Assembly (NCBI GenBank): GCA_038252405.1
Contig: JBBSAJ010000008.1
Location: 26,866 to 90,865, forward strand
Source of the DNA: Actinomycetes bacterium
GTDB taxonomy: Bacteria; Actinomycetota; Actinomycetes; Prado026
Direction: 5' to 3'
Length of the DNA stretch: 64,000 nt
Made by a program: the position numbers and the translations under genes. Each line of letters opens with the position of its first letter. Position 1 is the stretch's first letter. Under the pieces are notes generated by a model. The model worked only from the letters and a program-made list of their open reading frames with translations. It was not told where the DNA came from and searched no databases. Below, one piece after another: positions 1-64,000 of this stretch.

Positions 1-1043
1 CCGGCGGTGGAGGTGTAGCGGCTCCAGATGGCCCGGCGCGCGGCCGCGTCCGGCGGGCCGACCGGGACCAGGTAGTCGAAGCGGCCGGGGCGCAGGAACG
101 CCGAGTCGAGGGAGCGCACCGAGTTCGTGGCGCAGACCAGCAGCCGGGTGTCCCGCTCCCGGAAGGTCGGGATCAGCTTGAGCAGCTCGTTGGTCACGCC
201 GTGCGCCGGTGAGGTGGGCTGCCCGTCGCGCAGCCCGGCGATCTCCTCCACCTCGTCGATGAAGACCAGCACCCGCTCGAGGTCGGCGACCCGGGTGAAG
301 ACCTCGCGCAACGCGGCGGCCAGGCCGCCGGCGTCGGCGGCCAGCCGGGACGGGAAGATCTCTACGAACGGCCAGCCCAGGCGGGAGGCGATGCCACGGG
401 CGAACGTCGTCTTGCCGGTGCCGGGCGGCCCGAACAGCACCGCCGCCCGCGGTGGGACGACCCCGTGGGCGGCGGCCCGTTCCGGCTCGGCCAGCGGCAG
501 GATGATCCGCCGTTCGATGAGCTCCTTCTCCCGCTCCATGCCGGCCATCCGGTCCCACAGCCCGGCTGGCAGCACCCGGCCGCCGAGCGCGTCCAGGGTG
601 GCGGCCTCGCCGGGGGCGAGCGCCTCGATCTTCTCGAAGTAGGCGACGGCCGGACGGCGGCCGTAGCCGGCCTTGGCCAGGCCCTCGGCGAGCTGCTCCT
701 CCTCGGGCAGCACGTAGGAGATGCGGCGCACGTGCAGCTCCACGAGCAGCCGCTCGAGCTCCAGCAGCAGCCGGCTGACCAGCCCCTGGCCGCGGCAGTC
801 GGGGGCCGCGGCGATCCGCATCACCCAGCCGCGCTCGCCGCTGATGGTGGCCAGCGCCGTCCCCACGACCCGGCCGGCGCTCACCGCGACGACGGCCGGC
901 TCGTTGGCGCGCAGCGCCGCGATGCACTCGCCGACCGAGAACACCGAGCTTTGCCCCAGGTCGCCCGTGGCGTCCCACAGGTGGACGACCGCCTCGAGGT
1001 CGTCGTCGTGGTACTCGCGAACCAGCCACCCCATGGTCACCAT
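1..1043 (-). CDS. GNAT acetyltransferase-AAA ATPase fusion protein (runs off window start)
   Basis: Manual translation from ATG 1043 (or 1034): N-terminal GNAT-like region (RGQGLVSRLL), then Walker A GPPGTGKT, Walker B VFIDE and SRH-like AFLRPGRFD. Absent from the ORF track because it is truncated by the window edge. Confidence 0.85.
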   Translation of the reverse strand, partial: MVTMGWLVREYHDDDLEAVVHLWDATGDLGQSSVFSVGECIAALRANEPAVVAVSAGRVVGTALATISGERGWVMRIAAAPDCRGQGLVSRLLLELERLLVELHVRRISYVLPEEEQLAEGLAKAGYGRRPAVAYFEKIEALAPGEAATLDALGGRVLPAGLWDRMAGMEREKELIERRIILPLAEPERAAAHGVVPPRAAVLFGPPGTGKTTFARGIASRLGWPFVEIFPSRLAADAGGLAAALREVFTRVADLERVLVFIDEVEEIAGLRDGQPTSPAHGVTNELLKLIPTFRERDTRLLVCATNSVRSLDSAFLRPGRFDYLVPVGPPDAAARRAIWSRYTSTA

Positions 1044-1126
1044 CGGGTCAGCCTAGGGTGCGGCTTGCGGTGCCCCGGCGGCGGTGTGCCCGCGCGGCTT
1101 GCCCTCCACGGTCGTCCTCCCTACGG

Positions 1127-1142
1127 TTGGATCCAATATCCA
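1127..1142 (+). promoter_or_regulatory. Candidate GntR operator upstream of acyl-CoA dehydrogenase
   Basis: TTGGATCCAATATCCA; 13/16 identical to the reverse complement of the palindrome at 4466-4481. Confidence 0.55.
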
Positions 1143-1162
1143 GACTGCCTTGGAGTGCTCGA

Positions 1163-2338
1163 ATGGCCGACAGCCCGGTTGCCCCCCTCGACCTGATCGC
1201 CGCCGACTCGCTGCTGTCGGAGGAGGAGCGCGAGATCCGCGGCACGGTCCGCCGCTACCTCGACTCCGAGGTGCGTCCGCACATCGCGGAGTGGTTCGAG
1301 TCCGGGGAGCTGCCGGCCCGCGAGCTGGCCCGGGGCTTCGGCCAGCTGGGCCTGCTCGGCATGCACCTGGAGGGCTACGGCTGCCCGGGGACCAGCGCGG
1401 TCGCCTACGGGCTGGCCGCCCTGGAGCTGGAGGCGGTGGACTCCGGCGTCCGGTCGCTGGTGTCGGTGCAGGGGTCGCTGGCCATGTTCGCGATCCACCA
1501 CTACGGCAGCGAGGAGCAGAAGCTGGAGTGGCTGCCGCGGATGGCGGCCGGCGAGGCGCTCGGCTGCTTCGGGCTGACCGAGCCGGACTTCGGCTCCAAC
1601 CCCGCGGGGATGCGCGCCACCGCCAAGCGGGACGGCGCGGACTGGGTGCTCGACGGCACCAAGATGTGGATCACCAACGGCTCGATCTCGGACATCGCCG
1701 TGGTGTGGGCACGCACGGACGAGGGGATCCGCGGCTTCGTCGTCCCGACCGACACCCCCGGGTTCACCGCGAACACGGTCAAGCACAAGCTCTCGCTGCG
1801 GGCGTCTGTGACCAGCGAGCTGGTGCTCAACGGCGTGCGGCTGCCGGACTCGGCGGTGCTGCCCGCGGCACGGGGCCTGGCCGGACCGCTCGGATGCCTC
1901 AGCGAGGCACGGTTCGGCATCGTGTTCGGCGTCATGGGGGCGGCGCGGGACAGCCTCCAGGCGGCCATCGACTACGCGCTGGCCCGCGAGCAGTTCGACC
2001 GGCCGATCGCCGGCTTCCAGCTCACCCAGCAGAAGCTCGCCGACATGGCCCTGGAGCTGCAGAAGGGCTACCTGCTGGCGCTGCACCTGGGTCGACTCAA
2101 GGACGCCGGGCAGATCACCCCGCAGATGGTCAGCGTCGGCAAGCTGAACAACGCCCGGGAGGCGCTGCGGATCGCCCGGGAGGCGCGCACGATCCTGGGC
2201 GGCAGCGGGATCACCACCGAGTACTCGCCGCTGCGGCACGCCAACAACCTCGAGTCGGTGCTGACCTACGAGGGCACCAGCGAGATCCACACCCTGGTGG
2301 TGGGCCAGGCGCTCACCGGCCTGTCCGCCTACCGCTGA
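1163..2338 (+). CDS. Acyl-CoA dehydrogenase (glutaryl-CoA dehydrogenase-like)
   Basis: Motifs GCFGLTEPDFGSN, LDGTKMWITNG, REQFDRPIAGFQLTQ and YEGTSEIH; ATG 1163 chosen over the upstream ORF-track start. Confidence 0.9.
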   Translation: MADSPVAPLDLIAADSLLSEEEREIRGTVRRYLDSEVRPHIAEWFESGELPARELARGFGQLGLLGMHLEGYGCPGTSAVAYGLAALELEAVDSGVRSLVSVQGSLAMFAIHHYGSEEQKLEWLPRMAAGEALGCFGLTEPDFGSNPAGMRATAKRDGADWVLDGTKMWITNGSISDIAVVWARTDEGIRGFVVPTDTPGFTANTVKHKLSLRASVTSELVLNGVRLPDSAVLPAARGLAGPLGCLSEARFGIVFGVMGAARDSLQAAIDYALAREQFDRPIAGFQLTQQKLADMALELQKGYLLALHLGRLKDAGQITPQMVSVGKLNNAREALRIAREARTILGGSGITTEYSPLRHANNLESVLTYEGTSEIHTLVVGQALTGLSAYR

Positions 2339-2349
2339 CCCCCGCCCGC

Positions 2350-2577
2350 CTACCCCCGGGCGGCGATGCAGACGTCCCGGTGCTCACAGCCCGGGCAGCT
2401 GGCGACGCCGACCTGGCCGTTGTGGCCGTGCTCCTCGTGCCAGCAGACGCCGCACGTCTTGCACAGCAGGTTGTCCTGGGCGCCGGTGTCCACCCAGGTG
2501 GTGTGGCTGCTCCCGCAGCCCGGGCAGCGCGTCGCCACGCCGACCGGGCCGAGCGGGTCCATGAGGTACGAAGTCAC
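2350..2577 (-). CDS. Small Cys-rich, putative zinc-binding protein
   Basis: 75 aa with CPGC, CKTCGVC and CPGC..C; fills the gap between convergent genes. Confidence 0.6.
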   Translation of the reverse strand: MTSYLMDPLGPVGVATRCPGCGSSHTTWVDTGAQDNLLCKTCGVCWHEEHGHNGQVGVASCPGCEHRDVCIAARG

Positions 2578-2667
2578 GGCGATCGCCTCCTGACCGGGTC
2601 TGCTCCTGCCGGCAGCGGACCAGATGGCCGACGGGTGGACCAGAGCCGAACGTCCCGAACCGGTGGG

Positions 2668-3336
2668 TCAGCTGGGCAGAATCGAGCGCAGGTGGTCCAC
2701 GGCGTGCTCTCGGTGGACGTCGAGCAGCCGGACCACCTCCTCCACGTCCCGCCGCCGCACGGCATGGAGCACCGCCCGGTGCTCGGCGGTCACGGCGTCC
2801 CGGTTCGCGTCGTCGCCGTAGTAGACCGAGCGGTAGGTGTCGGTCGCGTCCCACAGCACCCGGACCAGCCGGGCCAGCCGCGGCATCCGGGCCGCCTCCA
2901 CCAGGCCGAAGTGCAGCCGGCGGTTGGCGGCCGTCATGGCGGTCAGGTCCCCGCGCGCCGCGGCCGCCTCGCAGTCGGCCACCGCCTCCGCGGCCCGCTC
3001 GACGTCCTCCTCGCTCAGCCGGGGCACGCCGACCCGCACCGCCTCCGACTCCAGCAGGGTGCGGATCCGGTACACCTCGATCAGGTCGGTGACCGACAGC
3101 TCGGTCACGAAGTAGCCGCGGTGCGGCTCGTAGGTGACCTGACCCTCCCCCTCGAGGATCTTCAGCGCCTCCCGCAGCGGCACCCGGGAGACTCCATACG
3201 CCTCGGCCAGCGCCTCCTGTCGGATCTGCTGACCCGGCGCCAGCTCCCCCGACACGATGGCCCGGCGCAGCGCCTCGAGCACCGCCTCCTGGGCGGTCGG
3301 CGGACGCCGGAAGTCCTCGGCCGAATGGACGCTCAT
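2668..3336 (-). CDS. GntR family transcriptional regulator (FCD domain)
   Basis: HTH segment LRRAIVSGELAPG...YGVSRVPLREAL plus FCD-like C-terminus; ATGA overlap with the CoA-transferase stop. Confidence 0.9.
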   Translation of the reverse strand: MSVHSAEDFRRPPTAQEAVLEALRRAIVSGELAPGQQIRQEALAEAYGVSRVPLREALKILEGEGQVTYEPHRGYFVTELSVTDLIEVYRIRTLLESEAVRVGVPRLSEEDVERAAEAVADCEAAAARGDLTAMTAANRRLHFGLVEAARMPRLARLVRVLWDATDTYRSVYYGDDANRDAVTAEHRAVLHAVRRRDVEEVVRLLDVHREHAVDHLRSILPS

Positions 3337-4463
3337 CGAAGCTCCCTCAGCACCTCGTCGGTGTGGGCACCCAGCGTCGGGGGCGGCCGCAGGTAGCGCA
3401 CCGGGGTCGCCGACAGCCCGATCGGGTCGGCCACGGTCCGGATGCCGTCCACGGTGACGACCGGAGCCAGCCCGAGCCGCTCGGCCAGCGCCATCGCGTC
3501 GCCCACGTCGTTGATCGGGCCGCACGGCACCCCGGCGCCGGTGAGCAGGGCCGCCCACTCCTCGGCCGGCCGGGCGGCCAGGGCTGCGGTCAGCTCCGCG
3601 GCCAGCGCGTCCCGGTGCGCGACCCGGCTCGGGTTCGTGGCGAACCGCGGGTCGGTGGCCAGCTCCGGGCACCCCAGGACGCCGGCCAGCGCGGTGAACT
3701 GCCTGTCGTTGCCCACGGCCAGCGCGAGCGGCCGGTCGGCGGTGTCGAGCACCTCGTACGGCGCGATCGAGGGGTGCCGGTTGCCCATGATCCCCGGCAC
3801 CACCCCGGCTGCCACGTACCCGGACGCCTGGTTGACCAGTGCGGACAGCAGCGAGGACAGCAGGTTGACCTCCACCCGCTGCCCCTCGCCGGTGCGCTCG
3901 CGGTGCCGCAGCGCGGCCAGGATCCCGATCGTCGCGTGCAGGCCGGTGACGACGTCGACGAGCGCCACCCCGACCTTCGTGGGCTCCCCAAGGCCCGGCC
4001 CGGTGACGCTCATCAGCCCGCCGACGGCCTGCACCAGCAGGTCGTACCCCGGCAGCCCCGCGCCGGCGCCGCGGCCGAATCCGGTGACCGACGCGTAGAC
4101 CACGGACGGGTTGAGCGCCGTCACGTCGTCGTACCCCAGCCCCAGCCGCTCCATCGTCCCCGGCGGGAAGTTCTCGATGACGACGTCTGCCCGCGCGGCC
4201 AGCCGCAGCGCAGCCGCGCGTCCGTCGGTCGTCTTCAGGTCGAGCGCCACCGACCGCTTGTTGCGGTTGACACCGAGAAAGTAGGTGGCCTCCCCGGACT
4301 CCGTCCAGGGCGGCCCCCAGGCCCTGGTGTCGTCGCCGGCGCCCGGCCGCTCGACCTTGACCACGTCGGCGCCGAGATCGGCCAGCAGCATGGTGGCGTA
4401 CGGGCCGGCCAGCACCCGGCTGAAGTCGGCCACCACGACACCGGCCAGGGACGCATCCGTCAT
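3333..4463 (-). CDS. CaiB/BaiF family III CoA-transferase
   Basis: [32 protein letters not shown] and GYD motifs. Confidence 0.92.
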
Positions 4464-4465
4464 GT

Positions 4466-4481
4466 CGGATACTGTATCCAA
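4466..4481 (-). promoter_or_regulatory. Palindromic GntR operator overlapping a leaderless -10 element
   Basis: GGATAC-T-GTATCC palindrome at 4467-4479; on the minus strand TACAGT lies 7 nt before ATG 4463. Confidence 0.65.
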
Positions 4482-4501
4482 TCCGGCCGCCAGCCCGGCG
4501 C

Positions 4502-5038
4502 CTACCGCCGCTCCGTCGCCCGACGCGACACCGCTCGCTTGGTGACCTCCATGAGCACGCGGATCGCCACCCCGATGAAGACCAGGTCCCCCACCATCTG
4601 CGCGGTGACGAGACCCCTGGCCAGCTGGCTCCGCGGGGCGATGTCCCCGAAGCCCACCGTGGCGAACACCGTCACCGTGAAGTACAGCGAGTCCAGCTTG
4701 GTCAGCTCCGTGCCGAACGAGGCCGGCTGACCGGACTGGAGCGTGTAATAGGTGCTCGCGAACAGGGTCAGGAACAGCAGCCCGGACAGGGTGAGCGCCT
4801 CGGCCGCCTGAACGACGGGGCGCTCGGACCGCATGATCCGGCGCCCCTGGAACACCAGCACCGCGCCGATGACGCACAGCCCCGCGCCCACCGAGACCCA
4901 GCCGGCGGCACCCGTATCCCGACCCAGGGGGGCCACGAAGTAGAAGCCGAGCACCACCAAGGTGATCAGCAGGATCCGGACGGCCGCCATCACCGCCAAC
5001 CGGGCCGCGGTCCGGGTCGGCACCTTCGGCTCGCTCAC
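4502..5038 (-). CDS. Two-TM potassium channel family protein
   Basis: Pore signature TVFATVGFGD flanked by hydrophobic helices. Confidence 0.85.
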   Translation of the reverse strand: MSEPKVPTRTAARLAVMAAVRILLITLVVLGFYFVAPLGRDTGAAGWVSVGAGLCVIGAVLVFQGRRIMRSERPVVQAAEALTLSGLLFLTLFASTYYTLQSGQPASFGTELTKLDSLYFTVTVFATVGFGDIAPRSQLARGLVTAQMVGDLVFIGVAIRVLMEVTKRAVSRRATERR

Positions 5039-5089
5039 AGCAACTCACGCTGCCAGAACGAGCGACCCGGAGCGCGCAGGCGCGCGGAC

Positions 5090-6199
5090 CTACCGCTCGA
5101 CGGCCGCCAGCTGCCCGCAGGCCCCGTCGATCTCGCGTCCGCGGGTGTCCCGCACGGTCACCTGGATGCCGTGCCCCTCCAGCCGCCGGACGAACTCCTT
5201 CTCGTCCTCCGGGCGGGACGCCGTCCACTCCGACCCGGGCGTGGGGTTGAGCGGGATCAGGTTGACGTGCACCAGCTTCCTGCGCAGCCGCCGGCCGAGC
5301 AGGTCGGCCCGCCAGGCCTGGTCGTTCACTCCCTTGATCAGCGCGTACTCGATGGAGATCCGGCGGTGGGTCACCTCGGCGTAGTGCCAGGCGGCGTCCA
5401 GCACCTCGTCGACCTTCCACCGGGTGTTCACCGGGACCAGGGTGTTGCGCAGCTCGTCGTCCGGCGCGTGCAGCGAGACGGCGAGCGTCACCGGTAGCCC
5501 CTCGTCGGCCAGCTGCCGCATCCGCGGCACCAGCCCGACCGTCGACACCGTGATCCCGCGCGCGGACAGGCCCAGCCCGTCCGGGGCCGGGTCGGTGAGC
5601 CGGCGGACGGCGCCGATGACCGCGTTGTAGTTGGCCAGCGGCTCGCCCATGCCCATGAACACGACGTTGCTCACCCGGCCGGGGCCGCCCGGCACCTCGC
5701 CGCGCGCGAGCACCCGGGCGCCGTCGACGACCTGCTCGACGATCTCGGCGGCGGACAGGTTGCGGGTCAGCCCGGCCTGGCCGGTGGCGCAGAACGGGCA
5801 GTTCATGCCGCAGCCGGCCTGCGACGAGACGCACATGGTCACCCGGTTGGGGTAGCGCATCAGCACGCTCTCGACGAGGGCGCCGTCGAACAGCCGCCAC
5901 AGCGCCTTCACCGTCGTCCCGGCGTCGCAGGAGACCGCCCGCACCGGCGTGAGCAGGGTGGGGGCCAGCGCCGTGGCGAGCCGTTCCCTGGACGCCGCGG
6001 GGACGTCGGTCCACGCGTCGGCGTCCTCGCTGAGCCGGGCGAAGTAGTGCCGGGAGATCTGGTCGGCCCGGAACGGCTTCTCCCCCAGCTCGGCGACGGC
6101 GGCCCGGCGCTCAGCGGGTGTGAGGTCGGCGAGGTGCCGCGGCGGCTTGGCCCGGCGCGGCGCGGTGAAGGTGAGGACTCCGGGGGAAGGCATGGTCAC
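5090..6199 (-). CDS. rlmN: 23S rRNA m2A2503 methyltransferase RlmN (radical SAM)
   Basis: [22 protein letters not shown] and EIDGACGQL. Confidence 0.95.
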
Positions 6200-6337
6200 C
6201 CATCAGTGTGGCACGCGAGAAACGGCGCGGCGGACGTGGAAAGACCCCGCCGGCCGCCCCGGCTCGGAGGAGACCGGACGGCCGACGGGGCCGACGGGTT
6301 CGCCGGACCGCGACGCCCGGGACCCGCAGGGGGTGGC

Positions 6338-6634
6338 TCAGGCGGCGCTGGCAGCGGCGCCGGTCGTGCGCAGCACGGCCAGCAGGTCAGCGGCCTCCAA
6401 AATCAGGTAGTCCCGGTTCTCCAGGCGGAGCTCGGTGCCGGTGTAGCGGGCGAAGAACACCCGGTCGCCCACCGCTACCTTGATCTCCTCGTCGTCGCCC
6501 ACGGCGACGACCTCGCCGCGCTGCGGCTTGTCCTTGGCGGTGTCCGGCAGGACGAGCCCGCTCGGGGTGTAGCTCTCTTCCTCGATCAGCTTGACGAGCA
6601 CGCGGGCGCCGAGGGGCTGGACCGTCTCCGACAT
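6338..6634 (-). CDS. groES: GroES/Cpn10 family co-chaperonin (no adjacent groEL)
   Basis: QPLGARVLVK, TPSGLVLPDTAKDKPQRGEVVAVG and GDRVFF..YTGTE. Confidence 0.88.
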   Translation of the reverse strand: MSETVQPLGARVLVKLIEEESYTPSGLVLPDTAKDKPQRGEVVAVGDDEEIKVAVGDRVFFARYTGTELRLENRDYLILEAADLLAVLRTTGAAASAA

Positions 6635-6692
6635 GGGTGTGCTGTTCCTCTCGATGGGTCTGGTCGATGGGTCTTGGGCTGGGTGGAACGGG

Positions 6693-6965
6693 TCAGTGGC
6701 TTGCCTTGAGGCCGAGCAGCCGGTCGATCTTGGGCCGGTCGAAGCCCACGATCGGCCGCCCGTCGATCTCGATCACGGGGACGCCGGTCTGGCCGGTGCG
6801 CCGGACCAGGTCCCGCGCGGCGGCGGCGTCCCGGCTCACGTCGATCTCCCGGAACCGGACGTCCTGCTGGCGCAGGTAGGTCTTCGCCCGCTGGCACCAG
6901 GAACAGGTCGGCGTGGTGAAGACCAGGACCTTGTGCTGACGGTCGGTGGGGCTGGACTGGGTCAT
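6693..6965 (-). CDS. Glutaredoxin/NrdH-like redoxin
   Basis: CSWC active site, TGQTGVPVI cis-Pro motif, GFD; GGAG RBS upstream. Confidence 0.88.
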   Translation of the reverse strand: MTQSSPTDRQHKVLVFTTPTCSWCQRAKTYLRQQDVRFREIDVSRDAAAARDLVRRTGQTGVPVIEIDGRPIVGFDRPKIDRLLGLKASH

Positions 6966-6994
6966 CGTGGGGTCAACTCCTCTCCGGGGTCCCC

Positions 6995-7013
6995 ACTATA
7001 CCCCTAGGGGTAT
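6995..7013 (-). promoter_or_regulatory. CsoR-family-like operator overlapping the -10 of the grx-groES promoter
   Basis: Perfect 16-bp palindrome ATACCCCTAGGGGTAT (6998-7013) overlapping TATAGT (minus strand, 7000-6995). Confidence 0.65.
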
Positions 7014-7018
7014 GCCAC

Positions 7019-7876
7019 TCACCCACCGACGAAGACGGTGAGCAGCAGGAAGGCCACCGGCGCGCTGGGGATCAGCGAGTCCAGCCGGTCGAGCATCCCG
7101 CCGTGCCCCGGGAGCAGGTTGCCCATGTCCTTGATGCCGAGGTCCCGCTTGACCATCGACTCGGCCAGGTCCCCGAGGGTGGCGGTGAGCACGATGGCCA
7201 GGCCGAGGACGGCGCCCTGCCACCACTGCATCCCGAGCAGCCAGTGGCCGGACAGCGACGCGGCGACCACGCAGGCGACCATCGACCCGGCGAAGCCCTC
7301 CCAGGACTTCTTCGGACTGATCCGCGGGGCCATCGGGTGCCGGCCGAAGAGCACGCCCACCGCGTAGCCGCCGATGTCACTGCAGATCGTGGTGAGGATG
7401 AACACGACGATCCGGTCCGAGCCCTGGGACTGCGCCAGCATGAGCATGACGAATCCGGCCATGAGCGGCAGGTAGCCGGCGATCCAGACCGAGGACGAGA
7501 CGTCGACGACCGACCCCTCGACCGGGCCGGTGAGCCGCCACAGCACGAGCACGAGCACGGTGAGCCCGAAGGCCACCCCGAGGGCGGCCGGGCCGCCGAC
7601 GTAGGCGGCCACGATGACCGCTACCGTGCCGACCAGCAGCGGGGCCAGCGGCGGCTCGGCTCCTGCGCTGGCGATCGCGTGCCGCAGCTCCCAGACCGAC
7701 ATCAGCACCGCAGCCGACGTGACCGCCACGAACAGCCACGGGACGGTGTACAGGGTCCCGACCACCGCGCCGGCCAGCACCAGCCCGACCGCGATCGCGG
7801 CCGGCAGGTTGCGCCCCGCCTTCGACGGCGTCGCCGGCTGCGTGGCTCCGGACGACGTGGTCACGTCGTCGAGCAC
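7019..7876 (-). CDS. cdsA: Phosphatidate cytidylyltransferase
   Basis: SPKKSWEG, GDLAESMVKRDLGIKDMG.LLPGHGGMLDRLDS; synteny with frr. Confidence 0.95.
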   Translation of the reverse strand: MLDDVTTSSGATQPATPSKAGRNLPAAIAVGLVLAGAVVGTLYTVPWLFVAVTSAAVLMSVWELRHAIASAGAEPPLAPLLVGTVAVIVAAYVGGPAALGVAFGLTVLVLVLWRLTGPVEGSVVDVSSSVWIAGYLPLMAGFVMLMLAQSQGSDRIVVFILTTICSDIGGYAVGVLFGRHPMAPRISPKKSWEGFAGSMVACVVAASLSGHWLLGMQWWQGAVLGLAIVLTATLGDLAESMVKRDLGIKDMGNLLPGHGGMLDRLDSLIPSAPVAFLLLTVFVGG

Positions 7877-7921
7877 GGCAGGTGAGGGGTCATTCGGCGT
7901 CCTCGCAGTCGGGTGGGCGCG

Positions 7922-8479
7922 TCACACCTCGAGCAGCTCGGCCTCCTTGACCTTGAGCAGCTCGTCGACCTGGGCCACGAAGCCGTGCGTGAGGTCCTCC
8001 AGCGACTTCTCCGCCCGCCGGACTTCGTCCTCGCCGCTCTCGCCGTCCTTGACGAGCTTGTCGAGGGCGTCCATGGCGTGCCGGCGGATGTTGCGGAGGG
8101 AGACCTTGGCCTCCTCCGACTTGTGCTTGGCGACCTTGATGTACTCGCGGCGCCGCTCCTCGGTCAGCTGCGGGATGACCACTCGGATGACGACGCCGTC
8201 GTTGGAGGGGTTGACGCCCAGGTCGCTGTCCCGGATCGCCTTCTCTACCGCGTTCAGCGCGCCCTTGTCGTAGGGCGTGATGACGACCATGTGGGCGTCC
8301 GCCACGTGGAACGAGACCAGCTGGTTCAGCGGGGTGGGCGCGCCGTAGTAGTCGGCGTGCACCTTGTTGAACATCGACGGGTGAGCCCGGCCGGTGCGGA
8401 TGGTGGCGAGGTCCTCCCTGGCCACCGAGACGGCCTTCTCCATCTTCTCCTCGGCCTCGAGGATGGTGTCGTCGATCAC
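7922..8479 (-). CDS. frr: Ribosome recycling factor
   Basis: [20 protein letters not shown]; GTG start 8479. Confidence 0.96.
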
Positions 8480-8492
8480 GGTCGATGTCTCC

Positions 8493-9425
<933 letters not shown>

Positions 9426-10253
9426 TCAGCTGGCGCCGACCTCGAACCGGGCGAACCCGCTCACCGTGACGCCGGCGTCGGCCAGCACCTGGGCGACCGT
9501 CTTCTTGCTGTCCTGCACCGAGGGCTGCTCGGTGAGGACGGCGTCCTTGAAGAAGGCGTTGACCTTGCCCTCGACGATCTTGGCGATGGCCTGCTCCGGC
9601 TTGCCCTCGGCCCGGGCCGACTCTTCGGCGATGTGCCGCTCGCCGGCCACGAGGTCCTCGGGGACCTCGTCGCGGGTGGTGTACCGCGGGCGCATGGCCG
9701 CGACCTGCATGGCCGCCCCGCGGGCCGCCTCGGCCGACTGGTCGCCGTCACCGGTGTACTGCACGAGGACGCCGACCTGCGGGGGCAGGGCCGGGTCCTT
9801 CTTGTGCAGGTAGGTGGCCACCTGACCGTCCAGGACGGCCAGCCGGCGCAGCTCGAGCTTCTCGCCGATGACGGAGGACTGCGCCTCGATGGTCTCCTGG
9901 ACCGTGGCGCCGTCGCCGAGCACGGAGGCGCGGGCGGCCGGGACGTCGGCCGGCCGGGTCGCCTCGACGTGCGCGGCGATGCGCGCCGCGAGGTCCTGGA
10001 AGCCCTGGTTCTTGGCCACGAAGTCGGTCTCGCAGTTGAGCTCGATGATCGCCGGGCCGGAGACGGCGACCAGGCCGTTGGCAGCGACCCGCCCGGCCCG
10101 CTTGTCGACGTCCTTCGCTCCCTTGACCCGCAGGATCTCAACGGCCTTGTCGAAGTCGCCGTCGGTCTCCTCCAGGGCCCGCTTGCAGTCCATCATCCCG
10201 GCCGCGGTCAGGTCGCGGAGCCGTTTGACGTCGACAGCGGTGAAGTTAGCCAT
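9426..10253 (-). CDS. tsf: Elongation factor Ts
   Basis: [16 protein letters not shown] and [10 protein letters not shown]. Confidence 0.96.
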
Positions 10254-10380
10254 GGTGCTCTCTCGTCTCGTCTCGTGTCGTCGTGCCTGGGGGGCTGGTG
10301 CTCGGCCGTGATCGCGCCCGGCAGGGCTCACTGCGTCGGCGCGTAGGCGCTGCCCTGCCCTGCCGGGGCGGTCGACGGGG

Positions 10381-11283
10381 TCAGGCCTGGGTGCTGTCGC
10401 CCTCGGGGGTCGCCTCGGGGGTCGCCTCGGGGGTCGCCTCGGGGGTCGCCTCGGCGGTCGCCTCGGGGGTCGCCTCGGCAGCCTCAGCGGCAACCGGCTC
10501 GGAGCCGACCAGCAGGTCGCGCTCCCAGTCCGCTAGCGGCTCGTCCGTGCCGAGGTCGGCCCCGGCCGGCTTGGCGTCGCCCGCCGCGGCGCCGGCCCGG
10601 GCCATCAGGCCCTCCGCCACGCCGTCCGCAACCACACGGGTGAGCAGGCCGACAGCGCGGATCGCGTCGTCGTTGCCAGGGATCGGGTAGTCGACCTCGT
10701 CCGGGTCGCAGTTCGTGTCGAGGATGGCCACCACCGGGATGCCGAGCTTTCGGGCCTCGGCGATCGCGATGTGCTCCTTCTTGGTGTCGACGATCCACAC
10801 CGCGCTCGGAACCCGCTGCATGTCGCGGATACCGCCGAGGGTCTTCTCCAGCTTGACCTTCTCGCGCTTGAGGACGAGCAGCTCCTTCTTGGTGATGCCG
10901 GAGCCGGAGACGTCGTCGAAGTCGATGACCTCGAGCTCCTTGAGCCGCTGCAGCCGCTTGTGCACGGTGGAGAAGTTGGTGAGCATGCCGCCCAGCCAGC
11001 GCTGGTTCACGTAGGGCATGCCGACCCGGGTGGCCTGATCGGCGATGGCCTCCTGAGCCTGCTTCTTGGTGCCGATGAACATGACCGACCCGCCGTGCGC
11101 GACGGTCTCCTTGATGAAGTCGTACGCGCGGTCGATGTAGGACAGCGACTGCTGCAGGTCGATGATGTAGATGCCGTTGCGCTCGGTGAAGATGAACCGC
11201 TTCATCTTCGGGTTCCACCGACGGGTCTGGTGCCCGAAGTGGACGCCGCTCTCGAGCAGCTGCTTCATGGTGACGACGGCCAT
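10381..11283 (-). CDS. rpsB: 30S ribosomal protein S2 with repetitive acidic C-tail
   Basis: [22 protein letters not shown] and IPGNDDAIR. Confidence 0.97.
10403..10474. repeat. Six tandem 12-bp units encoding the (EATP)n tail of S2
   Basis: TCGGGGGTCGCC x6, one unit with a single substitution. Confidence 0.9.
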
Positions 11284-11515
11284 GGCCGTGGCACTCCTCA
11301 CGCGCCCGGACGGGCGCAGGCTCGGTTCCAGCATCCGGGCAGGTGCCCGGGTGCCCCTGACGCCCTGCTCGCGGCCGGTCCCCTCGCAGGCGAGGGACCG
11401 AGCGGCCGCCCGCGGCCGTGCTGGCCCGCGGGAGGGCGTGCGAATTTGGCCGACATGGCTGCCGGTCCGGGAGCAGTCTACGCGACGCCACCGGGCGGGA
11501 GCGAACCGCGAGGGC

Positions 11516-11544
11516 CGCCGTCCACAGCCCGGCGCCGTCCACAG
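11516..11544 (+). promoter_or_regulatory. Tandem CGCCGTCCACAG x2 (17-bp period) upstream of the M23 peptidase
   Basis: Two identical 12-mers at 11516 and 11533; a similar pair lies upstream of yraN. Confidence 0.55.
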
Positions 11545-11596
11545 CAGACCGAGCGCTGCCCACGCTCGACCCGGTCGCGACGCCACCGTGGTCGGC

Positions 11597-12352
11597 ATGA
11601 CGCAGCACACGGACCGGGCGGCCCACGGGTGGCTCGCGATGGGCTGTCGGGGCTGGGCGGTCGGCTCGGCCCTGCTCGCCGCGGTGGCCGGCTGGGGCGC
11701 CGGGCCCGCCGCGGCCGACACCTGGGTACCACCACTGCCGGTCGCCGTGGCCGACCGCTTCGACCCACCGGACCAGCCCTGGCTGGCCGGGCACCGAGGC
11801 GTCGACCTGCTGGCGGAAGCGGGGACCGTGGTCCGGGCCGCCGGTGCGGGGCAGGTGGGCTTCGCCGGGCCCCTGGCCGGGCGGGGCGTGGTCGTCGTGG
11901 TGCACGGTGCGCTGCGCACCACCTACGAACCGGTCACCGCGACCGTCTCCGTGGGCGACCGGGTGGCGGCCAGGGAGCCGATCGGCGTCCTGGACCCAGC
12001 GGTCGTGCACTGCGAGGGGCGCGCCTGCCTGCACTGGGGCCTGTTGCGCGGGACGACGTACCTCGACCCGCTCGCCCTGCTCGGGCCGACACGGGTGCGG
12101 CTGCTGCCGTTCTCGGCCGGGGACGGGGACTCGGCCAGGCCCGGCGGCGGCGCACCTCCGGTGGCCCGCGGCGGACGCGATGCGGCGGCGCCGGGCGGCG
12201 TCGCGGCGCCGGCCCGACCGGGGGCCCGGCCCGTGACGACACCTGCCGCAGTCCCGCTGCTGGCGGGCGCGGGCGTCGTGCTGGCCGGGACTGCCGTGGG
12301 TCTGGCTCGGCGCCGGCGGGCCCCATCGGGACGCCCCTCCCGATCGGGGTGA
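11597..12352 (+). CDS. M23 family metallopeptidase with N- and C-terminal hydrophobic segments
   Basis: GHRGVDL (HxxxD) and CLHWG (HxH-like); usual position next to rpsB in actinomycetes. Confidence 0.88.
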
Positions 12353-13365
12353 CCCGGCCCGCCGTGCTGCCTACGGTGGGGGTCGTGCACCGCGAACGCG
12401 CCATGGCCGCCTGGGAGTCTCTCGAGCGGGCCTGCCTGCGCACCGACCGGACCGGGGTCTCGCTGCGGGAACCGGCGCACGGACTGCACCGATCCCGGGC
12501 CAGCAACGCCTGGCCGTTGAGCCAAGTGCTGCACGCGACCGCCCTGCTGCGTGCGATCGGGGTGCCGGCCCCGTTCCAGCCGCTGTTGGCGACGCTGCGG
12601 CGGTACCGCTCGGGCGACGGCTACTCGGCCGCGCCGGGGGGCGGGCCGCGCTACTACGACGACAACGCCTGGCTCGGGCTGGCCGCCATCCAGGGGGGTC
12701 AGGTCGAGCTGGCCCGGTCGGTGCTGGGCTTCGTCGAGCAGGGCTGGACGCCAGGCGGCGGCGTCCGGTGGCGGGAGGACCTGCGGTCGGTGCACGCCTG
12801 CTCGACCGGGGCGGCCGGGCTGCTGGCGCTGGCCGCCGCTCCGGCGGCCTCCGGCGCGGTCGGGCGGGCCGAGCGGGCGCTGGCCTTCCTGGAGGGGCCG
12901 CTGCGGCGACCGGACGGGCTGGTGGCCGACCACGTCGATGCCGACGGCCGTCTGGAACCCACAGTCTGGTCGTACAACCAGGGACTGACCATCGGCCTGC
13001 ATGTCGAGCTGGCCGCCCGCGCACGCCCGGCGGGTGACCTCGACCGCGCCCGCGAGCTGGCCGACGCGACGCTGCAGCACTTCGACCCCGACGACGGGCT
13101 GTGGCACCAGCCGGCGGCCTTCAACGCGGTGCTCCTGCGGCTGCTGCTCCGGCTGCACGCGGCGGACGGCGACCCACGCTGGCCGCGGGTCGTGGACGAC
13201 TACCTGGAACGGGCCTGGGCCTCGGCCCGCGACCCGGAGACCGGGCTGTTCGTCGGCGGAGGGATCGGCCGCTACGACGACGGGGTCGCCCTGGACCAGG
13301 CGGGGCTGCTCCAGCTGTTCGCTCTTCGGGTCATGCCACCGCAGCAGTGGGCGACGGTGCGCTGA
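12349..13365 (+). CDS. Glycoside hydrolase family 76-like protein
   Basis: YYDDNAWLGLA and WSYNQG; GTGA overlap with the M23 stop (alternative start ATG 12403). Confidence 0.8.
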   Translation: MTRPAVLPTVGVVHRERAMAAWESLERACLRTDRTGVSLREPAHGLHRSRASNAWPLSQVLHATALLRAIGVPAPFQPLLATLRRYRSGDGYSAAPGGGPRYYDDNAWLGLAAIQGGQVELARSVLGFVEQGWTPGGGVRWREDLRSVHACSTGAAGLLALAAAPAASGAVGRAERALAFLEGPLRRPDGLVADHVDADGRLEPTVWSYNQGLTIGLHVELAARARPAGDLDRARELADATLQHFDPDDGLWHQPAAFNAVLLRLLLRLHAADGDPRWPRVVDDYLERAWASARDPETGLFVGGGIGRYDDGVALDQAGLLQLFALRVMPPQQWATVR

Positions 13366-13368
13366 GCG

Positions 13369-14295
13369 TCAGTCCTCGTCGTGCTGCTCGGCCAGCTTGC
13401 CGCGCAGCTGCAGCACGGCCTTGGTGTGCATCTGGCAGATCCGGCTCTCGGTGACCCCGAGGACCTGGCCGATCTCGGCCAGGGTCAACCCCTCGTAGTA
13501 GTACAGCGTGACGACGATCTTCTCCCGCTCGGGCAGCGTGTTGATCGCCTTGGCGAGCAGGTACTTGGTCTCCTCGGACTCGAACGCCGACACCGGGTCC
13601 TCGGCGCGGGTGTCCTCCAAAGTGTCGACCAGGCTGAGCTTGTCGCCCTTCTCGCCACCGACGCTGAGCAGCTCGTCGAGGGCCACGACGTTCACGAAGG
13701 ACACCTGGCTGAAGATCTGGTGCAGATCCTCCAGCGCGATGCCCATCTCGGCGGCCACCTCGGCCTCGGTGGGCGTGCGGTGCAGAGACGACTCGAGGCT
13801 CGCGTACGCCTTCTCCACCTCGCGGGCCTTGTACCGGATCGACCGCGGGATCCAGTCGATGGCCCGCAGCTCGTCGATGATCGCGCCGCGGATCCGGCTG
13901 ATCGCGTACGTCTCGAACTTGATCGCCCGGTCGAGGTCGAACTTCACGATCGCGTCGATGAGCCCGAAGATGCCGTAGGAGACCAGATCGGCCTGCTCGA
14001 TGTTCGGCGGCAGTCCGACGCCGACCCGACCGGCCACGTACTTGACCAGCGGCGAGTAGTGCAGGATCAGCCGCTCCCGCAGCTGTTGGCCGCCGGTCGC
14101 CTTGAAGTCGCGCCACAGCTGCTGCAGCGCGACCTCGGCATCGGCCTTGTCGGCGGCCGCCTCAGCTGCCGCGGCGGCGACGGGGTCGACGGGCGCGGCG
14201 TCGGTGTCGGCGTCGTCCAGGTCGGCACCGACCACGGCGAGGTCGTCCTCGGCCGTGACGGCCCCACCGTCAGGCTCGGGGGTGCGCCCGCTCAT
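13369..14295 (-). CDS. whiG: FliA/WhiG family RNA polymerase sigma factor
   Basis: [28 protein letters not shown] and [12 protein letters not shown]. Confidence 0.9.
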
Positions 14296-15238
14296 ACGTG
14301 GTCCTCAACCTTTCGACTGACACATGGGTGTAGATCTGCGTGGTGGCGAGCGTAGCGTGGCCGAGCAGCTCCTGGACGGAGCGGAGGTCCGCGCCCCCCT
14401 CGAGCAGGTGCGTGGCCGCCGAGTGCCGCAGCCCGTGTGGACCCACGTCGGGCGCGTCCGGCACCGACCGTAGTCGCTGGTGCACCAGCTCGCGGACCGC
14501 GCGGACGCCCAGCCGCTGGCCGCGTGCCCCGAGGAACAGCGCTGGGCCGCTCGCCGCGGTCACCAGGGCGGGCCGGCCGCGGCTGAGCCAGTCGGTCACG
14601 GCACGGGCCGCCGGCAGGCCGATCGGCACGGTGCGCTCCTTGCGCCCCTTCCCGAGGACCCTCAGCACCCGCCGCTCGAGGTCGACGTCGTCAACGTCGA
14701 GGCCGACCAGCTCGCTGACCCGGATGCCGGACGCGTAGAGCACCTCGAGCACCGCGCGGTCCCGCAGATGGCCCGGCTCGCCGTCGTCGGCGGCGACCGC
14801 AGCCACTTCGAGCAGCTGGCGGGCGTGCTCCTGGTGCAGCACCGCCGGCAGGGTGCGATGAGGGCGGGGCGCCGCCAGCAGCCGGGCCGGGTCCTCGACG
14901 AGCAGCCCACGGCGCACCGCCCAGGAGGTGAAGGTGCGGGCCGCGGCGGCCCGCCGGGCCAGGGTGCTGCGGGCCGCTCCCCCGGCGGACTGGGCAGCCA
15001 GCCAGGAGCGCAGCAGGGCCAGGTCGAGGCCGTCCAGGCCGGCGACGCCTCGGCGCGCGGCGAAGGTCAACAGCGACGTGACATCACCGGCGTAGGCGCG
15101 CACGGTGTGCGCCGACAGGTCACGCTCGGCCGACAGGTGTGCCCGGAACCCCTCCAGCGCCTCGGCCGGGCCGGGCGGGAGGTCCAGCGCGCCGTGGGCC
15201 GGCGTCGCGGCCCCCCCGGGCCGGACGTCACGGGTCAT
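14270..15238 (-). CDS. xerC: Tyrosine recombinase XerC
   Basis: [30 protein letters not shown] and YTH; synteny with dprA. Confidence 0.92.
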
Positions 15239-15269
15239 GGGGTCACCGTCGGTCGGATCGGGACCTAGG

Positions 15270-16451
15270 TCAAGCACCGCCACGCGGCGGCGGGTCGGGA
15301 TCGTCCGAACGGCCAGGGGTCTCCGCCAACCGGTACCCCCCGGCCGCTCCCTCCACCAGGCCCAGCAGCTCGAGCTGCCGGATCCGTTGGAGCACCAGGT
15401 CGAGGGACAGCCCGGACACCGATGCCAGCTTGGCTGGGAGGCTGGGCCGCCGGACCGGCACCGCCTCCAGCACCCGCAGCGCCACCGGGTCGAGCAGGTC
15501 CTCGGGCCGGGTCTTGCCAGCAGTCGGCGGCGGCAGAGCCAGCCCGTCGGTGAGCGAGCCGACCAGCTCGACGATCTCGCCGGCGTGGGTGACCAGTGCC
15601 GCCCCGAGGTCGCGGATCTCGTGGTGACAACCGGCCGACATCACCGAGGTCACCGGCCCAGGCACGGCCATCACCTCCCGGGAGAGCGACCGGGCCCAGC
15701 CCGCCGTGTTGCGCGCCCCGCTGCGCAGTGCGGCCTCGACCAGGACGGTGCCCCGGGTCAGCGCGGCGATCAGCCGGTTGCGGTCGAGGAACCGGGCCCG
15801 GGTCGGATGGCACCCCGGGGGCAGCTCACTGACCAGCAGCCCCTCGGCGGCGATCCGGCCGAACAGGGCGTCGTGCCCGCGCGGGTAGGCCACGTCAACG
15901 CTGTTGGCCAGCACCGCCACAGTCGAACCGGCGCCGGCCAGCACCCCGCGGTGCGCGGCCGCGTCGATGCCGTAGGCGCCGCCGGAGACCACTGCCCACC
16001 CGGCGTCCGCGAGGCCGGCTCCCAGCTCGGCCGCCACATGCGTGCCGTACGCGGTGGCCGCCCGGGACCCCACCATTGCCACCGACCGCAGCGCGGCGAA
16101 CCGCAGGTTGCCGGGGCCGCGCACCCACAAGGCCAGCGGCGGAGCGGTCGGGCCCCTGGCCCCGACCGAGCCGGCCAGGTCCTCAAGCTGGCTGGGCCAC
16201 TCCAGGTCGCCGGGCACGACCAGCCGGGTGCCCGTGCGCCCGGCCCGGTCGAGGTCGCGTTCGGGGTCGGCGTCGGACAGCCGGGCCCGGTAGTGCTCGA
16301 CCCCGGGCAGCCCCGGGTCACCGGCCCGGACCTGCTGCAGCACCTCGAACGCCCCGAACCGCTGCACCCGTTGCCACAACAGGGGGTCGTTGGGCTCGGC
16401 CAGCCGACACAGCGCGGCCCTGGCGACCCGGTCGTCGTCCGGGCCGGTCAT
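15270..16451 (-). CDS. dprA: DNA-processing protein DprA
   Basis: [32 protein letters not shown] and VEAALRSGA; ATGA overlap with the comM stop. Confidence 0.94.
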
Positions 16452-17087
16452 GCCGCGGCCCCCGGGATCGCGGCACTGGTCCGTAGGTCGATGGCCTGCA
16501 GCACCTCGGGCACGCCCGGCTGGTCCCGGCCGGCGAGGTCGGCGAGGGTCCAGGCCACACGTAGCACCCGGTCGACGCCGCGGGCGGTCAGCCGGCCGCG
16601 GCCGAACGCGTCGTGGAGCGGCGCCAGCGCGGCCGGGGGCAGCCGCCAACGGGGTCCGCGCAGCTCGACGCCCGGCACCCGCGCGTTGCAGGCCCAGGGG
16701 GTGCCCAGCCAGCGCTGTTCGGCACGCTCCCGCGCGGCGAGCACCCGGCGAGCCACCGCGGCCGACGGCTCGTGCCGACCGGCGTCCAGCAGCTCGACCC
16801 GGCTCGGCTGGGTGACACCGACCACCAGGTCGATCCGGTCGAGCAGTGGCCCGGACAGCCGCCCGGTGTAGCGCATCTTCTGGATCGGGGTGCAGGAGCA
16901 CGCGGCCGGCTGGCCCGGCACCACGACGCCGGACAGCCCGCACGGACAGGGGTTCGCAGCCAGCACCAGTTGGAACCGGGCCGGGTAGCGGACGCTGCCC
17001 CTCGATCGGTCGAGCACCACCTCGCCGGACTCCAGCGGCTGGCGCAGCGAGTCGAGCACGCCGGCCGCGAACTCCGGCGCCTCGTCG
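16448..17087 (-). pseudogene. comM: 3' half of the split comM/yifB (Mg-chelatase-like AAA+ ATPase)
   Basis: DEAPEFAAGVLDSLRQPLESG, LAANPCPCG and LSGPLLDRID; in-frame TAG four codons upstream, inside the element arm. Confidence 0.92.
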
Positions 17088-17107
17088 TGTGAATGCTATT
17101 CGCACCC
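17079..17107. other. Left attachment junction: 9-bp core GCCTCGTCG plus 20-bp arm
   Basis: Core 17079-17087; arm TGTGAATGCTATTCGCACCC 17088-17107. Confidence 0.85.
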
Positions 17108-17157
17108 TACCGGCAGGGGCTGTGGGGTAGGTCCCTGGCGAGCCCGAGGCTCTATTT

Positions 17158-18039
17158 CTACGTCAGTACGTCTACCAGTTCCGCGGTTGCCAGGAGCGGC
17201 CAGGAGCATCGGGGCCGCCCCGCAGGCGTCGTCCCTGTCGGTGACGCAGAGAAGCTGACGCAGGACCAGTGACGTTCTGCCGGAATAGGAGAGGACCCCG
17301 TTGCGGGGAAGTTCAGCAGCTGCGCCGGCTCCACGCGGTCGATCCCGGCTGTCGGAGGCGTTCTCGCCGCTGCGACCGTCCCGGGCTTCCCTTTGCTGAC
17401 CGAGACGTGCTCGACGATGCTCTTGCCGAAAGACTCAGCGACCCACTTGTCAAACCGGAAGGGACCAATTCTTCTCGTCAAGACCCGGAGCTTCTCGTCA
17501 GGACCCGGACACACCCGACCCGCAGGCCAGCAGTGATGTGGCGCTTGACGTGGCGATGCCGCTGAGGTTCCCGTACGGCGTCCCGGTGAATTCGGGCGGA
17601 ATGATAGTTGTAGGAGCCTGTGCCATTGTTTGGACAACCGTAGGACCAGTGAGCGCTTACGTCAGCGTAGCCCGACTCGGGGGGTGTTGCCCGCGTAGCT
17701 GTAGGCTCGATACTTGGACTAACTGCTTCGCTCAAGCCAGGTGTAGGTGATCCTGATCAGGTCCGTGGCGCTGGTTCTCGACTGCTTGCCCCGGCCGGTC
17801 ACGGGATCTCCCTCAAGGTGATAGCTGCGGACCGCGTTCGCCACAGCCTGCCCAAGACGGACCACGTTGGCTCCGCCGTTTGCGGCAACACCCCGCTCAA
17901 TCAAGAAGACGACAGACTGCCCCTCGGTGACCCTGGCGCTCGACTCGGTCGTATCCGTATCGCGCCGAAGATGCATGGACTGGGTCCGGTAGTCGTAGGT
18001 GGTGTCGGTTCGGGACAAGACCACGTCCGAGCGCGACAA
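17158..18039 (-). pseudogene. Possible degraded gene of unknown function inside the element
   Basis: Staggered ORFs 17719-18039, 17478-17735 and 17158-17637; the last two join in frame if one copy of a 20-bp tandem duplication (17471-17510) is removed. Confidence 0.3.
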
Positions 18040-18267
18040 AGCACCGGTCGACCGGTGCCCGTGGGCGAAGTGGGCCGCGTCCCGGTCGTGCGTCGTGGGG
18101 GCCGCGCTCGATCGTGGTGCTTGTCGCCCCGGCGCGATGGTGATGGCTGTCCTAGGGGTAGGTCACGCGGTGAGGATCGACATGCGGAGCCGCCGCTCCC
18201 GCCGCAGTGGGGCTGAACAGCGCCGCGACGACGGCTGCGAGGCAGGCGGCAAGGCGTCGAAGGAAGA

Positions 18268-18726
18268 TCATTCGATCGACACCTTGAATACGAGTCGACC
18301 GAAGTCCGGCTCAAGCCCAATGTCGGTGCAGGAGTATCGCCGTGAACCATCCGGAAGCACCTCGACGAACATCCCCGACGTTTCACTCTGAGATTCGAAC
18401 CGACCGCGGCCCCGACCCGAGTCCCAGACGTTGTAGATCACCAGCCGCCCATCCGTCTGCCCTACCTCGATCACCGACCGGGTTGGTGCGGAGTCGCTCC
18501 AGAGAACCAGCGACGGACTCGAAGTTCCGGCGACAACAAGCTGGCCAGCCGTAGCGAGAAACACGCCCTGTCGCCAACGAGGTCCGACAGACTCGAAGAT
18601 AAGAGTGATCCGCTGGCCTGGCGAGATCGGCAGCGCTTCGATCTTGACGGCTGGCTGACCGTCCGGGCCGCTAACGGACTTGCTCAGGGTCCTGTCGGGG
18701 AGCCGGGCCGGACCGAACGAAGTCAT
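18268..18726 (-). CDS. Candidate immunity protein (152 aa)
   Basis: Directly downstream of the toxin with ATGA overlap; protein-like composition; family not recognised. Confidence 0.65.
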   Translation of the reverse strand: MTSFGPARLPDRTLSKSVSGPDGQPAVKIEALPISPGQRITLIFESVGPRWRQGVFLATAGQLVVAGTSSPSLVLWSDSAPTRSVIEVGQTDGRLVIYNVWDSGRGRGRFESQSETSGMFVEVLPDGSRRYSCTDIGLEPDFGRLVFKVSIE

Positions 18727-20036
18727 GGCGTCGGTCCTGTGTAGAAGCGGAACGGATCAACTGCGGCATGCTCCCAGGGCCACAGCGGTTCCAGGTTGTC
18801 GAGGGTGTGCCCTCCGCCCTGCCACCTCGGGACGATGTGGTTCAGCTCCTTTGGCACACCGAGTTCATCCTGCAGCGGAGGCTTCCCGGCCTCCATGCGG
18901 GCTAGGTTCGACGCACTGTACTCGCCTTCGAGGGCGTCGTTAGCTGCGTTCTTCCAGTACCTCGCACGAACCGTGGACCACGATGGCGAGTTCCCAGCCC
19001 TCGTCAAGTTCTCGATTGGATCGCCGACCCTCCAGCCAGTTGCTGCGGTGTCTGCGGCGCGCCGCCGCAGAACGTCCTGAATGACGGACATCCGCGGGGT
19101 GGTGATGTTGTCGCCGATCATGGCCAGCTGGTTCTCGGTCAGCTGACTGACGTCGTAGCACTTCGTCTGCCAGTCCTCGGAGGCGTTGGCCCGCTCGTGG
19201 AAGCAGTACTTCCCATCCAGCTGCCCGATGAACTCCCGCTCAGGCTCCGGGCCGGTCATGTGGAGGATCGGAAGGGTGTATGCGGGCGGGACCTGCAGGC
19301 TCTCCGGGATGCTGTAGACCGAGACGGCCAGGTCGCTGCCGCTGTGCGTGTTGGCGGCGGGGGTGGTGGAGGCAGTCGGCAGCGGGGTCGTGGCCGGCGG
19401 CAGCGGCGGCGGCGGGGTCCCGGTGATGATCGGGACCGGGATCTCGTCCGGCTTGGGGGTGGTGCAGTGCCCGCTGACGAGGACCTCACCGGCCGGGCAC
19501 TGGGTGCCGTGCCCGCTCGCGGGTGTCTTGGTGCCGGTGGACACGCCCCCGGTGGCCTTCGTCTTGGCCTTGGTCGGCGCGCTTGGCTTCGCCGTGGTTG
19601 TCCGGCCCGCGGGGTGCGCGTGGGACCCGCTGCTGCTGCTGGAGGACGACGTTCGGGTGCCTGTCGAGATGGCCTGTGCCGCGCGCGCGATCGCGGCAGC
19701 GCTGTAGAACCCGGCGGTGCGCTCGCTCATTGCCATCGCGTCGCCGCTACGCTCGGAAAGTGCAGCGACCTGCTCAGCGCTGACGACGGTTCCCTCCCCG
19801 GCCACCTCTTGCGCCCGGATCTCCGCGGCGGTGGCCTGCGCCACGTCCGCCTCGTAGTTGGTCTCGCTCAGGCGGATGTCTGCCGGCGTGACCCAGACGG
19901 GAAGTCCGCCAGCCGGCTCTCCGCCGCCCGCCCAGCCTGCTCGCAGCCCGGACGGGTCGTTGTTGCTGACCGGGTTGCCGCCGGCGTACGCGTACGGGTT
20001 GCCGGCGTTGACCAAGGTCGTGGGAGGTGAACGCAC
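18723..20036 (-). CDS. Rhs C-terminal part: core end, Pro/Thr linker and HNH/EndoVII-like nuclease toxin
   Basis: NPYAYAGGNPVSNNDPSGL (Rhs DPxG motif); tip ...KELNHIVPRWQGGGHTLDNLEPLWPWEHAAVDPFR. Confidence 0.75.
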   Translation of the reverse strand: MRSPPTTLVNAGNPYAYAGGNPVSNNDPSGLRAGWAGGGEPAGGLPVWVTPADIRLSETNYEADVAQATAAEIRAQEVAGEGTVVSAEQVAALSERSGDAMAMSERTAGFYSAAAIARAAQAISTGTRTSSSSSSSGSHAHPAGRTTTAKPSAPTKAKTKATGGVSTGTKTPASGHGTQCPAGEVLVSGHCTTPKPDEIPVPIITGTPPPPLPPATTPLPTASTTPAANTHSGSDLAVSVYSIPESLQVPPAYTLPILHMTGPEPEREFIGQLDGKYCFHERANASEDWQTKCYDVSQLTENQLAMIGDNITTPRMSVIQDVLRRRAADTAATGWRVGDPIENLTRAGNSPSWSTVRARYWKNAANDALEGEYSASNLARMEAGKPPLQDELGVPKELNHIVPRWQGGGHTLDNLEPLWPWEHAAVDPFRFYTGPTP

Positions 20037-22284
20037 CGGTCGTCGGGTCGTACCAGCGGGCGTTCATGTTCACCAGACCCGTGCCGGAGGTCCAGCCGCC
20101 CTGGTACCCCAGCTTCGTGGTGGACGTCCCGGTGGTGGAGTCGACGGTGCCGTACGGGGTGTACGCCGTCGTCGCGGCCACGGTGCCGGTCGGGGACACC
20201 TGCGCGAGGACGTCGCCGCGGCTGTTGGTGAACGCGAACGTGGTGGACGCCCCGGTCTTCACCGACAGCAGCCCAGCGGCCCGGCCGTACGTGGACGACC
20301 CGTCGGTCACCGGGGACGTCTCGGTGCCGGCGTAGGTGAACGTCGCGGTGCCGGCGGTCAGCAGCCGGCCGAGACCGTCGTAGGTGTTGACGGAGCCGCC
20401 GTCGGAGGCGAGCTGGTCGTACGCGTTGTGCTGCGTGCTGCGGGTGCCCAGGCTGGTGGTGGTCGTCGCGAGGGTGCCGCGCGCGGTATACGTGTACGTT
20501 GTGGTTCCGGCGGTCAGCAGCCGGTCCCGCGCGTCGTACGTCGCGGTGGTGCCGTTGACGCTGGTCCGGTTGCCGTTCGCGTCGTAGGTGTACGTCTCCC
20601 CACCGCCGCCGGGCTTCGTCCAGCTGAGGAGGCGCTGGGAGCGGTCGTAGGTGTAGGTGTTCGTCCCGACCCCGGCGCCTGTCCCGACGACGGTCTGGGA
20701 GGTGACCAGGTCCCCGGTGAAGGTGTCCTGGTACCCGTAGACGGTGGTGCCGGCCTGCGCGACGGTGTCGGAGGTGACCCGCCCGGCCGCGTCGTAGCCG
20801 AGGGTCTCCACCGGGCCCCCCGTGCCGTAGGTGACGGTCGTCGGGCGGTCCGCCGCGTCGTAGCCGTAGGCGATCGTCGCGCCGGACACCGGGTCGACCA
20901 CGCTCGCCAGCTGCCCGCCCGTGTAGGTGTAGCTGGCGGTCCCGGCCGCGTCGGTGCGGGTCGCGACCCGTCCGGCCGCCGTGTAGGTGAACGACGACGC
21001 CCCGGCCGGACCGGCGCTGGAGACGAGCAGGTTACGGTCGTCGTAGGTGAACGTCTGCGCCGCGTTCGTGCCGACCTTCGCCGAGACCAGCCGCCCGACC
21101 GGGTCGTAGCTGAACGCCAGCGACGGTGTTGCGACCTCCGCGCCCGCACCCGACTGGGAGACCAGCTGCCCGTAGGAGTCGTAGCCGTAGGACACGGTCA
21201 CCCCGCCGGGCTTCGAGACGGAGGCCAGCTGTCCGGACACGTCGTAGGTGTAGGTGGTCTGCCGATCGGACAGCGTGGTCTGGCCGGCGGTCGACGGCTC
21301 CGTCGAGGTCTCCACCTGGCCCCACGTGTTGTACGTGACGGTGCGGTCGTACGCGTCGGTCGCGCCCGCGACGCCGAGGCCGGGGCGGGAGCGCACGACG
21401 CGGCCGTCCAGGTCGTAGTACACCTGCGAGGTCGACGTGGTGGGGCTGGCCGTGGTCCCGGTCGGGATCGTGGTCGCGGTCGGCTGCCCGTTCTCGTTGT
21501 ATCTGGTGGTGGTGGTGTTGCCCTCGGTGTCGGTCGTCGCGGTGGTCAGTCCCGCCGCGTCGTAGCCGTAGCTGCGGGACACGACCGCGGTGCCGGACGG
21601 TGTGTAGGAGGTGACGGTGGCCGGCTGCCCGTAGCCGTCCTGACCGGTGGTGTACGTGGTGGTGGTGTACGCCCCGGTCGGGTCGGTGGTCGTGACCGGG
21701 CCGAACACTCCGTAGGAGGTGGTCGTGGAGTGCCCGGTCGGCGGGGTGACCGTGGTTGCCCGGCCCAGGTTGTCGTAGGCGTAGCTGGTCGCCGCACCGT
21801 CCGCGTCGACGCTCTTCACCAGCTGCCCGTAGATGTCGTGGTAGGCGTAGGAGGTGTCCAGCCCGGTGCCGGTGCCCGGCTTGAACAGCACGGCGGTGGC
21901 CAGCCATGGTGCGGCACCGGTGCCGAACGTCGCGGCCGGGGTGCCGCCGGCGTTGACCGTCTGGTCCTCCACCAGCGTCTCGATGTGCCCGTTCGGCGCA
22001 ACGTCGACGCGGCTGGTCCACCCGGCGCCCGGTGTGAGGGTGACGTCGAACCCGGAGTCGGTGTAGAACCCGACCGCGAGCTCCGGCGTGGACGCCGCGG
22101 CGGCGGTCGACCCGGAGGACACGGTGGCCGTCCCGGTGGTGGTGCCGTACGCGGCGGTTGTCGTGTCGACTGCGCCGGTGCCGGCGGCGGTGGACAGCCC
22201 GGAGTACTCCACCAGGTCCGCGCCGACGTCAGCCGACCCGGTCGCGGTGACCCGCCCACTTGAGTGGGTGCGAACAGCTTTCAC
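20020..22284 (-). pseudogene. Rhs/YD-repeat core, 5'-truncated at the element arm and frameshifted near 20020
   Basis: Many YD repeats (YDAAG, YDLDGR, YDPVGR, YDANGNRT) and LGYQGG...NARWYDPTTGAF; the frame changes before NPYAY. Confidence 0.85.
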
Positions 22285-22295
22285 ATGCCTCGTCG
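22266..22295. other. Right attachment junction: 20-bp arm, T, 9-bp core
   Basis: Arm GGGTGCGAACAGCTTTCACA 22266-22285; core GCCTCGTCG 22287-22295. Confidence 0.85.
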
Positions 22296-23206
22296 AGGAA
22301 CAGCACCCCGTGGTGGGCCAGGCTGGCCGCCCCCGGACGGGCGATCCCGCTGCCCCCGCCGACGACCGAGGCGGCCGAGGCGGTGTGGTGCGGTGCCCGG
22401 AACGGCGGCCGCTCGAGCAGCGGGCGCCCCACGGGCAGGGTCCCGGCCACCGAGTGCACGGCGGTCACCTCGAGCGCCTGCTCCCGGGTCAGCGGCGGCA
22501 GGATGCCGGGCAGCCGCTCCGCGAGCATGGTCTTCCCCGCGCCCGGCGGGCCGTGCAGCAGCAGGTGGTGGCCCCCCGCCGCGGCGATCTCCAGCGCGTG
22601 CCGCGCCGCCTGCTGGCCGGCCACGTCGCCGAGGTCGGGCCCGGTCCGGTCCAGTGCGGCCGGTGGGGCGGGCTCCGTCAGCACGGCTTCCCGCTCGCCC
22701 CGCAGCACCGCGACGAGCTCGCCCAGCGAACCGACGGCGAGCACGCTCAGGTCGGGCACCAGCGCCGCCTCGGCCGCGTTGCCCTCGGCCACCACCACGC
22801 GGCTCAGCCCCGCGGCCGCGGCCGCGAGGACGGCAGGCAGCACCCCTCGCACCGGACGGACCCGGCCGTCCAGCCCCAGCTCGCCGAGCAGCACGAGGTC
22901 GGCCACCCACCCGGGCCGCAGCCGCCCCGACGCGGCCAGCACCCCCACGGCCACGGCCAGGTCGAACCCGCTGCCGCGCTTGGGCAGGGACGCCGGGGAC
23001 AGGTTGACCGTGAGCCGGTGCTTGGGCCACGGCTCCCCGGTGTTCAGCACCGCCGCCCGCACCCGGTCCCGGGCCTCGTTGAGCGAAGCGTCCGGCAGCC
23101 CCACGAGGGTCAGCCCCGGCAGCCCCGAGGTGAGATCGACCTCCACCTCGACGACATGGCCGACCACCCCGACCAGGGCCACCGACCGGGTCCGCGCCAG
23201 CGCCAC
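22287..23206 (-). pseudogene. comM: 5' half of the split comM/yifB
   Basis: VNLSPASLPKRGSGFDLA, Walker A GPPGAGKT, RAPHH and HHGVLFLDEA, then element-derived residues to a stop at 22229. Confidence 0.93.
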
Positions 23207-23563
23207 TCAGCACACCCCCCGCACGTGGTCGACCAGCGCCGGGCCGCGGTCGGGCCGTAGCACTCCGACGACATCGATGCGGACGGCGGCCGGGTGCACG
23301 CCCCGCTCGGCCAGCCACCGGGCGGCCAGCCGGCGCAGCCGGGCCGCCTTGCGCGGGGTGACCGCCTCGAGCGGGTCGCCGTACGAGGTGCTGCGCTGGG
23401 TCTTGACCTCGCAGACCACCAGCACGTCGCCGTCCCGGCCGAGGATGTCGATCTCCCCGGCTTCGCAGCGCCAGTTCCGTTCCAGGACCACGATGCCCTG
23501 CGCGGCCAGATGCCTGGCCGCGACGTCCTCCCCGTACCGGCCGAGCGCATCAGTCGCCCGCAT
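23207..23563 (-). CDS. yraN: YraN family nuclease-like protein
   Basis: [22 protein letters not shown] and EVKT; abuts the comM start. Confidence 0.92.
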
Positions 23564-23627
23564 CCACACCACCTCCGCGACCCACGATGGGCCGTGCGGA
23601 CTGGCTCGGAGGGGCGGGCTCAGCGGG

Positions 23628-23656
23628 CGGTGGACGACGAGGGCCTGTGGACGACG
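23628..23656 (-). promoter_or_regulatory. Tandem CGTCGTCCAC(A/C)G x2 (17-bp period) upstream of yraN-comM-dprA
   Basis: Minus-strand copies at 23656-23645 and 23639-23628. Confidence 0.55.
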
Positions 23657-23665
23657 GGCCCCAGG

Positions 23666-23974
23666 TCAGGACTCGGGGATCTCCAGCTCGCTCTTGGCGA
23701 GCTCCTCCACGTTGACGTCCTTGAAGGTGAGGACCTTGACGTTCTTGACGAACCGGGCCGGCCGGTAGAGGTCCCACACCCAGGCATCGCTCATGGTGAC
23801 CTCGAAGTACACCTCGCCGTCGGCCGAGCGTACCTGCAGGTCCACCTTGTTGGTCAGGTAGAAGCGCCGCTCCGTCTCCACCACGTAGGAGAACAGGCCC
23901 ACCACGTCGCGGTACTCGCGGTAGAGCTGCAGCTCCATCTCGGTCTCGTACCGCTCGAGGTCCTCGGCACTCAT
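23666..23974 (-). CDS. DUF2469 family protein
   Basis: MSAEDLERYETEMELQLYREYRD..., conserved actinobacterial protein in its usual position. Confidence 0.9.
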   Translation of the reverse strand: MSAEDLERYETEMELQLYREYRDVVGLFSYVVETERRFYLTNKVDLQVRSADGEVYFEVTMSDAWVWDLYRPARFVKNVKVLTFKDVNVEELAKSELEIPES

Positions 23975-24693
23975 GCGCCCTCCCCGGCTGCGAGCTCCTC
24001 GACCCTGGGGGCCCTCACGTCCAGCACCCCTGCATCATGCCCCTCCGCGCGGCGGACCGTGACGAAGCACCGTCGATGCTCGGCGCACGGCCCGTGGGCG
24101 GCCAGCCGCTGCCGGTGCAGCGGGGTCACATAGCCCTTGTGGGTGGCGAACTCGTACTCCGGGAACTGCTCGTGCAGGTCCACCATGATCCGGTCCCGGG
24201 TCACCTTGGCAAGCACCGACGCCGCGGCCACGCAGGCCGCCACCCGGTCCCCCTTCCAGACGGCGAGACCCGGCACCCCGAGACCGCGGACCGGGAAGCC
24301 GTCGGTGAGCACGTACGCCGGGTCGACGTCGAGGCGGGCCAGCGCCCGGCGCATGCCCTCAATGTTGGCCACGTGCAGCCCGAGCCGGTCCACCTCGTCG
24401 GCGTCCACGACGACCACGGACCAGGCCAGCGCCCGTTCGCGCACCTCGGCGTACGCCGCCTCCCGGGCCGCCGTCGTGAGCAGCTTGGAGTCGGCCAACC
24501 CGGGCACCTGCCCGCGGCGTCCGTCCGGGAGCACGACCGCGGCGACCACGAGCGGGCCGGCGCACGCGCCCCGCCCGGCCTCGTCGATGCCGGCGACCGG
24601 GGAGAACCCGGCCCTGGCCAGCGCCCTCTCGTAGGCCCACAGCCCGGAGTCCCGGCGGACGACGACCCGGGGCGGCGCGTCAGGCCGAGTCAT
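23971..24693 (-). CDS. rnhB: Ribonuclease HII
   Basis: AGIDEAGRG, DSK, VAAASVLAKVTRD and HKGY. Confidence 0.95.
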   Translation of the reverse strand: MTRPDAPPRVVVRRDSGLWAYERALARAGFSPVAGIDEAGRGACAGPLVVAAVVLPDGRRGQVPGLADSKLLTTAAREAAYAEVRERALAWSVVVVDADEVDRLGLHVANIEGMRRALARLDVDPAYVLTDGFPVRGLGVPGLAVWKGDRVAACVAAASVLAKVTRDRIMVDLHEQFPEYEFATHKGYVTPLHRQRLAAHGPCAEHRRCFVTVRRAEGHDAGVLDVRAPRVEELAAGEGA

Positions 24694-25177
24694 CGGAGCT
24701 CACCCGCCGGGGCAGCGCGGGCGGACCCTCGGCCAGCAGCCGGGCCAGCTCGCTGGCGATCGTCGTGGGATAGACCACCGCGTCGGTGGAAGCCAGCTCG
24801 TCGAGGCTCCACCAGCGATGCTCGTGCACCGCGCGTCGCTCCAGCTCGGTGAACCCGCTGACGTCGACGTCGTGCCCGTCGATGCGGACCAGGTAGAAGT
24901 ACTCGTGCTGGCGGTAGCGCCGGGCGCCGAACGCGAACGCCGCGGTCCGCTCCCACACCGGCCGCCCGAGGTGGACGCCGGTCAGCCCGGTCTCCTCGGC
25001 CAGCTCCCGCAGGGCGCCCTGCTCGTGGGTCTCGCCCGGGTCCAGGCCGCCGCCCGGGGTGAACCACCAGTCCCCCTCGGCGGGGTTGTCCGGGTCACTG
25101 CCGCGGAAGAGCAGCAGCCGGTCGGCGGCGTCCAGCAACAGGACCCTCGCGGCCTCCCGCTCGATCAGCTCGCCCAC
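24680..25177 (-). CDS. NUDIX hydrolase
   Basis: GGGLDPGETHEQGALRELAEETG Nudix box. Confidence 0.9.
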   Translation of the reverse strand: MGELIEREAARVLLLDAADRLLLFRGSDPDNPAEGDWWFTPGGGLDPGETHEQGALRELAEETGLTGVHLGRPVWERTAAFAFGARRYRQHEYFYLVRIDGHDVDVSGFTELERRAVHEHRWWSLDELASTDAVVYPTTIASELARLLAEGPPALPRRVSSDDSA

Positions 25178-25197
25178 GACTGGCAGCGTACGTCGGC

Positions 25198-25707
25198 TCA
25201 GTTCCAGCGCTCGAACGGCTCGTCGATGCGCTCACCGCGCAGGAACACCGGGAGCAGCTCGGGCAGCCGGCCGGGGAAGAACCGGGCCGTGCTGGCGGTG
25301 ATCTCCCCGACCGGCCACCAGCGGTGGCCCACATACGCCTCGAGCTCCTCGGGCGTGCGGCCGTCGGCGCGCAGCGGCGGCTCGTGCTCGTCCAGCCGCG
25401 CCGTAACGACCAGCTCGTGCTGCAGGAAGCGTCGCTGCCGGTGGCGGTAGGTCGCGGTGCGCTGCCAGCTGGGCGGGCCGAAGCGGTCGCCGGCCAGCTC
25501 GAGGCCGGTCTCCTCCCACAGCTCGCGGACGGCGGTCTGCTCGACCGACTCGCCGGCCTCCATCCCGCCGCCGGGCAGCTCGTGCCACCGCCCGGTCTCC
25601 GGCATCAACGGGTCGATGGTGTGGAACAGCAGCACCCGTCCGCCGGCGTCCAGCAGCACCACCCGCACCGACGTCCGTTCGACGTCATACCCCTCCCCCT
25701 CCTGCAT
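25198..25707 (-). CDS. NUDIX hydrolase (tandem paralog; start uncertain)
   Basis: GGGMEAGESVEQTAVRELWEETG Nudix box. Confidence 0.88.
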   Translation of the reverse strand: MQEGEGYDVERTSVRVVLLDAGGRVLLFHTIDPLMPETGRWHELPGGGMEAGESVEQTAVRELWEETGLELAGDRFGPPSWQRTATYRHRQRRFLQHELVVTARLDEHEPPLRADGRTPEELEAYVGHRWWPVGEITASTARFFPGRLPELLPVFLRGERIDEPFERWN

Positions 25708-25810
25708 GAAGGGTCCCTTCTGTGCGTACTGCCGCAATGTCCCACCCTTCCTGGACGGCGGACGAAGGGTGGCTTTGTGCGACTACACGCACAGAAGGGA
25801 CCCTTCATGC
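25704..25810. repeat. 107-bp REP/MITE-like hairpin
   Basis: Perfect 24-bp terminal inverted repeat GCATGAAGGGTCCCTTCTGTGCGT plus inner stem CCACCCTTC/GAAGGGTGG. Confidence 0.85.
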
Positions 25811-25826
25811 GGGGTGAGGGGCGAGG

Positions 25827-26690
25827 TCAGGTGCGCGCGAGGGCTCGTCGGCGACGGCGTCTGCGGCGCAGCGCGACGAGCGGGACGGCGCCCGCGAACC
25901 CGGCCGCGAGCGGGACGGCGGACGCCCCGGCCGCGGTCAGCTTGGACTGGTCGAAGGTCGCCGGGACCCGCAGGATCCCGGCATGGCCGACCGGCCAGAT
26001 GATCACGAAGGCGCGGCCGATGACCTTGTTCGCCGGCACCGTGCCACCGCCGGGGTCGCCGAGGTGGGAGCGCGAGTCGGCCGACGCGGAGCGGTGGTCG
26101 CCCATGACCCACAGCCGACCCTCGGGCACGGTGATGTCGAACGGCACGTCCGAGGGGCTGTCACCCGGGTAGAGGTAGGACTTCTCGTCCAGCGGCACGC
26201 CGTTCACGGTGACCCGACCCTGGACGTCGCAGCAGGCGACCCGGTCGCCGGGAACCCCGATGACCCGCTTGATGAAGTCCTTCTCGGACGGCGGGGCGAA
26301 CCCGAACAGCCCGGCGACCCACTCCGCGGCCTTGGCGACCGGGTTGGTGGGCTGGGTCACCGTGACCTCGGGGCTGAACGAGTCCAGCCCGTTGAACACC
26401 ACGATGTCGCCGCGGTGGATGGACCGCAGATGGTAGACGACCTTGTTGACCAGGACCCGGTCCCCGATCCGCAGGGTGTTCTCCATCGACCCCGAAGGGA
26501 TGTAGAACGCCTGGACCAGAAAGGTCTTGATCAGCAGCGCCAGGCCGACGGCGATGATCACCAGGATCGGCAGCTCGCGCCACAGCGACCCCTGCGGCTT
26601 GTGCCGGTGCCCGCTGCCGGACGACCCGGAGGCCTGCGGTTGCTCGGTCACGCCTGGGTCATGGGTGTCGTCAGCGGCCACGTCGTCCAC
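25827..26690 (-). CDS. lepB: Signal peptidase I (start uncertain)
   Basis: IPSGSMENTL, FIKRVIGVPGD and GDHRSASADSR. Confidence 0.95.
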   Translation of the reverse strand: MDDVAADDTHDPGVTEQPQASGSSGSGHRHKPQGSLWRELPILVIIAVGLALLIKTFLVQAFYIPSGSMENTLRIGDRVLVNKVVYHLRSIHRGDIVVFNGLDSFSPEVTVTQPTNPVAKAAEWVAGLFGFAPPSEKDFIKRVIGVPGDRVACCDVQGRVTVNGVPLDEKSYLYPGDSPSDVPFDITVPEGRLWVMGDHRSASADSRSHLGDPGGGTVPANKVIGRAFVIIWPVGHAGILRVPATFDQSKLTAAGASAVPLAAGFAGAVPLVALRRRRRRRRALART

Positions 26691-26729
26691 GTGCGCGAGC
26701 CTATGCGGGGACTACGGAGAACTCGGTGC

Positions 26730-27092
26730 TCAGCTCGCGCTGGGCGTGTTCGCGCGACGCTCCTTGATGCGCGCGGCCTTGCCGCGGCGCTCACGCAGGA
26801 AGTACAGCTTGGCCCGCCGGACGTCACCGCGGGTGACGACCTCGATCTTCTCGATGATCGGGGTGTGCAGCGGGAAGGTCCGCTCGACACCGACGCCGTA
26901 GCTGACCTTGCGCACGGTGAAGGTCTCCCGGACGCCAGCACCCTGCAGCCGGATGACCAGGCCCTGGAAGACCTGGATCCGGGACTTGTTGCCCTCCACG
27001 ACCCGCACGTGCACCTTGAGGGTGTCGCCGGCGCGGAAGGCGGGAAGGTCGCTACGCAACGAAGCGGCGTCAACGGCGTCCAGGGTGTTCAT
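26730..27092 (-). CDS. rplS: 50S ribosomal protein L19
   Basis: [19 protein letters not shown] and RRAKLYFLR. Confidence 0.97.
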
Positions 27093-27226
27093 GTCAGTCT
27101 CCTCACAGGTGCCACAGGTCACCCGCGGTCAGTGGTCGGGTGGTACGAGAACGGCTTCGCGGGCCGCTGGGTCTACCGGGACGGCGCTCCCCTGTGGCAG
27201 GGCACCTCGGCGGATCGAGCAGCCCC

Positions 27227-28036
27227 TCAGTGTGACACAGGGGGCTGGTCCCGGGAAAACCGGCCGTCGGGGCCGACGACCCAGCCCGCCTCGGCGAGGA
27301 CGACGAGGTCACGCGGGTCGCAGGACGCCGGGTCGAGCGCGGCCAGCAGGTCCGGTCGCACGGTCGCCGTCCGCAGCAGGGACTGGCCCCGGCGCCAGCG
27401 GTCCACCGCCCCGTGGTCACCGGACAGCAGCACGGGCGGCACGTCCAGGCCGCGCCAGCTGGCCGGCTTGGTGTAGCCGGGGTACTCCAGCAGGCCGTCC
27501 GCATGCGACTCCTCCACCAGCGAGTCGGCGTTGCCGACCACCCCGGGCAGCAGCCTGGCCACCGCCTCGACGATGACCAGCACCGCGGCCTCGCCCCCGT
27601 TGAGCACGTAGTCGCCGATCGACACCTCGTCGACCTGCATCCGGGTACGGGCGTCCTCGATCACCCGGGCGTCGACGCCCTCGTAGCGGCCGCAGCCGAA
27701 GGCCAGCCAGGGCTCGGCGGCCAGCTCGTGCGCCAGCTCCTGGGTGAACACCCGGCCGGACGGCGTGGGCACGACCAGCCGCGGCCGGTCCGGTCCGTCC
27801 GGCGGGGCGGCCGCGAGGACCGCGTCCAGCGCGCCTCCCCACGGCTCCGGCTTCATCAGCATGCCGGCGCCCCCGCCGTACGGGGTGTCGTCGACGGTGC
27901 GGTGCCGGTCGGTGGTGAACGTGCGCAGGTCGTGCACCCGCACCTCGAGCAGCCCCGCCGTGCGGGCCCGGCCCACCAGCGACAGCCGCAGCGGTTCGAG
28001 GTACTCGGGGAAGATCGAGACGACGTCGACGAGCAT
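27227..28036 (-). CDS. trmD: tRNA (guanine-N1)-methyltransferase
   Basis: [19 protein letters not shown] and [11 protein letters not shown]. Confidence 0.96.
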
Positions 28037-28040
28037 CGGG

Positions 28041-28571
28041 CTACGCGTCGTCCGGCTCGGTGCCCTCGTCGAGCAGGCCGGGCGGGGGGTCGACCACCAG
28101 CCGGTTCGCGGCCAGGTCGACCGTGGGGACGATGGCGGCCACGAACGGCACCAGGACCTCACCGCCGTCCGGACGGCGAACCGAGAGCACGTCGTGCCCC
28201 GGCAGGTGCAGCACCTCGGCCACCTCGCCGACCGGCTGACCGGCGACGGTGACGACGTCGACCCCGACCAGCTGGCGGTCGTAGTACTCGTCCTCGTCGT
28301 CCGGGGTCTCCTCCGGGTCGACGTCGGCCAGCAGCAGGGTGTGGTGCAGGCCCTCGGCCGCCGTCCGGTCGTCGACCCCGGCAAAGTGCAGCAGCAGCCG
28401 ACCGCTGTGCACCCGCCCCTGGACGATGGTCAGCGGGCCGACGCCGGCCGGGTCGGTGAGCACGACGGCGCCGGGACCCAGGCGGGTCTCCGGCTCGTCG
28501 GTGCGGACCTCGACCAGAACATCGCCCTTGATGCCATGGGCGCGGCCGATCCGGCCCACGACCAGGAGCAC
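28041..28571 (-). CDS. rimM: Ribosome maturation factor RimM
   Basis: [12 protein letters not shown] and [12 protein letters not shown]. Confidence 0.95.
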
Positions 28572-28575
28572 GGGT

Positions 28576-28752
28576 TTAGCGCGCCTCGTCGACGTCGAGG
28601 AAGTCGATACGCACGCCGCGGCCGCCGTTGAGGGCGCCGACGACCGTGCGCAGCGCCCGCGCGGTGCGGCCGCCCCGGCCGATCACCTTGCCCAGGTCGT
28701 CCGGGTGCTCGACGATCCCCTGCACCAGGTGGTCAAGCGCGTCGTCGAGCAT
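28576..28752 (-). CDS. khpA: KH-domain protein KhpA, internally shortened (58 aa)
   Basis: [12 protein letters not shown] GxxG motif; position between rpsP and rimM; lacks the segment normally between two PDD motifs. Confidence 0.8.
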
Positions 28753-29318
28753 CAGGCCTGCTCGGTGCTCTCGGTCGGGGTCTCGGCGACGGTCTCGGCG
28801 ACCTCGGTCGCCTCGACGGTCTCGGCCGGCACCTCGACGGGGGCCTCGGCCGCTGCGGGCTGCTCCGCCGGAGCGACGTCCTTGGTGGCCTCCTTGGTGG
28901 CCTCCTTGGTGGCCTCCTTGGTGGCCGCCTTGGTGGCCTTGGCCCTCGGCGTCACGGCCTCGGCCATCGGATCGGAGGCGGCCGCCTTCGCGGCCGCCTC
29001 GAACACAGCCTTCTTGTCGGCCTTCGGCGCGGCCATCCGCAAGGTGCCCTCGGCGCCGGGGAGGCCCTTGAACTTCTGCCAGTCGCCAGTGATCTTGAGG
29101 ATCGCCAGCACCGGCTCGGTCGGTTGCGCGCCGACGCCCAGCCAGTACTGCGCCCGCTCGGAGTTGACCTCGATGAACGAGGGGTCCTCCATCGGGTGGT
29201 ACTTGCCGATCTCCTCGATCGCGCGGCCGTCCCGCTTGGTGCGCGCGTCGGCGACCACGATGCGGTACTGCGGGGCATGCATCTTGCCCAGGCGCTTGAG
29301 CTTGATCTTGACAGCCAC
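28752..29318 (-). CDS. rpsP: 30S ribosomal protein S16 with long low-complexity tail
   Basis: [10 protein letters not shown] and [14 protein letters not shown]; GTG start 29318. Confidence 0.96.
28881..28938. repeat. About five tandem 12-bp units encoding (KEAT)n in the S16 tail
   Basis: CTTGGTGGCCTC repeats. Confidence 0.85.
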
Positions 29319-29521
29319 GAAGCGTTCGTCTCCAGGTGTAGGTGCGGGTGAGGCAGCGGGCGCCGCGTGGGGACACGGCGATGCTGCCTCGGGTGGACCT
29401 GGCCTGCGGGGTGAGAGGGTCCACACGCGTGCCTGGCTCAGCGGACCATTGTGCCAGACGTCGGCCACCTCGCACCAAACCCGCCCTCCCCCGCGGCCCC
29501 GCCCCCACCCGGTTCCGCCGC

Positions 29522-29590
29522 CCATGATCGTCGCGAGCGGTCGGACGGCGCCCGGAAACGGCGCGATCCGACCGCGGACGGCGATCAAGG
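29522..29590. repeat. Imperfect intergenic hairpin between ffh and rpsP
   Basis: Stems GATCG/CGATC, GCGGTCGGA/TCCGACCGC and GCGCC/GGCGC. Confidence 0.6.
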
Positions 29591-29599
29591 ATCGGGGGG

Positions 29600-31138
29600 C
29601 TAGCGGGAGGGGGGCAGCAGGTCCTTGAACTCCGACGGCAGCTCGAAGGACTCCAGCGCCGCGGCCTGCTCCGCCTCGGCGCCCTCGGCCCGGCGCAGCA
29701 GGGCGGCCTGCTCGTCCTGGGCCCGCTTGGCCGGGTTGCCGCTGCCCCGCTTGGCCTTCTTGACCGGCTTGCCCTTGGCCGCCTTGCCGCGCCGCGCGCC
29801 GGGCATCCCCGGCATGCCGGGCACCCCTGGGAGGCCGCCGCGACCGAGCTGGCTCATCATCTTGCGGGCCTCGCCGAACCGCTCGACCAGGCTGTTGACA
29901 TCGGACACCTCGCTGCCCGAGCCGCGCGCGATCCGGGACCGGCGCGAGGCGTTGAGGATCTTCGGGTCGGCCCGCTCGGCGGGGGTCATCGACTGGATGA
30001 TCGCGGCCACCCGGTCCATCTCGCGCTCGTCGAGGTTCTCGATCTGCTCGCGCATGTCGCCCATGCCGGGCAGCATCCCGAGCAGCTTCGACAGCGAGCC
30101 CATCTTCTTCACGGCCTGCATCTGGCCGAGGAAGTCCTCCAGGGTGAAGTCCTGGCCGGACGTCAGCTTGGCCGCCATGGCCTCGGCCTGGTCCTTGTCG
30201 AAGGCCTTCTCGGCCTGCTCGATCAAGGTGAGCATGTCGCCCATGCCGAGGATGCGGGAGGCCATCCGCTCGGGGTGGAAGACGTCGAAGTCGTCGAGCT
30301 TCTCGCCGTTCGAGGCGAACATCACCGGGCGGCCGGTGACGTCTCGGATGGACAGCGCCGCACCGCCGCGCGCGTCGCCGTCCAGCTTGGTGAGCACGAC
30401 TCCGTCGAAGCCGACCTCGTCGAGGAACATCTTGGCCGTGGTGACCGAGTCCTGGCCGATCATCGCGTCGACGACGAGCAGCACCTCGTCCGGTGAGACC
30501 GCGGCCCGGATGTCGGCCGCCTGCCGCATCAGCTCCTCGTCGATCGCCAGCCGGCCGGCGGTGTCGACGATGACGACGTCATACAGCTTGGTGCGGGCGT
30601 GCTCGAGCGAGCCGCGGGCCACCGCGACCGGGTCGCCGACGCCGTTGCCGGGCTCGGGCGCGTACACCGGCACGCCGGCCCGCTCGCCCACGACCTGCAG
30701 CTGGGTGACCGCGTTCGGGCGCTGCAGGTCGGCGGCCACCAGCAGCGGGGTGTGCCCCTGGCCGGCGAGCCAGGTCGCCAGCTTGCCCGCAAGCGTGGTC
30801 TTGCCGGCGCCCTGCAGGCCCAGCAGCATGATCACGGTCGGCGGGGTCTTGGCGAAGCGCACCCGCCGGGTCTCGCCGCCGAGGATCCCGACGAGCTCGT
30901 CGTTGACGATCTTGATGACCTGCTGCGCCGGGTTCAGCGCCTGCGAGACCTCCGCACCGAGCGCGCGCTCCTTGATCCGGGCCACGAAGCCTCGGACGAC
31001 GGGCAGCGCGACGTCGGCCTCGAGCAGCGCGATCCGGATCTCGCGGCAGGTCTCGTCGACGTCGTCCTCGGACAGCCGGCCCTTGCCGCGCAGGTTCTTG
31101 AACGTGACGGCCAGGCGGTCCTGCAAGGTGGCGAACAC
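29600..31138 (-). CDS. ffh: Signal recognition particle protein Ffh
   Basis: [24 protein letters not shown] and Met-rich M domain. Confidence 0.97.
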
Positions 31139-31241
31139 GGGCGCGCGGTACCTCGTCGTCGGTGGGAGCGGTCAGGGGAGTCAGTCAGGGGAGTCGGTCA
31201 GAGCAGTCCGGCCTAGGGTAGCCGCCGGTCGGCCCAGCAGG

Positions 31242-33611
31242 TCAGCCCAGCCGGGCGGCCACGGCGGCGGCCACCTGCCCGGCCGCCGCAGCCGACAGCG
31301 GGGCGCCCCGGCCGTCGACGACGTAGAACACGTCCACCGCCTCCGAGCCCAGCGTGCTCACCAGGGCGGACCGAACGTCGACCCCGGCGGCCGCGAGGGA
31401 CGTGCCGATCAGATGCAGCAGCCCCGGCCGGTCGTGCGCCCGCACCTCCAGCACGGTGGCGGTGTCCGACGCGGCGGGGACCGCGGAGACCCGCGCCGGC
31501 GGCACCGGCACGGCGCGCCGGGCCGGGTACGCCTCGGCCCGGCGGGTCAGCTCGGCGGCGACGTCCAGCGACCCGTCGAGCAGCCGCCGCACGCCGTCAC
31601 GCAGCCGGGCCAGCTCCGGCGGCTCGCCGTACTCGGGCAGGCAGGACCACACCTGCACCGCCATGGGGCCCACCGACCGGGTGGACGCCGACCGTACGGT
31701 GAGCCGGTTCAGGCTGAGCACCCCCGCAACCCCGGCCAGCAGGCCGACCCGGTCCGGGGCCACGACGGTGACCTCGAGGCCACCGTCCGGCAGCGGGGCG
31801 GTGAGCACCTCCAGCTGCCCGGCTGCCGCCAGCCGCAGCTGCTCGTCGCTGAGGGACGGCGGCTGCGGCACGGCGTGCCCGTGCAGCGCCGAGTGGGTGC
31901 GCCGCCCCAGCTCCGCGACCAGCCCGGCCTTCCACTCGGTCCAGGCCAGCGGCCCGGTGGCCCCGGCATCCGCCTCGGTGAGCGCGACCAGCAGGTCGAG
32001 CACCTCGGTGGTGCGCACGCAGGCGGCCACGTGCGCGACCGTGGCCGGGTCGTCGAGGTCGCGACGGGTGGCCGTGTCCGGCAGCAGCAGGTGGTGCCGG
32101 ACCAGGGTGACCAGCACCTCGACGTCGGCCGGGCCGAACCCCATCCGGGGCGCCAGGTCGGCGACCACGGCCACCCCCGCCTCGGAGTGGTCGCCCGGCC
32201 AGCCCTTGCCGATGTCGTGGAACAGCGCCGCCACCAGCAGCAGGTCCGGCCGGTCGACCCGTCGGGTAAGCGCGGCGGCCCGCGCCGCCGCCTCGACCAG
32301 GTGCCGGTCGACGGTGAAGCGGTGCACCGGGTTGCGCTGCGGGCGGCTGCGGACCCGGTCCCAGTCCGGCAGCAGCCGGCTGGTCAGCCCGGCCTGGTCC
32401 AACGCCTCCCAGACACCGACCAGGGACGGCCCGGCGCCGAGCAGGGACACGAACGCGTCCAGCGCCACCCGTGGCCACGGCTCGGGCAGCGGCGGGCACT
32501 CAGCGGCCAGTCGGCCCACCGTGTGCGTGGCCAGCGGCAGCCCGGCCTGGGCCGCCGCCGCCGCGGCCCGCAGCACCAGCACCGGGTCCTCGCCCGGCCG
32601 GGCGTCGCGGGCCAGCACGGCCTCGCCGTCCTGCTCGACCACGCCGTCGGCCAGCGGCGCCCGCTCCCCGACCCGGTGGGTGCCGAACCGGGCGAACCGG
32701 TTGCCACGGCCGGCCAGGGCCCGCTCGACCCGGTGGGCCGTCACGTCGAGGGCGTAGGCGATGGTGCGGCCGGCCGCCGCGACCTCGCGCAGCAGCAGGT
32801 CGCCGTCCAGCAGGCCCAGGGCGCGCGCCACGGCGTCCTGCTCCTGCAGCACCAGCTTGTCCGAGGGCCGCCCGGTGGTGCGGTGCAGCGCGTCCCGCGC
32901 GTCCAGCAGCGTGCGCCGCGCGTCCGCCAGTCCCTCGTGCGGGGTGTCGGCCACCCAGGACGCCGCGACGGCCCGCAGCGCGATGAGGTCCCGCAGCCCG
33001 CCATGGGAGTCCTTGAGGTCCGGCTCGAGGGAGAACGCGACGTCGCCGGAGCGCTCGGCCCGCTCCCGTGCCCCGGCCAGCAGGTCCGGCAGCCGACGGG
33101 CCGCGAACGCCCGCCAGTCGGCCAGCACGGCCTGCCGCAGTCCGGTGGTCAGCTCGGCGTCCCCGGCCAGGTGGCGCAGGTCGAGCATGCCGAGCACCGC
33201 CCGCAGGTCCTCGCTGGCCACCCGGCGGGCCTCGGGCAGCGTGCGCACGGCGTGGTCCAGTCGCACCCCCGAGTCCCAGATCGGGTACCAGATCCGGTCC
33301 GCGACCTCGGCCGCCGCCTGCGCCGGGACCTCGGTGGAACGCAGCAGGACGACGTCCAGGTCGCTGCCCGGCGCCAGCTCCGCCCGGCCGTAGCCGCCGA
33401 CCGCGACGAGCGCCGTGCCGGGTGGCGGCTCGGCCGCCGCGTACAGCCCGGCCAGCCAGCGGTCGGTCAGCTCGGCCAGGTCGTGCCGGTGGCCCGGCCC
33501 GGGACTCCCGGGCCGGGCCACCAGGTCGGCGCGTGCGTGAACGTACGCCGCCGGGTCGGACGGGTCGGCCCCCCTCGCCGCCCCGACCTCTCCCCCGGTC
33601 TCGATCGCCAT
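31242..33611 (-). CDS. glnD: [protein-PII] uridylyl/adenylyltransferase
   Basis: AVGGYGRAELAPGSDLD, HD domain (HRFTVDRH, FHDIGK) and ACT domains. Confidence 0.95.
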   Translation of the reverse strand: MAIETGGEVGAARGADPSDPAAYVHARADLVARPGSPGPGHRHDLAELTDRWLAGLYAAAEPPPGTALVAVGGYGRAELAPGSDLDVVLLRSTEVPAQAAAEVADRIWYPIWDSGVRLDHAVRTLPEARRVASEDLRAVLGMLDLRHLAGDAELTTGLRQAVLADWRAFAARRLPDLLAGARERAERSGDVAFSLEPDLKDSHGGLRDLIALRAVAASWVADTPHEGLADARRTLLDARDALHRTTGRPSDKLVLQEQDAVARALGLLDGDLLLREVAAAGRTIAYALDVTAHRVERALAGRGNRFARFGTHRVGERAPLADGVVEQDGEAVLARDARPGEDPVLVLRAAAAAAQAGLPLATHTVGRLAAECPPLPEPWPRVALDAFVSLLGAGPSLVGVWEALDQAGLTSRLLPDWDRVRSRPQRNPVHRFTVDRHLVEAAARAAALTRRVDRPDLLLVAALFHDIGKGWPGDHSEAGVAVVADLAPRMGFGPADVEVLVTLVRHHLLLPDTATRRDLDDPATVAHVAACVRTTEVLDLLVALTEADAGATGPLAWTEWKAGLVAELGRRTHSALHGHAVPQPPSLSDEQLRLAAAGQLEVLTAPLPDGGLEVTVVAPDRVGLLAGVAGVLSLNRLTVRSASTRSVGPMAVQVWSCLPEYGEPPELARLRDGVRRLLDGSLDVAAELTRRAEAYPARRAVPVPPARVSAVPAASDTATVLEVRAHDRPGLLHLIGTSLAAAGVDVRSALVSTLGSEAVDVFYVVDGRGAPLSAAAAGQVAAAVAARLG

Positions 33612-33616
33612 GGACG

Positions 33617-35364
<1,748 letters not shown>

Positions 35365-35431
35365 TCTCCCCTCGCCGACCCGGGCTGGTCCCGTGGCCGG
35401 AATCCGACGAGGGGAACTCTCAAAGACGCAG

Positions 35432-35469
35432 GTTTCCCGGCCGTGCGGCCGGTGTTTCGCCCCGGTGAC
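35432..35469 (-). promoter_or_regulatory. GlnR box (a-b-a-b) upstream of amtB
   Basis: Minus strand GTCAC-n6-GAAAC-n6-CGCAC-n6-GAAAC, matching the actinomycete GlnR consensus spacing. Confidence 0.8.
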
Positions 35470-35523
35470 GCTTCGACCGCCCGTGTAACGGGTGTGTTGC
35501 GCGGCGCCGGGCCGCCGTTCGGG

Positions 35524-36699
35524 TCAGTCGCCGAGCAGCGCGTCGACGAAGGCCGCCGGGTCGAACGGCGCCAGGTCGTCCGGTCCCTCCCCGAGGCCGA
35601 CCAGCTTGACCGGGACGCCGAGCTCGCGCTGCACCGAGACGACGATGCCGCCCTTCGCGGTGCCGTCCAGCTTCGTCAGAGCGATGCCGGTGACGTCGAC
35701 GACCTCGGCGAACACCCGGGCCTGGGTCAGCCCGTTCTGGCCGGTGGTGGCGTCGAGCACGAGGAGCACCTCGTCGACCGTGCTCAGCTTCTCGATGACC
35801 CGCTTGACCTTGCCGAGCTCGTCCATCAGCCCGACCTTGGTGTGCAGCCGGCCCGCGGTGTCCACCACCACCGTGTCCACGCCGGCCTCGTGGCCCTTCT
35901 TCACAGCCTCGAACGCGACGGACGCCGGGTCGCCACCCTCCGGACCGCGGACGACGAGCGCGCCGACCCGCTCCCCCCAGGTCTGCAGCTGGTCGGCCGC
36001 CGCGGCGCGGAAGGTGTCCGCGGCGGCCAGCAGCACGGTGCGCCCGTCCGCGACGAGCACCCGGGCCAGCTTGCCGGTGGTGGTGGTCTTACCGGTGCCG
36101 TTGACGCCGACCACGAGGACGACGGCGGGCGTGCCGTCGAGGTGGACCTCGGTGTGCAGGGTGCGGTCCATGGCCGGGTCGACGAGGTCCAGCAGCTCCT
36201 GCCTCAGCATCTCCTTCACGGCGGCCGGGTCCTTCACGCCGTCCACCCGGGCGCGGGTGCGCAGCCGGTCGACGAGCTGGGCGGTCGGGGCCACCCCGAG
36301 GTCGGAGGTGAGCAGCGTCTCCTCGACCTCGTCCCAGGTGGCGTCGTCGACCTTGTCCCGGGCCAGCAGCGCGAGCAGGCCGACGCCGAGGGTGGACTGG
36401 GAGCGGGCCAGCCGCCCGCGCAGCCGGGTCAGCCGGCCGGCGGTGGGGGCGGGGGCCTCGACGCCGGGGACCTCGAGCGCCGGCATCGCGGTCGAGACGT
36501 CGTCCGGCAGGACCACCTGGTCGATCACGCGGGTGGCGGTGTCCCTCGGGACCTCCGCGTCGTCGCCGACCCCGGGGGCGTAGTCCCGGCCGGGGACCGG
36601 CGGCTCGGGCCTCGCGCCGCGCCGGCGGGTGGTGACCAGCCCGACCGCCGCCACCACGATGACAGCCACCAACAACACGATCAGCACGATGGGGTCCAC
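35524..36699 (-). CDS. ftsY: SRP receptor FtsY
   Basis: GVNGTGKTTT, DTAGRL and TKLDGTAKGG. Confidence 0.96.
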   Translation of the reverse strand: MDPIVLIVLLVAVIVVAAVGLVTTRRRGARPEPPVPGRDYAPGVGDDAEVPRDTATRVIDQVVLPDDVSTAMPALEVPGVEAPAPTAGRLTRLRGRLARSQSTLGVGLLALLARDKVDDATWDEVEETLLTSDLGVAPTAQLVDRLRTRARVDGVKDPAAVKEMLRQELLDLVDPAMDRTLHTEVHLDGTPAVVLVVGVNGTGKTTTTGKLARVLVADGRTVLLAAADTFRAAAADQLQTWGERVGALVVRGPEGGDPASVAFEAVKKGHEAGVDTVVVDTAGRLHTKVGLMDELGKVKRVIEKLSTVDEVLLVLDATTGQNGLTQARVFAEVVDVTGIALTKLDGTAKGGIVVSVQRELGVPVKLVGLGEGPDDLAPFDPAAFVDALLGD

Positions 36700-36726
36700 G
36701 GCGCCGAGTCTCCCACCCCCGGGGGG

Positions 36727-39700
36727 TCAGGCCGGTTCGACCTCTCGCAGGCGCTGGCTGATCACGGTGGTCACACCGTCCCCGCGCATGGAGACGCCGT
36801 ACAGCGCGTCGGCGATCTCCATGGTGCGCTTCTGGTGGGTGATGACGATCAGCTGGCTGGCCGCGCGCAGCTCGTCCAGGATGGTCAGCAGCCGGCCCAG
36901 GTTGGTGTCGTCGAGGGCGGCCTCCACCTCGTCCATCACGTAGAAAGGGCTGGGCCGGGCCCTGAAGATGGCCACGAGCAGCGCCACCGCCACCAGGGAC
37001 CGCTCACCGCCGGACAGCAGCGACAGCCGCTTGACCTTCTTGCCCGGCGGGCGGGCCTCCACCTCGATGCCGGTGGCGAGCATGTCGGAGGGGTCGGTGA
37101 GCACCAGCCGGCCCTCACCGCCCGGGAACAGCCGGGCGAACACGCCCTCGAACTCCCGTGCGGTGTCGTGGTAGGCCGCGGTGAACACCTGCTCGACCCG
37201 CTCGTCGACCTCCCGGACGATGTCCAGCAGGTCACGGCGGGTCTTCTTGAGGTCCTCCAGCTGCTCGGTGAGGAACTGCAGGCGCTCCTGCAGCGCGTCG
37301 AACTCCTCCAGCGCCAGCGGGTTGACCTTGCCGAGCAGCGCCAGCGCACGCTCGGCGGCCCGCAGCCGCTTCTCCTGCTCGGCGCGCACGTACGGGACGG
37401 ACGGCGCCGGCTCGGACGGCGCCGGCTCGGACGGCGCCGGCTCGGACGCCTCGCCCTCGGGCTCGACAGCCGGGACCGGCTGGTCCGGGCCGTACTCAGC
37501 GATCAGCGTGTCCGGGTCGACGCCGAGCTCCTCGACTGCCCGCTGCTCGAGCTGCTCGATCCGCAGCCGCTGCTCGGTGCGGGCGACCTCGTCGCGGTGC
37601 ACCGAGTCGGTCAGCTGGTCGAGCACGGCCCCGAGCTCACGGAACCGGGTCCGGATCTCGCCCAGCTCGGCGTCCCTCTCGGCCCGCGCCCGCTCGGCGA
37701 CGTCCCGCTCTCCGGCGCCCGCACGCAGCGACACCTCGATCCGGCCCAGCGCCACCGAGGCGCCCCTGGCCACGGCGGCCGCGACGGCCGCCTCGCGGGC
37801 CCGCCGAGCCCGCCGGGCCGCGGCGCGCTGCCGGGCCTCCCGCTCGGCTCCGGCGGCCCGCTCGAGCTGCTCCACCCGTCCGGCCAGGGCCCGCTGCCGC
37901 TCCTCGCCCGTGCGCAGAGCCAACCGGGTCTCCACCTCGGCCTGCCGCGCGGCCGTGGCCGCGGCGCTCAGCTCCTCACGGTGGTCCTCCACCGGCGGCT
38001 GCTCGGTCGGCTCGGCGCTCGCGGTGGTCAGCCGGCGGGCCAGCTCCTCCAGCGCCTGCCGGTCGACCGCCGCCGCCTCGTTGGCCTTCGCCAACGACGT
38101 GGCCAGCCGGTCCGCCTCCGCCGAGGCAGCCCGCGCCACCGAGCCCAGCTGGCCCAGCTGCTCGGCCACGGCGGCCATCCGCGCGTCGGACTCGTGCAGC
38201 CGGCTCAGCGCGGCGTCCACCCGCTCGGCCGCCTGGCCCCGCTCCTGCCCGGCGCGGGTGAGGTCGAAGCGCAGCCGCTCGGCGCGGTGCGCGGCCTCGG
38301 TCAGCCGGTGCGTCGCGTCGTCGACCGCCGCCTGAACCTCGAGCAGGGACGGCGCGGTCGCCGACCCCCCGTAGGCGTAGCCGGCGCCCAGCACGTCCCC
38401 GTCGCGGGTGACGGCCGCCACCGTCGGTTCGGCTGCCACCAGCGCGCGGGCCTCCGCCAGTCCCTCGACCACGGCGGTCCGGCGCAGCAGCCGGGTCAGC
38501 GACGGACGCAGCGCCGACGGCGCCTGCACCAGGTCCATCGCGTAGCGGGCCCCGCCCGGCAGCGCCGGCCACGGCGCCTCGGACCCGTCCTCCGCGGCGC
38601 TGCCCACAAGCAGGCCGGCCTGCCCCGCGTCGTCGTCCTTGAGCAGCCGCAGCGCGTCCACGGCGGTGCCCACGCCCTCCACCGCCACGGCGTCCGCGGC
38701 CCGGCCCAGCGCGGCGGCCAGCGCGGTCTCGTACCCCGGCTCGACGCTGACCAGCGCGGCCACCGTGCCCAGCACCCCGGACAGCCGGTCACCGGCCGCC
38801 AGCAGCGTGCTCGACCCGTCCTTGCGGGCCAGCCCCAGCTCCAGGGTCTCCTTCCGGGCCACCAGCGCGGCCCGCTCCCGCTCGGCCGACCGCTCCTCCT
38901 CGCGCAGCTCGGCGACTCGGGCGTCGGCCTCGGCCAGCACCGCGGAGGCCCGCTCGTGCTCGGTGTCGAGGTCGACCTCACCCTCGTCGAAGCCGGCGAT
39001 CTGGCTCTCCAGGGCGGTGAACTCCTGCTGGGCACGCTCGGCCCGCGTGCGCGCCTCGGCCAGCGCCTCGCTGAGCCGGCCGATCTCCGTCTCCCGGGTC
39101 TCCAGCCGGCTGCGGGCGGCACCCACCTGGCCGGTCAGCCGGGCCAGCCCCTCTCGTCGGTCCGCCTCGGCCCGCTCAACGGTGGCGATCCGCCGCTGCT
39201 CCGCGGTGAGCGCCTCCTCGGCCGCCGTGCGGGCGGCCGAGGCCGCGGCCAGCCGGACCCGGGCCTGCTCGACCTGCTCGCCCAGCGCGGCCTCCTCCAC
39301 CCGGACCGCGCGGGCCTCGGCCTCGAGCTCCTCCGGGTCGCGGCCGGGCCGGTCGTCGACGGTCTCCTCAGCGGACAGCCGCATCCGCTCGGACGCCAGG
39401 GACGCGGTGCCGCGCAGCCGCTCCCGCAGCCCGGACAGCCGGTACCAGGTCTCCTGGGCCGCGGCCAGCACCGGCGCCTCGACGGCCGAGCGCTGCTCCA
39501 GGTCGATCTCACGGGCCTGCACCTGAGCCAGCTCGGCCTCCACCGACGCACGCCGCTCGCGCAGCGCGGTCTCGTCAGCGACCTCCTGCTGCAGCGTCGT
39601 CCGCAGGTGCAGCAGGTCGTCGGCGAGCAGCCGCATCCGGGCGTCGCGCAGGTCGGCCTGCACCAGGTGGGCGCGCTTGGCCACCTCGGCCTGCCTGCCC

Positions 39701-40314
39701 AGCGGCTTGAGCTGGCGGCGCAGCTCGCCGGTCAGGTCCTGGACCCGGGTGAGGTTGGCCTGCATCGCGTCCAGCTTCCGCAGCGCCTTCTCCTTGCGCT
39801 TGCGGTGCTTGAGGACGCCGGCCGCCTCCTCGATGAAGCCGCGGCGCTCCTCGGGGGTCGCCGAGAGCACCTGGTCCAGCTGGCCCTGGCCGACGATCAC
39901 GTGCATCTCGCGGCCGATGCCGGAGTCGGACAGCAGCTCCTGGACGTCGAGCAGCCGGCACGACTCGCCGTTGATCGCGTACTCGGATCCGCCGTTGCGG
40001 AACATGATCCGCGAGATCGACACCTCGGCGAACTCGATCGGCAGCGCGCCGTCGGTGTTGTCGATGGTGACGACGACCTCGGCCCGGCCCAGCGGCGGGC
40101 GGCCGGCCGTGCCGGCGAAGATGACGTCCTCCATCTTGCCGCCGCGCAGCGACTTGGCGCCCTGCTCGCCCATGACCCAGGCGAGGGCGTCGACGACGTT
40201 GGACTTGCCGGAGCCGTTCGGCCCGACCACGCAGGTGATCCCCGGCTCGAAGCGCAGGGTGGTGGACGACGCGAAGGACTTGAAGCCGCGCAGGGTGAGG
40301 CTCTTCAGGTGCAC
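36727..40314 (-). CDS. smc: Chromosome segregation protein SMC
   Basis: GPNGSGKSN, coiled coils with hinge, LSGGE and MDEVEAALD. Confidence 0.97.
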   Translation of the reverse strand: MHLKSLTLRGFKSFASSTTLRFEPGITCVVGPNGSGKSNVVDALAWVMGEQGAKSLRGGKMEDVIFAGTAGRPPLGRAEVVVTIDNTDGALPIEFAEVSISRIMFRNGGSEYAINGESCRLLDVQELLSDSGIGREMHVIVGQGQLDQVLSATPEERRGFIEEAAGVLKHRKRKEKALRKLDAMQANLTRVQDLTGELRRQLKPLGRQAEVAKRAHLVQADLRDARMRLLADDLLHLRTTLQQEVADETALRERRASVEAELAQVQAREIDLEQRSAVEAPVLAAAQETWYRLSGLRERLRGTASLASERMRLSAEETVDDRPGRDPEELEAEARAVRVEEAALGEQVEQARVRLAAASAARTAAEEALTAEQRRIATVERAEADRREGLARLTGQVGAARSRLETRETEIGRLSEALAEARTRAERAQQEFTALESQIAGFDEGEVDLDTEHERASAVLAEADARVAELREEERSAERERAALVARKETLELGLARKDGSSTLLAAGDRLSGVLGTVAALVSVEPGYETALAAALGRAADAVAVEGVGTAVDALRLLKDDDAGQAGLLVGSAAEDGSEAPWPALPGGARYAMDLVQAPSALRPSLTRLLRRTAVVEGLAEARALVAAEPTVAAVTRDGDVLGAGYAYGGSATAPSLLEVQAAVDDATHRLTEAAHRAERLRFDLTRAGQERGQAAERVDAALSRLHESDARMAAVAEQLGQLGSVARAASAEADRLATSLAKANEAAAVDRQALEELARRLTTASAEPTEQPPVEDHREELSAAATAARQAEVETRLALRTGEERQRALAGRVEQLERAAGAEREARQRAAARRARRAREAAVAAAVARGASVALGRIEVSLRAGAGERDVAERARAERDAELGEIRTRFRELGAVLDQLTDSVHRDEVARTEQRLRIEQLEQRAVEELGVDPDTLIAEYGPDQPVPAVEPEGEASEPAPSEPAPSEPAPSVPYVRAEQEKRLRAAERALALLGKVNPLALEEFDALQERLQFLTEQLEDLKKTRRDLLDIVREVDERVEQVFTAAYHDTAREFEGVFARLFPGGEGRLVLTDPSDMLATGIEVEARPPGKKVKRLSLLSGGERSLVAVALLVAIFRARPSPFYVMDEVEAALDDTNLGRLLTILDELRAASQLIVITHQKRTMEIADALYGVSMRGDGVTTVISQRLREVEPA

Positions 40315-40457
40315 GAGGAGGGCGCTCCTGGGCCGGGGCGGTGCCTGCCGGCAGCCACCATCGGACGAGAGGACGAGTTCACAGCGCGGGGAAGCGCCCT
40401 CACCCTACCCCGCCGCGCGGAGCCGACCGGTCCGGTGGGGCCGGGCGGGGCGAACCG

Positions 40458-40661
40458 TCAGGTGAGTGCGGGCTCCCGGTCGGGGACGGCGAGGAAGCGC
40501 TCCTGCGCGTCGTCCGCCACCAGCGAGGTGAGCGCGTCGTTCGCGGTCTTCAGCCGGTCGACCTCGCTCTCGAGGTCGTCCACCCGGCGGCGGAGCCGGG
40601 CGAGCTCGGCGACGACCATGGGGTCGGGTCCGCCGAGATGGCCGAGCAGGGCCTTCGCCAT
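40458..40661 (-). CDS. Small coiled-coil hypothetical protein upstream of smc
   Basis: MAKALLGHLGG...; GAAGGA RBS; usual actinomycete position. Confidence 0.7.
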   Translation of the reverse strand: MAKALLGHLGGPDPMVVAELARLRRRVDDLESEVDRLKTANDALTSLVADDAQERFLAVPDREPALT

Positions 40662-40816
40662 CGAGGGTCCTTCACGGTCGGGTGCCCGTGGGCACCAGGT
40701 CAGTGGTAGCGCAAGAGCCAGGCGTGCAGGACGCCGGTGCGGTGTTCTTAGGGTCGCACTGAGATCACGAAACGGTCAACCTCGGCGGTCGTCGCTCAGC
40801 CGTCCGGGTGACAGCG

Positions 40817-41107
40817 TCAACGCTCGACGAAGCCGGTCAGGTCGCCGCGAGCCCCCGACCACTGCTGCACGACCCCGCGGACCCGCCCGGGGGTGCCGGG
40901 CCCCTCCAGCAGCGCGACGAGCGCCCGGCAGGCCGGCTCCGGCCCCTCGGCGACGACCTCCACCCGGCCGTCGTCCAGGTTGGTGGCCCGTCCGACCAGG
41001 CCCAGCTCGAGCGCCCGGGCGCGGGTCCACCAGCGAAAGCCCACGCCCTGCACGGTCCCCCGAGCCCAGACGGTCACCCGCACCGGCGGCACCGGCGACT
41101 CGGTCAC
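40817..41107 (-). CDS. acyP: Acylphosphatase
   Basis: GTVQGVGFRWW and NLDDGRVEV. Confidence 0.92.
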   Translation of the reverse strand: MTESPVPPVRVTVWARGTVQGVGFRWWTRARALELGLVGRATNLDDGRVEVVAEGPEPACRALVALLEGPGTPGRVRGVVQQWSGARGDLTGFVER

Positions 41108-41113
41108 CGCCGG

Positions 41114-41980
41114 CTACCAGTGCGCCCGGCGCGGCCGGGGCTGGCAGCGCGGGCAGCGGTAGGACGAGCGGTTCATGAACGGGTCCCGCCGGATCGGCGT
41201 GCCGCAGCGCGAGCAGGGCAGCTCGCGGCGGCCGTAGACCTCGAGCGAGCGCTCGAAGTAGCCGGACTCGCCGTTGACGTTGACGTACAGCGAGTCGAAC
41301 GACGTGCCGCCCTGCTCCAGCGCCGCGCCCATGACCCCGCGGACGGCGGCCAGCAGCCGGGTCACCTCGGCGCGGGTCAGCGTCTCGGTCGGCCGGGCGT
41401 AGTGCAGCCCGACCTGCCACAGCGCCTCGTCGGCGTAGATGTTGCCGATCCCCGAGACCAGGCTCTGGTCGAGCAGCGCCCGCTTGACCCCGGTGTGCCG
41501 CCGACGCAGCGCAGCGGCGAACGCGGCGTCGTCGAAGTTCGCGTCGAGCGGGTCACGGGCGATGTGCGCCACCGGCACCGGGACGCCGTCCTCGGACCCG
41601 CCGGCCATCGGCTGCACGGACAGCCCGCCGAAGGTGCGCTGGTCCACGAAGCGCAGCTCGCGGCCGCCGTCGGCGAACCGCAGCCGGACCCGCAGGTGGG
41701 TCTCGTCGGGGGCGTCGGGGGGCTGCACGAGCAGCTGGCCGGACATGCCCAGGTGGGCCAGCAGGGCCTCGCCGTCGTCGGTGGGCAGCCACAGGTACTT
41801 GCCCCGCCGACGGGCCGCCTGCAGGGTGCGTCCTTCGAGGCCGGCCGACAACCCGGCTGCGCCGCCCGGCTGCCGGCGTACCGCTCGCAGGTGCCGCACC
41901 TCGACGTCGGCCACGGTGCGTCCGGCCACCCAGCGCTCCAGGCCGCGGCGCACCACCTCGACCTCTGGCAGCTCCGGCAC
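41114..41980 (-). CDS. mutM: Formamidopyrimidine-DNA glycosylase
   Basis: [23 protein letters not shown] and C-terminal zinc finger. Confidence 0.96.
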
Positions 41981-41987
41981 GGGACGT

Positions 41988-42698
41988 CTAGAGGGTCGGG
42001 GCGCGCGGCCGGTCGCCGTCGAGCACCGTCCAGGCGGTCGCCGCGGCGGCCTGCTCGGCCTCCTTCTTGCTGCGGCCGGCGCCGCGGCCGCGCACCTGGC
42101 CGCCGACGAGCACCTCGGCGATGAAGCTCTTGGCGTGGTCCGGGCCGTCCTCGCTCACGACGTACTCGGGGACGCCGATCGCCAAGGTGGCGGTGAGCTC
42201 CTGCAGGCTGGTCTTCCAGTCCAGCCCGGCGCCGAGCTGGCAGGACGACTCGATCAGCCCGTCGAACAGCCGGTGCACCAGGTTCGAGGCGACCGACAGG
42301 CCGCGGTCGAGGTACACGGCGCCCAGCAGGGCCTCCACCGTGTCGGCCAGGATCGAGCCCTTGTCGCGGCCCCCGGTCGTCTCCTCGCCACGGCCCAGCA
42401 GCAGGAACTCGCCGAGGCCCAGCTCGCGGCCGACATCAGCCAGCGCCCTCGCGTTGACCACCGCCGCCCGCAGCTTGGCCAGCTGACCCTCGGGCTGGTC
42501 CGGGTGGGTCCGGTACAGCGTGTCGGTGACGACCAGCCCGAGCACGGAGTCGCCCAGGAACTCCAGCCGCTCGTTGGTGGGCAGGCCGCCGTTCTCGTAG
42601 GCGTAGGACCGGTGGGTCAGCGCCTGCAGCAGCATCGCTGGGTCGACGGGGACGCCGAGCCGGTCGGCCAGCTCGGCCGGCGGTCGGGGGACGCTCAC
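41988..42698 (-). CDS. rnc: Ribonuclease III
   Basis: [18 protein letters not shown] and dsRBD. Confidence 0.96.
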
Positions 42699-42739
42699 GC
42701 GGCCCCCCGAGCCCGTCGAACGCCCGTGGTGCACACCCG

Positions 42740-42913
42740 TCAGACCTCGAGGACCTGCCGCTTGTTGTACGTGCCGCAGGTCGGGCACGCGATGTGCTGC
42801 AGCTTGGGCTGCTTGCAACGGTCGCAGGTCGACAGGGCCGGAGCCGTGGCCTTCCACTGCGCCCTGCGGCTGCGGGTGTTGCTACGCGACATCTTCCGCT
42901 TGGGAACGGCCAC
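42740..42913 (-). CDS. rpmF: 50S ribosomal protein L32
   Basis: [17 protein letters not shown] with two CxxC motifs. Confidence 0.95.
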
Positions 42914-42915
42914 GG

Positions 42916-43542
42916 CTAGCTCTCCTTCGATCTGGTGCGTCGGTCCGATGGTTCGTCGGTCTGCTCGGTCGTGCTGTCGCTGCTGTCGTCGAGGAGCCCC
43001 CCGAGGGCGGCCCACCGGGCGTCGACCGCCTCGTGCGAGTGCTCCGGGTCGTCGGCCAGCCTGAACCCGCACTCCGGGCACAGGCCGAGGCAGTCGTCCC
43101 GGCACACCGGCTGCAGTGGCAGCGCGAGCACCAGCGAGTCCCGCAGCACCGGCTCGAGGTCCAGCAGCTCACCCTCGAGCCGCCGGGCCTCCTCGTCCTC
43201 AACCTCGAACTCGACGTACTGGTCGGGGTAGTAGTACAGCTCCTGGATCGGGATCTCCACCTCAGAGGTCAACGGTTCCAGGCACCGCACGCACTCACCC
43301 GTCAGCTGCGCCCGCGCCGTACCCGACACGAGCACCCCCTCGATCACCGACTCGAGCCGCAGTTCGAGCTCGATGGCGGATCCCTCGGGAACGCCGATCA
43401 CGTCATGACCAAGGTCGGCCGGGGCCGGCGCGGTGAAGGACAGCTGACGCATGGTTCCGGCCCGGCGTCCGACGTCGTGGGTATCCACGACGAGCGGGGC
43501 GCGCGGGTCGAGCCTGGACAGCGTGTCCTCCGCCGATGGCAT
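42916..43542 (-). CDS. YceD/DUF177 family protein
   Basis: [18 protein letters not shown] and DARWAAL; upstream of rpmF. Confidence 0.9.
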
Positions 43543-43631
43543 GACGAAGTGGCCTCGGTTGAGGCCGAAGGCTCAGGGTACCGGAGCGGACGGCCGGTAC
43601 CCAACCGAGCCAGGAGCCGGTCGCTGCCCGG

Positions 43632-44150
43632 TCAGCGGCCGCGCAGCGGCAGGTGCTCCTGGGTGGTCTCGTTCACGGAGTGCCGGCCGCCGAGGTCGTC
43701 GGCCTCGGTGCGCCCGCGCAGCCGCTCCCGGCCGCGCATGACCGCACCGAGGGTCTTGTTGAGCGTGATCTCGAAGGTGGCCAGCTTGCCGTCGATGTAC
43801 TGGTCGACCTCGTCGCGCAGCTCGTCGGCCTCCTGCTGCGCCTCGTGCAGCACCCGCTGGGCCTCCAGCTGCGCCTGGGTGAACACCTCGGTCTCGGCGA
43901 CCAGCCGCATCCGCTCCTCGTGCGCCGCCGCGACGATCCGGTCGGCCTCGACCCGGCCCTCGGCGACGACGTGGTCGCGGTCGGACAGCAGTCGGTCGGC
44001 GAGGTCGAGCTCCTCGGGCAGCAGCGCCCGCAGCTCGTCGAGCAGGGCGAGCAGGTCACCCCGGTTGACCATGCAGGACGCCGACATCGGCATGGCGCGG
44101 GCAGTCTCGACGAGCTGGGTGATCTCGTCGAGCTTCTCGTGGACGTCCAC
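43632..44150 (-). CDS. SepIVA/DivIVA-like coiled-coil protein
   Basis: VETARAMPMSASCMVNR plus long coiled coil; position downstream of coaD. Confidence 0.75.
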   Translation of the reverse strand: MDVHEKLDEITQLVETARAMPMSASCMVNRGDLLALLDELRALLPEELDLADRLLSDRDHVVAEGRVEADRIVAAAHEERMRLVAETEVFTQAQLEAQRVLHEAQQEADELRDEVDQYIDGKLATFEITLNKTLGAVMRGRERLRGRTEADDLGGRHSVNETTQEHLPLRGR

Positions 44151-44186
44151 GGGCCGGTGGCTCCTCGGTCGGTAGTGGGTCGGGTC

Positions 44187-44672
44187 TCAGGGCTGCGCGA
44201 GGTGCTGCGCCATCCGGCTGGCCACCAGCTCGGGCACCAGCGCGGAGATGTCCCCACCATAGGTCGCGACCTCTTTGACGAGGCTGGACGAGAGGTAACT
44301 GTAGAGCGCGGACGTGGGCACGAACAGCGTCTCCACTCCGGCCAGCTGATGGTTCATCTGCGCCATCTGCAGCTCGTAGTCGAAGTCGCTGACCGCCCGC
44401 AGCCCCTTGACGATGGCCGCGATGCCCCGCTCCTGGCAGAAGTCCACGAGCAGGCCGTGGAAGGCGTCGACCCGAACGTTCGGCCACTGGCCGGTCACCT
44501 GGCGGAGCATCTCCATGCGCTCCTCGACGGTGAACATGCTGGCCTTGCTCTTGTTGATCAGCACCGCCACGGTGACCTCGTCGAACAGCTGGGCGGCCCG
44601 GCCGATGATGTCGAGGTGTCCGTTGGTCACCGGGTCGAACGAGCCGGGGGTGACGACCTTGCGCACGCTCAC
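44187..44672 (-). CDS. coaD: Phosphopantetheine adenylyltransferase
   Basis: [23 protein letters not shown] and SSSLVKE. Confidence 0.96.
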
Positions 44673-44705
44673 TCCTCCGCAGGGCAGGTGCCGGGTAGGG
44701 GCAGC

Positions 44706-45287
44706 TCAGGCGCCGGCTTCGGTCCCGGCGGCGCGACCGTACCAAAGGGTGGCCTCGCCGTAGGTCCGGGACCGGTCCGCTGCGAACCCCGGCGGCCAGC
44801 CGAAGGGCTCGTCCCTGGTCGCCCGCTCCACCACGACAACGGCCCCGGGGCCCAGCCAGCCGTGGGCCAGCAGGTCGGCCAGCACCGCCCGGACCGGCAC
44901 GGTGTCGAGGGCGTACGGCGGGTCGAGGAAGGCGAGGTCGTACGGGGCGCCCGGGTTGGCCGCGGCGGCCACCCGCTCGACCGTGTCCCCGCGCACCTGG
45001 GTGCCGGGCAGTCCCAGGGCAGCCACGTTCGCCCGGACCGCCGCGAGCGCCCGCTGGTCGGACTCCACCAGCAGCACGGCGGTGGCGCCCCGGCTGGCCG
45101 CCTCGAGCCCGACCGCCCCCGAGCCGGCGTACAGGTCGAGCGCGCGGACGCCGGCCAGTCCGCCGAGCATCGACTCCAGCGCCGAGAACAGCCCCTCCCT
45201 GGCCCGGTCGGACGTCGGGCGGGTGCTCTGCCCGTGCGGCACGGTCAGCCGGCGCCCCCTGGCCGACCCGGCCACCACCCTGGTCAT
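44706..45287 (-). CDS. rsmD: 16S rRNA m2G966 methyltransferase
   Basis: [19 protein letters not shown] and DPPY. Confidence 0.94.
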
Positions 45288-47491
45288 GCCTTCTCCAGGA
45301 ACTCGGCCCGCTGGTCGTCGACGTACTGGGCCAGCGCCGTGCGCAGGGCCGGGTGCCCGTCGAGGTCGGGGTCGGCCGCGACGACACCCGCGGCATCCTC
45401 CCGGGCGTCGGCGATGGTGTCCTCGTCGCGCAGCACCGACAGCAGCCGCAGCGACGACCGCCGCCCGTGCTGGGAGGAGCCCAGCACGTCACCCTCGCGG
45501 CGCTGCTCGAGGTCCAGCCGGGACAGCACGAACCCGTCCAGGGTGGCCGCCACGGCGTCCAGCCGCGCGCGGGCCGGTGCACCCTCGGTCTGGTCGGTGA
45601 CCAGCAGGCACAGCCCGGGCGCCGCCCCTCGGCCCACCCGCCCACGCAGCTGGTGCAGCTGGGACACCCCGAACCGGTCGGCGTCCATGACCACCATCGT
45701 GGTCGCGTTCGGCACGTCGACGCCCACCTCGACGACCGTGGTGGCGACCAGGACGTCGACCTGGCCGGCGGCGAAGCGGCGCATCACGTCGTCCTTCCCG
45801 TCGCTGGGCAGCCGCCCGTGCAGCACCTCCAGCCGCAGCCCGGCCAACGGCCCCTCGGCCAGCTCGGGGGCGACCTCGGTCACCGCCCTGGGCGCCCGGC
45901 GGGCCGGCCCACCCTCGGGCTCGTCGCCGTCCGTCGAGACGTCGTCCGGGTCGGGGCTGTCGCCGATCCGCGGGCAGACGACGTACGCCTGGTGGCCGGC
46001 GGCGACCTCCTCGCGCACCCGCTCCCAGGAGCGCTCCACGAACCGCGGCCGGTCGACCGGGACGACGTGGGTGGCGATCGGCGAGCGCCCCCGCGGCAGC
46101 TCGGTCAGGGTGGACACCTCGAGGTCGCCGAACACGGTCATCGCGACGGTGCGCGGGATCGGGGTGGCGGTCATGACCAGGACGTGCGGCGGCTGGGCAC
46201 CCTTGCCGCTCAGCGCGGCCCGCTGCTCGACCCCGAACCGGTGTTGCTCGTCGACCACGACCAGGCCGAGGTCGAAGAACCCGACCCGCTCCTCGAGCAG
46301 GGCGTGGGTGCCGATGACGAGGCCGGCGTCCCCGCTGGCGACCTGGAGCAGGCCCTCGCGCCGGGTCGCCGCGCCGGACGAGCCGGTGAGCAGCACCACC
46401 CGGGTGCCCACGTCGGAGCCGCCCAGCAGGCCCCGCTCGGCCAGCGGCCCCAGCAGGGCGAGCACCGAGCGGTAGTGCTGCTGGGCGAGCACCTCGGTGG
46501 GCGCGAGCAGGGCCGCCTGACCGCCGGCGTCGACCACGGTGAGCATGGCCCGCAGCGCCAGCACGGTCTTGCCGGAGCCGACCTCCCCCTGCAGCAGCCG
46601 GTGCATGGGGTGCGCCATGGCCAGGTCCTGCTCCAGCTGCGCAGCGACCGCCCGCTGGCCGTCGGTGAGGGTGAACGGCAGCCGCGAGTCGAACGCGTCG
46701 ACCAGGCCGCCGGGCACCCGACGACGGGCGACCGCGGGCAGCGCCGCGGTGGCGGCCCGGCGTCGGGCCAGCTCGGTCTGCAGGACGAAGGCCTCCTCAT
46801 AGACCAGCCGGCGGCGGGCGCTGGCCACCTCGGCCCTGGTCTCCGGCCGGTGCACCAGCCGCAGCGCCTCGGCCAGGCCGACCAGCCCCCTGCGCTCCCG
46901 CACGTCGGGGGGGACCGGGTCCAGCAGCCCGTCCAGGACGTCCAGTGCCGGCTGCACCGCCTTGGCGACCCGCCACGACGGGAACCCGGCGGTGGCCGGG
47001 TACACCGGGATCAGCGCGTGCGCGAACGCGGCCGCCGCCTCCGCGTCCACCTCGTCGCCGTCGTCACCCTCGTCGACGAGCAGGTACTCGGGGTGGGTCA
47101 GCTGCCGGGTGCCGTTGAACACCGACACCTTGCCCGCGAACAGCCCGCGGCGCCCGGGGCGCAGCTCCCGCTCCCGCCACCGCTGGTCGCGCTTGTCGAA
47201 GAAGGTCAGCGTGAGGTGGCCGCGGCCGTCGGTGACCACCACCTGCAGCCGGGTGCCCGGCCGGTTCTTCATCCGGTGCAGCTTGGCCGAGGCGATGTCG
47301 GCCATGACGGTCACGTCGTCGTCGACCCGCAGCGCGGCCAGGTCGGTGAGCTCGCCGCGCTCGGCGTAGCGGCGGGGGTAGTGCCGCAGCAGGTCGCCCA
47401 CGGTCTCGATCCCCAGCTTCTTGCTGAGGGTCTGCGCCGTGGTGCCGCCGACCAGCCGGCCGGCCGGCTCGTCCATCGACAGCTCGGGCAT
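45284..47491 (-). CDS. recG: ATP-dependent DNA helicase RecG
   Basis: [26 protein letters not shown] and [12 protein letters not shown]. Confidence 0.97.
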
Positions 47492-47497
47492 GACCGG

Positions 47498-49105
47498 CTA
47501 CTCCACCCCGATGAGCAGCGGGTAGTGCGGCTGGCCGCCCAGGTAGACGCAGGACTCGGCCGAGCGGTGGGCCCGGGCCAGGTGCTCCTGCAGGCCGCCG
47601 CCGAGGCCGGGGTCGGCGTCCTCGCCGAGGACCAGGGTGACCAGCTCGCCGCCGGCCGCGAGCATCCGGTCGAGCAGGTCGGTGGCCACCGCGCGGACGT
47701 CGGCGCCGATCATCACGACGTCGCCGTCCAGCAGCCCGAGGACGTCCCCGGGTCGGCAGATCCCGGCCGACGTCAGTGCCTCGCGCACCGCCGTGGTGAC
47801 CTCCCCGTGCCGGGTGGCCCGGGCGGCGGCGGTCATCGCGACCACGTCGTCCTCGAAGTGCCGACCCGGGTCGTGGACGGCGAGCGCGGCCAGCACCTGT
47901 ACCGAGGCGCGGCTCGGGATCACGGCCACCCGCAGCCCGGCCGAGCGGGCGTACTCGGCGGCCGCCTCCGCGACCGGCAGCGTGTCACTGTCGTTGGGCA
48001 GCACCACGATCTCCCGGACGTGCGCGCCCTGGATCGCCTCGAGCACGTCACGGGTGGCCGGGCGGCGGTTCGGGGCGCCGTGCACCACCCGGGCCCCTGC
48101 CTCCGCGGCCAGCAGCGCGAGCCCCTCGCCGGGCGCGAGCGCGATCACCGCCCGGGTCCGGTCGCTCGTGGCCTCGTCCCCGGCGGCGATCTGGTCGCCG
48201 AAGTGGGTGATGGCGATCCGGTACGGGCGCCCGGCCCGGACGCCGGCCTCGACCGCCGCGCCGGCGTCGTCCACGTGCACGTGCACGTTGAACAGCCCGT
48301 CGCCGCCGACGACGAGCAGCGAGTCCCCGAGCGGCTCCAGCTCGGCGCGCAGCCGGTCGACGGCGTCCGGCCCGGCCTCGAGGAGGTACATGACCTCGAA
48401 CGCCGGGCCGCCCGCGCGGCGCCGCTCCGCGTCGGCCACCTGCGGCTGCGGCAGCGCCACGGGGGCGCGCAGGCTCATCGGCCGGTCCCCCGTGACCGTG
48501 GCGACGACGGCGTCCAGGACGACGACCAGGCCACGCCCACCCGCGTCGACGACGCCGGCCCGGCGCAGCGGCTCCAGCTGCTCGGGGGTGTGCCGCAGCG
48601 CCTCGGCGGCGCCGGACGCCGCGGCCTTGAGCACGGCCGCGAAGTCCTCGGACGGCTCGACCGCGGCCGCCTCCGCGGCGGCCCTGGCCACGGTCAGGAT
48701 GGTGCCCTCGACCGGGTGCGCCACCGCCGCGTAGGCCGCCTCCGCAGCGGCGGCCAACGCGCTGCGGACCCGCCGCGCCACGGGCTCGTGGGAGGCCGTG
48801 ACGAGGACCTCCGAGGCACCGCGCAGCAGCTGGCTGAGGATCACCCCGGAGTTGCCGCGGGCCCCGAGCAGGGCGCCGTGGGTGGCCGCGCGAAGGGTGC
48901 GCAGGAGGTCACCGTCGTCCGGCCGGGCCTCGACCTCCTCCAGGGCCGACTCGACGGTCAGGTAGAGGTTGGTGCCGGTGTCGCCGTCCGGGACCGGGTA
49001 GACGTTGAGGGCGTCGATCTCCTCCCTGGCCCGGCCGAGCGCCGCCAGGGTCTCCCGGCAGCAGGCCCGCACCGCGTCGGCGTCGAGGTCTACGAATCCG
49101 CTCAC
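47498..49105 (-). CDS. DAK2 domain protein (FakA-like)
   Basis: [21 protein letters not shown] and GVVDAGG. Confidence 0.92.
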
Positions 49106-49270
49106 CGTGCTGCGACCTCCTCCCGCTGTGCCGGTCGCTGTGCCGGGCAGCCTAATCGGAGCGCGGTTGGCGTCCGGCCCGGCCGATCCGGTAACCTGAT
49201 CCTTCGCTGCCCGGCCGTCGTTCGGCTGGCGCGTCCGTTTCCGTGTCTGGTTCATCGAGGAGTGTCGACC

Positions 49271-49456
49271 GTGGCTGCCAACTGCGACGTCTGCGGCAAG
49301 GGCCCGGGCTTCGGCAACAGCATCTCCCACTCGCACCGCCGCACCCGTCGGCGGTTCGACCCGAACATCCAGACGGTGCGGGCCATGGTCGGTCGCACCC
49401 CCAAGAAGCTCAACGTGTGCACCTCGTGCATCAAGGCGGGAAAGGTCACCCGCTAG
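49271..49456 (+). CDS. rpmB: 50S ribosomal protein L28 (Cys-containing form)
   Basis: CDVCGK...[13 protein letters not shown]...CTSC. Confidence 0.95.
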
Positions 49457-49460
49457 TGCG

Positions 49461-50411
49461 CTAGCGGGGCCCACCCAGGTGGGTCCAGCCGCCCTGGCCG
49501 GTCACGGCCCGCCCGTCGAGCCGGACGTCGGCGTCCCCCGCGGTCACCATCCCGATCGTGGTCCCCCCGGGCGGCGCGCCGACCGTGGCCGGGAAGGTCG
49601 CGGCGAGCGCGTGGTCCTCTCCCCCCGTGAGCACCCACTCGAGCGGGTCCTTGCCCATGGCCGCGGCCGCGTCCCGCAGCGGGTCGGCGACCTCGAGCGC
49701 CTTCGACACCAGGTTGATGACCACACCGGACGCCGCCGCGACGTGCCGCAGGTCGGCGACCAGGCCGTCGCTCACATCGACCATCGACGTCGCCCCTGAC
49801 AAGGCCGCCTGGGGGCCCTGCTGGTACGGCGGCTCCGGACGACGGTGCGCGGCCACCAGTACCCGGGGCGAGCGAAAGCCCCTGGACAGCACCGCGAAGC
49901 CGGCCGCCGACCAGCCCAGCCGGCCGGCCACGGCCACGACGTCACCGGGCTGGGCGCCGGCCCGGGTCACCGGACGCCGGCCATCGAGCGTCCCGAGCGC
50001 CGTGACCGCGATGGTCAGCCGGTCCGAGGAGACGACGTCCCCGCCGACCACCGCGGCGCCCACCCGGGCCGCCTCCGAGCCCAGCCCGTCGGCCAGGCCG
50101 AAGGCCCAGGCCTGGGGCAGCGTGGCGGGGGTGGCCAGCCCCACGACCAGGGCGGTGGCGCGGGCCCCCATAGCCGCGATGTCGGCCAGGTTCTGCGCGG
50201 CCGCCTTGTGGCCGACGTCCCTGGCCTCCGACCAGTCCATCCGAAAGTGCACACCCTCGACGAGCAGGTCGGTGGTGACGACCACGTTGCCGTCGACGGC
50301 GCGCACCACCGCGGCGTCGTCGCCCGGACCGAGCACGACGTCCGCGCCTCCCGGCAGCCGGGCGATGATCGCCTCGATCAGCCCGAACTCGCCCAACGCG
50401 GCCACGGTCAT
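49461..50411 (-). CDS. thiL: Thiamine-monophosphate kinase
   Basis: GEFGLI, GDDAA, NLADIAAMG, DVSDG and GGEDH. Confidence 0.94.
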   Translation of the reverse strand: MTVAALGEFGLIEAIIARLPGGADVVLGPGDDAAVVRAVDGNVVVTTDLLVEGVHFRMDWSEARDVGHKAAAQNLADIAAMGARATALVVGLATPATLPQAWAFGLADGLGSEAARVGAAVVGGDVVSSDRLTIAVTALGTLDGRRPVTRAGAQPGDVVAVAGRLGWSAAGFAVLSRGFRSPRVLVAAHRRPEPPYQQGPQAALSGATSMVDVSDGLVADLRHVAAASGVVINLVSKALEVADPLRDAAAAMGKDPLEWVLTGGEDHALAATFPATVGAPPGGTTIGMVTAGDADVRLDGRAVTGQGGWTHLGGPR

Positions 50412-50570
50412 GTCCTCGCCCTGCTGCACGATGGTCGTGATCCTCTCGCTCGTCGTCGACCTGGCCGACCCGCTCCCGCCGCACCACCCGGACGCGATAG
50501 CCTCACAAGCGGCCGACACCTCGTCGACCGAGTCCGTGTCCAGCGGCCTTTCTCGGGAGGAGCCCTCGTG

Positions 50571-50804
50571 GTGGTCCAGGCGTACATCCTCATCCAGACA
50601 GAGGTCGGAAAGGCCGCCAACGTGGCCGCACAGATCGCCCAGATTCCCGGGGTGACGCTCGCCGAGGACGTCACCGGCCCGTACGACGTCATCGTCCGCG
50701 CCGAGGCGCAGTCCGTCGACGACCTGGGCAAGCTGGTGGTCGCCAAGGTCCAGGGCGTCGAGGGAATCACCCGGACCCTGACCTGCCCCGTCGTCCACCT
50801 CTGA
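50571..50804 (+). CDS. Lrp/AsnC ligand-binding-domain protein
   Basis: VQAYILIQTEVGK...VTGPYDVI; GGAGG RBS. Confidence 0.88.
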   Translation: MVQAYILIQTEVGKAANVAAQIAQIPGVTLAEDVTGPYDVIVRAEAQSVDDLGKLVVAKVQGVEGITRTLTCPVVHL

Positions 50805-50854
50805 CCGTTCGAGGACTCGGCCGACCCGCCGTCGGGCTGCTCGCGGCCGGGCTG

Positions 50855-51259
50855 TTGGCCGGCTGCTCGAGTGGCGCCGTGCGGGTGGACGTGCCGACCG
50901 GCCTGCACGCCACGGCCGCCGCCGCGTGCGCGGCGCTCTCGGCCGAGCTGCCGAAGACCCTCGACGGCCTGGCCGCCCGGCCGACCGACCCGTCGTCGGA
51001 GCTGGTGGCGGCCTGGGGCAAGGACCCGGTGGTGCTGCGCTGCGGGGTGCCCAAGCCGGCCGCCCTGCAGCCGACGTCGGAGCTGATCACGGTCAACGGA
51101 GTGGACTGGCTGCCCGAGCAGCTCACCAAGGGCTACCGGTTCACCACGACCGGCCGGGTGGCCTCCGTGGAGGTCACCGTGCCGCAGGCCTACCGCCCCG
51201 AGGTCAACCTCCTCGTCGACCTGGCCGCCCCCCTCAAAGCCACAGTCCCCTCCGCATGA
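50855..51259 (+). CDS. DUF3515 family lipoprotein (true start probably near 50801)
   Basis: LLAGC lipobox; AAWG.DPVVLRCGV and VNGVDW. Confidence 0.8.
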   Translation: MAGCSSGAVRVDVPTGLHATAAAACAALSAELPKTLDGLAARPTDPSSELVAAWGKDPVVLRCGVPKPAALQPTSELITVNGVDWLPEQLTKGYRFTTTGRVASVEVTVPQAYRPEVNLLVDLAAPLKATVPSA

Positions 51260-51276
51260 AGGTGCCCTTCTGTGCG
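51254..51276. repeat. Single arm of the 25704-25810 repeat
   Basis: GCATGAAGGTGCCCTTCTGTGCG, 21/23 identical to the arm, between convergent genes. Confidence 0.75.
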
Positions 51277-51280
51277 GGGG

Positions 51281-52396
51281 TCAGCGGAGCAGGCCGGGGC
51301 GGCGGCGGAGCGCCAGCTGGAGCAGCCGGTCCACCAGCTCGGGGTAGGCCACCCCGGACGCCGCCCACAGCATCGGGAACATCGACACCGGGGTGAACCC
51401 GGGGATCGTGTTCACCTCGTTGACGAGCACCTCGCCGTCGCCCCGCAGGAAGAAGTCCACCCGAGCGAAGCCCTCGCAGGACAGCGCGTCGAAGGCCTGG
51501 CAGGCCATCGCCCGCACCCGCTCGGCCACCGCGGCCGGGAGCACCGCCGGCACGTCGAGGTCGCTCGCATCGAGGTACTTCGCCTCGAAGTCGTAGAACT
51601 CGTGCGCCCCGCGCACCCGGATCTCACCGCACACGCTGGCCTCGGGACCGCTGCCGTCGACCCGGTCGAGCACCCCACACTCGATCTCCCGGCCGTCGAT
51701 GCCCTGCTCGACGACGAACTTCGGGTCGTGCTCCCGGGCGGCCGCGACGGCCGCGGGCAGCTCGGCCCAGTCCTTGACCTTGCTGATGCCGATGCTCGAG
51801 CCGGCCCGGGCCGGCTTGACGAACACCGGCAGCGACAGGGCACGGATCCGCTTCATCGCCACGGCGGCGTCGGCCCGCCATTCGCGGTCGGTCACGACGA
51901 CGTGCGGGCCTACTGACAGCCCAGCCGCCGCCAGCAGCACCTTCATGGCGGCCTTGTCCATGGCCACCGCGCTGGCCATCACCCCGGAGCCGACGTACGG
52001 CACGCCTGCCAGCTCCAGCAGCCCCTGGATCGTGCCGTCCTCGCCGTACGGCCCGTGCAGCAGGGGGAACACCACGTCGACCTCGCCGAGCACCTGCGGC
52101 GCCTCGCCCGGCTCGCTCACCACCAGGTCGCGGGACGTCGGGTCACCGGCCAGCACGACGGCCGCCCGTTTGCCATCCACCTCCGGCAGCTGACCGTCAG
52201 TGATCGCCAGCCGCTGCGGGTCGGACTCCTCCAGCACCCAGCGGCCGTCGGTCGCGATGCCGATCGGGACGACGTCGTAGCGCTCGGGGTCGATGACCCG
52301 CAGCACGCTCCCCGCGGTCACGCAGGAGATGCCGTGCTCGCCGCTGCGGCCGCCGAACACCACGGCGACCCGTGGACGGCGTCCGGAACTGGTCAT
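51281..52396 (-). CDS. ddl: D-alanine-D-alanine ligase
   Basis: FGGRSGEH, LHGPYGEDG, GSSIG and NEVNTIPG. Confidence 0.96.
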   Translation of the reverse strand: MTSSGRRPRVAVVFGGRSGEHGISCVTAGSVLRVIDPERYDVVPIGIATDGRWVLEESDPQRLAITDGQLPEVDGKRAAVVLAGDPTSRDLVVSEPGEAPQVLGEVDVVFPLLHGPYGEDGTIQGLLELAGVPYVGSGVMASAVAMDKAAMKVLLAAAGLSVGPHVVVTDREWRADAAVAMKRIRALSLPVFVKPARAGSSIGISKVKDWAELPAAVAAAREHDPKFVVEQGIDGREIECGVLDRVDGSGPEASVCGEIRVRGAHEFYDFEAKYLDASDLDVPAVLPAAVAERVRAMACQAFDALSCEGFARVDFFLRGDGEVLVNEVNTIPGFTPVSMFPMLWAASGVAYPELVDRLLQLALRRRPGLLR

Positions 52397-52430
52397 CGCG
52401 CCGACCCTACCGGGCGGGATACTGGCGCCC

Positions 52431-53552
52431 ATGCCCGACGCACCGCAGCAGCCCGCCGCCGACCCGGACCGGCCGGACCTCGACCTGGCCGCAGTCGCAC
52501 CCGCCACCGTCGCCGTGGTGGCCGGCCGCCCGCCACGGGTGCCGGACGCCCCGCTCAACCCGCCGGTCACCTTCGCCTCCACCTACCACGCGGGCGGCGA
52601 CGTCGAGTACGGCCGCTACGGCAACCCCACCTGGACGGCGCTGGAGACGGCGGTCGGCGCCCTCGAGGGCGGCTCGGTGCTGTCGTACGCGTCCGGGCTG
52701 GCCGCCGTGGCCGCCGTCCTCGAGGTGCTCCTGCCCGACGGCGGCGCGGTCGTGGCCCCGCGCTCGGCCTACACCGGGACCCGCGCCCAGCTCACGGCCC
52801 TCGAGGCCACCGGCCGGGTGCGGGTCCGCCCGGTCGACCCAGCCGACACCGCCGAGGTGCTGGCCGCACTCGACGGCGCCACGGTGGTCTGGCTGGAGTC
52901 ACCCACCAACCCGTTGCTCGACCTCGCCGACGTCACGACCGTCGCCGCGGCGGCGCACGCGGCCGGGGCCTCCCTCGTGGTCGACTCGACCTTCGCCACC
53001 CCCCTGCTGCGCCGCCCCATGGACGACGGCGCGGACCTGGTCGTCCACAGCGCCACCAAGCTGATCGCCGGCCACTCCGACGTGCTGCTCGGCCTGGTCG
53101 CCACCCGCGACGCGACCGTGCTGGCGCGGCTGGACGACCAGCGCCGGCTCAAGGGCGCAGTGCCCGGCCCGATGGAGGCCTGGCTCGCCCTGCGCGGGCT
53201 GCGCACGCTGGCGCTGCGGGTCGAGCGGGCCCAGCACAACGCCACCACGCTGGCCCAGCGGCTGCGCGAGCACCCGAGGGTGGACAGGGTCCGCTACCCC
53301 GGTTTCGGCGCCATGGTGGCCATCGAGGTGAGCGGCGGGGGTGCGGCGGCCGACTCCGTCGCCACCGCCGTCCGGCTGTGGGTGCACGCGACCAGCCTGG
53401 GCGGCGTCGAGTCGACCCTGGAGCGCCGCCGGCGCTGGGAGTCCGAGGCCGCTGAGGTGCCCGAGTCGCTGCTGCGGCTGTCCTGCGGAATCGAGGACGT
53501 CGAGGACCTGTGGGCCGACCTCAGCCGGGCGCTGGACGCCGCCGTTGGCTGA
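52431..53552 (+). CDS. PLP-dependent trans-sulfuration enzyme (cystathionine gamma-synthase/lyase family)
   Basis: YGRYGNPT, ESPTNP, VDSTFATP, HSATK and TSLGGVES. Confidence 0.92.
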   Translation: MPDAPQQPAADPDRPDLDLAAVAPATVAVVAGRPPRVPDAPLNPPVTFASTYHAGGDVEYGRYGNPTWTALETAVGALEGGSVLSYASGLAAVAAVLEVLLPDGGAVVAPRSAYTGTRAQLTALEATGRVRVRPVDPADTAEVLAALDGATVVWLESPTNPLLDLADVTTVAAAAHAAGASLVVDSTFATPLLRRPMDDGADLVVHSATKLIAGHSDVLLGLVATRDATVLARLDDQRRLKGAVPGPMEAWLALRGLRTLALRVERAQHNATTLAQRLREHPRVDRVRYPGFGAMVAIEVSGGGAAADSVATAVRLWVHATSLGGVESTLERRRRWESEAAEVPESLLRLSCGIEDVEDLWADLSRALDAAVG

Positions 53553-53560
53553 CCGGCCCG

Positions 53561-54592
53561 TCACATCGTCGAGTGCTCGGACTTCGGGTCGCGGCTCATC
53601 AGCGCGGCAACGACGTCGCCCGGCGTCCTGCCGTCGTGCACGGTCGCGACCACCTGCTCGGTGATCGGCATGTCGACGCCGTGTCGGTGCGCCAGCTCGA
53701 GGATCGGCCCGCAGGACTTCACGCCCTCGCAGGTCTGCTTCATCGCGGCCGTGGCCTCGGCCATGCTCATGCCGCGCCCGAGGTTCTCCCCGAACGTCCG
53801 GTTGCGGGACAGCGGCGACGAGCAGGTGGCCACCAGGTCACCGGTGCCGGCCAGTCCGAAGAACGTGGTGGCGTTCGCACCCAGGGCCAGCCCGAAGCGC
53901 ATCATCTCGGCCAGCCCCCTGGTGATGATCGCGGCCTGGGTGTTCTCGCCGAACCCCATGCCGGCGGCCATCCCGCTGACCAGCGCGATGACGTTCTTCA
54001 CCGACCCGCCGACCTCCGCGCCCACCACGTCGAGGTTCGTGTACGGCCGGAAGTACCGGGTCGTGCAGGCCGCCTGCAGCCGGGCGGCAGTCTCCTCCGC
54101 CGTACAGGCCACGACCGTCGCCGCCGGCTGGCGCAGCACGATCTCCCCAGCCAGGTTCGGCCCCGAGATGACGGCGATCCGGTCCTGGGCGATCCCCGTG
54201 GCCTCGCGGACCACCTGGCTCATCCGCTGCATGCTGCCCAGCTCGATGCCCTTCATCAGGCTGACCAGGACGGCGTCCGCCGGGAGGTCGGGCAGCCAGC
54301 TCACCAGGTTCTCGCGCAGCACCTGGGCCGGCAGGGCCAGCACCACGAAGTCCGCACCCTCCAGCGCCACCCGAGGGTCACCGGTCGCCCGCAGCCGAGG
54401 CGGCAGCGCGACGCCGGGGTGGTAGCGGCGGTTCTGGTGGGTGGCCTCGATCTCCGCGGCCAGCTCCGGGTCGTGACCCCACAGGACGACGTCACAGCCG
54501 GCGTCGGCGAGCACCATGCCGAACGCCGTGCCCCAGGAGCCGCTGCCCATGACGGCCGCCCTGGGGCCGCCGCTGCCGGTCCGGCTGCTCAT
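53561..54592 (-). CDS. gpsA: NAD(P)H-dependent glycerol-3-phosphate dehydrogenase
   Basis: GSGSWG, KGIE, SGPNLA, KNVIA and SRN. Confidence 0.96.
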   Translation of the reverse strand: MSSRTGSGGPRAAVMGSGSWGTAFGMVLADAGCDVVLWGHDPELAAEIEATHQNRRYHPGVALPPRLRATGDPRVALEGADFVVLALPAQVLRENLVSWLPDLPADAVLVSLMKGIELGSMQRMSQVVREATGIAQDRIAVISGPNLAGEIVLRQPAATVVACTAEETAARLQAACTTRYFRPYTNLDVVGAEVGGSVKNVIALVSGMAAGMGFGENTQAAIITRGLAEMMRFGLALGANATTFFGLAGTGDLVATCSSPLSRNRTFGENLGRGMSMAEATAAMKQTCEGVKSCGPILELAHRHGVDMPITEQVVATVHDGRTPGDVVAALMSRDPKSEHSTM

Positions 54593-55365
54593 CGGTTCTC
54601 CTGCGACGGGCCACTGCCGGCGGCGCGCCGGGCCCGCTTGGGGTTGCCGATCACGGGCACTCCCGCCGAGCGCGGGTCGAAGCGCTGCGCGGGCGGCTCC
54701 TCCTGGCGCAGCTCGGCCAGCAGCTCGGTGATCGCGGCCATGATGCGGTCGGTCGCCTCCCTCAGCAGCGTGGCGTCCATCGGCCGCCCGCGCAGGTCGT
54801 CCAGGTCGACCGGCTCGCCCACGGTCACGTGCACGGCCTTGCGTGGCAGCAGGTGCGGCCGCGTCGAGTACGGCGCCAACAGCTCGTTCGCCCCCCAGTG
54901 CACCAGCGGGATCACCGGGCACCCGGCTGTCAGCGCGATCCGGGCGGCTCCAGACTTGCCGACCATCGGCCACAGCCCCGGGTCTCGCGTCAGGGTGCCC
55001 TCGGGGTAGACCACCACGCACTCACCCTGGCGGACGGCGGCGACGGCCGCACGCACCGAGTCCCCTGCGTCGACCGACTCGCGGTAGACCGGGATCTGCT
55101 TGGCCCCGCGCACCACCATCCCGACGAAGGGCACGTCGAACATTGAGCTCTTGGCCAGGAACCGGACCGGACGCTTGAGGTCCCACAGGAAGTGCGCGAC
55201 CACGAGCGGGTCGAGGTGCGAGTTGTGGTTGGTCACCACGACGACGCCGCCCTGCCTCGGCACTCGCTCCCGGTGTCGCCAGTCCCGCCCGGTGACCATC
55301 AGCAGCAGCGGCTTGAGGATCACGACGGCGAACCAGAACCAGAACCCCGGTTTGGTTCGCGCCAA
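54589..55365 (-). CDS. Lysophospholipid acyltransferase (PlsC family; start uncertain)
   Basis: NHNSHLD (HxxxxD) and YPEGT. Confidence 0.92.
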   Translation of the reverse strand: MARTKPGFWFWFAVVILKPLLLMVTGRDWRHRERVPRQGGVVVVTNHNSHLDPLVVAHFLWDLKRPVRFLAKSSMFDVPFVGMVVRGAKQIPVYRESVDAGDSVRAAVAAVRQGECVVVYPEGTLTRDPGLWPMVGKSGAARIALTAGCPVIPLVHWGANELLAPYSTRPHLLPRKAVHVTVGEPVDLDDLRGRPMDATLLREATDRIMAAITELLAELRQEEPPAQRFDPRSAGVPVIGNPKRARRAAGSGPSQENR

Positions 55366-55450
55366 CGGTGTTCCTCTCACTCGAGCCCGCGGACCCATCC
55401 TCCCGCCCGCCGCCACCGGTGTCGAGGCTGCCTGCGAGGATCACCCTGTC

Positions 55451-56110
55451 ATGTCGTCAGCGCAGAGCACCCCGCCGGCCTGGGCTGTCGTCGTCCCCGT
55501 CAAGCGGCTCGAGGTCGCGAAGACCCGGCTGTCCCGGGTGGCGGGGCCGCACCGGGGTGCTCTCGCGTCGGCGTTCGCCGTCGACACTGTGGCTGCCGCG
55601 CTGCAGGCTCCCGGCGTGGCCTGGGTCCTGGTGGTGACGGACGAGCCCGAGGTGAGCCGCCTGGTCCGCGAGCTGGGGGCGCAGCCGGTCCTCGACGTGC
55701 CCGCCGCGGGGCTGAACCCGGCGCTCGTGTACGGGGCCGCGGTAGCCACCCGACACTCTCCCGAGCTAGGCGTGGCCGCGCTCTCCGCGGACCTGCCGGC
55801 ACTGCGCCCGGCCGAGCTGGGCCGGGCGCTGGCCGCGGCGCTGACCCACCCGGTCTCGTTCGTCAGCGACGCGGAGGGCACCGGGACGACGCTGTTGGCC
55901 GCCCGGCCAGGGGAACCCTTCCAGCCCCAGTTCGGGCACCGGTCGCGGGCCGCGCACCACGCCGACGGAGCCGTCGAGATCACTCTTGACGGGCTGCCCA
56001 CGCTGCACCGCGACGTCGACACCGAGGTGGACCTCGTGGACGCGCGGCGTCTCGGGCTCGGCCCGCTCACCGAGGCGCTGGTCTCCTCGCTCCTCGACGG
56101 GCAGCTGTGA
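55451..56110 (+). CDS. cofC: 2-phospho-L-lactate/PEP guanylyltransferase (F420 biosynthesis)
   Basis: VVPVKRLEVAKTRL, ADLPAL, GTGTT and RDVDT. Confidence 0.9.
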   Translation: MSSAQSTPPAWAVVVPVKRLEVAKTRLSRVAGPHRGALASAFAVDTVAAALQAPGVAWVLVVTDEPEVSRLVRELGAQPVLDVPAAGLNPALVYGAAVATRHSPELGVAALSADLPALRPAELGRALAAALTHPVSFVSDAEGTGTTLLAARPGEPFQPQFGHRSRAAHHADGAVEITLDGLPTLHRDVDTEVDLVDARRLGLGPLTEALVSSLLDGQL

Positions 56111-56316
56111 CCACGACGCGCCAGGCCACGGTCGGCTCCTTCGACCCGCAGTCCGGCAGCGGGACCGTCCTGCTGGACGACGGGACGCCGCTGACGTTCG
56201 ACGCGGAGGCGTTCGCGGACAGCGGCTTCCGGCTGCTGCGCTCCGGTCAGCGTGTCCAGGCGCTGCTGGACGACGACAGCCTCCGGGTCCGCACCCTGCG
56301 GATGCTCTACACCTGA
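56107..56316 (+). CDS. Small cold-shock/OB-fold-like protein
   Basis: QATVGSFD...GTVLLDDG...LLRSGQRV; GTGA overlap with cofC. Confidence 0.7.
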   Translation: MTTTRQATVGSFDPQSGSGTVLLDDGTPLTFDAEAFADSGFRLLRSGQRVQALLDDDSLRVRTLRMLYT

Positions 56317-56696
56317 CCGTGCGCGCGGTCACGTGCTGCCCGGACCACCGCCGCAGCGACGTCCTCACCGCGTGCCACCAGACCGGCCACCACGCCGTCC
56401 ATGTCGGCGGCCGACCGGTTCTGGCTCAGCTTCACCTTGGCCTCGATCCGGCTGATCACGACCTCCACGCCCACGATCGCCCGTAGCTGGGCGGCCACAT
56501 ACTCGGTGGGCGCGTCGTCCACCGACCCGCTCCGACTTCGTCGCGTACCAGCCGGGGGACACATACGCGTCCGGCCCACGCACGATGACCAGCGCCTGGC
56601 CGAGTAAGGGCAGCCGCCACTGGTCGTTGTTCCTGGCCACGTGCCCCAGCAGCGCACCGCCTCCGGGCCAGCGGCGAAGTGGGTGGGGACGTACAT
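56307..56696 (-). pseudogene. PaiB-like FMN-binding regulator with two internal deletions
   Basis: MYVP.HF (frame A), ALLGHVARNNDQW...GPDAYVSPGWY (frame B), SVDDAP...KLSQNR (frame A). Confidence 0.75.
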
Positions 56697-56711
56697 GGCG
56701 GGGGGTGCTGC

Positions 56712-57104
56712 TCAGTCGAAGGAGCTGAGGTCGGGCGGTACGTCCACGGCGTTCTCGCGCAGGGCCTCGAGCGGGACGACGTCCAGCGCCCTGGCGTGCG
56801 TCGAGGCCAGGACGACGGGAGCCGCGACCCCGGCCCGGTGTGCCTGCAGCCAGCGCACCGCGACCACGCACCACCGGTCCCCCGGGCGCAGCCCCGGGAA
56901 CCGGTACTCCGGCCGCGGCGTGACCAAGTCGTTGCCCACGGCCAGCTGGTGCTCCAGGAACTCCGAAGTCACCACGGCACACACCGTGTGGCTGCCCACG
57001 TCGTCCGGGCCGCTGGAGCAGGACCCGTCGCGGTAGTACCCGGTGACCGGGTCGGCCCCGCATGGCTCGAGGTCCCCGCCGAGGACGTTGCGCTCACTCG
57101 TCAC
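56712..57104 (-). CDS. DUF2237 family protein
   Basis: RNVLGGDLEPC, TGYYRDG.C and GDRWCV. Confidence 0.9.
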   Translation of the reverse strand: MTSERNVLGGDLEPCGADPVTGYYRDGSCSSGPDDVGSHTVCAVVTSEFLEHQLAVGNDLVTPRPEYRFPGLRPGDRWCVVAVRWLQAHRAGVAAPVVLASTHARALDVVPLEALRENAVDVPPDLSSFD

Positions 57105-57152
57105 CCGCCAAGCCTCTCACCGCGCCGCTCGAGGTCGCGGCAGACTCTGCGC

Positions 57153-58130
57153 ATGCCCGTCGAACGGCCACGCCGGCGCACCCGCCTCGCGTCCTCGGCT
57201 GCCGTCGTCGTGGCGGTGGTGGTCGTGCTCGCCCTGACCGGCTGCACGGCGGGAGACGGGTCGACCGGCGGCAGCGCCACCAGCGGCGCAGGGACGGTCG
57301 CCCCCGGGTCGTCGACCCAGACCGTCACCGTCGACGGACGGCAGCGCACCTTCCGGCTGTACCTGCCGCCGTCGCTGACCCTCATCAGGCGCGTTCCCCT
57401 CGTCGTCATGCTGCACGGCGGGTTCGGCAGCGCGGAGCAGGCCGAGTCCTCGTACGGCTGGGATGCCGCGGCGGACCGCGGGCACTTCGTCGTCGCCTAC
57501 CCGGACGGCCTCAACCGTGCCTGGAACGTCGGCGGCGGGTGCTGCGGCCAGCCGGGCCGCAGCGGGGTGGACGACGTCGGGTTCGTGCGTCAGGTCGTCA
57601 GCCTCGTGAGCCGTGAGCTGCCCGTCGACAGGGCGCGCGTGTTCGCCACCGGCATCTCCAACGGCGGCATGTTCGCCTGCCGGCTGGCTTGCGACACCAC
57701 GCTGTTCGCGGCGATCGGCCCGGACTCGGCCACCGTGCTCGGGGACTGCCCGTCCCCGGCCCCCCTGTCGGTGATCCACATCCATGGGACGGCGGACCAG
57801 AACATCCCCTACGACGGTAGCCAGGGCAACGGGTTCGCGACGATCGACGGCCCCGCCGTGCCCGCGGTCGTCGCGTCCTGGCGCGGCGTCGACGCCTGCC
57901 CGGCCCCCGAGGTGTCGACCGCCGGGCCGGTGACCCGGTCGGTGGCCGGCTGCCCCGACGGCCGGTCCGTGGAGCTGATCACGATCGCCGGTGCGGGGCA
58001 TCAGTGGCCCGGCGCCGCATCGAAACCGTTGGCGCGGACGCTGCGCGGGGCCGAACCGCCGTCAACCGCGCTGGACGCCACGGCCACGATCTGGCAGTTC
58101 TTCGCGTCCCACCCCGAGCCCGGCGGCTGA
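57153..58130 (+). CDS. Secreted esterase/PHB-depolymerase-like lipoprotein
   Basis: LTGC lipobox, LHGG, GISNGG nucleophile elbow, IHGTAD and HQWPG. Confidence 0.85.
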   Translation: MPVERPRRRTRLASSAAVVVAVVVVLALTGCTAGDGSTGGSATSGAGTVAPGSSTQTVTVDGRQRTFRLYLPPSLTLIRRVPLVVMLHGGFGSAEQAESSYGWDAAADRGHFVVAYPDGLNRAWNVGGGCCGQPGRSGVDDVGFVRQVVSLVSRELPVDRARVFATGISNGGMFACRLACDTTLFAAIGPDSATVLGDCPSPAPLSVIHIHGTADQNIPYDGSQGNGFATIDGPAVPAVVASWRGVDACPAPEVSTAGPVTRSVAGCPDGRSVELITIAGAGHQWPGAASKPLARTLRGAEPPSTALDATATIWQFFASHPEPGG

Positions 58131-58137
58131 CCAGCGC

Positions 58138-58983
58138 TCAGCGCGGACGCCGCAGCAGCTCCTCCAGGGACGTGGCCGGGTGGCCGGTCAGCCGCGGCAC
58201 CGCGTCGGTGACGCCGTCCAGCTCAGCGTTCGCGACGGCAATGTACGTGCTGACCCAGGCGTCGACCTGCCAGCCCGGGGCCCGGTACTGCGCCCGCGAC
58301 GCGTACGCCTCCTCGACGGTCTCGTCGTGGAAGGACACCGGTCGGCCGGTGGCCCGGGTGAGCACCTCCGCCATCTCGGTGAACGTGAGCGCCGCCGGCC
58401 CGGTGAGGTCGTACGTGGCGCCCGCGTGCCGCCCTGGGGACCGCAGCACGGCGACGGCGGCGTCCGCGATGTCGTCGATGGCCACGGCGGCCGCCCGCCC
58501 CGAGCCGCCCGGTCCGCGGATCACGCCGTCCGCGCCCACCATGGCGGGCAGGAAGTCCAGGTAGAGGTTGTCCCGCAGGAAGGTGTGCGACACCCCGCTG
58601 GCCCGGACGTGCTCCTCGGTGGCCCAGTGGTCGCGGGCCAGGGTGAAGGTCGCCTCAGGCGCGGCACCGAAGTACGAGACGTACACCAGGTGGTCGATCC
58701 CGGCGGCTGCTGCCGCGTCGACGAAGGTGCGGTGGCGATCCACCCGGTCGAGCGTCTCGCCGGCCGAGACCATCAGCACGGCGTGAACACCGTCCAGGGC
58801 CGCGCGGACGCCGGCCGCGTCACCGAACTCAGCCGAAACGACACGTGCTCCAGGCAGCCGCGGAACCCTGGAGGGGTCCCTCGCCACCAGGCGCAGCGGC
58901 ACCTCGAGGGCCGCCAACCGGCGTGCCACGGCTCCCCCGAGCCGTCCGGTCACACCCGTGACCGCGATCGGGGCGGTGACCAT
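58138..58983 (-). CDS. NmrA-like NAD(P)-binding (atypical SDR) protein
   Basis: AVTGVTGRLG and TFLRDNLY. Confidence 0.88.
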   Translation of the reverse strand: MVTAPIAVTGVTGRLGGAVARRLAALEVPLRLVARDPSRVPRLPGARVVSAEFGDAAGVRAALDGVHAVLMVSAGETLDRVDRHRTFVDAAAAAGIDHLVYVSYFGAAPEATFTLARDHWATEEHVRASGVSHTFLRDNLYLDFLPAMVGADGVIRGPGGSGRAAAVAIDDIADAAVAVLRSPGRHAGATYDLTGPAALTFTEMAEVLTRATGRPVSFHDETVEEAYASRAQYRAPGWQVDAWVSTYIAVANAELDGVTDAVPRLTGHPATSLEELLRRPR

Positions 58984-59045
58984 CGCATCCTGGGTCTGCA
59001 TGCCGCCCACAACCTCGGGGTGCACGGGCGGATTCCCCGACAACG

Positions 59046-59077
59046 AACGGCCCGGCCCCTGACGGGGCCGGGCCGTT
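59046..59077 (-). terminator. Intrinsic terminator downstream of hupB
   Basis: Perfect 14-bp stem AACGGCCCGGCCCC with a 4-nt loop, 13 nt after the stop. Confidence 0.8.
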
Positions 59078-59090
59078 TCGCTGGTGAGCC

Positions 59091-59696
59091 TCAGGCCCTC
59101 TTGGCGGGAGCCTTCTTGGCCGGAGCCTTGCGGGCGGGCGCCTTCTTCGCCGGCGCGGCCTTCTTGGCGGCGGCGGTCGCGCGGACCGGAGCCTTCTTGG
59201 CCGGGGCGGCCTTCACGGGCGCCGCCTTCTTCGCCGCAGCCTTGGCGGGAGCCGCCTTGGCCGGGGTGGCCTTCCGGACAGCGGCCTTGGCCGGGGCGGC
59301 CTTGGCCGGTGCCCTCTTGGCTGGTGCCTTCTTGGCCGCAGCAGCCTTGGCCGGTGCTGCCTTCGCGGGCGCCTTGGTGGCTGTCGCCTTCACCGGAGCC
59401 GCCTTCTTGGCGACCTTGCGGGCCCCGCTGGTGAACGCCTTGAACTCGGCACCGGCGCGGAAGCGCGGGACCGCGGTCTTCTTCACCTTGACGGTGGCAC
59501 CGGTGCGCGGGTTGCGGGCGGTCCGCGCTGCGCGCTCGACCTTCTCGAAGACGCCGAAGCCGGTGATGGCGACCTTCTCGCCGCGAGCGACCGCGTCTTG
59601 GATGTGCTCGAAGACTGCGTCGACGAGCTTCGTTGTCTCCTGCTTGCTCTTCTCCAACTGTGCGGACAGCTGGTCGACCAGTTCGGTCCTGTTCAC
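59091..59696 (-). CDS. hupB: HU DNA-binding protein with PAKK-rich tail
   Basis: ITGFGVF, ARTARNPRTG and Lys/Ala repeats. Confidence 0.95.
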   Translation of the reverse strand: MNRTELVDQLSAQLEKSKQETTKLVDAVFEHIQDAVARGEKVAITGFGVFEKVERAARTARNPRTGATVKVKKTAVPRFRAGAEFKAFTSGARKVAKKAAPVKATATKAPAKAAPAKAAAAKKAPAKRAPAKAAPAKAAVRKATPAKAAPAKAAAKKAAPVKAAPAKKAPVRATAAAKKAAPAKKAPARKAPAKKAPAKRA

Positions 59697-59929
59697 TGCT
59701 TCCCCTCCGGGAGTGGTAAGGCCGAGCCGATGCCCGACATTGGGGAAACGGTATGCGCACAGGTGCTCATGGAGCAACGACCGGGCCATCGAAGTCATGT
59801 TGTGTCGCAAGGACTTTCGTCCGCGACGACGACGGAGCGGGGTCCGTTAACGATCCCTTAACCGACTGAGCGGCGAGAGTTTCGCCTTACCGGACAAGCA
59901 CTTTCCTCCGGTAGCGAAGCAGAACACGG

Positions 59930-60517
59930 TCAGGAAGTGGTCGGGAGAAAGGCTGGCCGGCGGTGCTCGAAGTCGTCGATTGCCGGCTCGTGGCGAAGGC
60001 TCAGTCCGATGTCGTCGAGGCCCTCCATGAGCCGCCAGCGGGTGTAGTCGTCGAGGACGAACGGCGCGACCTGGCCGCTCCAACGCACCTCGCGAGCCTC
60101 CAGGTCGACGGTGACCTCGGTGGCCGGGGCCGCCTCGACGGCGGCCCAGATCCGCTCCACCACGTCGAGGGGCAGCTCCACGGTCAGCAGCCCGCCCTTG
60201 AGTGAGTTGCCCCGGAAAATGTCCGCGAACCGGGGCGAGACGACCACCCGGAAGCCGTAGTTCTGCAACGCCCAGACCGCGTGCTCACGCGACGAGCCGG
60301 TGCCGAAGTCCGGCCCCGCGACGAGGACGCTGGCGCCGGCGTACTGCGGCTGGTTGAGCACGAACGCCGGGTCCTGCCGCCAGGCGGCGAACAGCCCGTC
60401 CTCGAAGCCGCTGCGGCTCACCCGCTTGAGGTACACCGCCGGGATGATCTGGTCGGTGTCGACGTTGCTGCGCCGCAGCGGCACAGCCCGTCCGGTATGG
60501 GCGACGAACTTCTCCAT
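59930..60517 (-). CDS. leuD: 3-isopropylmalate dehydratase small subunit
   Basis: [10 protein letters not shown] and [10 protein letters not shown]. Confidence 0.97.
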
Positions 60518-60528
60518 GGCAGCTGCTC

Positions 60529-61929
60529 CTAGTCCAAGTCCGCGGGCGACGACAGCCGCCCAGTCACAGCGGTCGCCGCGGCGACCTGCGGTGACACCAG
60601 ATGGGTCCGGCCACCCTTGCCCTGACGGCCTTCGAAGTTGCGGTTCGACGTCGACGCGCTGCGCTCGCCCGGCGCCAGCTGGTCGGGGTTCATCCCCAGG
60701 CACATGGAGCAGCCAGCATGCCGCCACTCGGCACCCGCCTGGGTGAACACCTCGTCCAGCCCTTCGGCCTCGGCCTGCAGCCGGACCCGCACCGACCCGG
60801 GTACCACGAGCATCCGGACACCGTCGGCGACCTTCCGGCCGTCGATCACGGCGGCCGCGGCCCGCAGGTCCTCGATCCGGCCGTTGGTGCACGAGCCGAC
60901 GAACACGGTGTCCACCGCGACGTCGCGCAGCGCCGTGCCCGCCGTGAGGCCCATGTACTCCAGCGCGCGCTGGGCCCCGAGCCGCTCGGCCTCGTCGGCG
61001 AAGTCGTCCGGGTTCGGGACGGCAGCCGACAGCGGCACCCCCTGGCCGGGGTTGGTGCCCCAGGTGACGAACGGGCTCAGGGTGGACGCGTCGATGGCCA
61101 CCTCACGGTCGAAGGCGGCGTCGTCGTCGCTGCGCAGTGTCCGCCAGTAGGCGACCGCGGCGTCCCAGTCGGCGCCCGACGGCGCGTGCGGGCGGCCCCT
61201 GAGGTACTCCAGGGTCGTCTCATCCGGGGCGATCATCCCGGCCCGGGCTCCGGCCTCGATCGACATGTTGCACACCGTCATCCGGGCCTCCATCGACAGG
61301 GACCGGATGGCCTCGCCGCGGTACTCGATGACGTGGCCCTGCCCGCCGCCGGTGCCGATCTGCGCGATGACCGCGAGCACCAGGTCCTTGGCGGTGACGC
61401 CGGGGGGCAGCTGCCGGTCGACGGTCACGGCCATGGTGCGAAACGGCTTGAGCGGCAGGGTCTGGGTGGCCAGGACGTGCTCGACCTCGCTGGTGCCGAT
61501 GCCGAACGCGAGCGCACCGAAGGCGCCGTGGGTGCTGGTGTGCGAGTCGCCGCAGACGACCGTCATGCCCGGCTGGGTCAGTCCCAGCTGTGGGCCAACG
61601 ACGTGCACGATGCCCTGCTCGACGTCCCCGAGCGGGTGCAGCGGGACGCCGAACTCCCGGCAGTTGCGGCGCAGCGTCTCGACCTGTTGGCGCGACACCG
61701 GGTCGGCGATCGGCAGGTCGATGTCGAGGGTCGGCACGTTGTGGTCCTCGGTGGCGAAGGTGAGATCCGGACGTCGGACGCCCCGACCGGCCTCCCGCAG
61801 GCCGTCGAAGGCCTGTGGGCTGGTCACCTCGTGCACGAGATGCAGGTCGATGTAGAGCAGGTCGGGCTCACCCTCGGCCCGGTGGACGACGTGGGCCTCC
61901 CACACCTTCTCTGCCAGCGTCTTCGCCAT
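60529..61929 (-). CDS. leuC: 3-isopropylmalate dehydratase large subunit
   Basis: [28 protein letters not shown] and NRNFEGRQG. Confidence 0.97.
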
Positions 61930-61948
61930 TGTTGCCTCCACTGGTGCA

Positions 61949-61963
61949 TCTCGCATGTCGAGA
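61949..61963. promoter_or_regulatory. 15-bp palindrome between leuC and the IclR gene (candidate operator)
   Basis: TCTCG-CATGT-CGAGA; TAGTAT -10 lies 6 nt before ATG 61979. Confidence 0.5.
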
Positions 61964-61978
61964 CGCTAGTATCGGATC

Positions 61979-62692
61979 ATGGACAAGTCTAGCGGAGTCG
62001 GCGTCCTTGACAAGGCCGCCCTCGTCCTGGGCGCGCTGGAGGCCGGCCCCCAGTCCCTGGCCGGCTTGGTCCAGGCCACCGGCCTGGCTCGGCCCACGGC
62101 CCACCGGCTGGCCCTGGCCCTCGAGCACCACCGGTTCGTCACGCGGGACCTGCAGGGCCGGTTCACCCTCGGTCCCCGGCTCGGCGAGCTGGCCGCCGCA
62201 GCCGGCGAGGACCGGCTCATCGCGGCCGCCGGGCCGGTGCTCACCTGGCTGCGTGACACGACCGGGGAGAGCGCCCAGCTGTACCGGCGCCAGGGCCAGG
62301 AGCGCATCTGCGTGGCCGTCGCCGAGCTGCCCTCGGGGCTTCGGGACACGGTGCCGGTCGGCTCGGCGCTGTCTATGCAGGCCGGGTCGGCCGCCCAGGT
62401 GCTGCTCGCCTGGGAGGAGCCGGACCGGCTGCACCGCGGGCTGGCCGGAGCCCGCTTCACGGCGAGCACGCTGTCGGCGCTGCGCCGTCGGGGCTGGGCA
62501 CAGAGCGTGGGCGAGCGCGAGCCCGGCGTCGCTTCGGTCTCCGCACCGGTGCGCAGCCCGTCGGGCCGGGTCGTGGCCGCCGTATCGGTGTCCGGACCGA
62601 TCGAGCGGCTCACCCGGACGCCGGGACGGCTGCACGCGGCGTCCGTGGTCACCGCGGCCCAGCGCCTGTCCGAGGCACTGCGCCCCAGCTGA
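61979..62692 (+). CDS. IclR family regulator (NdgR/LtbR-like)
   Basis: SGVGVLDKA, TGLARPTAHRL and TGESAQLYRRQG; divergent from leuC. Confidence 0.92.
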   Translation: MDKSSGVGVLDKAALVLGALEAGPQSLAGLVQATGLARPTAHRLALALEHHRFVTRDLQGRFTLGPRLGELAAAAGEDRLIAAAGPVLTWLRDTTGESAQLYRRQGQERICVAVAELPSGLRDTVPVGSALSMQAGSAAQVLLAWEEPDRLHRGLAGARFTASTLSALRRRGWAQSVGEREPGVASVSAPVRSPSGRVVAAVSVSGPIERLTRTPGRLHAASVVTAAQRLSEALRPS

Positions 62693-62726
62693 CCCGTCAC
62701 CCCATCCGAGCCGCCAGGATGGGCGG

Positions 62727-63705
62727 ATGCGTGGTACCACCTACCGGGTCCCTGACCTCGTCCTGACCGAGCACACCTTCTCGGTACCGCTCGACCACCG
62801 AGACCCCACGAGCGAGCCGATCGAGGTCTTCGCCCGCGAGGTCGTGGCCGCCGGTCGGGAGGGCGACGACCTGCCGTGGCTGCTGTTCCTCCAGGGCGAC
62901 CCGGGTGTCGAGGCCACCCGCCCATTGCGGCGACACACCCCGGACTGGCTGGACAGGGCACTGCAGGAGTTCCGAGTCCTGCTGCTCGACCAGCGTGGGA
63001 CGGGCCGCTCATCACCGGTCGGACCGAACGACGTCGGCACGCACGGTCCGGCCGGGCTTGCGGCACGGCTCGTCCACTTCCGCGCCGACTCGATCGTGCG
63101 CGACGCCGAGCAGGTCCGGCGCGAGCTAGGGGTCGAGCGGTGGGCGGTGCTCGGGCAGAGCTTCGGCGGGTTCTGCATCGTCAGCTACCTGTCGATGCAC
63201 CCCGAGTCGTTGAGCCTGGCCCTGATCGCCGGCGGGCTGCCGCCGCTGGACCGCTCGATCGACGAGGTCTACACGGCCACCTACCGGCGTACCGCCGACA
63301 AGGTCGCCCGCCACTACGCCCGCTACCCGGCGGACCATGCCCGGGTCCGCTCGATCGTGGCCCGGCTGGCGGCCGACGACGTCCGGCTGCCGTCGGGTGA
63401 CCGGCTCACCCCGCGCCGGTTCCGGCAGCTCGGCATCCTGCTGGGCACCGGGGACGGGTCGGAGCGGCTGCACTTCATCCTGGAGCTCCCACCCGGCTCC
63501 CCCGCCTTCGTCCATGAGGTCGCCGGGGCGATGTCGTTCGCTCGCAACCCGTTGTACGCCGTCGTCCACGAGTCCTGCTACGCGCCCGGGCTGCCCACCC
63601 ACTGGGCCGCCGAGCGGCTGCTGCCGGCCGAGTACGCCGCCGACCCGACCCTGCTCACGGGTGAGCACGTCTACCCGTGGATGTTCGCCGAGTACTCCGG
63701 GCTCG
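62727..63705 (+). pseudogene. Proline iminopeptidase-like hydrolase, apparently C-terminally truncated
   Basis: VPLDH, LLDQRGTG, GQSFGG and GEHVYPWMF; the frame then runs antisense into the MFS gene to a stop at 63911. Confidence 0.7.
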
Positions 63706-64000
63706 CGCCGCCAGCACGGCGATCCCAGCGGCGGTGGCGAGGCCGAAGGCCACCATGGTGGCCGGGACGCCGAACGCGGCGGCACCCTGGCCGAGCAGGG
63801 ACGCGCCGATCGGGGTGGTGCCGGCCATCAGCAGCACGAACAGGCCCATCACCCGGCCCCTCAGTTGGTCGGGGACGAACAGCTGGAGGCGGGTGTTCGC
63901 GGTGGTGGTGAACACGGTGCCGCTGATCCCTGCCAGCCCCATCAGCGTGAGGCTGACCGGGTAGGAGTGGGACATCCCGAGCAGCACCAAAACGCCGGCC
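63655..64000 (-). CDS. MFS transporter C-terminal end (partial)
   Basis: LQLFVPDQLRGRVMG..., hydrophobic helices; starts outside the window. Confidence 0.8.
   Translation of the reverse strand, partial: AGVLVLLGMSHSYPVSLTLMGLAGISGTVFTTTANTRLQLFVPDQLRGRVMGLFVLLMAGTTPIGASLLGQGAAAFGVPATMVAFGLATAAGIAVLAARARSTRRTSTGRRAHP

Follow-up and report, generated by a model that had tools for sequence, protein, structure and literature searches.

We found that comM of an uncultured actinobacterium, encoded on the minus strand of a 64-kb window (the whole stretch of DNA that was analysed), is interrupted after the residues LFLDEA by 5,199 bp of insert. This sequence of about 5.2 kb is real foreign DNA placed exactly inside the Walker-B codons of comM. 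We see about an even chance that it belongs, as a defective and non-autonomous member, to a family of integrative elements that target comM, most likely of the serine-recombinase type. A precisely bounded, site-specifically inserted element had been proposed in an earlier sequence-only reading of this DNA, and the exact junctions together with an empty site in relatives bear this out.

Insertion in comM

The interrupted operon comprises the following genes.
15270 to 16451, minus strand: dprA, 393 aa (open reading frame list; gene call and Pfam DNA_processg_A match on the Logan contig L014)
16448 to 17087, minus strand: 3' part of comM, from the APEF... codons to the stop (open reading frame list)
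22229 to 23206, minus strand: 5' part of comM, 307 codons, reading on into the arm with an 18-aa tail, CESCSHPLKWAGHRDRVG (open reading frame list, gene call)
23207 to 23563, minus strand: yraN (UPF0102), the upstream gene of the operon (gene call)

Deletion of 5,208 bp (17088-22295) yields a single comM frame of 516 codons (...HHGVLFLDE/APEFAAGV...) whose stop overlaps the dprA start by 4 nt (ATGA), as had been claimed. The 3' part is an open frame without disabling mutations and is 95.7% identical to the intact comM of the relative L027. In Pfam, the 5' part matched ChlI/Mg_chelatase and the 3' part both Mg_chelatase and Mg_chelatase_C. Assembly reads that fail to span both junctions had been named as possible evidence against the element. 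The two junctions are spanned, with one mismatch, by an independent Logan contig assembled separately from the same source run (SRR19962010; 9,686 bp; even depth of 18.1), and the insertion is thus not an assembly artefact. The cut separates Walker B of comM from the sensor and C-terminal domains, and the product should be inactive. The start of dprA overlaps the comM stop, so polar effects of the insertion probably reach this gene, and dprA, being translationally coupled to comM, may be down-regulated. The locus yraN-comM-dprA had been described as serving DNA uptake; it is instead a DNA-processing and recombination locus.

Sites at the ends of the insert

The junctions are composed of these elements.
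17053 to 17078, plus strand: left bacterial half-site (B), containing GGCCGCGAACTCC, a 9/13 match to the outer arm motif
17079 to 17087, plus strand: left core or direct repeat, GCCTCGTCG; the sense strand, CGACGAGGC, encodes Asp-Glu-Ala of Walker B
17088 to 17107, plus strand: left inverted arm (P' half-site or left TIR), TGTGAATGCTATTCGCACCC (sequence, pattern search)
22266 to 22285, plus the unpaired T at 22286, plus strand: right inverted arm (P half-site or right TIR), GGGTGCGAACAGCTTTCACA (sequence, pattern search)
22287 to 22295, plus strand: right core or direct repeat, the second 9-bp copy of GCCTCGTCG
22296 to 22321, plus strand: right bacterial half-site (B'), encoding HHGVLFLD, with GGGTGCTGTTCCT on the opposite strand, a 7/13 match to the arm motif

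Sequence comparison confirmed the previously noted 9-mer direct repeat and the inverted arms, which are complementary at 18 of 20 positions. The 20-bp arm pattern occurs at only these two places in the window (0 expected, 100 shuffles); the 9-mer is not rare by itself, with six occurrences on the plus strand. Joining the ends gives a 50-bp pseudo-palindrome with 20/24 dyad symmetry about a non-palindromic centre, TC. The symmetric 50-bp site of the sequence-only reading therefore stands as a pseudo-palindrome, its symmetry made imperfect in the window by the single T (22286) between right arm and right repeat. Likewise, the size and shape of the site fit a large-serine-recombinase attP as proposed, while the serine type itself would be an assignment from site geometry alone. 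In the comM half-sites the outer motif is displaced inward relative to the element arm, by 5 bp in B and 7 bp in B', and such a motif pair at the host positions has an empirical frequency of 0.3-1.6%. A 5-bp motif shift and 25-bp half-sites are known for the LI/A118 integrase (PMC3783163). B' is very conserved in comM across the sample, with a depth of about 386 in run X1 between 22290 and 22320.

Several features count against a serine recombinase. A 20-bp TIR abutting a 9-10-bp direct repeat is also exactly the trace of a DDE transposon, the inward shifts are unequal (5 vs 7 bp) with modest statistical support, and a truncated Rhs sequence directly adjoins the right arm, a bare half-site. 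The main rival is accordingly a mobile insertion cassette, that is, passenger DNA between 20-bp IS TIRs, moved by a DDE transposase acting in trans with a strong preference for the comM sequence and leaving a 9- or 10-bp target duplication. We consider this rather unlikely. Its geometry is classical, with 18/20 TIRs starting TGT...ACA and directly abutting GCCTCGTCG on the left, and the end-specific sequence beside the Rhs fragment is only 20 bp. A T at 17078, as in run X29, would give a perfect 10-mer, TGCCTCGTCG, abutting both arms; in the window itself the 10-mer is imperfect (C vs T), or else one T is left over. The element also lacks any recombinase, a feature of MICs and MITEs, and these can be activated by a cognate transposase located elsewhere (PMC3129680). 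Resemblance of the target flanks to the arms speaks against the cassette, as do the findings from other lineages described below.

Integration by a tyrosine recombinase, either a lost integrase of the element or a host Xer-type enzyme as in recombinase-less IMEX, would place the overlap region in the 9-bp repeat and use the arms as core-type binding sites. Tyrosine-recombinase cores have 6-8 bp between inverted arms. Here the arms are 10 bp apart and the conserved motifs 24 bp, the comM half-sites match the arms only after a 5-7-bp shift and not at equal spacing, and no arm-type repeats were noticed. An identical 9-bp shared core with inverted repeats directly beside it and the missing recombinase would suit such an enzyme. 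So would a xerC gene 1.2 kb downstream, but this is an ordinary conserved neighbour of dprA, found likewise in relatives with an empty site. We regard this explanation as improbable.

Empty sites and other lineages

Comparison with relatives having an intact comM, as had been suggested, revealed an empty site with a single copy of the 9-mer in L027, a contig of 1.2 Mb from a relative with 95.5% identity. This contig encodes an intact 516-aa comM and aligns to the window in two parts, which meet on that copy, at the insert position. Empty comM sites were also present in runs X2, X3, X23 and X29.

A contig from run X29 covers 16932-17203 and thus carries the same left junction as the window, with T at base 17078, which would make the repeat 10 bp. 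Its comM flank differs from the window at nine positions, one of them 1 bp from the core and eight at third codon positions (binomial p 0.001), while core and element together show a single substitution and a single indel over 125 bp. Third-position flank sites differ at 8/49 compared with 2/125 for the element (Fisher p 0.0007; worst case p 0.005). Divergence changes exactly where the element ends, a pattern that neither vertical inheritance nor import by homologous recombination would readily produce. The junction has the same element end at an identical nucleotide in a second lineage whose host sequence has diverged, and we take it as an independent insertion. No X29 contig matched 17204-20095, and sequence from run X23 departs from the window after 17128, which suggests that the element interior is variable between X29, X23 and the window.

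A 2,053-bp contig from X23 contains an attP-like arm-core-arm junction, GGGTGCGAAGAGC-GCCCTCTCGA-GCCTCGTCG-TGTGAAT-GCTATTCGCACCC, with a core-adjacent flank unlike the comM continuation after Asp-Glu-Ala; it may be a free attP, a tandem junction or another arrangement. The left arm (17088-17107) is identical in this contig and in the X29 junction contig. The P-side arm of the X23 contig lies 2 bp farther from the core than that of the window, and the two sites are not superimposable, which again counts against the serine type. The outer 13-mer is present in all four known half-sites and the core-proximal bases vary, a pattern opposite to that of DDE transposon tips. For the mobile insertion cassette, it is unfavourable that two lineages use the same nucleotide position and that the second X23 arm keeps the subterminal 13-mer with entirely different terminal bases beside the same 9-mer, a change that the cleavage site of a transposase would not tolerate. 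In the source-metagenome contigs each arm occurs once, with no transposon-like copy number found elsewhere. End-pattern searches of the window, the source and JGI metagenome contigs, IMG/VR, plasmids, phages and one genome for each of 185,579 GTDB species returned no other copy of the ends; exact-pattern matches in database searches all look like chance, L003 excepted. Homologous arms with DDE transposases at variable targets, which had been named as evidence against the original proposal, were searched for and not found.

The same data make a one-off illegitimate insertion or an assembly chimera practically negligible. The 9-bp identity could serve as microhomology, but both junctions are spanned in two independent assemblies, the same junction exists in another sample and host background, and 18/20 inverted arms are beyond chance expectation. 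The spanning Logan contig and the X29 junction contradict this candidate.

Cargo of the insert

Besides a broken Rhs gene, the insert contains a candidate immunity ORF, a pseudogene for a secreted protein and an end segment of 0.65 kb.
17108 to 17752, no strand: conserved end segment of the element family, with a small hairpin (17140-17152) and the 3' part of the secreted-protein gene
17498 to 18271, minus strand: secreted-protein pseudogene with signal peptide (six-frame reading)
18268 to 18726, minus strand: 152-aa ORF directly after the toxin, possible immunity gene (by position only)
18723 to 20036, minus strand: Rhs C-terminal part after the frameshift, with DPxGL region, linker and toxin tip
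about 18762 to 19037, minus strand: colicin-E7-like HNH DNase domain (PDB sequence search, colicin E7 DNase, E 7e-5)
20018 to 20026, minus strand: Rhs frameshift (+1 or -2) between ...FTSHD and LVNAGNPYAYA, from comparison with P0002 (...FTSHDPLNAGNPYAYA...)
19774 to 22284, minus strand: 5'-truncated Rhs/YD-repeat fragment, 836-aa ORF (Pfam RHS_repeat, 6e-36; NCBIfam YD_repeat / RHS_core)

The first 130 aa of the Rhs fragment are the C-terminal half of a domain, and Rhs homology begins at aa 6-13, the inner edge of the right arm (BLASTP to P0074 and P0118). Its nearest relative, P0002 (68% identity), is also a fragment, in an Rhs array. The Rhs_assc_core profile is matched only up to position 50 of 76, and Pfam HNH/LHH/Col-Pyo_DNase scores on the toxin tip were below the cut-off. 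The 152-aa ORF (GC3 = 0.71) had no family or PDB match, was not called as a gene on L014, and is possibly the immunity gene of the toxin. For the secreted-protein pseudogene, which has three reading-frame changes, one at an in-frame stop, a homologue search found none. Pieces of the end segment recur in other metagenomes at 97-100% identity, with a different context beyond 17752; they lack two of the extra bases of the window (17594 and 17679), and this absence restores one frame. The cargo consists largely of pseudogenes in decay, with the DNase tip and putative immunity gene as the only plausibly useful part.

Integration and excision

Site-specific recombination is favoured over random transposition because of the X29 junction, the X23 arm-core-arm structure and the inward-shifted motifs in comM. 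The target of the family would be the comM Walker-B codons GAC GAG GCN, with integration as a conservative attP x attB exchange inside the 9-bp core, TC (GA on the coding strand) being the likely central dinucleotide. A large serine recombinase would bind a conserved outer motif, GGGTGCGAA-N-AGC, which lies about 16-24 bp from the centre in the site of the element and is about 5 bp closer to it in comM. This enzyme may be encoded, now or formerly, by an autonomous relative or by a since-lost part of the element. The insert and the 64-kb window contain no serine or other recombinase and no directionality factor, and the insert no transposase or phage genes. With the enzyme encoded elsewhere or lost, the insert would depend on help in trans to move or excise, and excision would require a recombinase and a directionality factor from elsewhere.

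The source-run contigs, which drop rare variants, include neither a circular junction nor an empty site from the same strain. The proposal of a potentially excisable element thus has to be set against an insert that lacks a recombinase and an excised form in these contigs. A regulated switch toggling comM and dprA by active excision, comparable to Listeria comK, had also been put forward. Both att-like junctions are intact, neither comM half has disabling mutations, and the flank evolved under purifying selection (8/9 differences synonymous), all of which would suit a switch. An excisable switch of the comK kind is nevertheless speculation, because no recombinase is present, the cargo is mostly decaying pseudogenes and the contigs show neither circle junction nor empty site. 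In addition, the sister lineage L026 has simply deleted yraN-comM' across the insertion site, which suggests that comM loss is tolerated rather than toggled. We consider such a switch highly improbable; the insert is probably a stranded mobile cassette and not a proven genetic switch.

Comparison with known systems

That comM/Mg-chelatase genes are recurrent integration targets, as previously noted, agrees with four IMG/VR actinobacterial proviruses (L020, L022, L023, L024) in which serine-integrase genes adjoin comM breaks, and with phage WO sr1WO, which integrates into an Mg-chelatase gene (PMC9203015). In L023 and L024, proteins of 477-480 aa with Resolvase and Recombinase domains start within tens of bp of the breaks, where our insert has a truncated Rhs ORF; L020 and L022 have similar matches. 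L016, L015 and the right side of L024 show independent breaks inside the same 10 bp. The Walker-B point of our insert differs from the insertion points of L020-L023. Large-serine-recombinase prophages and islands inside genes (Listeria A118 in comK, WO sr1WO, L023/L024) share with the insert a comM/Mg-chelatase-type target, exact restoration of the gene upon removal, a pseudo-palindromic element site of about 50 bp with a short core in common with the bacterial site, and an outer motif nearer the centre in the latter. Unlike them, the insert has no integrase, directionality factor, phage or conjugation genes, and consists of only 5.2 kb with a broken Rhs toxin gene as cargo.

AbaR/Tn6022-type islands interrupt comM of Acinetobacter baumannii at a fixed position. 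Such islands belong to the Tn7-like transposons, carry tns genes and come with a 5-bp duplication; none of this is found in our insert. Orphan Rhs toxin/immunity modules are built in a similar way, with a nuclease tip at the C-terminal end of a 5'-truncated Rhs core and a small ORF downstream of it. Such modules are usually found behind a full rhs gene and exchanged through homologous recombination, whereas the module described here is isolated inside comM between att-like ends.

MICs, MITEs and TIME-COMPs, non-autonomous DDE derivatives, have short TIRs, a 9-10-bp direct repeat and passenger genes without a transposase (PMC3129680; PMC13367494), as does the insert. In contrast to them, it is single copy with no cognate IS found, has one target nucleotide in two lineages and arm-like target flanks, and its related X23 junction keeps subterminal rather than terminal bases. 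SCC cassettes offer another parallel, being bounded by serine-recombinase att sites with degenerate inverted half-sites around a central dinucleotide and a core motif common to all sites, having a conserved housekeeping gene as target, and including recombinase-less members alongside autonomous ones (bioRxiv 10.64898/2026.03.31.715619). They belong to another phylum, target rlmH instead of comM and differ in sequence; SCC integrates at the 3' end of its gene without destroying it, whereas the insert splits comM mid-gene.

The insertion and its empty counterparts

The data establish that the 5.2-kb DNA splitting comM in the window is a copy, without a recombinase, from a family of site-specific mobile elements whose ends are conserved and whose cargo varies. 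The window is taken from a high-GC actinobacterial contig, complete in run X1 (SRR19962010, a sediment metagenome). The break in comM falls directly behind the codons for ...HHGVLFLDEA, and the insertion site has the following features:

Minus strand, in gene order: rnhB, DUF2469, yraN, comM, dprA, xerC and a sigma-factor gene
17079-17087 and 22287-22295: 9-bp core GCCTCGTCG
17088-17107 and 22266-22285: inverted arms, 18/20 complementary over 20 bp
comM stretch around the break point: GACGAGGCN
Predicted empty-site junction (comM rejoined): GCGAACTCCGGCGCCTCGTCGAGGAACAGCACC
Predicted circle junction (element ends joined): GAACAGCTTTCACATGCCTCGTCGTGTGAATGCTATT

Deletion of 5,208 bp in silico yields a 516-codon comM frame whose stop overlaps the dprA start; upon re-reading of the window, the coordinates that the sequence-only reading had assigned to repeats, arms, deletion and restored frame proved right. 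The core 9-mer is common in this GC-rich window (six copies, + strand), and the arm pair is improbable (0 expected). Both junctions were verified by an independent Logan contig of even depth which crosses each of them. An assembly chimera is thereby ruled out, and chance or an assembly artefact as the origin of the arrangement can be regarded as excluded.

The core abuts the left arm directly, whereas on the right side a lone T (22286) lies between arm and repeat. If the repeat is taken as a 10-mer, the window copies differ (C vs T), and run X29, a bioreactor metagenome, has T at the left. These details bear on the main rival explanation, in which a DDE transposase of strict target choice would have moved a cassette flanked by IS ends. 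Inverted ends of 20 bp together with a 9-10-bp repeat are the textbook signature of such a cassette, and no gene of its own would be needed, as in MIC cassettes, which lack their own transposition gene (PMC3129680); the leftover T or mismatched 10-mer speaks against it. Overall, we consider this explanation unlikely, though deserving of attention.

Comparison with a relative carrying an intact comM, as suggested by the sequence-only reading, restored the gene exactly with one core copy. This relative (L027, 1.2-Mb contig ERZ25039517 contig_27524) is 95.3-95.7% identical to the window over 13.5 kb and carries yraN, an intact 516-aa comM, dprA and xerC with a single 9-mer; the alignment breaks exactly at the repeat, with 9 bases matching both copies. 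Other comM contigs in X29, the freshwater-sediment run X23 and two further metagenome runs (X2 and X3) likewise read from ...GCCTCGTCG straight into AGGAAC.... Of four lineages in the ca. 95%-identity clade, two have the insert, one an empty site and one a deletion.

The deletion-bearing sister lineage (L026; GCA_036510875.1, DATCDE010000168.1, positions 8700-9000, window equivalents 17050-23452) is 95-96% identical. Its deletion begins at yraN (window 23453) and extends 38 bp beyond the insertion point, so that yraN now meets comM 30 bp to the left of the core; the comM 5' part is lost together with the insertion site. The leftover comM 3' fragment has several amino-acid changes. The deletion suggests that the clade tolerates loss of comM.

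Evidence of present or recent site-specific mobility

A 273-bp contig in X29 crosses the left junction. Its comM flank has nine differences from the window, one of them 1 bp from the repeat and eight at third codon positions (p 0.001 under neutrality), while only one substitution and one indel are found over 125 bp of repeat and element. Comparing third-position sites with the element gives a Fisher p of 0.0007, or 0.005 if both unlisted differences are charged to the element. It follows that selection acted on comM while the flank diverged, and that the element is several-fold younger than the host split. The divergence step falls at the element end, which excludes both vertical descent from one old insertion and an import of the element together with homologous flanks. 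The X29 copy probably has a different interior, since there is no X29 contig for 17204-20095.

Geometry of the proposed recombination site

A 2,053-bp contig from X23 reads TTCACCC GGGTGCGAAGAGC GCCCTCTCGA GCCTCGTCG TGTGAAT GCTATTCGCACCC TACCGGCAGGGGCTGTGGGGTAG and continues into diverged but recognisably related sequence. Its core-side flank does not resemble the comM continuation after Asp-Glu-Ala but is a second arm opposing the first across the same 9-mer (arm-core-arm). This junction may be a free attP, a junction of tandem elements or something else. The outer 13-mer GGGTGCGAA-N-AGC is kept in all four known half-sites (left and right, window and X23). On the P side, the X23 core-adjacent bases are entirely different, the spacer differs from that of the window and the arm lies 2 bp further from the core. 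In transposase ends the tips are most constrained, whereas serine-integrase sites combine a strongly recognised outer motif with a looser inner part. The conserved outer 13-mer and variable core-adjacent bases thus fit serine-integrase sites rather than transposase ends, and the lack of tip conservation in X23 counts against a DDE cassette.

When the window ends are joined, they form a 50-bp pseudo-palindrome of the attP kind, in which the dyad symmetry (20/24) is centred on a non-palindromic TC, every other centre yielding at most 10 matches among the 26 positions compared. In the rejoined comM target, the left half-site (B) carries GGCCGCGAACTCC, which matches the arm motif at 9/13 positions and lies 5 bp nearer the centre, and the right half-site (B') carries GGGTGCTGTTCCT, which matches at 7/13 and lies 7 bp nearer; a half-site pair as good as this occurs at 0.3-1.6% of host positions. 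Rutherford et al. report attP half-sites 25 bp long, with the zinc-ribbon-domain motif shifted 5 bp inward in attB (PMC3783163). The comM and arm geometry agrees with this pattern inexactly and is suggestive of it.

A tyrosine or Xer-type mechanism is improbable, as the arm spacing fits poorly. A dif/Xer (IMEX) site was considered, the arms resembling the E. coli XerC arm by eye, but was rejected with the arms 24 bp apart. No Rfam family, tRNA or tmRNA was found in or near the element, which is therefore not at a tRNA-type att site.

comM as a recurrent target

When the rejoined ComM was compared with IMG/VR, eight actinobacterial proviruses were found. Two of them (L023 and L024) encode 480- and 477-aa proteins with Resolvase and Recombinase domains starting within tens of bp of the comM break, and two others (L020 and L022) carry similar genes beside the comM match. 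Phage WO likewise inserts into a Mg-chelatase gene by means of the large serine recombinase sr1WO (PMC9203015). The claim of the sequence-only reading that comM is a recurrent integration target is thus upheld, and comM is a target of large serine recombinases. Independent breaks within the window's 10 bp were seen in L016, in L015 and at the right side of the L024 comM piece.

The comM breaks in L020, L022, L023 and L024 at about residues 36-104, and after ...LDCLRQ, are at positions other than the window's. In L024, a comM piece (residues 82-306) has phage-like DNA on both sides, which suggests two elements in one gene. L016 (positions 400-1400 of a Logan ERR10961030 contig) stems from a lower-GC organism, and its comM is broken at codons identical to those in the window (LFLDEA|RRNIIT...); a 283-aa dCMP-deaminase/MafB19-like deaminase gene faces the junction, and the other end lies beyond the contig. 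L015 (GCA_030048415.1, JASIMW010000204.1, positions 1-3698) holds two comM pieces. The first is a complete 3' part reading through LFLDEAPEF; three small genes follow, with no family match for the two scanned. The second is a partial copy which starts near Walker A, breaks right after LFLDEA and is followed by a 1-kb insert, with about 58 codons missing. The arrangement has the appearance of an element carrying a comM 3' end of its own, which took the place of the host's.

Within the window, 22290-22320 (30 bp of comM encoding HHGVLFLDE) has a depth of ca. 386 in run X1, where the host contig reaches 18. Dozens of other X1 organisms share it at 88% identity or above, which would make it highly portable as a target.

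Cargo of the element

The flanks have a GC content of 75-80%, which drops to 61-68% over 17100-19300. The largest gene of the element is:

19774-22284, minus strand: Rhs/YD-repeat ORF (RHS_repeat 6e-36, YD_repeat, Rhs_assc_core)

The features of an Rhs polymorphic toxin are present (YD-repeat shell, Rhs-associated core with its DPxGL end, and C-terminal tip) in a gene that is 5'-truncated and frameshifted. Homology to full-length relatives begins mid-domain: residue 6-13, where it sets in, coincides with the inner edge of the right arm. A bare 20-bp arm adjoins the truncated gene; a frameshift near 20022 splits the ORF from the remaining Rhs core and tip. The tip resembles the colicin E7 HNH DNase (PDB sequence search, E 7e-5), with Pfam matches below cut-off. 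A following 152-aa ORF of low GC3, without relatives, may be an immunity gene by position only. Next comes a secreted-protein gene, a pseudogene in the window whose frame changes three times and whose frame-restored C-terminus had no match in a protein search.

The closest Rhs relative (68% identity) is an orphan fragment within an Rhs array, without arms. Its contig (L013, ERZ25039500 contig_26391, positions 1-3500), from the same ENA study as L027, shows a typical orphan array in which toxin tip and small gene precede the 5'-truncated fragment. The comM 5' ORF runs 18 codons into the element (22229-22284) and the Rhs GTG start lies within the right arm, so the comM promoter could drive transcription of the truncated fragment; that the Rhs ORF is fused to comM was ruled out because the frames differ. 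The Rhs start occupies the position where comM-targeting phages put their integrase gene.

Metagenomes from freshwater, soil and hot springs contain the final 0.65 kb before the left arm at 97-100% identity, but continue differently past 17752 (TGATAACCAAACGAGCC...). Within it, 17252-17752 (0.5 kb, the 3' end of the secreted-protein gene and downstream DNA) is shared at 97-100% identity by metagenomes from freshwater, soil, sediment and hot springs. Its conservation exceeds that of the housekeeping flanks, and it had no homologue in a word-indexed protein database. A small GC hairpin at 17140-17152, 33 bp inside the left arm, is followed by a T-rich run (GAGCCCGAGGCTC TATTTCT); it could serve the element end as a terminator or for protein binding. 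A similar GCGAGCCCGAGGGCCTC is retained in the X23 relative.

Searches for a recombinase and for further copies

Among element ORFs of at least 50 aa, Pfam detected no recombinase or transposase family, the matches being RHS_repeat and weak HNH only. No large serine recombinase (Resolvase, Recombinase and zinc-ribbon domains) was found in element ORFs or the window, nor did tblastn with the L024 integrase detect a serine integrase in the window. The sequence-only reading had proposed looking for serine recombinases next to the arm in other genomes; exact searches with TGTGAANGCTNTTCGCACCC, which tolerate little divergence, gave chance matches only in GTDB genomes, JGI metagenomes and IMG/VR (a Nitrosomonas gene, an Ignavibacteriales gene and phage genes). 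The arm match in L003 falls in an intergenic region unrelated to this locus, with 20 bp left to the contig end, and cannot be judged. In IMG/VR, the arm-N-core pattern occurred only in a coding region of a 319-kb contig, and the X23 flanking 26-mer, the 30-mer following 17752 in other runs and two 33-mers from 17402-17653 were absent. Neither 17088-18268 nor the 73-bp joined site gave a useful BLAST match in plasmids or phages, and the window has no second copy of any part of the element. Within the limits of exact-pattern matching, the search for further copies or a cognate IS was negative across the window, X1 contigs, GTDB genomes, JGI metagenomes, IMG/VR, plasmids and phages, which again weighs against a DDE cassette.

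The sequence-only reading had further proposed a comK-like switch, in which excision would reactivate comM. This was not borne out and is highly improbable: essential parts are absent, with no recombinase in element or window, and X1 contigs contain neither an excised form nor a circle junction.

Proposed mechanism and consequences

We favor, at about even confidence, conservative integration by a large serine recombinase, its gene either lost since or located elsewhere so that the enzyme acted in trans. Arguments for it are the X23 junction and the motif pattern, the resemblance between target and arms, the element's single copy, the use of one identical site by two lineages, and the comM precedent. 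More tentatively, it is possible that small cassettes with variable cargo (in the window a toxin tip with putative immunity) and only a serine-recombinase attP ride the integrases of comM-targeting phages or islands, the Walker-B codons serving different actinobacterial lineages as a shared, SCC-like docking site.

ComM, a hexameric helicase, is reported to promote branch migration during transformation in concert with DprA (10.1101/147660, PMC12012524). The comM 5' fragment in the window retains Walker A and B and nothing beyond, so ComM activity should be lost in this host; dprA is coupled to the comM stop and may be subject to polar effects of the insertion.

If the proposal is true, HHGVLFLDE, the most conserved comM stretch, is a docking site for different mobile elements in Actinomycetota where recombinase-less cassettes could spread with borrowed enzymes, like ccr-less SCC in staphylococci. 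Toxin and immunity genes would gain a route outside Rhs loci, the comM-dprA recombination pathway would be lost recurrently in natural populations, and a new, naturally validated attP/attB pair for high-GC bacteria would become available once the enzyme is found. If the element was instead mobilised by a transposase, it would be an ordinary insertion with unusually strict target choice.

Excision switches such as comK/A118, spsM/SPbeta and sigK/skin encode their own recombinase, and their regulated excision restores the gene; the window element differs in having no recombinase. AbaR-type Tn7-like comM islands carry tnsABC-type genes, multiple TnsB sites and a 5-bp duplication; such an island was ruled out by the absence of tns-type genes and a duplication of 9-10 bp rather than 5 bp. 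The nearest known analogue of our proposal is the ccr-less att pairs of SCC elements (10.64898/2026.03.31.715619).

Follow-up and report, generated by a model that had tools for sequence, protein, structure and literature searches.

The window analysed here, a 64-kb stretch of actinobacterial DNA assembled from a metagenome, contains a comM/yifB gene of a high-GC actinobacterium that is split precisely by about 5.2 kb of foreign DNA (window positions 17088-22286). This raises the question of what kind of element entered the gene, and by what means. Both halves of the gene lie on the minus strand. The 5' half (22287-23206, codons 1 to ~306) ends ...GVLFLDEA, shares 96% amino acid identity with the intact ComM protein P0002 and has Pfam ChlI and Mg_chelatase matches; read on into the element, it acquires a 19-aa junk tail and then a stop at 22229. 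In translation, the 3' half (16448-17086) runs from ...DEAPEFAAGVLDSLRQPLE to the natural stop, with Pfam Mg_chelatase and Mg_chelatase_C matches on the gene call of a second assembly (L004). The gene for the 516-aa P0002 lies on L003, a contig from a metagenome; its identity to the window is 97%, and it represents a close relative with an empty site. Positions 1-3070 of L003 align with window 25350-22287 and positions 3062-4001 with window 17087-16148; the extra DNA relative to L003 is window 17079-22286, and 9 nt are present twice. The 9-nt overlap of the two alignments points to a short core present in attB and at both junctions. In comparison with L003, dN/dS is 0.20 for the 5' half and 0.18 for the 3' half, and neither half contains indels. 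Because the comM halves show no decay, the insertion appears to be recent. In a separate assembly of the source run by Logan, L004 (9686 nt) covers both junctions with agreement at 9685/9686 nt; contig depth is flat across the insertion at about 18x. The insertion structure is not an assembly artefact.

The core repeat has a left copy at 17079-17087 and a right copy at 22287-22295, both delimited by the overlap of the L003 alignments. Each reads GCCTCGTCG on the plus strand, the right copy being CGACGAGGC in the comM sense. Adjoining these copies are two inverted arms of 20-21 nt: GTGTGAATGCTATTCGCACCC at 17087-17107 (plus strand) on the comM-3' side, a P-type half-site, and the reverse complement ATGTGAAAGCTGTTCGCACCC at 22266-22286 (minus strand) on the comM-5' side, the P'-type half-site of the rebuilt attP. 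The arms agree at 18/21 positions and their similarity ends right after. When 20 million pairs of 21-mers were drawn at random from the window, 14 matched at 18/21 or better (p about 7e-7). Rejoined with the core, the arms give a 50-bp attP-like site, GGGTGCGAATAGCATTCACA-CGACGAGGCA-TGTGAAAGCTGTTCGCACCC (20+10+20 nt), with imperfect dyad symmetry, and the symmetry of this site suggests that the central GA is the crossover dinucleotide.

The arm consensus has no further occurrence in the 64-kb window. Each arm was found once in the contigs of the source metagenome, among which we detected no attB, attP, excised or empty form of the strain. The arms are also absent from IMG/VR and from the GTDB representative genomes, and JGI metagenomes returned chance matches only. 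A relative in an attP-like configuration was identified in metagenome run X6, where a 2053-nt contig matches window 17079-17128 at 49/50 nt (1 mismatch), a match that extends past the arm into the first part (17108-17128) of the sub-terminal segment beside it (17108-17151). This contig carries a near-identical arm and the same 8-nt core, followed by a second arm-like motif, GGGTGCGAAGAGC, in place of comM. The presence of arm and core outside comM favours site-specific recombination over transposition.

comM is interrupted at the same codon in other actinobacterial contigs. P0025, P0044 and P0079 are ComM N-terminal halves that end LFLDE(A) and continue into unrelated tails, and in contig L002 the N-terminus of a large serine recombinase (LSR; VIYCRLSRDRSG...) begins about 40 nt past a junction at this codon. 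In the actinobacterial P0021 contig, an LSR and a prophage occupy a second comM site, 8 codons further upstream. In both L002 and the P0021 contig the LSR gene lies just inward of the comM-5'-side arm. The element's arms match none of the other comM junctions in this analysis. Homologues of magnesium chelatase/ATP-dependent protease form the commonest target of predicted site-specific LSRs, accounting for 12.4% (PMC10083194), and the same target gene family is used by phage WO sr1WO (PMC9203015). The geometry of the sites, together with the analogy to other elements at the same codon, suggests that an LSR was involved in the present insertion.

We searched for the recombinase itself at several levels. 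Pfam searches of ten ORFs returned only RHS_repeat and weak HNH/LHH matches, with no recombinase. In a six-frame Pfam search of 17050-19400 (stops masked, matches accepted to E 1), PF00239, PF07508, PF13408, PF00589 and DDE models all went unmatched, and PHROGs and NCBIfam likewise gave no recombinase match. For LSRs, the whole 64-kb window was searched by tblastn with three full-length LSRs and, over every six-frame fragment, with an unfiltered three-LSR HMM; the best E value was no lower than 0.17 in either search. Neither a recombinase of the serine, tyrosine or DDE type nor a remnant of such an enzyme was detected in the element, and no LSR anywhere in the window. No candidate ORF for a recombination directionality factor had a family match, though such factors have no common signature. 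The preliminary description of this DNA had reported no recognisable recombinase between the arms, and this was borne out by the Pfam, PHROGs, NCBIfam, tblastn and LSR-HMM results. Remnants of PF00239, PF07508 and PF13408 were missing from the six-frame Pfam search of 17050-19400, and the window-wide tblastn and HMM searches with LSRs found none. Together with the empty site in L003, the 9-nt repeat and the inverted arms, these searches confirm that an insertion with two att arms and no recombinase lies at 17088-22286. Simple decay of an in-place integrase by point mutation was rejected, as no recombinase remnant is present inside the element.

The cargo on the comM-5' side is an Rhs pseudogene on the minus strand. 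Its upstream part (20017-22251) starts with ~125 aa of a domain and continues as a YD-repeat shell (RHS_repeat, PF05593, E 6e-36, 10 stretches). This N-terminal piece (about 22251-21874) is what remains, at the C-terminal end, of an unannotated domain of ~190 aa, and it aligns with three full copies of that domain in P0188, from ~65 aa into each. The ORF is truncated inside the domain, about 15 nt from the comM-5'-side arm; the 5' end of the gene is missing and a credible start codon is absent outside the arm. Identity to Rhs proteins is 39-68%, and the relatives are 1000-1460 aa long. At 20015-20019 (minus strand) the reading frame is broken at a Pro codon that is short of 2 nt (expected ...TSHD-P-LVNAGNPYAY...). 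The homologue P0122 reads SHDPLNAGNPYAY at this position, the Rhs_assc_core model is divided between two frames there, and the sequence is identical in L004. The downstream part (18723-20016, minus strand) is in the other frame and comprises the core end, a linker and a C-terminal HNH DNase toxin domain. The conserved core end (PxxxxDPxGL) is present as NPYAYAGGNPVSNNDPSGL, which TIGR03696 matches with its last 25 positions, and a Pro/Thr/Ser-rich linker follows. The toxin domain (about 18726-19060) has weak HNH/LHH Pfam matches, and its last 125 aa have matches to colicin E7 DNase (E 5e-5; 1pt3_A among several PDB entries) as well as to pyocins S2 and S8. The same C-terminal toxin domain was found on Rhs, PT-HINT, filamentous-haemagglutinin-like and WXG100 proteins. 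With its 5' end missing and a 2-nt frameshift before the core end, the Rhs sequence contains no single intact ORF with an N-terminal export/delivery region. The Rhs part is not present in any other run, and the window contains no parent rhs gene.

The immunity gene (18268-18726, minus strand) is intact and encodes 152 aa, its ATG overlapping the toxin stop codon by 4 nt. The protein is 82-83% identical to 152-aa ORFs in L049 and L050 that lie directly downstream of toxin-domain homologues with the same 4-nt overlap. Its family comprises 339 clusters at E<=1e-3 and has no Pfam model. Judged from sequence, the toxin and immunity module is genuine. The immunity gene is likely to be the only part of the element that still works, and it would protect against neighbours delivering the matching DNase.

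On the comM-3' side of the immunity gene is a 515-bp segment (17753-18267; GC 62-68%) whose ORFs have no family match, followed by a gene fragment of ~600 bp (17152-17752, minus strand), a pseudogene with two 1-nt frameshifts that is cut at 17752. The frameshifts were judged against a widespread intact-looking version, using reconstruction and ORFs. The fragment is about 98% identical to sequence in at least 10 unrelated metagenome runs, in which the other copies have fixed flanks that are different from the element's; runs X2, X3, X6, X7 and X10 have the same flanks and the same differences. The cargo therefore amounts to a patchwork that includes pseudogenes, with three frameshifts and two truncations in total, and the immunity gene is its only intact gene. 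It had been described as Rhs, an immunity candidate and short degraded ORFs. That composition stands, but the degradation goes further than was claimed, as the Rhs gene is truncated and frameshifted and the ~600-bp fragment carries two frameshifts. To call the element a toxin module was too strong, the Rhs gene lacking its 5' end and being frameshifted, and the immunity gene alone being intact.

We consider it probable (roughly 0.68) that an integrative element entered comM/yifB by means of an LSR and that the present DNA is its decayed, non-autonomous remnant, best read as an ordinary, CIME-like deletion remnant. The original element would have had its LSR gene just inside the comM-5'-side arm, as in L002 and the P0021 contig. 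An internal deletion would then have taken the LSR, whatever followed it and the first part of the Rhs toxin gene, leaving the 5'-truncated, frameshifted Rhs with its colicin-E7-type DNase tip, the immunity gene, 0.5 kb of further DNA and the unrelated, twice-frameshifted fragment. A deletion derivative that lost its integrase was one of two origins proposed in the preliminary description, and it fits the truncation of Rhs ~15 nt from the comM-5' arm, where the LSR genes of L002 and the P0021 contig sit, as well as the patchwork cargo with its pseudogenes. The remnant would be immobile alone and would stay in place, because recombination of attL with attR by an LSR needs both the integrase and a directionality factor; if a matching pair were supplied, comM would be exactly restored on excision. 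Although the insertion is young and both arms are intact, the cargo is damaged, and some of this damage may pre-date the insertion. In that case, an already defective element would have integrated with outside help.

This mismatch between a young insertion and a damaged cargo counts against the deletion-remnant reading, as do two other observations. A deletion end ~15 nt from an intact arm is a small target for random deletion, and an end so near the arm is what selection for mobilisable copies might produce. In addition, no parent element with the same arms plus an LSR was found in any collection searched.

The other proposed origin was a satellite mobilised in trans, that is, an evolved non-autonomous, minimal att-flanked cassette that is kept because a matching LSR and directionality factor can still mobilise it. 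The helper LSR would come from another locus of the same genome, or from an arriving phage or ICE that shares the attP, and would excise and re-integrate the cassette, with the toxin and immunity cargo hitch-hiking into comM. We regard this as unlikely. It is consistent with two intact, nearly symmetric half-sites, with cargo that abuts an arm with about 15 nt to spare, and with a recent arrival, as indicated by the undecayed comM halves, despite already damaged cargo. The attP-like relative in X6, with its near-identical arm, points to an element family that is active now or was recently, and SCC-like cassettes provide an earlier example of DNA without its own recombinase being moved by an LSR (PMC11470126). 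However, the intact half-sites aside, the claim gained no positive support; no helper LSR is encoded in the window, and in the source contigs neither arm has a second copy and no excision product was seen. The lack of the arms in IMG/VR and the GTDB representatives, with only chance matches in JGI metagenomes, and the restriction of the Rhs part to a single run also count against it; a single occurrence does not evidence spread, and a cargo consisting mostly of pseudogenes leaves little for selection to keep besides the immunity gene. In the fuller version of this reading, which we consider distinctly unlikely, the element would be a serine-recombinase equivalent of a CIME or SCC-like cassette that still functions as a hitch-hiker, trimmed to two attP half-sites, a DNase-immunity gene and a toxin remnant. 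It would be moved by a helper that shares its P arm, and a helper of the kind hinted at by the attP-like junction in X6 would both insert the cassette into comM and remove it. If this were true, comM-targeting LSR phages and islands would be parasitised by a cassette that disseminates immunity genes and turns comM off and on.

A non-autonomous DDE-type transposon, MITE-like with cargo, is very unlikely. The terminal inverted repeats of such a transposon would be the 21-nt ends, and a transposase acting in trans would have duplicated the target site to give the 9-nt repeat. Inverted ends and a 9-nt direct repeat formally fit such an element, and genes truncated right at the terminal repeats are common in such composites. 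But neither the Pfam search of the ORFs nor the six-frame search of 17050-19400 found a transposase or remnant, and the insertion point coincides to the nucleotide with the junctions of other elements in other genomes, one of them LSR-bearing. The same 8 nt adjoin the arm outside comM in X6, as expected of an attP core and not of a target-site duplication, and the rebuilt 50-bp dyad resembles an LSR attP in both size and shape. Copies at varied sites were not found either, the arms being unique in the window, the source contigs and the three collections. Least credible of all is an assembly chimera, in which the Rhs segment was misjoined into comM as the metagenome was assembled or binned: the DNA does come from a metagenome and the GC content and codon signal of the insert are unlike those of its flanks, but two assemblies concur across both junctions, depth is flat, and repeats and arms are arranged at the junctions in the order of a real integration.

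Elements that are flanked by att sites and lack an integrase are already familiar as a concept, from CIMEs (PMC5704250) and ccr-less SCC-like cassettes (PMC11470126). LSR prophages and islands in comM (yifB) (Durrant et al. 2022, PMC10083194; sr1WO, PMC9203015) share with the deletion remnant proposed here the target gene family, precise insertion within the coding sequence, a shared core of few nucleotides and a dyad attP of ~50 bp; the present element differs in having no LSR and no phage or transfer genes, and in being only 5.2 kb long. CIMEs, or cis-mobilizable elements, are decayed ICEs or IMEs that retain attL and attR (PMC5704250). The element falls within this definition, having lost its integration genes and kept both att sites, and it probably shares an origin by decay, whereas classical CIMEs depend on tyrosine recombinases and use tRNA genes or gene 3' ends as sites. 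A classical CIME is mobilised once a newly arriving element has integrated at either of its att sites. Since LSRs normally do not join attP to attL or attR, this route is unlikely for the comM element.

The ccr-less SCC-like cassettes adjoin SCCmec and are moved by CcrAB/CcrC serine recombinases (PMC11470126). Like the element, they are recombinase-free and have LSR-type boundary sites and conflict genes. They are excised by an LSR encoded elsewhere, with mobilisation shown experimentally, and lie in tandem with their helper at rlmH, whereas the element is located in comM of an actinobacterium, with no helper in sight and a cargo that is mostly broken. Orphan Rhs modules also resemble it in combining a truncated rhs with a C-terminal toxin domain and a cognate immunity gene, and L050 also has this toxin-immunity pair, in an orphan array that follows an Rhs protein of 2756 aa. 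Such modules usually comprise only the core end and toxin domain, behind a full-length rhs gene; in contrast, the element keeps a nearly whole shell, has no parent rhs in the window and lies inside an att-bounded insert. In Acinetobacter, comM is interrupted by AbaR/Tn6022-type islands, which are Tn7-like transposons with their own transposition genes, a 5-bp duplication and a different position in comM.

The comM (yifB) gene of this bacterium is split by a 5.2-kb insertion at 17088-22286, which is most likely the remnant of a large serine recombinase (LSR)-type element in the best-known LSR target gene. The 5' half of comM runs from 23206 down to 22287 and the 3' half from 17086 down to 16448, both on the minus strand. 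A metagenome contig that is 97% identical to the window and encodes an intact 516-aa ComM (L003) aligns on both sides of the insert, and the two alignments overlap by 9 nt, so that 17079-22286 is extra DNA. The core repeat GCCTCGTCG was found at both element borders. Directly inside the repeat copies lie two inverted arms (17087-17107 and 22266-22286) which are identical at 18 of 21 positions, with the likeness ending immediately beyond; of 21-mer pairs drawn at random from the window, only 14 in 20 million matched as well. The empty site in L003, the core at both borders and the inverted arms thus uphold the insertion and the arms located in the preliminary description. Joining the ends through a single core copy yields a 50-bp site, GGGTGCGAATAGCATTCACA-CGACGAGGCA-TGTGAAAGCTGTTCGCACCC, with dyad symmetry around a non-palindromic centre (GA), which resembles LSR attP sites in size and shape. 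The rebuilt attB (the empty comM site) contains ...CTGTTCCTCGACGAGGCGCCGGAGTTC.... Neither half of comM has decayed: compared with the intact orthologue, dN/dS is 0.20 for the 5' half and 0.18 for the 3' half, similar to neighbouring genes, with no indels and a dS of ~0.07. This suggests that the interruption is young.

Three independent lines of evidence tie the rebuilt site to LSRs: break points in comM, LSRs at the junctions and published LSR targets. Seven of the 120 best ComM homologues consist of an N-terminal half that runs into an unrelated tail. Three of these break at the element's own codon, after LFLDE (P0025, P0044 and P0079), and the other four break 8 codons upstream, after SLAH (P0021, P0037, P0054 and P0068), which shows a second hot spot in comM. 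In L002, another actinobacterial contig with an interrupted comM, the N-terminus of an LSR begins ~40 nt past the junction. Past the break, the contig of P0021 encodes a protein of 422 aa (domains Resolvase, Recombinase and Zn_ribbon_recom) and then phage head genes. Of the predicted site-specific LSRs, 12.4% target homologues of magnesium chelatase and ATP-dependent proteases, and LSR targets are enriched for competence genes (Durrant et al., PMC10083194). The sr1WO recombinase of phage WO targets the same gene family as comM/yifB (PMC9203015). The crossover is fixed to a defined position in the Walker-B-coding codons, between LFLDE and APEF, and at least four elements with differing arms use this position. 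A further element occupies this comM codon in the actinobacterial contig L001 (9083-12685). Its GGGTCTTGCCCG-like repeats follow one another at 100-250 nt from the junction, and it has two sizeable genes without a family match (231 and 421 aa) and, where the contig ends, an IS transposase (DDE_Tnp_1_4); the 3.6 kb of available sequence showed no LSR. The upstream break point, ...GAASLAH, is recurrent in actinobacterial comM, and the prophage on the P0021 contig has capsid and prohead protease genes.

The absence of a recognisable recombinase between the arms, noted from the sequence alone, held for every class. None was detected in the element ORFs (Pfam, PHROGs, NCBIfam) or in the six frames of 17050-19400 with stops masked (Pfam), and neither an LSR nor a remnant was found in the whole 64-kb window by tblastn with three full-length LSRs and an unfiltered profile search. 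These three LSRs (L046-L048), the IMG/VR relatives of the L002 integrase, served solely as remnant probes; we rejected them as integrases for this site, their upstream regions lacking the comM core and being uninformative on the arms. A parent element was also sought. The rebuilt attP had no blastn match in a phage collection, and the arm consensus was absent from IMG/VR and from GTDB representative genomes. A looser arm pattern gave 41 matches in JGI and ENA metagenome contigs, all of them single and without comM or core context, and therefore attributable to chance. In the source-run contigs, each arm is present once and neither an attB nor an attP form of the element's strain was seen.

The cargo was annotated between the two arms. 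The first ORF starts 15 nt after the comM-5'-side arm and reads in the comM direction. Its first ~125 informative residues form the C-terminal two-thirds of a ~190-aa domain, of which three complete copies in a Kelch/FN3 protein (P0188) served as reference; the ORF starts ~65 aa into this domain, and the sole in-frame start codon upstream falls within the arm. The domain has no Pfam model (GxRLVVETGVWSS...TATGSADVG...VEYSGL...WLA..VLFK; 21874-22251, minus strand). It occurs three times in P0188 (residues ~8-195, 878-1071 and 1200-1386), its carriers being Kelch/galactose-oxidase/FN3 proteins of 1386-1456 aa, and it is truncated at the N-terminus of the window Rhs, at the place where Rhs relatives have a LamG domain. 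A YD-repeat shell follows, whose last 366 residues are 68% identical to the nearest relative. A proline codon is short by 2 nt at ~20017, just ahead of the conserved core end NPYAYAGGNPVSNNDPSGL, and the new frame encodes a linker and a ~110-aa C-terminal domain which matches the HNH DNases of colicin E7 and pyocins S2/S8. This domain is also found on Rhs, PT-HINT, haemagglutinin-like and WXG100 proteins, and such recurrence on varied scaffolds characterises polymorphic toxin tips.

The predicted immunity gene is an intact 152-aa ORF whose start overlaps the stop codon of the toxin by 4 nt. ORFs 82-83% identical to it occupy the corresponding place after this toxin domain at two other loci (L049 and L050), in one case as part of an orphan array that follows a 2756-aa Rhs protein. 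The immunity family comprises 339 clusters (50% identity) and has no Pfam model. The colicin-E7-like domain often forms a short ORF of its own, ~200 aa long and hydrophobic at the N-terminus, and is always followed by the 152-aa immunity ORF with the 4-nt overlap (window 18268-19060; L049 287-1365; L050 6001-7070). The Rhs, toxin and immunity part was found in no other metagenome run, and the window holds no second copy of the Rhs gene or of the 600-bp fragment near the left arm. The case shows that comM-targeting elements of this type can carry an Rhs/colicin-type DNase together with its immunity gene. As a working toxin module the cargo could not be sustained, because the Rhs gene is broken by the 5' truncation and the 2-nt frameshift. 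We dropped the idea that circularisation restores the Rhs 5' end across attP: on reading the sequences, there is an in-frame TAG 10 codons upstream, and the opposite element end encodes nothing similar to the missing part of the domain.

The immunity gene is followed by 515 bp without recognisable content, a 600-bp block (17152-17752) and 44 nt leading to the left arm. The block is ~98% identical to sequence from at least 10 unrelated metagenome runs in 6 studies (freshwater, sediment, soil and hot spring), where its depth is 2-5x, and it is much more widespread than the host lineage. In the five runs examined, it has constant flanks (...GGGTCACAAGAGCC on one side and TGATAACCAAACGAGCC... on the other), unlike those of the window, and identical differences from the window copy. 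Relative to the widespread version, the window copy has two 1-nt frameshifts (~17594 and ~17679) and a 3-nt deletion, and is cut at 17752. The 1.2 kb beside the left arm matched no Rfam family (gathering threshold or E<=1) and no plasmid or phage DNA, an exact 27-mer from it was absent from GTDB representatives and IMG/VR, and the reconstructed ORF of the widespread sequence had no protein match. The distribution of the widespread sequence could reflect a mobile gene, an organism of cosmopolitan occurrence or contamination of reagents. Overall, the cargo is a patchwork, and the immunity gene is its only part that looks functional.

In comparable elements, the integrase gene lies just inside the comM-5'-side arm and has the orientation of comM. 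Here, the truncated Rhs gene takes this place, in the same reading direction. The preliminary description had left open whether the element is a deletion derivative or a satellite; the Rhs gene being cut where an integrase is expected, we favour a remnant left by a deletion derivative of an LSR-type element, while the satellite is unproven, with no helper found and a single occurrence. In the simplest and most likely history, an LSR element with an Rhs toxin and immunity locus as cargo would have integrated into comM, an internal deletion would have taken the integrase and all sequence as far as midway through the N-terminal domain of Rhs, and small frameshifts would have followed. Recombination of attL with attR by LSRs requires the matching integrase and a directionality factor, so the remnant is immobile and could leave only if both were provided; its excision would then restore comM exactly. 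The element is a clean actinobacterial case of a known pattern, in which comM/yifB is a favourite LSR landing site and elements there can decay to att-bounded, integrase-free remnants.

It is unlikely that the element is instead an evolved satellite, a cassette mobilised in trans by a serine recombinase. In its favour, the cargo of this young insertion already shows two truncations and three frameshifts, which suggests that part of the damage may pre-date insertion, and the deletion end is unusually near the intact arm. There is also precedent in staphylococci, where cassettes without a recombinase are moved by serine recombinases (PMC11470126). These points are set against a window without an LSR, the single-copy arms and missing attB and attP forms in the source run, arms not found in three large collections and only one known occurrence. 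If the element were a satellite, mobilisation in trans by serine recombinases would reach beyond the SCC cassettes of staphylococci, and a simple substrate of two half-sites would be at hand for testing such integrases.

A 2053-nt contig from another metagenome, of freshwater sediment (run X6), contains the left arm, the core and 21 further nt, identical to window 17079-17128 at 49 of 50 positions. Here an identical 8-nt core links the arm to a second motif resembling an arm, GGGTGCGAAGAGC (...TTCACCCGGGTGCGAAGAGCGCCCTCTCGA), and not to comM. This suggests that the core is part of the site of the element itself, as it would be in an attP, and the junction looks like the attP of a living relative. 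The element family would then be active now or recently, a further point for a satellite. Inverted ends with a 9-nt direct repeat are also the anatomy of a transposon and its target duplication, an explanation weakened by the core lying beside the arm in this non-comM context.

Misassembly is very unlikely, as an independent Logan assembly of the source run (SRR19962010) crosses both junctions with 1 nt difference in 9686 and contig depth is even across the insert. The window is core chromosome of a high-GC (~75%) actinobacterium from a sediment metagenome. On the minus strand, rnhB (23971-24693) is followed by DUF2469, yraN, comM/yifB, dprA (~15270-16451) and xerC (14270-15283), and then by a WhiG/FliA-type sigma factor gene. 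The other large ORFs are housekeeping genes (rpsB, tsf, trmD, amt, ftsY, smc, recG, ddl, leuC and others), and the single tRNA gene lies outside the element. XerC was rejected as the element's recombinase, being a housekeeping gene in the conserved comM-dprA-xerC order and outside the arms. This tyrosine recombinase gene, 1.8 kb away from the insertion, is not to be confused with the element's integrase.
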